NCBI GenBank assembly: GCA_030248215.1
Contig: JASANG010003810.1
Span: 372,001-436,000 of the forward strand
DNA length: 64,000 bases
Origin: Enoplolaimus lenunculus
Lineage: Eukaryota
Direction: 5' to 3'
The translations under genes and the position numbers were made by a program. Numbering within the stretch: position 1 is the stretch's first letter; every line of letters begins with the position of its first letter. A model generated the notes under the pieces. That model ran no database searches. It was not told the origin of the DNA and saw only the letters and a list, made by a program, of their open reading frames with translations. This document shows, piece by piece, positions 1 through 64,000 of this stretch.

Positions 1-555
1 CGCAATATCTTGCGTACAGCACATAAGATTTGAGGAGTTAGGGTGCTGGACACTGAAGCTTTTTGGCTTCAGGAGCCCGGATATTGAAGCTTTTTGGTTT
101 CACTGGCCCACATACTGAAGCTCTTTGGATATATTGGCCCCGATTGCGAAAGTTTTTGGCTTTAGTGTCCAGTACATTATCCCCTCTACAGTTTGTTGGT
201 GTTCGCATGATATTGTGGATGTTGCGTTAGACATTGTTGTGAATTTTAAGTGTTCAGGATCGAGACTGATTATTTATTGTGTATAGTATTGTTGAACCTT
301 GGAAACATGTGAAACTTGTTTAACTGAATCAAGGGTATTACTTTTTGTCTGGGAAGTAAGTAGAATTTCATTTCAAGGGTCTGTATAGATGATGTACGGA
401 TCACGTGTTCTGTCGCTCTTTTGGAAGATCAGTTAAAATCAATTAGATATTTTTTGATAATGGCAAAATATTTTGAAGGGAAAGGCAGAACACAGCCAAT
501 GTACGGGTGTTGTCAGTTACGAATTTGACATGGTATTCCAAGTTGGTTATTTCAG

Positions 556-2885
556 CGCAAATCATCTACAACAACATCAACGTGTCCACAAAGGTGAACA
601 ACCGTTTCAATGCGGCGTTTGCAGTCGATCGTTTGCGAATAAAACACAAATGGAGAAACACATGAAAACGCATATGCCTGAACAAAGTAACGGAGCTGGC
701 TCGGCGGCGCAGTATGTGGTTGTATGGGAGCAAGCTGGTTCGGTGCAGGTAAGTCAAAAGGTCGTGGATGGCTTGACATAGAGTTCATTCAAAGGTTGGT
801 TGCTACGCGCATACAAGACATAAAATGTTGGTACATGTTAACTTAATTTGAAAGTGCGATACTTAGAACTTGATTAGTGGGATATAGTTCATTATGATAC
901 TCTTTTTCCAATCTTTATTTTAATGATACCGGATTTTAGGAAGCAGTTGTTGTCTCTGACGGCCTGGCTGGTTCTGCGTCCGCAGGTGCAGCTCTAGCAT
1001 CACCATCGAAAACCGCTCCGATCTCACAAGTGGCCCGTCATCCGACCACTGCCAGTGTGCTCGGAAGCATTCCAGCTGGTCCTGGCAGCGCTACTAGTTC
1101 CCAAACAATAGCAGCGTCAAGTGCTGCCGCACCGAGTACTGTTGTTCATCAGTATCCTGTCACAGCAAATATTGGTGGAACTCCGTTGGGAACCGGAAGA
1201 TCCGGGGCAGTAACTGGATCTCAGCAAGTTGTCTCGTCCTCGTCGTTGATCGTAACCCCGGCTAGCCCAGACAAGAAAACAGCGACGGCAATGCTGGCCG
1301 GTGCAAGGTCCCCTACTGCAGCGTATTTGACGACTACTGTCTCTGGTAATGTTGGTGCTGGCAACGAACAGCAGTTTCAGCAGCGGACTGGAATAGGAAT
1401 TGGTAACAATTTTGGTTGCTGAATCTTGAATTTATATTATTATTGATGACTGCTGAGCTATATACAATTAATTGCAGCAAAATATTGTATTCCATAGAGA
1501 GAATGGCCCATGTAAAGAATGGGGGCGGTACGTTTTTCTGTGGACTAAAAAAGAGTAAGCTTAAGCTTTAGACTATTTTTTTTGCTTGGCCTAGGCTTAG
1601 GCTTAGGTTTAGGAATATGCTTATAATACTGTTTCGCCCCTGTTCTTTACATTGGCCTAAGTCATTTCAATACGAGGTGTGTTTTTTAATTTTCACTGCG
1701 TTCTTTGATCTGTGCGTGAAAACGCAAAAAACGCAAAATCTCTGGTATACACTGTTTATAGATACCAAAGTTCGTCCTGTCCCAATAGCGCCTTCAGTTG
1801 GAATGTTGCCTTCAACTAGCGGAACTGTAACTGCTGGACTGGTGGCAACGGCTGGAAATCAGTCCCAGCAGCAAACGGTTACTCTTGCGCCAGGAGGCAC
1901 AACGATGATCGATGGCCAACCAGTGCAGGTACGGAGGGTAACCTGAAAACGTTGCCAGCACGGGGATGCTGTCCTGATCTATTTTTGATCGGAAAAAATT
2001 TTGGTGCTGCGAGCGCAACGTTAAAACTTAGGATATTACTCAGTCCGAGGAAAATGTCAGTGTGTTGTCGTTAAAGTTTATGTTATAGTGTGAGTCCACA
2101 GTTTGAACTGAGAGTAAAATCAGGTTTGTGTATATGTGGGAAATGCGCGCGTTTGCAAGCATTTTGACACAGCGTAAAATTAATTTTAACTAAAAGGTCT
2201 TTTCTACGAATTTTCATATAGCCTATTGCATAATTTCATGGAATCTTTTGCTCACTTTTCGTGTTTTTTTGTAGTTTGTTGATGAACACGGTAATGTAAT
2301 TGAAAACTTCTCGGGCAACGAACAGTTTGTTGTTTTGGACGAACATCAACTATCTCAACCACAAGGACACGCTGCAGTGGTTGCTTCTACGACTACTAGT
2401 GGAGCGGTCGTATCAACTGGACATACTTCAGGTGCTGTCAGCACAAGTGGTACCGGAGCCTTGATACAAACCGCTGATGGACAGACTGCAGTTATCGGTA
2501 AACGGTTATGAGTCTTTGCGTGTTTGTTTTAAGTGAAATCAAATGGCCAATATGGTTTGAAATTCGGTTTCGTTTGCAGTAGTACTTTTTGCTAGTTGGT
2601 ATTACAGTCACAAACTAGCGAACTCCAGCTAACTTCCTCGGTTGAAAACTTCAGAGGGTCTATCAATAATTGATGATGAAAATGCATCACACGTTTGAGA
2701 TACGGATACAGTTTCCAGTTTAAAATTGTTTCTAAATGTGTTGTGTTATAGATCGCAATACTCTGATGGCGTTAACTGGAGGTCAAGATATCAGCGCTGG
2801 TCCGAACGAAGCAATTTATATTACTGAAGAAGACTTGCAAGCATTGGCTGCACAGCAAGGCGTTGTACTCAGTTATCAGCAGTAG
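556..2885 (+). CDS. C2H2 zinc-finger protein, 3' part (5' exons lie upstream of the window); exons 556-748, 940-1402, 1762-1928, 2275-2497, 2752-2885
   Basis: Exon 556-748 encodes [37 protein letters not shown] (end of one finger, TGEKP-like linker, one full C2H2 finger). All joins are GT-AG and phase-compatible, giving an S/T/A/G/Q-rich tail that ends at TAG 2883-2885. Confidence 0.85.
1505..1657. mobile_element. TTAGGC-bearing MITE, subfamily A copy, in a zinc-finger gene intron
   Basis: Termini GGCCCATGTAAAGAATGGGGGCGG and CGCCCCTGTTCTTTACATTGGCC; internal CTTAGG repeats; about 20 related copies in the window. Confidence 0.8.
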
Positions 2886-5800
2886 TAATTTTGGTTAATG
2901 CGTTTTCTCATCTGTGTCTCGTTGGATTGTTTTTGTTACTCTCTGATCTTAACCGATGGCGGGGGGCATATTCTAAATTTTTTACATTTTCTGTCAATAA
3001 AACTTAGTCCCGTCTTGTTTCGGGAGCTGGTTCCAGCACCGGCGTCACTGCAAACAGATTTTGGAGAAATGCACTTATTTGATACTGCGCTAAGTAGTAT
3101 CTTAAACTACGTATGTTTTGTCTACATGCGGTAATATATTACTGACCATTTAATTAGATGGTCGTTTTGCAGTTTGTGTTTTTGAGTTTCTATGGTTATT
3201 TTGTAAATTATTAATGTGCAAACGCTATATTCTACTGTTTTTTGGTTGCTAGTATACAAGTTTTCACTGAGAAATTTCAAACCTTGTGGGTTTATTCTGC
3301 CTAACGATTTTTCTGGGAACATCTATAAGTACCGGTTTTTTCAGTTCTGGGGATAGTGTATTAATAGTACTTTTAAAAGTCAAATTTTGGAACTTACGTA
3401 CTGCCCCTTTCAGTAAAATTGATGTAAATAATGATTCAATAATTAAAAAGATCATGATGGCTTGTCACTTAAAGACTTCTAGTATGTGCAACGCCTATTA
3501 CGGAAGCTTTTTAGGTTGTTTTGTTTGCAAATCGTTCAGATATTTTAGGGTCAACGGATTAATGGTTTTAATTTTATTGGAATTTGGTAGAAAGATAATT
3601 TTGATCCGAAACTACAACTTACGAAACCGCACCTATCTTAAAACATTTGAGGTTTTTCTTTGTAATCTAAAACTGTATTGGGTTAGTTTGATGTTATGCA
3701 ACACCTAATTTATTGTACGTAGTAATTCAGGTTTACACTTTAAACTTCTGTACTAATATCGTGAATGTGACTGATAGACGTTGTTTTGATTTTATTATGT
3801 AGCTTTGTGTTTTTAATTGTGAGTTGTTTTGACAATGTTATTTTTAGGGGCGTAACAGTAGGTTAAGCGTATTCCTAAGCCTAAGCGTTGCAAAAATATG
3901 TTCCTAAGCCTAAGCAAAAATGTAATCTAGAATCTAAACCTACTCTTGTATAGATCCACCAGAAACCTGGACGCTGCTTAAAGTAACATGGGTCGTTGTG
4001 TCTATGCAATCAGTTTCAGAGGAGTTTCTAGAATTGTGTAATTGAATGCTGAAGCTCCGTAAGTAGAGACAATAATTTGAAACATAGCGTGGCTTAGGAA
4101 TATGTTTGGTATATTGCCCGTGGCGGATCCAAAAATTTGTAAAAAGGGGCGGGGGTTCCGTGATATACCTGAATATGACCCCAATATAAACAAACATTAA
4201 GTATTGTGCACGGTTCCATCGAAATAACGCAAAAACTCAAATCCTCTTCCGGCATCCGAAGACTATAATTCTGTGGTAAACATTATTTCAAATTCCGTTT
4301 CCTGCAATAACTTCAATGTCTGATCCAATAAAATTTTGTTCCTCATGAAGCACTGGTATTTTGCTCTTAGCAATCATGTTTTACTGAATTTTGCGTTATT
4401 TTTAATTAAAATAAAATGATTTGCTGGATATATGAGCGACGTACTTGAAAAAATTTCACAATGATAAATCTTGGTTGCGATAACACTACTGGTTTAGCGG
4501 GAAAATTTATAATTTGGTGGAAAAATTGAAATTTGGCAAGAAAATTCAAATTTTGGCGAGACGTTTTCAACTAGATAAAAGCTAGTGACAAAACGTGACT
4601 CGACTGCCCAGTTATCATGGACCCCGCATTACTTTTTTTACGACAAGGTGCATGTGAACGCTAAATTTGTGATAGTTTCGAGGTGAAGATCCTAAACAGC
4701 AATCTAGGTATCGGAACAGAAATTTGCATTGTAAGTTTAGCGTCCCCCATCTCCCTGGATCCAACCTTGTGCAAACTTTATAAACGTTTATGGTGACGTT
4801 CTAGGCGTTTGTCGTAATTTTTAGGGCAACTGACGAGAAATATCTAAATTTCACGAACAAATACGCCTAAAACGAAATTTCTTGACAAAAATCTAGAAAT
4901 ATGTGCTACAATTAGCAAATTCAACACCTATTCTAGCAAATTCAACACCTATTCTAACAAACAACCTAATTTAACTTTGGTTTTCGGTTTCAGTAACGGA
5001 TCGCGACATTTGGCTTCTGATTCGACTTCGAATTTATCACCTACTATTTCGGCCCGGTCATTAGTTTTTGTTTTATACACATTGATCGCAGCACCTAAAG
5101 ACGTTGGCAACATCCTGTAGTAAAATATACAGGGTGTTCTGTTTATCACCGTTTTACTGATACCTTGCGGACGCAGCCGCCATTCATCGATTTATAAATT
5201 TACTACGCCGTTTAGCAACGCCTAAGCCTAACTTCGTAAGAACGTGCATATTCCTAAGACTAAGATTACGCCTAAGGCTAATAAAGAAAAGGGGCGTAAC
5301 AGTATTATAAGCATATTTGTTAAAGCCTAAAGCGGAAGTAAGCGTAAGCATGAGCGTAAGAACGTGCATATTCCTAAGACTAAGATTACGCCAAAGGCTA
5401 AAGCAAGAAAAAATTAGTCTAAAGCTTAAACTTACTCTATTGCAGTCCCAGAGAGAAGCGTTCCGCCCCTGATCTTTACATGAACCTTCGTCAGTATGAA
5501 ATCAGTATTGAGAGTCGCTCAATTTGGATTTAGAATTGTAATAAACTACTCATTGAAGTTGGAACATTAATGTTAAGGTAAATACTTCGCTAGTGATAAA
5601 TGCAGCGAGAAACTGAAATGGCAAGTTTTGCGCGATATTCCCAAATGTGTAGCCCACATCACTATTTGACCAAGATATTTTTAATTTTCGAACCAATGAA
5701 TGAAGAGGTTCGAAATTCAGCACATTTTCCGCACTTGATTTGTAATAGTTCTATTTCAATTATCAATTTTGAGATTCTCAATTGTAGACTGTCAGTTTAG

Positions 5801-6229
5801 GTGTTAACCAGGACTTCAGACCGTTTAGCTAAGCAGCTGGAAAAGCGGGCATACAACGGTGGCTCTAACTGGCGGCTGACAAATATGCAATACCCGACAA
5901 GTTGTACAGAGACTGTGTTTAGCCTAAGGTAGAAACTGAACCGTACAGGCTACGAAAATGACTGCATTAGATTCCATATTTTGGCAGCTGCTGTAATTAC
6001 ACCGCTTTGTTCAATCTGTTTTTTAGTGATTCAAGACGTGTTTGTGACATGCGGATGCATGGAGGCAAAATGAAACCTCATGTTAATGCTGTGCATCGGT
6101 AAAAACGTTGATGCATATGTAGTGCCTTCATATGCAGAAGCGGTAAAACATGGAAGAACCAAGATACATGTGTATAATGTTGAGGTTGTTATAAGGCATA
6201 AAACAGAAAAACTCAGCAGTGGAGGGTGA

Positions 6230-6310
6230 GGCGGCGTGGCTCAGTGGATAGCGCGCTGGACTGATAATCTGTCGACCGAGTTCGAAACCCCTGAGAGCGT
6301 CCCTCATTTT
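6230..6310 (+). ncRNA. tRNA-derived Pol III cassette inside TRIM LTR1 (not a functional tRNA)
   Basis: A box TGGCTCAGTGG (6237-6247), anticodon-like arm CTGGA-CTGATAA-TCTG, B box GAGTTCGAAAC (6278-6288), then TTTT (6307-6310). T-stem and acceptor stem are degenerate. Confidence 0.75.
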
Positions 6311-6650
6311 CAGCTGCTGAGCACTCAATTAAAAACTGTCGTACCCTAGCTTACCCAACTTATCACATGGTCACCACGACTGGACCGCAATGGCAAATGC
6401 CGCGGTAGAACCAAAAAATACATAAGTTGGCGGTCAAGGGACGACCTTGTAGGAAAACAGGGAGATGTGACATGCGGATGTATGGAGGCAAATAACCTCA
6501 TGCTGATGCCGTACATTGGTGAAATCACTGCTGCATATGTAGTGCCTTCATTTGCAACAGCAGTAAAACATGGAAGAACCATGATACATGTGTATAATGT
6601 TAAGGTTCTTATAAGGCATAAAAACAGAAAAACTCAGCAGTTGAGTGTGA

Positions 6651-6732
6651 GGCGGCGTCGGTCAGTGGATAGTGCGCTGGACTGATAATCTGTCGACCGA
6701 GTTCGAAACCACCTGAGAGCGTCCCTCATTTT
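6651..6732 (+). ncRNA. tRNA-derived cassette inside TRIM LTR2 (A box mutated)
   Basis: Same cassette as in LTR1, but the A box reads TCGGTCAGTGG; B box and TTTT are retained. Confidence 0.65.
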
Positions 6733-6906
6733 CCGCTGCTGTGAGGACTCAGAATCAAAACTATCGTACCCTAGCCTACCCAACTTATCACAGTGTTTTA
6801 ATGTAATTAATTTGTTAACTGTCAACTCGTTACAAACTTAACTGTCTTGTTATTGTTGCTATAACTTGTTTGATGATATTTGCTCAATCAAATTCCCTTC
6901 ACCGGT

Positions 6907-34615
<27,709 letters not shown>

Positions 34616-36214
34616 ATTCAATGCAACGAAATCTGCAGAAAATACTTAAACTCAATGCATTTATTGCAATTTTTGAATGTTACGCGGTGTATGCGTTTAG
34701 AGCGGTAATTATATCAAGACATGGTGATGGCGGTGGACAAGAGTATGCATCTAGAAATAACATTCTAATGCAATGCGATAGTCAGAAATATTTGTCGATG
34801 GTGCTGCCACAAATGATGTTAAATGAATTGGTTAGTTGTATACCCTTTTCTAAGCGTCAATATCGATGTTTGAGTACATGTAATGTGTGCAAAATATGAG
34901 TGCTGTGATTTGATACTGTGAACATTGTATATATAGTGTGCGGAATGTTATAGTAGGGTATTTAACACTTTCTCACATGAATGTATTCTAGGTCGTGTAA
35001 GTTTTAGGTTACAGCTAACAACCGGTGGAAGGTATTGATCATCACTACATAGGCCCATGTTACTTTAAGGGGCGTAAAGGTTTCTGGTGGGTCTATAGCA
35101 GAGTGGGTTTAGATATTAGATTACATTTTTTGCTTAGGCTTAGGCTTAGGAACACATTTTTGCAACGCTTAGGCTTAGACTTAAGCTTAGTAATACGCTT
35201 AATCTACTGTTACGCCCATAAAGGTAGCATTTACCACTACATACATACCATCACTACTCAGCTGGTGGGAGCTGTGACGTCTTGTGGAGGTTTTGCGTTT
35301 TATGATTCGTTTTTCGGAACTGTTGTGAATTTTTTGGTGTCTCCGTTGACCGTGTGGGCCAATATTACTTTTAGAGCCGTATTAACTCTAGACAGCATGT
35401 TGCTATGCCTAAGCGTTGAAGTAGGTGTTAATCCTAAACGTAAGCCCTGCTTAGCCCAAGCAAAAATAGTCTAAAATCAAGTACTACTCCAGTACAGTTG
35501 TGCGAGAAAACGGAACACGCCTAAGAGTGCAACATAAGGCTATCGTTGAAATTGTACAAAACAGTGAAAATCGACTACACAAACCGTTTAGATACAGTGT
35601 AAATTTGTGAAAAAATTTGTTGACTGTTGGTGCATCTGGTATTGGGTTTGTTTATACCTGATTTCGGAACCGTGGTGTGGTGGTATGTAAACGGAAACCA
35701 AACACTTGGGTAGCGTTATGTACGATACCATTCTGGGACCGATATAGGCATTTTCGACAAAATTGGTTGTCAGCTTTTTCAACTTTGGTTTTTGGAAGTA
35801 TGAAATTAGGCGAGTTGTTAGTGTTTAAAAAATTGAAAACTGAAATCAATTTGATTGGCTTAGATTCGTGCCGTTTCAGTTAAAACTCGATTGTATATAT
35901 TGGCTGCAGTTGTATGACGTATTCTAGTCGCTTGGTTGTACAATGTGTTGTGTGATTGGTCACATCTTAGCTATTTGTGTTAAAACTGTAATTTGCTGGA
36001 CCGTAGTCGGCCTAAATGTTGCCAGATCGAACTTGGGGAAGCGGTTTGTTTTGCGGTTTGACCGTGAATCAATAAAAGACTACGGTTAATCTTCAATATT
36101 TCCAAAATATGTAAGTTGCATAAAACAAGTCGCACAGTTTGTTGTTTTTGTACACTTTCCTGCAGATTTAAGATAAAGGCTTAGGTGTGAACTTGCCTTA
36201 GCATTTGGCATATG

Positions 36215-36394
36215 GGCCAATGTAAAGAACAGGGGCGTAACAGTGTTATAACCATATTCCTAAGCATAAGCCTAAGCGTAAGAATGAGCATATTTCTAAG
36301 CCTAACCCAAGCAAAAAATAATCGTCTTAAACTTAAGCTTACTCTATTTTAGTCTCACAGAAAAACGTTGCGCCTCTGTATCTTTACATGGGCC
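36215..36394. mobile_element. TTAGGC-bearing MITE, subfamily A copy (neighbours ~36835-37097, 37330-37500, ~38481-38647, 38707-38917)
   Basis: GGCCAATGTAAAGAACAGGGGCG...CTTTACATGGGCC with exact 8-bp TSD GGCATATG. Confidence 0.88.
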
Positions 36395-38393
36395 GGCATA
36401 TGTAAGCCTTTTTCTAAACACCTAACCGTAAGCATAATTGTTAGAAGTAGTTCACAAGAGCTAAGTGCTAGAAAGAAGTAGCGAATACTACAAGAACAAA
36501 AGTTGATCAACTCTTATAGCCGGATCTTCTTGAAGGCTACGGCTGTGCTTTTGCTTTGTATAATTCATTTATTTGTTTTTTTATAACAAATTGCTGTTTT
36601 TTATAACGGGTTTGTTTCTATGACACTGTAAAATTTATCATAATATATCATTTTGGTATTTTATACTGCATTTCGTCGGCTGAGTAAATTTTAATTATAG
36701 ATCGTCAATCAATGGTTGAGCAGTTCTTTGTTGGATGCTATTCTTAAAAATAGAACGGGAGACAGTAATGTCTTAGCTAGTGCGAAATTAGAACCGAAGG
36801 CAATGCGAAATGACATAAAACATTGGGGGAAATAGCCAATGTAAAGAACAGGGGCGGAACAGTATTATAAGCATATTCCTAAAGCGTAAGCCTAAGCCTA
36901 AACGTAAGAATGAGCATATTCCTAAGCCTAAAGCCTGAACGTAAGAATGAGCATATTCCTAAGCCTATAGCCTAAACGTAAGAATGAGCATATTCGTAAG
37001 ACTAAGCCAACGCTTAGCAAAAAGATTCGTCTAAAGCATAAGCTTACTCAATTGCAATCCCACAGAAAAACGTTCCGTTCTTGATCTTTACATGGGCTGG
37101 GAAAATTTATGTCGGTTTCACTTTAATCTGGGGCACATCTGCATGTACCACTATAAAATGTAACGTGGTGTGAATTTTGAAACAAAACGTATTTTACCAT
37201 TGTCTGGTGCAAGCGTACGTTGTCAGGGTGGTGCCGGATATCCGTTTCAGGTGAAATCGGTTTCTTTGCCGAGTAGAAATACCCTACAGTTTTTATGTTC
37301 AAAATTAGATTTATGTAGCCGAATTTTTTGGCCAATGCAAAGAACAGGGGCGGAACAGTATTATAGGCATATTCCTAAGCCTAAGTGGAACAATGAGCTT
37401 ATCCCAAAAGCCCTAGCCAAGCAAAAAACTAGTCTAAAGCTTAAGCTTACTCTATTCTAGTCCCACAGAAAAATGTTCCGCCCTGATCCTTACATGGGCC
37501 GAATTTTTTAGTATAAATATGCCGCAATTGTTTGATATGACGTTATATAAATATAATAGCGAAATCCAAAATCTGAAAAACCGCTGTTTTTAGTTTAGAA
37601 TTCTAGAAAATTTAGCGAATATTTGCATGACTGAATTGCATGGTGTAACGGAAACGGATTGTGATCAAAATAACGTTAACGCAAAACGGATATAAAATTA
37701 TGAAACAGTTTCAGAGATGTTTTATTATTTCGGATGAATTTCGTAATTATTATTTCATTTCGAATAGTTGTAGCATTCCTGTACTAACGGAAAATTGTCA
37801 GATATATACGTGATACATAACTAATTTTGAGCGTAAAAATAACGGAATTTCCATTCTTTCTATAGGTATATAACAACAACGAACACGGATTTTTGGCGGA
37901 AACGGATATCCGGTTACACCCTGCTGAAAAACTAAAATATCGTTGAAACGTTTAAACTTCGGCCATTTTTACTTTTAGGACCGTAACTTCAGATTAACCA
38001 TATTCCTAAACCGAAAGTGTAAAAATAATCTTAAACTGTGAGAAAACGGGGCGGCCCTGAAAATAACACGGGCCTGTTGCATGCTGCAGCTCGTATATAC
38101 AGGCACCTCGTATATTTAGAGCGTATGGGGGGCAGAGGGGGTTTATCCGCTCTGGAAAAATACCCCCTTGAAATTTTTCAACCTTGCCTGTAAGTCAACG
38201 AAAACCTTTGTATGCCCCTCTTGAAAATTTTCAGTCACCCTAGCGAGGTGAGCAGGCACTGGCTACGGGCTTACGACTGTCAGCTTGCTTAGCTATATTT
38301 AACGTTTTAGAAAGTTTTCCGGCTATGGATAATAAGTGAAATTATAACAGGGATGTTAGATTTTACTGTTTAAATTTAGAATTATACAAAATC

Positions 38394-41300
38394 ATGGCTG
38401 GAAAACAGCGATCAGCGCTGTTTGTATGCTTGGGTGAGTACCGAATTTTTACTGTTGACATCTCACGCATCGTAAACATTGGCTCATGTAAAAATCAAGG
38501 GCGGAACGTTATTCCGTGTGACCGGAATAGAGTAAGCTTAAGATTTAGACTATTTTTTTGCATAGGATTAGGTATAAGCTCATTTTTACGCTTAGGCTTA
38601 GGAATATGCTTAAACTACTGTTCCGCTTTCGTTCTATACATTGTCCGTAACATTTATACGCTGACAGAACGGTAACAAAGTATATGAATTGTTTGAAGCA
38701 GGCTCTGGCCCAAGTAAAGATCAGGGCGAAACGTTTTTCTGTGGGACTACAATATAGTAAAGCTTAAGGTTTAGATTAATTTTTTTGCCTGGCTTAGGCT
38801 TTGGGTTAGGCTCAGGCTTAATATGAATATGCTCATTCTTTACGCTTAGGCTTAGGCTAGGCTTAGGCTTAGGATTATGCTTATAATACTATTCCGCCCC
38901 TGTTCTTTACATTGGCCCATGCTCTTAAGCTTTATAACATTAATTTTCTTTTAGTTTCGATATTGTTTCACCACCGGTTGCGTCTTGGGTGGTAATGCTT
39001 ATGTCAAGGACGCTTTGCGTAAGTAGGGCCGTGATGTATATACTTTACTATGCCGAACGCCGCCGCATGCCTCCATGCGCCGGCACACGCCGTTATGCGT
39101 TGCTAACAAAACTGTATAGGCAAAATCTATTTGATGGCGTGTATCCAAGTTTTAATAAACCAATTTTATCGTGCCGCCGCCAGCGTCTCGCGGCGTCGCC
39201 TGGCGGGGCGCAGCGGCGTCTGGCGTCGGCGTGCGGCGGGGTTTGGCGTCGACGTGCGGCGGCGTTTGGCGTCGACGTGCGGCGGCGTTTGGCGTCGACG
39301 TGCGGCGGCGTTTGGCGTCGACGTGCGGCGAGTATAGCGCAACCCGTAGTGTTTTTGAAGATGTGCGTATAAGCATATGGAATACAATTCAGCGGCGGAG
39401 AGTTCCCGTCTTCGTGTTGAATAACAAGGATATGACCATTTCAGGCAATATTTGTCGGTCTCCTATTGCGGAAGCTTGTTTCATTAAAGCAGTTAAAGAT
39501 CGTAACGTCGAGCATGAGGTATTTGTATCCCTTTTGAATTATCGCCATTTACGTTGATGCACGCTTTATGATTGGTTACTACCTTAATGCCATACTCAAA
39601 TACGATTGGCTGTTGCAAATACTCGTTTTTGATTGACAAAGTAACCGCAACCTGTTGGCAACCAAACAGTTTGTTTTACTGAGTACGTGGAATCAAGCCG
39701 GAGTACGACTATCAAGTAATCAATCAGAAAACGCACAGTTTTATCAGACATGATTCCGCCTTGGGCTAGCCCAAGTCGTAATTCCGCTTTTGAGTAGCCC
39801 AATTCGGAATTGGGCTGAATTACGATTTGGGCTACGACATGTATACATTTATGCAGCTACACAACTGGTTATTAACCATATCTGGTCTGTAAAGGATTAC
39901 GGGTTTGAATAAAACAAAAATTAATATTTTAGTGGCGAATTGATAGCGCTGCTGTTATTGATTATCACGTCGGCAAAGGACCAGATAAACGAACGCTGAC
40001 AGCTCTTCAGAAACATGGAATTACTGATTATGATCATAAAGTTCGTCAGGTAAAGTATATAAAGTATTGGGTCAATGTTACTTTTATGGGCGTAACAGTA
40101 GATTAAGCGTATTCTTAAGTCTGAGCTTAAGCCTAAGCGTTGCAAAAATGTGTTCCTAAGCCTAAACCTAAGCCTAAGCCTAAACCTAAGCAAAAATTTG
40201 TAATCTAGAATCTAAACACTCTCTTTTATGGACCCACGAGAAACCGTTACGCCCCTTAAAGTGACATTGGCCAAGTTTTGCTTAATTCTAAAACGGGTCT
40301 CCGAGTGCAGCGAGATTGTGCTTAATATGGAAAAGTTTAACCATAGACGTCTTCCAATCCGACTGACCCAAAAGCCGAAGCCAATCAAATTGATCCGACC
40401 ACAATTGCAAAAATACAAAAATTGCCTGCGCGGAAATCAATCAAAGAACTTGAATCTTTTTTTAGGTTTAGCTTCAACATTATGATAATTGTGCTAAAAA
40501 ATTTTGCTTCAATTACATATCCATTAAATTTACTCACACACAAAAATGTTACCTTTCGATGGTCTGATTCCTGCCAGTAAGCTTTTGAACATTTAAAACG
40601 AATTTTTACCGCGGACCAATACTCAGACGTTCGAAATACAACAACCGATGTACGAATTACTAGTAGTATTTGTGAAATTTTTCCAACGGTATGTGACCAA
40701 ATTTGGTGAAAATGAAAATTAGCTAAACTACAAAAACCTGTACAATTTTATAACGCGCAGCTTAAACCAAACTGTACCGGCCAAATTTAAAACGAAACCA
40801 ATGGAGTTACTGGCAACTTTCGCCCCAATGAAAAACACCGAGTTTTATTTAACAGAGTCGAACTCTTTTACACCTGAACGTCGTCACCGGAATTTTAAAC
40901 TTAATTGATGTTCTCGCGCAGGTTTACAATTGATCCTTCGGTCCATGTTATTTTAAGGGGCGTCCAGGTTTCTGGTGGGTCTACAAACAGTAGATTTAGA
41001 CTCTTGATTACATTTTTTGCTTAGGCTTAAGCTTAGGCTTAGGAATTCATTTTTGCAACGCTTAGACTTAGGCTTAGGCTTAGGAATACGCTTAATCTAC
41101 TGTTACGCACCTTAAAGTATAAGATTGGCCAGCGCAGGTTTACGATTGATCCTTCAGTGGGCGAAAGCCGCATTGGGTTGCGGTCAAGTCGCCTGCTAAA
41201 CAAGGGTCAGTCGTGGATATGCGTTGATGTATTCAATAGATGTGGATAAGCATGCTAAGCTAAGCCCATATTCTTCAAATGCATGTAGCACCTATCACCA

Positions 41301-42728
41301 GTTAGTAATAGGTTTTCAAACTAACGAACTGCTGCAATTGCAGATCTCAAAATTTGCACAGTAGCCGAGAAAATCGAAAATAATAAATGTGCTGAATTTC
41401 AACCGCCACTATTCTCTGGTTCGCAGATTACAAGGCCTATCTTCAACTGGTAACAGGTGCTACACACATTTGAGAATACCGGCTCTAGATTTAGATACCA
41501 GTAATATACACTTTCGATCTAAAAAATTCGATTACATTTTAAGCTTCTAAAATTTAAAGCTTTTACAAAGGCGACTGATGCAGCGATTATTTTTAATATG
41601 AATAAATTTATGGTTAATTATTTAGTTAAAACCCGGAACCAGATGTCCATAGTTTCGCCGGAACCCTACATTTTGTAAAAATACGAAAAAGTCTACTACT
41701 GAAAATGACGTATGACATCCGACGAATCTGAGGCACTGAACGCGGTCCTTGCCATCAATAGTGCCCAGGTTTGTGTATAACGCAGCTTGAGTACTTGTAT
41801 AGCGTCACCACGCGCTGTTTCAGGTTACAACGGAAGACCTGAGGACATTTGATTACATATTTGGCATGGACGAAGAAAACATGTGGTATGTTAGTCGCTT
41901 TGTTTCATGAAAGCAGCTGTACATTTGACTAGCGGATTCATAAAAGAGAGGGGGGGGCGTACGTCCTCCGTCAGAAAATTTTTTGTGATAAAATGGTAAG
42001 ATAGCTTTTCAAATATATAGCATACGGTAAAAATTGCATTTAATAACTGTTCTGGATTCTCCGCGCCGCTGTTTGTTTGCTATAACAGCTAAAAATGCGG
42101 CGGATTTTTGTGACAGAATGAAAAAAGACTTGTTTTTGTGGGGGAAACTTCTCCGTTGTGTGGGTCATAAACAAAGCAATCTGCGTGACTGTCACTAAAA
42201 GATTCAACTTTTTCTGTTTCAGCGATCTGAAAAGTCTTGTGAAAATGAACGACGGAAAATCGTCAGCCAAATTGTTACTATTGGGTTCGTTTGATTCGGA
42301 AGGCGAATTAATTATTCAAGATCCGTATTATGTAAGTTTTAAATTTAAATGTTATTTTTCTTGAAGTATATAGTTGAAATAACATCAATTTTTAGTTATT
42401 TAGGCCCATGTAAAGATTAGGGGCGGAACGTTTTTCTGTGGGACTAGAAAAAAGTAAACTTAAGCTTTAGACTAATTTTTTTGCTTGGCTTAGGCTTTAG
42501 AAATATGCTTGTAATACTGTTTACGCCCCTGTTCTTTACATTGGCTGTTATTTACGTGCAGTGGTGTGGTTGGTTGTAGACTTGCTAATATGCGGTCATA
42601 CTCCTTGTGAGATTCTACCTTTTATGTATTTGTTGCAGGGAGTCGATTCTAAAGATTTTGATCGCATATTCAATCAATGCTCAAGATCGTGTGTCGGCTT
42701 TTTGGACTCAATATATGGAAAATTGTAA
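38394..42728 (+). CDS. ACP1: Low molecular weight protein-tyrosine phosphatase (~163 aa); exons 38394-38433, 39445-39518, 39933-40049, 41824-41885, 42223-42331, 42639-42728
   Basis: Spliced translation MAGKQRSALFVCLGNICRSPIAEA...WRIDSAA...HVG..PD.R...RQVTTED...FDYIFGMDEEN...LLGSFD....IIQDPYYG...QCSRSC contains the intact CLGNICRS P-loop and DPYY acid loop. All introns are GT-AG. Confidence 0.96.
40280..40612 (+). pseudogene. Decayed Gypsy/Ty3-type pol fragment (RT C-terminus/connection region) in ACP1 intron 3
   Basis: Broken reading frames give KELESF/LGLAS...NFASITYPLNLLTHKNVTFRWSDSCQ*AFEHLK, matching the Gypsy 'FLGLxxYYRxFIxNFAxIxxPLxxL..K...F.W...CQ.AF..LK' pattern, with stops and frameshifts. 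Confidence 0.75.
42403..42546. mobile_element. TTAGGC-bearing MITE, subfamily A copy in ACP1 intron 5
   Basis: Canonical TIRs; exact 8-bp TSD GTTATTTA. Confidence 0.88.
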
Positions 42729-43776
42729 AAAAAATAGTTTTTTATATTGTTTATATATTTTTCCGTCCATTTGAATAGTGTAATAGATAAAAGTTGCATT
42801 AATTATTCGAGCGAATTCGGGCCTACTCACTGCGAGACTGGGGCGCTGGTATACTGACACATGGGAGACTGACAGTGGAAGACAAGGAACCTGGTCACTG
42901 GAAGACGGTGAAATTGGCAGTGAGCAGGCCCTTATAGTTAACACGGGCCGCGTGAACAGTTTTGAAAGTGATTTTAACATTTTTTCGCCCAACAATGTTT
43001 AGCAACACCAACTACCGTGTCCAGTTGCAGTATATTAAGGTGTGTAGCATTAACCCTTCTCACATCGAGTTGCGTATAGGCAACTCAGCGCAGTGTATAT
43101 ACGTTAAATATATCGCACCGTGTTTAACAATTGCAACACGTATACATAGTACTAAATCATCACAAGACGTGAGAGCCCCCTCGGGCTCGAGCATCGAGCT
43201 CCTATAGATCAGTGGTGATGATATACGCCTCCCACTCCAGTTACTGCAGTTCCAATCCTAGCATAAAAGTAGGTCTCAGGGGAAATGGAAAATATTCATG
43301 TGAGAACGGATTAAAGTACGCGGTGCGAATGCTATTTTAATTTGATACCGACAAAAATGATTCGAGTCTATCGATCGAAAAAACAATCAAGGGCCAATGT
43401 TACTTTTAGGGGCGTAGCAGTAGATTGAGCGTGTTTCTAAGCCTTAGCGTTGCAAAAGTGTGTTACAAAGCCTAAGCCTAACCAGAAACCTGGACGCCTT
43501 TAAAAGTAACATGAGCCGATAAACCATTCAACAGCGATTGATGTTTATTCGCCCATACAATAATACTAAGTACGTGTTTAATTTTTAACATGTTATATTA
43601 AAACATACAAAATTGTGTTTGTTTTGGCGAGCTATATATACACACCAAAAATTTGTCAGATGATGCAATTGTAATGCAAAATTTAAAAATTCAAAATTAA
43701 ATATATACGAAATAAATATTTTACACCTGTTCCAAAATGCAACTAGAGCGCCTGAGCTCAAAAAATTTTGCCGGAG

Positions 43777-44397
43777 CCGGTGTCACGGCAGATTTTCTCC
43801 CCAAAAAAATCTGCCCGGGCACATTTTCCCCCCGGAAAAATTTGCCTGGGCAGATTTTTCCCCCCGGGAAATTTCTGTCCGGGCAGATTTTTTCTCCGAA
43901 TGCTCTGGCAGATTTTTCTCTTCAGAAGTATCCGCCCAGACAGAATTTTAATTTTTTTGAGTGGACGATGGTATATACATATCAACTGAAGTACTCACTC
44001 AATTTTCTATGCGCAGTTTCTTTTTAGATATATTTTTAAAAAATCATACTTAAGCTAAAATCGATTTAGAATCCTTGCAATAGCGTATATGGTGGACCTA
44101 GCTATGGGTACATGTCCAAGTCACAGGATCTATGACCAGCAACTTATTCGCGGACATTTGTACGAATGTGTTGAATCAGGCAATAAGTGAATTTCCCGGA
44201 ATATGGAGGGAGAACAAAGAGTCTCCACAGTTTATGACTTTCCAGATCATCTACTAAATTAGCGGAAAGAAATGTACGTACTAGATGCTATTTTAGCAAT
44301 TTTTTGTATTCATTTTGTAAATTTGTTAATATTTGTACATATTAAAAATTCCGAGGAGAAAAATCTGTCCGGGAGAAAAATCTGCCCGTGACACCGG
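43777..44397. mobile_element. Non-autonomous TIR element with repeated GGCAGATTTTT motifs
   Basis: CCGGTGTCACGGCAGATTTTCTCCC...GGGAGAAAAATCTGCCCGTGACACCGG; no clear TSD. Confidence 0.7.
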
Positions 44398-44661
44398 ACC
44401 CAGATTTAAAACAAAATTAGGTTATAAAAACGATGCTCAATTTATAAATTTTAACCATTTCACGGAGTGTTGCCAAAATATTCTGTTAAACTTTCGTTTT
44501 TGAGGGCATTTACGGAAAACCACTGCGTTTTCGCAAAATATTCCAGTAAAAAAATGCAATCAAGAATCACCTTAAAAATAAAATATACGGAAACTTTTTT
44601 TGCAATAAACTGGATATATTTAATGCAACAAAACTGGTTATATGTGTATAGGCATGTTATG

Positions 44662-45383
44662 CGTGGTTCACGTTGTAACTGGGGCAACCTGGAACACGTT
44701 TTGTCCCTGTTACAATAACAGGTAAGATTTTGTCTGCACGTCGATGCGCTATCGTACTCAACAAATTTGACTGTCTGCTATCCTCATGTGACATTCAGTG
44801 TTTGTACTGCAATAGGTATCATATCATATTCGAAATATTGTAAGTCAATATCATACGATATGTTTGAAAATGTTTGCACGGTTATGGTAAACTAGTCTCA
44901 ATCTCCTGTAGAATATCATGTTTGAAATATGATTTATTTGTGCTTAGGAATATATTAAGGCAAAATTTCAGCCAGAAAAAGAAAAAAGCTTATTCAGTAT
45001 TCGAAATCACTCGAAGCTACATTATCTAACTTTTCACTGTATTTTTAGTTCGCACATATTACAATGTCCTGCATCATATCATGTAATATTCGGTAGAATT
45101 TCGGAATATCATTGATATTCACATAAATGTGCCGTAGTCGTAGTATTATGTGACATATAGTTGGTGCACGACAGGGTACAGCCGGAGGTCCGGCTGCGGC
45201 ACAAAATCGGCATCCGGCTAAGGCACACAATCGGCCTCCGGCTCCGGTAGAATTTTTGCCGGACGTTCCGGTACATTCACGTTGTGTCTACGTAATCGCT
45301 ATTCAGATAATATTTTATGTTTAACGTCAAATCTACATGGACAAAACATGTTCCGGGTTGCCCCAGTTATAACGTGCACCCCG
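44662..45383. mobile_element. Non-autonomous TIR element, possibly Tc1/mariner-like
   Basis: ~48-bp imperfect TIRs containing CACGTT.TAACTGGGGCAAC..GGAACA.GTTTTGTCC; TA at the right end. Confidence 0.65.
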
Positions 45384-47009
45384 TATTATATAGGTAACAA
45401 CAAGATAAAGAATATAATAGACTTTTGATAAACCAAAAATATTAACCCAAATGCACATCCAAAACATATAAAATACCATACATGTTACAAAGCAGTAAAC
45501 ACAGTTACAACAGAAGAAATTTCGGCTCTTGTACACTTTTCCGCACATTTAATGTTAAAGCCTAAAGCTTATTCCCACTGGCCAATATAAAGAACAGGCG
45601 CGGAACATTATTATAAGGATACTCTAAATTTAAGCCTAAGCGTGAATGAGCATATTCCTAAGCCTGAGCCAAGCAAAAAAATTAGTCTAAAGCTTACGCT
45701 TACACTATTGCAGTCCCACAGAAAAAACGTTCCGCCCCTGATCTTTACATGGGACAACACCTTAAGCTTTTTCCTGAACCTAAGGTTTTGACCGATGTTT
45801 ACACAGATTTCAAATACAACATAACGGCATAGTAACATTATCAAACGAATCCTACAGCATTGCATAGATCGTTCTGGTTCTAATATTCAGCTATTACCCT
45901 TTTATAACTAACTTCTGCAGACATGAGAATTAATTCTATACGCAACCAAACACGGTAAGACAATGACATATTAACCTAATAATGCTGTAATCAGATCACC
46001 GTGCACAGAATTCGATAACCTATTAAAACATTATCAACGCAACGTAGTTGGCAATACCATCAGGCAGCAGAAAAAAACATTTCATACAATTTTACAACTC
46101 AAACTGCATCACGACGATACACCCCTCACAAAAAAAATCAAGATCGAACAATATGCTTTCTACTAAACGTTCTGACACAACAAAACACACTTTTAACAGG
46201 CGAAATTTTTCACAACCAGTTAAATTTTTAGACCAGTATTTTTATTACATATCCTTAAAGTATAAAAAATAAAATGTAACAGCCGCCCCATCCCCGAAAA
46301 AATCACGGGATCGGCGGCCCATGTATAGAACAAGGCCGGATCGTTTTCCGGCGGAGCTGTAATATAGTCAGTTTAAGCTTTACACTAACTGGTTTTCTAG
46401 GCTTACGCTTAGCCTTAGCAATGCTTTACACTACTGTTCTGGCTCTGTTCTATACATTGGCCGGACCGACAGTGTCTTTTGGCTCGTAGACGTCAGAAAA
46501 TTAATTCTAAACAGATCTTTCCACATTAACATTTGCAAACCAATTCGCATTCCTATCACATAAGAAACATAAAGAAATCTCTGAAAACATAACACATATA
46601 TAGTGACTAGAATCTATATTGTATTAAACACCGCTATTGCGACAAATTATATTCCCGAACGTTTGCATGGTACACTTTTAATTTACTAAATATACGCAAG
46701 ATATTTTCTGCACTGACCGCCCATTTTGAAATATTCGCGCTGTGCGAAATCGGAACTCTAAACCATCCCAAAATAGTTTCTTCGCTAATAGTATCTTAAT
46801 AAGATAAATGGACCATGTTATTTACAAGGAGCCTGTCCACTAAGCGTTAGCTTAAGCGTATTCTGGACGTGCGCCCAATCCCAGACTTCCCGATCTGCAA
46901 GTACCCATTCCCATTGTCTCCCCAGCGTGTAGGCGCCTATAATTAATATTAGCCAGACAAAAATCAAAATAGTTCTACACTACCGCATTACATATTATGA
47001 CATTTGAAC

Positions 47010-47455
47010 CAGAGTGGGAAGTGGGTAAGGATTGTCGTACCTGATGCACGTTCTACCCACGCAAACAAGAATTTTTTACCCGCGCGTATACCCGCGCAAA
47101 AAAAGATCTACCAACGACCCATCTTTTACCCGCGCCTGAAGTCAAACCTGTGATTTAAAGATCGCTGATGATTTGCACTTTAATGAAGTTTTGCGATATA
47201 GCTTCAATGAATTTTACTAGAAACAACCAAATTTCAAACCCAGCTAAAGAAAGCGCGGACTGCGACTTGACCAAAAATAAAACAGACAATAGCGCGTAGG
47301 TTTTCCGCCTTAAAACTTTAAAGTTTGCCGCGGGTAAAAACTCTGAATTTTTTACCCGCATTATAGAAATGTTTATCCGTGGGTATGCCCGCGCCTGAAA
47401 TTCTTTACCCGACCCGAGTTTACCCGCTGGTAAGCGCGGGTAATGTTCCACTCTG
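47010..47455. mobile_element. hAT-like MITE about 150 bp downstream of the KLHDC3 stop
   Basis: CAGAGTGG...CCACTCTG termini, exact 8-bp TSD ATTTGAAC, multiple TACCCG subterminal motifs. Confidence 0.85.
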
Positions 47456-47603
47456 ATTTGAACTGCTCGGCTTCGAAAGCTTAAGACAGTTTGCTATAGC
47501 GGACCAATCGCCTTCAAAACAACAATTCCATCTCCACACAAATGCTCGTTCCCTTTTAGCTGATTTTCACAGAAATTATCATCCTCCGTAATTTAACTGA
47601 ATC

Positions 47604-49064
47604 TCAACCTCGTATTTCCAGTCGTTCAGTTGCAATTGAGCTGATTTTGTTAGGTTGCGTTAAGGCCATAATTTCCCATCTGAAACACAAAATACAATAG
47701 TACAAGTTTTTTAGTCAGTCACGCGACAGATCCTCAAATTCACTTCTAAATACATCAATAGCAGGGTGCAAGCGAAATTCTGATTACGATTTGAATTTCG
47801 ACTCAAAACGAGCTCCAATTCCGTTTCCACAATCTATCGGAACCAGAATTTTGAAATTTTAATTCTAATCCTACTAAAATTCTGTATCATTGACGTAATA
47901 AATTGTTTTCGATGAGTTAACTTATCAATATTTGATTCCAGTTTAGCATTACAGAAGCAAAAATCATCGCCAGATACCTTACATCAAAATTATATTGGTC
48001 AAAACAAATTATTCGTATAATCGCAAAATTTCCATTTTCGATTCCGATTATAATTCTGGTATAAATTTGCTGTTCCGATTCCGGTATAATCCAGAATACA
48101 AGATCAACAAAATCAAAAGACGCACAATTTTTCAAATTTGCTGAAACAGATACACCATCGATGCAGTCAGGATATTCGAAAGAGGGATTATGTTCTATAA
48201 AAAATTCCAAAGGGGGAGGTTCTTGTCTCATAATCTAAAAACGATGTAAAAACCCATTACATCCTATAAGAAGGGTTTCACTCCTAAAATCCGCTTGGCT
48301 TCGCTCTTGCAACACTACGCCATGCAATGTTCAGTGTCTGACAACGGAACTAGAATGTTCATATCGTATTATCCAAAGCCTAAAACATATGACTGTTGCT
48401 AATCCTAAACGCCCAATCCTTAGTTAGATTCCACTAACCGTTTCCTAGAATAACACCTTCTTGCCCATGGGCCTAACATGATTTTAGAAAGAGACTGGCT
48501 GCGTTCTATTAAAATTACAAATGGGGGTTTGTGTTGCAAACTAAAATCGTACTTAAAACTCGCTCTACAAAAATCGCAATGGGGCTGATATGAAATCCTC
48601 CAAAGACGGCACCCTTTTTCTTGCTCCCACATTTTTACCTTAGATCCCAAGGCAGCTGTTCGAAATGCGTTTCGAGGTGCAAAGTAAAACAGGCAACGAT
48701 ACACAGCACCTTTAGACTTGGAGCTGAAACAGTAAAATAAACAAAGCTTAGTTTTTACTCTTGTATTTTTAATTTAGGTAATACTGATAGACTTAAACGT
48801 GCCCAACACATTGCCACACTGATAAATAGGCACTGCTACTTGAGACCGCTAAAGAGCCAATCGTAAAATGATGTACTACACTTTTAAGTTCCCATATGCG
48901 GCCAACGTAACTTTAAGGTGCGTAACGGTAGGTTAAGCATACTCCGAAGCCTAAGCCTAAGAGCTTAAGGCTCAGCGTAAACAAAACCTAAGTAAAGAAA
49001 AGCTTAACTAAACGTAAACCTAAACAAAAACTTCCCCGCCGACTTCGCGGTGCCCGTTCCCACC

Positions 49065-49097
<33 letters not shown>

Positions 49098-52000
49098 GTC
49101 TTATGCGTAAGCCGACTTTACGCGAAACCCGCAGGAAAAAAGACGCCCATAAAAGTAATACTGGCCTAGAAGCGGTAGTTGCCTTGCCTCAAAAACCTAC
49201 AACTGAAATGTGAACAATCATCAAAATGCTAGCACAGGAACAAATTTCATTTTGAAAACGTTCATCGGACAGACAGTGGCGGCAGAGCGCATAGAAAATT
49301 AGTTGTGCTAAACTTCGGGGCGAAGCACCTAAAGAAGTGTGAAATCTCGAGATATTTGAACAAAAATTTGTATTGTAAGTTTGATTTTAACCCTGAAAAA
49401 AATTTACACTCGTCAGCCGATGGGGGGATGCATACCACCGCCCCCCTGCATCGCCATTTTTACTTATACCATGTGTTTATAACTAAATCGCCACACTACC
49501 AAAATCCTGTGACACAAAAGTCACAAGGTATGAGTCCCACAGGCAGCTCAGCTCGCAGTTTGGATAAAAATTTCAGGAGAGGCATCCAAGGATTTTGAAA
49601 TGAATCTATGATTGTGTATCAATCGGAGAAAAACATACCAAAATCTAACACGTAAAGATCTGCTTGATCAACAAGCTCTGGTTCGAGTTCAAGTGAAATT
49701 GATGCGTTTTCGCGCGGACTAAAAATAAACGAAAATACCCAATTCAGGGTTTCCACGCAAAATAATTTACTAATTTTCATTATCAAATTACATCTCACAA
49801 ATTGGTTATATCCTGTCTGTCGACGCCTTTTTAGCGTAAGACCGCTGAGCCCGTGGATCCACCATTTTACCTTTGAATTGTGAGGACAAAAGAACCTAAA
49901 CATAACGGATAAACATGTTGCAAATTTTTAGAAACGTACTTCCTTATCCACATTTTAGGCTAGTTCACACTTACCTGGTACCTCCAAAGAGATACAACTT
50001 TTCATTTGCGAAAATACTGCAATGTCTTCTTCTGGGTTTGGGCCCATCACCATGGATATATAGTTGCGTCCACACAGAGATTGCTAAAATAGTAAGCTTA
50101 GTTTATTTACCCCAATACCACCAACAACGATCCGTTTCAACCAGCACAAAGTCGCCAACACCAAGTTCTGGGCTGGCTGCTGCAAAACTTTGCAAACGCA
50201 CATGATAAACGCAAACATACCAGCATTTTTTATATAAGTAGTTAAGTAGCGGCCACTTAAAAAGCATTCCGCCCGGCCTCTACTAAAAATAATCCTGGTA
50301 CCGCAAATGATATGTGGATATGCGTGCCCATTGTTAAACACCACTCTCATCTATCGTTTACTCAAAAGAAAGCGTAATCAAGAAACGTGCTTACCAGGAT
50401 CAAAACAATACAGCGTATTATAATGCTCTTTTGAAATACCATTGTAGCCACCAAATATATACAGTTTACCATCACGGGTAACTGAAATGAATATTTATAA
50501 CAAACAAAATTTCAGTAGCACCAAAGGTTAGCAACCAAGCTTGATTACAGGTTCTTACTGAAATCACTGCCTTAAGCTTCAATTTTAAACTTTTCTTTGC
50601 AGCAAATAATCTCAAAACTCACAACCACGGCTTACATTTATACAACAGTGAAACTTCCTTTAACTATTGAGACTTATAACCAAAAAATACGATCAAAAAC
50701 TGTGCTATACCTAAAATGTCTAAATTTTTATAACTAATCTGGTATCTTCAGATTGCTATGCTCTAGGGTTATGTTAGTATTATTAAATTATATATAATAT
50801 AATATATATAATATATATACTTACATGCAGAATGTGACCTCCTCCCACACGGATTACACTGACTAGTTGATGCAGGAGTAACATGAATCCACTCTTGTGT
50901 GTCAACATTCAAGTACGAAAGTGTATCACAGTATACTTCGCGGTTCGAATGAAACTGGCCCAAAACATCTGACCGACCACCAAATATATACATACGATTT
51001 CCGATAGGGGTTCCGGTATGGAAATCACGAAATTGGGGTGGCGCTCCCTAAACAAACAGTTCAATTACATCTTACGTTTATGCAGTTTCCAGCTCAGTGA
51101 CTGAAAATATCTTATTGCATTCAACAATATAGCTTGAAACGGTTTCTGATAAAAAAGTTTAATCATAGGCCCATGAACAGTTTTTGCATATAACTTAAAA
51201 GTTTGTCGTTAAAAAACAATTCGCTTTATATACCATTACGTACTACCCAAATATAGTTGAAAAAGTTGTTTATATATAGTTTCACACAACAGGCCAAATT
51301 TTATTTATGATGAATGATACAGGACTTAGCACTTATACAAATATTACGCCCGAAAATAAGTCAGGTGGAGGTCGGAGTAAAACATACAAAAGTCCCGCCA
51401 CAATGAAACGCGTGCTGAACGCTTACTAGTGTTGGAAGATGTTGCCACAACATTGAAGTCAAATCCAACGCATATACTTCATTAGAAAATCGTTCAAACT
51501 AAAACAGTTTAAAGACCAATATTTCAAGTAGCAATTAAAGAATAAACAAATTACAGCATGCCAAGCATCAGTTCATTTGCCTACGAAAGTGAGTTTTTAG
51601 AATATAAACGAAAGATATAATCCAGATTGAAATTTTGAAATTAAAACAGCAATGGTCAGCACATCACATTAGAACATAACTATCATAAGCTGCAAAAGTT
51701 GAAACCACTATTTTGAGATAATACAGTATTTTGAATTCTGATACTGAGCCAAATCCTGTTTGGTTACTACCCTTACACGTAGGTACAAAATCTAAGAATT
51801 TCGTAAAATACATGGAAAAATAGCTCACATCTTCTTCAAATCCACCAAATATGTACATAAAATTGCCAATCACGCATGCAGAATGCCCATCGCGGGATGG
51901 CGGAATAGTACCGTTTGTTGCAACTTCAGCCCACAATAACGATTCTGAAACATATAAAAATTAAACATGCTACCGAAAACAAGGTTTCGTAATTCCCTAC

Positions 52001-52781
52001 ACAGCGCATCTATGATGAGCTGGAGTAGTTGCCGTGAGTCCATCGACGAGATGACAAGCTAGTCGATGCATTAGTCGCAAATTAAGCTCAACGTGAAAAC
52101 ACGTAAATATTCGCCAAACATATTCAGAGAGATTCTGCTACTGAATATAATTCAGTTGTCATTACCAACAAATGCACACCTTACCTGTATCAAATTGATA
52201 CAGCTTGTTACATGCGCCATCACTATCATTTCGACCTCCCCAAATGTAAACCAAAGAACCATATGCACATGCTGTATGACCATAACGTTGGTATGGTGTG
52301 CAGAAATATTGCTCATGAGTCATGTTCGGCACTGACAGAGCACGCCATCGCAACGATTCTATAAGATCAATTGCAAGACAACTTTTAACTAGAAGAGCCA
52401 TTCAACGGTCATAGGAAATAATTACCAGGTTGATAAAAAATTCAGAAACGCACCAGTGCCCCTTAAAATACGTTTTGCAATTCAATGCAGGTAAAAGTTG
52501 TACTTTTTTACGTAAATATGAAAGAACGAATATCTAATAATACAGCATTTTATGCTCGAAATGTTCTACAATATTTTCACACTTACATACTGTTCTACTA
52601 CATTCCGAGCGTAAGAAGACACAAAATTACCCAAATACAAAATATGAACGTCCATTGGCCTTGTCATCTCGTAGTCTTCGCTCGAACTGTAACCACCGAA
52701 ACTATATATTTTATTGCCAACCGCTACCGCAGCATGATTAACACGTTTTGGACCGCCCTCCAAGTGGGAAGACCAAAGCAT
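47604..52781 (-). CDS. KLHDC3: Kelch domain-containing protein 3 (CRL2 substrate receptor); exons 52781-52631, 52358-52185, 51944-51829, 51498-51427, 51047-50825, 50481-50395, 50083-49975, 49718-49639, 48723-48639, 47679-47604
   Basis: Starts MLWSSHLEGGPKRVNHAAVAVG.KIYSFGGY. Kelch repeats PYQRYGHT, PPSRDGHSAC, PQFRDFHT, PCGRRSHSA, PKPRRRHC. C-terminal BC-box DLYVLDFAPSLKVLC...LPWDLRWE. Ten phase-compatible GT-AG exons ending ...ERLEIRG*. Confidence 0.95.
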
Positions 52782-54119
52782 TGTTTACTACTTTGTCAAA
52801 CCGACATTTACCAAGCTGTACAAAACATCACATAACGTCCACACAGGAGTGCAATCGTAAGCGCTACAGAGCTTCGTATAAAAAGTGCAGGTATCAATGA
52901 CGGATCCATTGGGGCCACCCCGGCCGTGCTTCCCCCCAACAGCATCTTGACAAAAAATATATAGTGTCAATTGCTGTTTTACGCTGTTTATTTCTCTGTC
53001 TTATACAAAATAGTATAAGCACGCTTGATCTCACCTTTATTCGGCCCTGGAGTCATTTGTTCCCTACAATTAGGGATACTAGACATTTATGGAGTCTAAC
53101 AAGGGTTTAAGGACTCTACCCGCTTACGGACTCTTATTAGGGATACGGACTCCTATTAATTGGGACTCAAAATTGGGACCCCCTCTTATTTGGGTTACTA
53201 TAGTACGGGTCAAAAATAAGTTTATTACCTGCAAAAAATTTTGCCCCCCCCCCCCATTTTGAGATCCTGGATCCGCTACTGGCAGGTAGAGTTGTAACTT
53301 GGGAGATTTCACGTTTGGTTTACAGTACTTACTGAAGCACTAGCCTAGTAAATACATAACGCGTACAGATACTATTAATAGCACAATCCAACTTTTGTGT
53401 ATGCCACGTATGAAAGCTTTCTTTAACAACTATTTATAGTGGCTTCGATTGGGGTGCAACCTTTCAGACAAGGAGGAAAATGACAAATACAGCTAAGTTA
53501 AACTCATTGTATTTTTCTCGTACAGGTATTTTTTAAAAACGAAACAAAAAACGACCCTTAACCAACAATTTGTTCACAAATGCATTTTACTTCCATATGA
53601 ATGTGTTAACTGCGTTTGTGTAATGGTACTAATAGATTATCGACGCTGTCTAACCTTTGTGTCCAATTATTGTCACCAAATGTGATCCTATTCCCGATCT
53701 CAATTCTGAGGCCAATTGATGTTTTTGACAGTATGAGCGTATTGGACCAAATCAAAATTTTAATTTACGTAATTCTACGGCAATGAGCAGCGTACTCCTG
53801 TAGTAGGTGCATTCAGTGGGTTGCTGACAAACTGTGACAACATTTTGTTATCGCAGTAGTTCACACAAGTTAGATGTTTGTACGAATTTGTTTAGCTAGT
53901 GCGATAACGTAACGTCCGGTTTATGTTTTATATTATATTCGGTACAAAAAATGACATCTATTTCAATCAAGCGGTTTATACCTGGATATCTTGTGGCTGG
54001 TGGATATTGCGCAAGCTTATTGTGTTTCTGTTCATTTCTTGCTATCAATTTTTGTAACCAAAATATTGGTTATAGCAAAACCGAGAAAAAATGTTGTTTC
54101 CCGTTCATTGGTTTAAGAA

Positions 54120-54633
54120 TGTAAGGTCTGGACTGGTCAAAAACGGGGATTTTCGACCGATCCGAAGGCGGGTATGGTCTAGTTTCGGGTTGATCCTGGA
54201 ACAGTTTTAACACGATTTAAACACTCCTACGGCTCGTGCGAGTCTATACAACGCTGTTTCCTGGTTTACTAGTAACACGCAAGTAATTAACACAAAATAT
54301 TGAACACAAGCCCGTTAGTCCCGCTGATGCCAAATTGCCAATTTTCCCTGTTTCTGATGGTTATAGCCTTTGTACGAGGGCCATGCGGCCGAAAAGCATT
54401 ATAGAAACTATGAGTACTGGGAAACTGCAATCTGTAAGCGAAAAATGGACAAAATCTGTCAGACACAGCCTACGGGACCGCTACTTAAATCACGTCCGGG
54501 CACAATAACAACAATAAAACACAAATTATAAGACTTGCAAATATACGTCTACCAGGCCTAAAAATTACCACTTTTACCAAGTAAAATATGCTGACTCCGA
54601 TTATATGCTATTTATCACTCCGTCAAGGCGAGA
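54120..54633 (-). mobile_element. 3' portion of an LTR (same family as 55827-57026)
   Basis: Direct copy of 55827-~56342; ends ...GACCTTACA on the minus strand; not followed by a PBS. Confidence 0.8.
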
Positions 54634-54635
54634 AT

Positions 54636-55455
54636 TGTATGGGGCCCCAGTGTGCACTCTGTGCCACACTGGTGCCCACCCTCGGCGTCCCTTGAGCTCC
54701 TAGCTATGTCGTTTCCGTGGCATGCGAAGTCCAGCCGTCTCAGTCTCGATCCTAGTATCGTGATTTGTACTTAACCGGTATCTTTTTAGCCTTGCCATAC
54801 TGTTGCTCATTTGTAAAACTACTGTGCTTTAACATTTCTGTCAAATTCTTGTCAAACTTAGTCTTATTCCTGCCAATTTCGCTTATGTCAATTACGTGTA
54901 TTTTTACATATATTTCATATTGTCTTTTCAGGTACTAAAACCCCATTTTCTGACCAAATTCTATGCGCTCAGTGCGTTGCGCATTCCCATTTCTACAAAT
55001 TCTTTTCCCCTTGACCCTTTTGTGCCAGTTCCCACATTTCATATTTCTTGTGCTCTTATATACACTTATTTTCATGTTTTCAGGCGCCCCTTTCCCGTTT
55101 CCTACTAATTTCAAGGTGCTCATTCCATTTCGCACCTCCATTTCTGCCAATTCTGCCCCGTTTGAGTCTTATTTGTCATATTTCTTTTTATGTCATTATG
55201 GCGATGATTCTAGAACATTCTAGGAGTTGAAACGATAGCTTAGCTAGTTAAGGTGCTTAAAAAGGATTTTCTAATTGTGCGTAATCGTAGCAGTATTCGC
55301 GGGTCGCGTAAAAACGTATATTTCTTGCCTTGACGGAGACACAAAAAAAGTAGTTAATCGAAACCAGCGTATCTTACTTGATCAGAGTAGTGATTTTTAG
55401 GCCTAGGAAACCTGTACTTGTTGTTTTTGTAATTTGTGGTTTATTGTTATTATTG
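54636..55455 (+). mobile_element. 5' ~820 bp of the same LTR in the opposite orientation
   Basis: Starts TGTATGGGGCCCCAG; reverse complement of ~56211-57026. Confidence 0.85.
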
Positions 55456-57026
55456 CTTATCTGTAGTGTTTTCTAGCGATGCCACTAACGTAGTGTCATT
55501 CATAGTCGTACATGTTGATTCTAGAGCCGGATTATCAAATTTTTGTGTGTATGGCTCATCAAATATGTCCTGAATTGGTTGATGTTCAGTAATTTCATCA
55601 ATTTCAGATTCAGACATTGTACGACCTAGGACAGAATTGCGTGTATTTCGCTTTTTCGGGCTGTGTAACATCATAGTGAGAGGTTAATTAGCAAAAACGG
55701 ATACTTACCGGATGTTGACTTTAGTTTGTGTTAGTAGTGTCAATAGGAACAAAACGAACCAAAATGTGTTCGGGATCGCTGCAATTTGTCCAAAATCAAC
55801 ATAGAAACCAACCGTCGTGGTCACCATGTAAGGTCTGGACTGGTCAAAAACGGGGATTTTCGACCGATCCGAAGGCGGGTATGGTCTAGTTTCGGGTTGA
55901 TCCTGGAACAGTTTTAACACGATTTAAACACTCCTACGGCTCGTGTGAGTCTATACAACGCTATTTTCCGGTTTACTAGTAACACGCAAGTAATTAACAC
56001 AAAATATGGAACAGAAGCCCGTTAGTCCCGCTGATGCTAAAATTGCCAAATTTCCCTATTTCTGACGGTTATAGCTTTTGAACGAGGGCCATGCGGCCGA
56101 AAAGCACTATAGAAATTATAAGTATTGGGAAACTGCAATTTGTAAGCGGAAAATGGACAGAATCTGTCAGACACAGCCTACGGGACTGCTACTCAAATCA
56201 CGTCCGGGCACAATAATAACAATAAACCACAAATTACAAAAATAACAAGTACACGTTTCCTAGGCCTAAAAATTACCACTTCGATCAAGTAAGATACGCT
56301 GATTTCGATTAACTACTTTTTATGTCTCCGTCAAGGCAAGAAATATACGTTTTTACGCGACCCGAGAATACTGCTACGATTTACGTATAACTAGAAAAAT
56401 CCTTTTTAAGCACCTTAACTAGCTAAGCTATCCTTTCCACTCCCCGAATCTTCTAGAATGTTCGCAATAATGACATAAAAAGAAATATGACAAATAAGAC
56501 ACAAATGGGGCAGAATTGGCAGAAATGGAGGTGCGAAATGAAATGAGCACCTTGAAATTAGTAGGAAACGGGAATGGGGCGCCTGAAAACATGAAAATAA
56601 ATGTATATAAGAGCACAAGAAATATGAAATGTGGGCAATGGCACAAAAGGGTCAAGGGGAAAAGAATTTGTAGAAATGAGGATGCGCAACGCACTGAGCG
56701 CATAGAATTTGGTCAGAAAATGGGGTTTTAGTACCTGAAAAGACAATATGAAATATATGTAAAAATACACGTAATTGACATAAGCGAAATTGGCAGGAAT
56801 CAGACTAAGTTTGACAAGAATTTGACAAGAAAGTTAAAGCACACTGGTTTTACAAATGAGCAACAGTATGGCAAGGCTAAAAAGATACCGGTTAAGTACA
56901 AATCACGATACTAGGATCGAGACTGAGACGGCTGGACTTCGCATGCCACGGAAACGACATAGCTAGGAGCTCAAGGGACGCCGAGGGTGGGCACCAGTGT
57001 GGCACAGAGTGCACACTGGGGCCCCA
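55456..57026 (-). mobile_element. Truncated LTR retrotransposon: ~1.2-kb 5' LTR (57026-55827), PBS (55826-55811), short internal remnant with a truncated ORF (55674-55450)
   Basis: LTR consensus TGTA...TACA. On the minus strand CCTTACA is immediately followed by TGGTGACCACGACGGT, resembling the complement of a tRNA-Trp 3' end. The ORF stop falls at the junction with the inverted LTR piece. Confidence 0.8.
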
Positions 57027-57376
57027 CCCGACAGTCGTGTGGCACTGTCCAGTTGCAGAGCGTTATTGGGGTGCCATGCTGCAATGCAAGTGCGTTGCCG
57101 TATAGTGTCGTGCCGAACAACACCAAACGGCACCAGACGGCACTAATATAATAAAAAGGAATAGCGCTACCTTAAGTCTTTGAAAATTTTTCATCTCAAA
57201 TCTAACATGAAATCATAGTGAAAACCTTTCGAATCTGGTTTATTACTTTTACTGAAATTTCAGAGAAATATTGCTACGTATTAGCTTATATCCTGTTGTA
57301 TATAATTGATCTGCCGTAGCGATGTTAGTTTTACTATCATGTCAAAATTTCACCGTAAACAAAATATTTATTTCAG

Positions 57377-57878
57377 ACCTGTAAGACAAAGCAACCGGAC
57401 GAAACCCCAGATCTGCCTAAAAGCATAAACAAACCAGCAGCTGTTCTTAGAAGAAGTGGTAAGTAAAGCCAACGATGCTTAACATTTTCAATTAGTTATG
57501 TATTTTACAGCGGTGTACACATGTTATATATTTGGGGCACCCCGAATTAGTTAATACATTTTTTGTATACTGTTGTAAAATTCTTGAAGATAGTGGTCAA
57601 GAACTCACAGCCAGTGAGTACTACGCAGGATCTATGTGAACTATTGTTGTTAGTTCGTCACTTTCAGGTTTTGGAATGTAATAGCAAATGATTTATTATT
57701 AACTTTTTGAAGAATACTGTTCTTACGATTTTTGTGTAGCCTATGTTGCACATTTATTTTAGTGTATGATTGCGTTTCAGATTATAACCCATTGATGGGC
57801 AATTCAGGAGGCGCCGGGTACAGACCGAACAGAAGCAGATTTGCCGGAAACTTTGGCGGTGGAGGTGGATGAGGATAA
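57377..57878 (+). CDS. SELENOS: Selenoprotein S (VIMP), last two coding exons 57377-57458 and 57781-57878; TGA 57870-57872 read as Sec
   Basis: Spliced translation TCKTKQPDETPDLPKSINKPAAVLRRS-DYNPLMGNSGGAGYRPNRSRFAGNFGGGGG-U-G-TAA matches the SELENOS C-terminal pattern LR..GYNPL.G..GG...RP.RR....GGUG. Strong TTTCAG acceptors and a GTAAGT donor; SECIS downstream. Confidence 0.9.
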
Positions 57879-58262
57879 CTTTTGGTGTAACTGACTTGAT
57901 GGCATAGCACACCGCGCGATAAAAACACTGACCGTTCTTTCAAAATGATTAGTTGGAATTTGATACTTATTAATATTTTAAATATTTCATGGAAGTACGC
58001 TGTGATTTTTAAATTTCGAAATTTCCCCGAAATTAAAACCTCGAGTTTCAAATGACGTGTTTGGAATTGACTTCTGCTGAATTGTTAGTTGGTCTGTACA
58101 TTTTTTGGTAGGCATTTAACTTAAAAAGGTTAAAACACACAATGTCCCTACATACCAGTTCTTGGATAAGTGTATCTCTCATTTCATCTACTCATCTGTA
58201 GGTCTTGTTGGGAAATTAGTGTAACTGATGTGACTGGGGTTTATTGTATACGTTTTTATTGT

Positions 58263-58325
58263 GCGGTATTGTGATGTGATCTCATTAAATGCACGTATGC
58301 AGGGGAGAATCACTGATGATGCTGT
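58263..58325 (+). promoter_or_regulatory. Type II SECIS element in the SELENOS 3' UTR
   Basis: Helix I GCGGTATT/GATGCTGT; core GTGAT (58271-58275) with TGAT (58314-58317); helix II GTGATCTCATT/GGGGAGAATCAC; unpaired AAA (58287-58289); apical mini-stem TGCA-CGTA-TGCA. Confidence 0.88.
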
Positions 58326-58360
58326 GTTCATCAAGTTACTGACTGGTTTTAGTAATTTCT

Positions 58361-58366
58361 AATAAA
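58361..58366 (+). terminator. Candidate polyadenylation signal for SELENOS
   Basis: AATAAA 36 nt downstream of the SECIS. Confidence 0.55.
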
Positions 58367-60301
58367 CAAGCTTGCGGACTATGCTGTCTGGAATTGCTGA
58401 AGTTTTGTATATTATACTGTATAACATCATGCTTACTGCATCTTTGAAAATACTAGCATACACTGTGTCAGAACATCAGGTACATGTTGCATTTCCCTGC
58501 CCAGTACAGGGATGTAATGTAAATTGTAGTGATATGCCGATACCAAAATTTTGCCGATACCGATAGTCATTGTCAAATTTCACCTATGCCAATGGCGATT
58601 TTACGCAAGATGCTTAAAGATTACTACATTACACCATTATAAACGCGAAGACATAAGCCTTATCTACCTAAACGCTTGTGAGCTTATGAGAACGATTTAT
58701 TTAAATGAATGTTTTACAGTAAACGTAAGAGAGCTAGCAGTTTCCATGATCAGATGCACGATTTACGCCAGAAGTAAAATTATGGGATTTTAATTCATTG
58801 CTAATATTGCAGAAAGTATATATCGTCAAAATATCGGCGACATTAAATGTGCCGATATGTATTAGCGATGCCGATTAATTGGCTCATCCGTAATAAATTG
58901 TGACACAGTGTACGCAAGTTATTGTGAAAAATGCATAATTAAAACGTGCCTATTTTTACATGTCATAGTGTCATTGTATACATTTTTCGTGAAACTAATG
59001 TCCGGATCTGGAGCAACTCTAGCATTGGGTCACTAAATTGTAAGTGTCCGTATAATTTATTTCTGATTAAAACTGTCCAGGATTGTCGACTATATTTATT
59101 AAGGTAACTAATTTTTTCAAAACAGTTTGTTGGATCATTGTACCATTGAATCTGTTTTTCTACAACATGAACTGCAAGAGTTTTCTTTGACATTTGTGTC
59201 TCAAGTTTTGAATGTTGCGAATGCATCAAAATTTGTATATGTGTTTTAATATATTTTAGTAAATTTTACAGCAAATATGTTACCGAGCATTTAGGGGTAA
59301 TGTTACATTGTTACATGTATATTATTTTTATAGAACTCCAACCAGTATCTCATTTAAAAACCAAGCGTTTGCTCCGGCATCTCGGTTATGTTGGTTTTGT
59401 TTCATTTAGATTGCTTTTGAGCTGAAGTTACGAAAATATATTACATGCCAAGGTACAACGGGAGGGTTGGCTACGGTTGCGGTAGCTTGCATGATTGTGT
59501 TTTCGGCGTAATTTTGTAGTTTAGGATAACGCTGCCGCATTGCTATATGTACTTATGACAACGGTAGTTCTTTGTAAATTTGATAATCTTATTGGCTGGC
59601 CAATTATTCAGTGCCCAGCGTTTCGAAGTTGAATTGGTTGTCCCAGGTAGCAGGGTTGGCCGGAAAAATGGTTTTTTTCCGAGGGGGTAGAAAAAAATGG
59701 TAAAATATTAAATGATTGTTAAATGTAATTTACAACTAAACATGATATAAAATAACGTTTTAGATGACATGTAACTAATTAACATGTAACACATTAACAG
59801 TGACCATGTGTATATGTCCACCGGGACACATATATATGTTCGAAAAGAGCGAAAATTGCAGCATATGAATAAAAATGGATTCCAGAATTTAAGCTTTGCC
59901 ACGAGATTCAATGTAAAACTACATATGCATCTTGTTCGGTTCGCTCTCCAGGTTTCGTGGACAATTAGGTCAGGTTTAGGGTGCTCAAATTTGAAAGCTT
60001 GTTTTTACTGCGTGATTTAACACAAGAATACGTTTAGTTTCAACCTCGCCTTGCTCTCGAGATTGCAGCTATTGAGAATCTTTGATGTCAGAAAGAAACC
60101 AAAAGTGTCTTGGGATTAAATGTATATTACAAAAACAAGTGTGACTTGTTTAGCTCGCTCCACTCAAGAGTTTCTGATGTTGTGATGCTCACTCGATGTT
60201 TACACCCAAACGGAAATTTTTAAAAAAATTCGAATTTTAAGGTCCAAATTCCTTCATTGGACTCAAATGTTTTTGTCAAGAAATTAGGAACATTACGTAT
60301 A

Positions 60302-60740
60302 CTGTAGTGACCCGAATAAAAGGGGGGCTGAGATTTATTTGGCCAATCCAGAGGGTACCCCATTGTTATTCGGTTACGGACTGTTATTTATTGTTAACCC
60401 GCCCTTCGCCGTCCTTCTTTTACTGATATATATTCGGTATTGTAAATATACGTTGAATTAAACCTTTATTGCCTTGCATCAAAAGCTTGAGCTTAATGCA
60501 AGGTTATACTTTGGAATGTTTTGTCAAAACTTAAATACGCTTTATGTTTCGACCTCAACGTTATTTGGTCCTGGAGTGATTTATGTGCTACAATTAGGGA
60601 AAATTGTCATTTATGGGCTCTAATTAGGGTTTGGAAGACTCTATCCGCTTACGGACTCTTATTAGGGATACGGACTCCTATTGATCGGGACTCAAAATGG
60701 GACCCCTCTTATTACCCCCCTCTAATTCGAGTCAATACAG
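60302..60740. mobile_element. Tc1/mariner-superfamily-like MITE (other copies 62531-62938, ~63387-63680, partial ~53030-53203)
   Basis: TA|CTGTAGTGACCCGAAT...ATTCGAGTCAATACAG|TA: TIRs with TA duplication; shared internal CTTACGGACTCTTATTAGGGATACGGACTCC. Confidence 0.8.
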
Positions 60741-62014
60741 TACACCATTTGACACAGGTTGCGGAGCTAAGACGAATATTGTTAAAATGTTTCTCAATTA
60801 GTCGTGTGGCTAACGAGTTATTGTCAAATAACTAAATTTGGCGTCGAACCATGTTCGTTGGCTGCGTGCCAAATCAGTTATTTGACACAAACTCGCTAAG
60901 CAGACTTCCGATTGCAGAAAGTCGAACACCACTCGACTCAGCTCTGTAAACTGCGTCAAATAATATATAATTTGTCCCACTTTTCGAAAAAAATTTTGGG
61001 TGCCATGGAGCTGTACTTTGTGGCCTTAATATAATTTTTCAAAAATTCAGATTCGGGCATCGAATGATTAGGGGATGTCATCAGAAGCTCGAATATGCAA
61101 AAACTTTTAAAATGCAAGCATTTTAGGTAAACGCCTGCTAAGTGTGGTATAACCGACCACTCAAACAACGAATGAATTTTTTTCCCAGTTTTTCCGGAAA
61201 AAACAACCCTGGCCAAGTATAGATCATAGACTCTCAGTTGGTTAACAATATGATGCAGTGCACCATGAATATAAAATGCGGAAAGTTAGTCATAGTAACT
61301 GTTTCAACATCGTATTTGGATAATTTGACGTCACATTTTGTAAATCTGCCTTGCGGAACCCGTGGTTCAGCTTCACGGAATCCGGGTTCACAACGACTGA
61401 TATTTTGTCAGTCGTATATACTTTGACGTCCCATATTTATTTTAACGCAATTTAGAATAAATAATATAGTAGATTTTTAGCAAACTTTTATATAACGGTA
61501 TCATCTCTGCAAGTGAAACGCATGACTACACTACTGAAGTTTAAGCCTGTCACCTAACGCATCCGCTTGCTGCTGCTCGCTGCAACGAATGGGAATGACG
61601 GATAAAAATATAGTTCGTACTGGTATTTTTGTATTTTATTCAAGTTGGGATCGTTCTTCGTTTCGAATTTTAGTTTGATTATGTTTTTTTAAATTTACCA
61701 TAAATGTAATTGTCAAAGCTGAATGGAATAGTTCATATGATTAACCGAAAGTGAAGAGACTGACAGGTATTTACAGGTTATATGTTTTAAAACGAATTTA
61801 AACACTCTATAGTGTCACCCGTTATCTGAAAATTTGTGAGAAATGTCCCTCTGATAAAGTTTATTTCTTCTCTTTAATATCGATATAAAAAAATCGTGGT
61901 TCCTGATTTTTAAACCCATGCCAAAACAGGGTCGGAGGTCCTAAGAAACTTTCAACCTTGCTTGCAAGCCATCGATGTATGTTGCTCTTGAAAAATCTTT
62001 TAGTCCGCGCTAGC

Positions 62015-62216
62015 GGCTCATGTAAATATCAGGGGCGGAACGTTTTTCTGTGGGACTATAATAGAATAAGCTTAAAGCTTTAGACTCATTGTTTTGCTTG
62101 GCTTAGGCTTAGGCTTAGGAATATGCTCATTCTTACGCTTAGGCTTAGGCTTAGTGTAAGGCTAGGCGTAAAAATATGCTTATAATACTGTTCCACTCAT
62201 GTTCTTTACATTGGCC
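62015..62216. mobile_element. TTAGGC-bearing MITE, subfamily A copy
   Basis: Canonical TIRs; flanks GCGCTAGC/ACGCTAGC (7/8). Confidence 0.82.
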
Positions 62217-62252
62217 ACGCTAGCAAATGTTTTCAGACATCAAAAGTGAAGC

Positions 62253-62420
62253 ATGGATCAGGAAGCTGCCGAACAGATGAAAAAGCAGCAAATTATTAAC
62301 GAAATCCGATTTCGGCGAAACAGTTCTGACAGCGTATGGATTGGAGACGTTGGTTTGGCAAATACAACCGGTATACCGGTCATATATAAATTGAAGTCAA
62401 ATCAAACCAACCTTGTCCGG
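62253..62420 (+). CDS. Probable first coding exon of an MSP (major sperm protein)-domain protein; remainder not identified in the window
   Basis: TTTTCAG acceptor 16 nt before ATG; 56 codons MDQEAAEQMKKQQIINEIRFRRNSSDSVWIGDVGLANTTGIPVIYKLKSNQTNLVR followed by GT. L.N.T..PV.YKLKS......V resembles the MSP-domain 'LxNxxxxxVxFKVKTTxPxxYxV' motif. Confidence 0.45.
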
Positions 62421-64000
62421 GTAAAATAATTTTATAGTTCGATGGTGGTGTTTGTTGCGTAACCAGTTATACTGACCAATAGCTTACGTTGACTTTATAG
62501 TTTAACCCTTCCTCGCATAAGAATATGCTACTGTAGTGACCCGAATACAAGAGGGTGGGTCTGATATTTATTTTTCCTCTCAAGAGAATACGCCTTTGTT
62601 AACCCCGCCGTCCGCCGTCTTCGTAATTGATATGTATCCGGTATTTTAACTATTTATTTGTCTTGTATCAGAAGCTTGAGCGAAAATGCAAGGTTATACT
62701 TACGAATGTACTTTACTTTCAAAACTTAAGTGTGATTTAAAGTTTTGAACTCAACCTTAATTTGGTCCTGGAGTCATGTATGCACTGCAATTAGGGTTAA
62801 TTTATTGACAATTATGGACTCTAATTAGGGTTAGAGGCTATTCGATTACGGACTCATTACGAATACGGACTCCTATTGATTGGGATTCAAAATGAGGACG
62901 CCCTCTTATTACTCCCGTTTTTATTTGGGACACTACAGTGCATGAACACAACGCTATTAAATGTGCCAAATGTGTCTGGCTTCTTGCTCGCTTCGGTGGC
63001 GAGTTTTGAGACTATTCCATCTTCCCGCGATTCTATTAATGGCTTGACATACTATAGACATCTTAAAATAACCACGAGATTGTAAATGTTAACAAATTTT
63101 CTCGCTTGTTACGCTCGATAGCCTACAATTTTACTAAGGATAATATTAACTCATCCGAAATGAAGTATTAAAGAACGGTAAAAACGGTTTAGGGACCTTA
63201 CCATTATCACAAAAAATTTCTGACAAGACAGGCGTACACCCCGTCTTCCGCCCTCTCTGGATACGCCAGTGGTGAGATTTTGATTCTCATTCTGAGACCC
63301 TGGATCCGCCACCGGTGCATGGTGCGAAATCTCCACCAGATGTGAGAGCTCCTTCGAGGTCGAAAATCAAACTCATACATACCTGCAGTAGTGACTCGAT
63401 TAAGATGGGGGACTGATATTTATTTTGCATCCATAGAGGTACTAGGTCCGGTATTGCTGCTCTCCGTTCAATTAAACGTTTGTTGCCTTGTGCAATAGTT
63501 TAGTTGATAATGCACTCAATTTTATTTGGTCCTGGGGTCATTTATGCATTACAGTTAGGGATAATTGACATTTATGATCTCTAATTATGGTTTATGGACT
63601 CTATCCGCTTACGGACTTTTATTAGGAATATGTACTTTTATTGCTTGACACTCAAAATGAGGCCCATTCTCTTTTCGTGTCACAACAGTTCCAGAGCAGT
63701 GATAGCAACAATATTCGATTGTAGAACCCTTGTTTTAAGTTCCAGTTTGAAACGATAGGCGTGTGACAGGGACAACCGGAAGTCTGCCTCCGGCTCCGGC
63801 AGAAAATCGACCTCGGCTTCGGCTCCGGCAGGATTTTTGCCGAAGGTTCCGGCAATTTCGGTAGTAAAATTTTGCATAATTTTGCTAAATTTATCTGTTT
63901 TCGTTTAACTTTTGTCACAATTTCACGAAAAAGTTTCCGATATTTCGCAGAAAATTAGCGTAAAACCAAACAACTTAACAACCAGGGTAAAACCGGAGGT

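Follow-up and report, generated by a model that had tools for sequence, protein, structure and literature searches.

Here we describe a high-copy miniature LTR retrotransposon (TRIM) from the nematode Enoplolaimus lenunculus that carries decayed tRNA-derived sequence in each of its long terminal repeats. The element occupies positions 6043..6792 on the forward strand of a 64,000-nucleotide stretch of contig JASANG010003810.1 (assembly GCA_030248215.1, contig positions 372,001 to 436,000); this whole stretch is referred to as the window, and all coordinates are given within it. We consider it probable, with good confidence, that this is a TRIM of the Helenus type whose tRNA unit likely serves as an internal Pol III promoter, and whose copies were likely inserted by the enzymes of a 5-base-cutting, full-size LTR retrotransposon.

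The 750-bp element consists of two LTRs that begin with TG and end with CA, a 5' LTR of 325 bp (LTR1, 6043..6367) and a 3' LTR of 327 bp (LTR2, 6466..6792), separated by a non-coding region of 98 bp. A PBS that begins with TGG lies immediately 3' of LTR1 (6368..6385), and a PPT with 14 purines in 15 positions adjoins LTR2 (6451..6465); between them, a 12-bp motif at 6431..6442 recurs as an exact copy in a second TRIM family described below. The element is flanked by a 5-bp TSD, GTGTT, at 6038..6042 and 6793..6797, in which all five letters agree (chance at the composition of the window, 0.0013), and other lengths fit worse, with 2, 1, 2, 4 and 3 letters agreeing at 3, 4, 6, 7 and 8 bp, respectively. 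The longest ATG-started frames encode 67 aa on the forward strand and 78 aa on the reverse strand, and two open stretches of 111 aa and 95 aa within the element gave no Pfam match. The original prediction of a non-coding element of this length, with TG..CA LTRs, PBS, PPT and a perfect 5-bp TSD, was reproduced on re-analysis with its coordinates unchanged. Its estimate by eye of a roughly 10% difference between the LTRs is also matched by alignment, in which 293 of 330 columns are identical, with 29 mismatches and 8 gap columns, giving a K2P divergence of 0.096. The element is an old copy of a non-coding LTR retrotransposon.

Each LTR contains a unit derived from a tRNA, for which all four predicted parts could be located, namely the A and B boxes, the GAT-bearing loop and the TTTT run. 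The LTR1 unit (6230..6306, forward strand) comprises an A box at 6237-6247, an anticodon-like loop with GAT at 6261-6267 and a B box at 6278-6288, and is followed by a run of four T (T4) at 6307..6310, a candidate Pol III terminator. In the LTR2 unit (6651..6732, forward strand, including its T4 at 6729-6732) the boxes, loop and T4 lie 421-422 bases downstream of their counterparts in LTR1; its B box is at 6699-6709, and its A box at 6658-6668 is more decayed. A tRNA covariance model trained on 43 tRNAs, with Arg-TCT and Arg-TCG excluded, was run over the whole window and returned 13 matches up to an E value of 5. The LTR1 unit (23.5 bits, E 3.9e-6, nearest isotype Arg) and the LTR2 unit (16 bits, E 0.0025) ranked second and third, behind a match of 26 bits at 7642-7568 that belongs to the second family, and the fourth match scored 12.3 bits. 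The tRNA likeness of the cassette is thus recovered by this model, though neither ARAGORN nor Rfam calls the LTR units as tRNA, and the same model gives 72.6-77.3 bits to tRNA-Arg genes on which it was not trained. Rfam gave no 5S rRNA match in the element down to an E value of 10.

The LTR units are therefore decayed tRNA-derived sequence, and they do not work as tRNAs, because the T arm is broken, with only two of five pairs, ARAGORN is negative, and the anticodon letters vary among families and subfamilies. The proposal that the ends of the cassette can pair holds for the two copies when their folds are predicted; the fold, however, is a long hairpin rather than a cloverleaf, and its z score falls from -2.23 in LTR1, where 4 of 200 shuffles were equally good, to -0.99 in LTR2.

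Comparison with known tRNAs suggests that the unit is likely Arg-like. A search of metagenome loci with a pattern that combined the unit's D arm with its anticodon stem and left the anticodon open gave 42 matches, of which 39 are called tRNA-Arg (34 TCT and 5 TCG), three are uncalled and none is Ile; a caveat on these counts is that the open positions were chosen with tRNA-Arg in mind. Among 133 distinct tRNAs from the matched loci, the LTR1 unit scored highest with Arg-TCT (76), followed by Arg-TCG (72) and Lys-CTT (69), with shuffles reaching at most 49; this comparison set is rich in Arg (30 of 133) and drawn from organisms other than the host, and the margin between Arg and Lys is small. 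The loop with GAT is present as predicted, but the frame around the triplet resembles tRNA-Arg and not tRNA-Ile. GAT looks like a drifted anticodon, and an origin from tRNA-Ile was rejected on the pattern counts.

The primer tRNA is less sharply defined, and the Trp-like label first given to the PBS was not confirmed. The PBS agrees at 14 of 18 positions with the 3' ends of Arg-TCT and Arg-TCG from other organisms, at 9 of 18 at best with the two Trp genes of the tRNA set, and, by eye, at 13 of 18 with the honeybee Trp end drawn in Fig. S2 of PMC10886601; tRNA-Arg therefore fits at least as well as tRNA-Trp. Three positions of this PBS (6372, 6380 and 6381) differ from most other copies, which fits the old age of this copy.

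The abundance of the element was read from contigs of three DNA runs of one study (X1, X2 and X3), aligned to the window at 80% likeness; the summed depth of such contigs does not equal copy number and is usable as an order of magnitude. In X1 the flanks have a summed depth of 17-21, the middle of the element reaches 5,700-6,400 and the LTR bins 5,000-39,600, and X2 and X3 give a profile of the same shape, which implies, to an order of magnitude, hundreds of internal regions and still more LTRs. At position 6043, 56 X1 contigs depart into differing flanks (agreement 0.34), which marks a sharp 5' boundary, and contigs of other copies span the middle, joining an LTR end to the LTR that follows. 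With a depth hundreds of times that of the flanks and many differing insertion sites, the claim that the element is multi-copy is well founded.

The depth profile also places the tRNA-derived unit within the LTR. Summed over both LTRs, X1 depth is about 32,000 over the unit, 38,000-62,000 over U3 and about 13,500 over U5; since its depth does not exceed that of U3, the unit moves together with the LTR and is not mainly a free SINE. The repeat boundary at 6043, moreover, sits 187 bases upstream of the unit. On these two observations a free tRNA-derived SINE (SINE2) was rejected, and the concern that the tRNA-like part might occur mostly on its own is answered; contig boundaries represent the best-supported loose ends only and would be compatible with a minority of free SINE copies. 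Neither a 27-nt nor a 24-nt motif of the unit had an exact match among metagenome or viral contigs. The lower depth over U5 than over U3 and the unit could also be expected if there were no retrotransposition unit at all, and the structure were two tandem SINE-like repeats of greater length separated by a spacer, its TSD arising by chance. The TG..CA ends, the correctly placed PBS and PPT and the agreement of all five TSD letters speak against such an arrangement, as do the repetition of the middle itself, hundreds of times by depth, and the same layout in a second family. This reading is largely refuted already, and we regard it as extremely improbable.

The second family is represented in the window by a decayed, tRNA-bearing TRIM copy on the reverse strand (7512..8024) that is related to the element at 6043..6792. 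Its 3' LTR (7763-7512, 252 bp) carries its own tRNA unit (7642-7568, E 4.6e-7) and a run of five T, and its 5' LTR ends after the B box, with U5 and PBS missing. An additional fragment of the 3' end of an LTR of this family lies at 5790..5876 on the reverse strand (nhmmer E 1.4e-7 to 7511-7775) and has high contig depth. The relationship between the two families is seen in their internal parts, for which the local alignment beats all 500 shuffles, and in the 12-bp motif, whose second copy lies at 7786-7797 on the reverse strand; the window holds two matches to this motif against 0.04 expected, and none of 100 shuffles reaches two. Both families retain the A and B boxes as well as the T run, while their U3 regions cannot be aligned outside short stretches. 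The tRNA unit of the second family is best matched by Val(TAC) and Thr(TGT), with a score of 69 each and shuffles at most 50. Its LTR ends at 7515 and 7761 open into 109 and 101 differing flanks in the contigs, and its X1 depth rises to 130,000 against 20 in the flanks. The flanks of this copy agree at 4 of 5 letters for 5 bp (chance of at least four, 0.019), 2 of 4 for 4 bp and 2 of 6 for 6 bp. Both readable insertions, one of them with only four of five letters agreeing, thus point to a TSD of 5 bp.

The host was initially taken for a probable nematode from the letters, and a gene next to the element bears this out. This gene, PPIP5K/VIP1 (6907-33470, forward strand), has at least 18 exons, and among the best 120 of 1532 matches to its exon at 17192-17392, Trichinella and Trichuris come first (80-82% identity, 113-115 bits), followed by Romanomermis (89% identity across 70% of the query); every other named animal among these stands at 61% or below. 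By this ranking the host likely falls in clade I (the dorylaim nematodes), distinct from the species named. The element ends 114 bases upstream of an in-frame ATG (6907) that leads into the first conserved PPIP5K exon, and AG dinucleotides occur in the gap at 6793-6925 only at 6916 and 6919; two arrangements fit, an intronic element with the exon spliced at 6920, or a gene that begins just behind the LTR. A weak match to the C/D-box snoRNA snoZ101 on the reverse strand (7108-7188, 30.7 bits against a gathering score of 44, E 0.0041), with a terminal stem and D box, is antisense to a PPIP5K intron and overlaps its acceptor. The window further contains the end of a C2H2 zinc-finger gene (461-2885, forward strand), a likely low-molecular-weight phosphatase gene (39159-42361, forward strand) and a Kelch-repeat gene (50772-52401, reverse strand), and its GC skew tracks gene direction.

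Other repeats are found in the same stretch. Self-BLAST revealed an interspersed repeat with short TTAGGC/GCCTAA runs, of which there are 11 double units in the window, with sites at 1500-1660, 3833-3995, 5220-5486, 10046-10166, 20850-21036, 35054-35231, 36200-38900, 40070-41130 and 62015-62216; we take the TTAGGC hexamer to be the nematode telomere repeat. A further high-copy repeat, with X1 depth to 7,900, lies directly upstream of the element at 5654-5761 and has a second copy at 22315-22422. A decayed tandem array is present at 24530-25340, and a long CAA/CAG run at about 34270-34480 reads as poly-glutamine.

The anatomy of the element, together with the precedent of the plant TRIM Cassandra, suggests a model for its propagation. 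Pol III would bind the A and B boxes and start near 6230 in the LTR1 unit; termination at the nearer T4 would leave a transcript of about 80 nt, and a polymerase that continued to the second one (ending at 6732) would produce about 500 nt of RNA, with a unit at both ends acting as the R region. We propose that a host tRNA, Arg or Trp, primes at the PBS and the PPT primes the second strand, and that the reverse transcriptase of a helper copies the RNA before its integrase inserts the DNA. The unit itself was likely acquired when an ancestral LTR captured a tRNA-Arg-headed SINE or pseudogene.

The conservation of the unit is consistent with its use as a promoter. It is the best-kept part of the LTR, with changes between LTR1 and LTR2 in 4 of 85 columns as compared with 33 of 245 in the remainder (Fisher p 0.028), and the two families have each retained the boxes and the T run; gene conversion or chance within one insertion could also explain the low divergence. 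Against Pol III use, the T4 in the 5' LTR would truncate most Pol III transcripts, and the A box of LTR2 is decayed. On the sense strand, runs of four or more T occur at only two sites, each 3' of a unit, and the 418 bases between the two T4 runs are free of T4, which is true of about 2% of 1272 stretches of equal length in the window. Given the base composition of the element, 45% of shuffles are likewise T4-free, and T4 depletion therefore fails as proof of Pol III read-through.

The principal alternative is an ordinary TRIM driven by Pol II, in which a SINE landed in the ancestral LTR as a passenger and the element is transcribed either from a TATA-like sequence within U3 or by read-through from the host. 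A putative TATA-like hexamer, read from the letters, is located at 6190..6195 on the forward strand, 35-40 bases upstream of the LTR1 unit; it has a retained counterpart in LTR2 at 6610-6615 and might be used by Pol II, to which a T4 within the 5' LTR would be harmless. LTR1 also has an ATTAAA at 6328-6333, but this has been lost from LTR2. Pol III transcription is expected for Helenus elements and is described in section 4.1 of PMC10886601 as unproven for the published families, which leaves room for a Pol II promoter. It is harder to see why a passenger should be the least-changed part of the LTR, or why its boxes and T run should be kept across two diverged families whose U3 regions are mostly unalignable, and we consider this alternative rather unlikely.

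A different role for the unit would be to give rise to a small RNA that primes reverse transcription of the element itself or serves the host, making the element more than a promoter parasite. The C. elegans element Cer7 reportedly encodes its own primer, and in the present element an Arg-like character is shared by the unit and the best-fitting primer, the two ends of the unit pair with each other, and seven bases near its 3' end are complementary to the internal motif at 6437-6443. Seven complementary bases within 98 are near chance, however, the 3' end of the unit does not spell the complement of the PBS, and no complementarity of this kind was found by Kojima in the Helenus elements treated in PMC10886601. 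With a longest match of five bases between unit and PBS, self-priming was rejected, and a small-RNA function as a whole appears very unlikely.

The Pol III model, like any model for a non-coding element, calls for a helper. A domain search of 140 of the 144 frames of at least 76 aa in the window, excluding four low-complexity frames around 34,000-34,700, revealed no retroelement domain. Two types of full-size element could provide the enzymes; both encode gag and pol, unlike this TRIM, and are likened to it here by description only. BEL elements make TSDs of 5-6 bp. Those of the Tas type have been recorded in nematodes including Trichinella (PMC5177903 and PMC3118150). Gypsy elements of the Mag lineage have 5-bp TSDs in 20 of the 21 consulted rows of Table 1 of PMC3286476, with a PBS for Leu, Ser or Arg, and the same paper records the lineage in C. 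elegans. Because Mag-lineage elements make 5-bp TSDs, as this TRIM does, its TSD does not exclude a Gypsy helper, and Arg is among the Mag primers. From these features we would give a Mag-type Gypsy about an even chance of being the helper, and a Tas-type BEL/Pao element an appreciably smaller but still substantial one.

A more far-reaching scenario can be drawn from the two families, which we advance tentatively and think doubtful in its entirety. They would belong to a clan of Pol III-driven TRIMs, the first of the phylum, that was born independently in clade I nematodes and is mobilized by a BEL/Pao integrase; its families would keep one internal packaging module while swapping U3 and tRNA heads, the latter resembling Arg in one family and Val/Thr in the second, and would have seeded thousands of T4-terminated Pol III genes of about 80 nt beside host genes. 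The consulted sections of PMC10886601 tie no TRIMp3 to BEL/Pao.

The element belongs to Helenus, also known as TRIMp3, and is thus of a kind already known. Helenus embraces every TRIM whose LTRs contain sequence derived from a tRNA (Kojima, 2024; PMC10886601, sections 2.1 and 4.2), and its described members are shorter than 1000 bp, with TG..CA LTRs, a PBS, a PPT and, in each LTR, a decayed tRNA unit that is often followed by a T run; several families can share one genome, in hundreds to thousands of copies. The element shares this plan: at 750 bp it is below the limit of about 1000 bp, it has two LTRs and no protein-coding region, the PBS at 6368 and the PPT at 6451-6465 lie at the two internal ends, and the A/B-box units of its LTRs score far below intact tRNA-Arg (23.5 and 16 bits against 72-77). 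Its 5-bp TSD falls within the range of 4-6 bp, and the element is repeated in the genome.

Within Helenus, the original prediction of an independent, undescribed lineage stands in part. Eleven short motifs were compared with the sequence file of PMC10886601, in which line breaks may hide matches; ten were absent and one 9-mer occurred once, while the control was found 48 times. By eye, no likeness beyond the A and B boxes was seen in parts 1, 5, 6 and 7 of its Data S1. The absence of a match by motif comparison is in keeping with a separate lineage, but because the definition of Helenus covers any tRNA-bearing TRIM, and Kojima (2024) expects many independent origins, it is to be seen as a new member and not as a new class. 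The search, which covered mainly open-access literature and had Repbase and Dfam outside its scope, gave no description of a nematode TRIM that bears tRNA sequence; the passage of Gao (2016) on this subject mentions unpublished nematode TRIMs, without tRNA. The animal hosts in Table 1 and Table S1 of PMC10886601 span six phyla, including wasp, fish, bivalve, brachiopod and nemertean lineages, and no nematode.

Three modest points are therefore new: the nematode phylum, a sequence unlike the published families by motif comparison, and a 5-bp TSD in an animal Helenus. With the first, the animal phyla in which tRNA-headed TRIMs are described rise to seven. The contrast in TSD length, already anticipated in the original prediction and read here from two insertions, is that 113 of 115 rows for animal Helenus in Table S1 of PMC10886601 give 4 bp and the other two are undetermined, whereas all five letters agree at 5 bp here and only one of four at 4 bp (two of four in the second family). 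This exception to the published rule hints at a different helper integrase. The LTRs, at 325-327 bp, are also slightly longer than the longest published Helenus LTR (323 bp; PMC10886601). With at least two related high-copy families that have an internal motif in common, this is a good genome in which to look for the helper and for the cis-signal that it recognises, a question left open in PMC10886601. Copies of such TRIMs, furthermore, inflate the annotation of tRNAs and small RNAs.

Two other groups of TRIMs carry Pol III promoters in their LTRs. Ajax, a nemertean TRIMp3, resembles the present element in being an animal TRIM with a piece of a Pol III promoter in its LTRs and 5-bp TSDs, but its promoter derives from 5S rRNA, its primer is Leu and its LTRs are 154-163 bp long (PMC10886601). 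In Cassandra, too, each LTR has its own terminator and promoter for Pol III; here these are derived from 5S rRNA, and Cassandra differs further in its restriction to plants and in its Met PBS (PMC7215508); its transcription from the unit of one LTR to that of the other has been shown (cited in PMC10886601). Membership of either group was rejected, as the element has no 5S match and its unit fits the tRNA model instead. The nematode element supports the view that miniature LTR elements have captured Pol III promoters repeatedly and independently.
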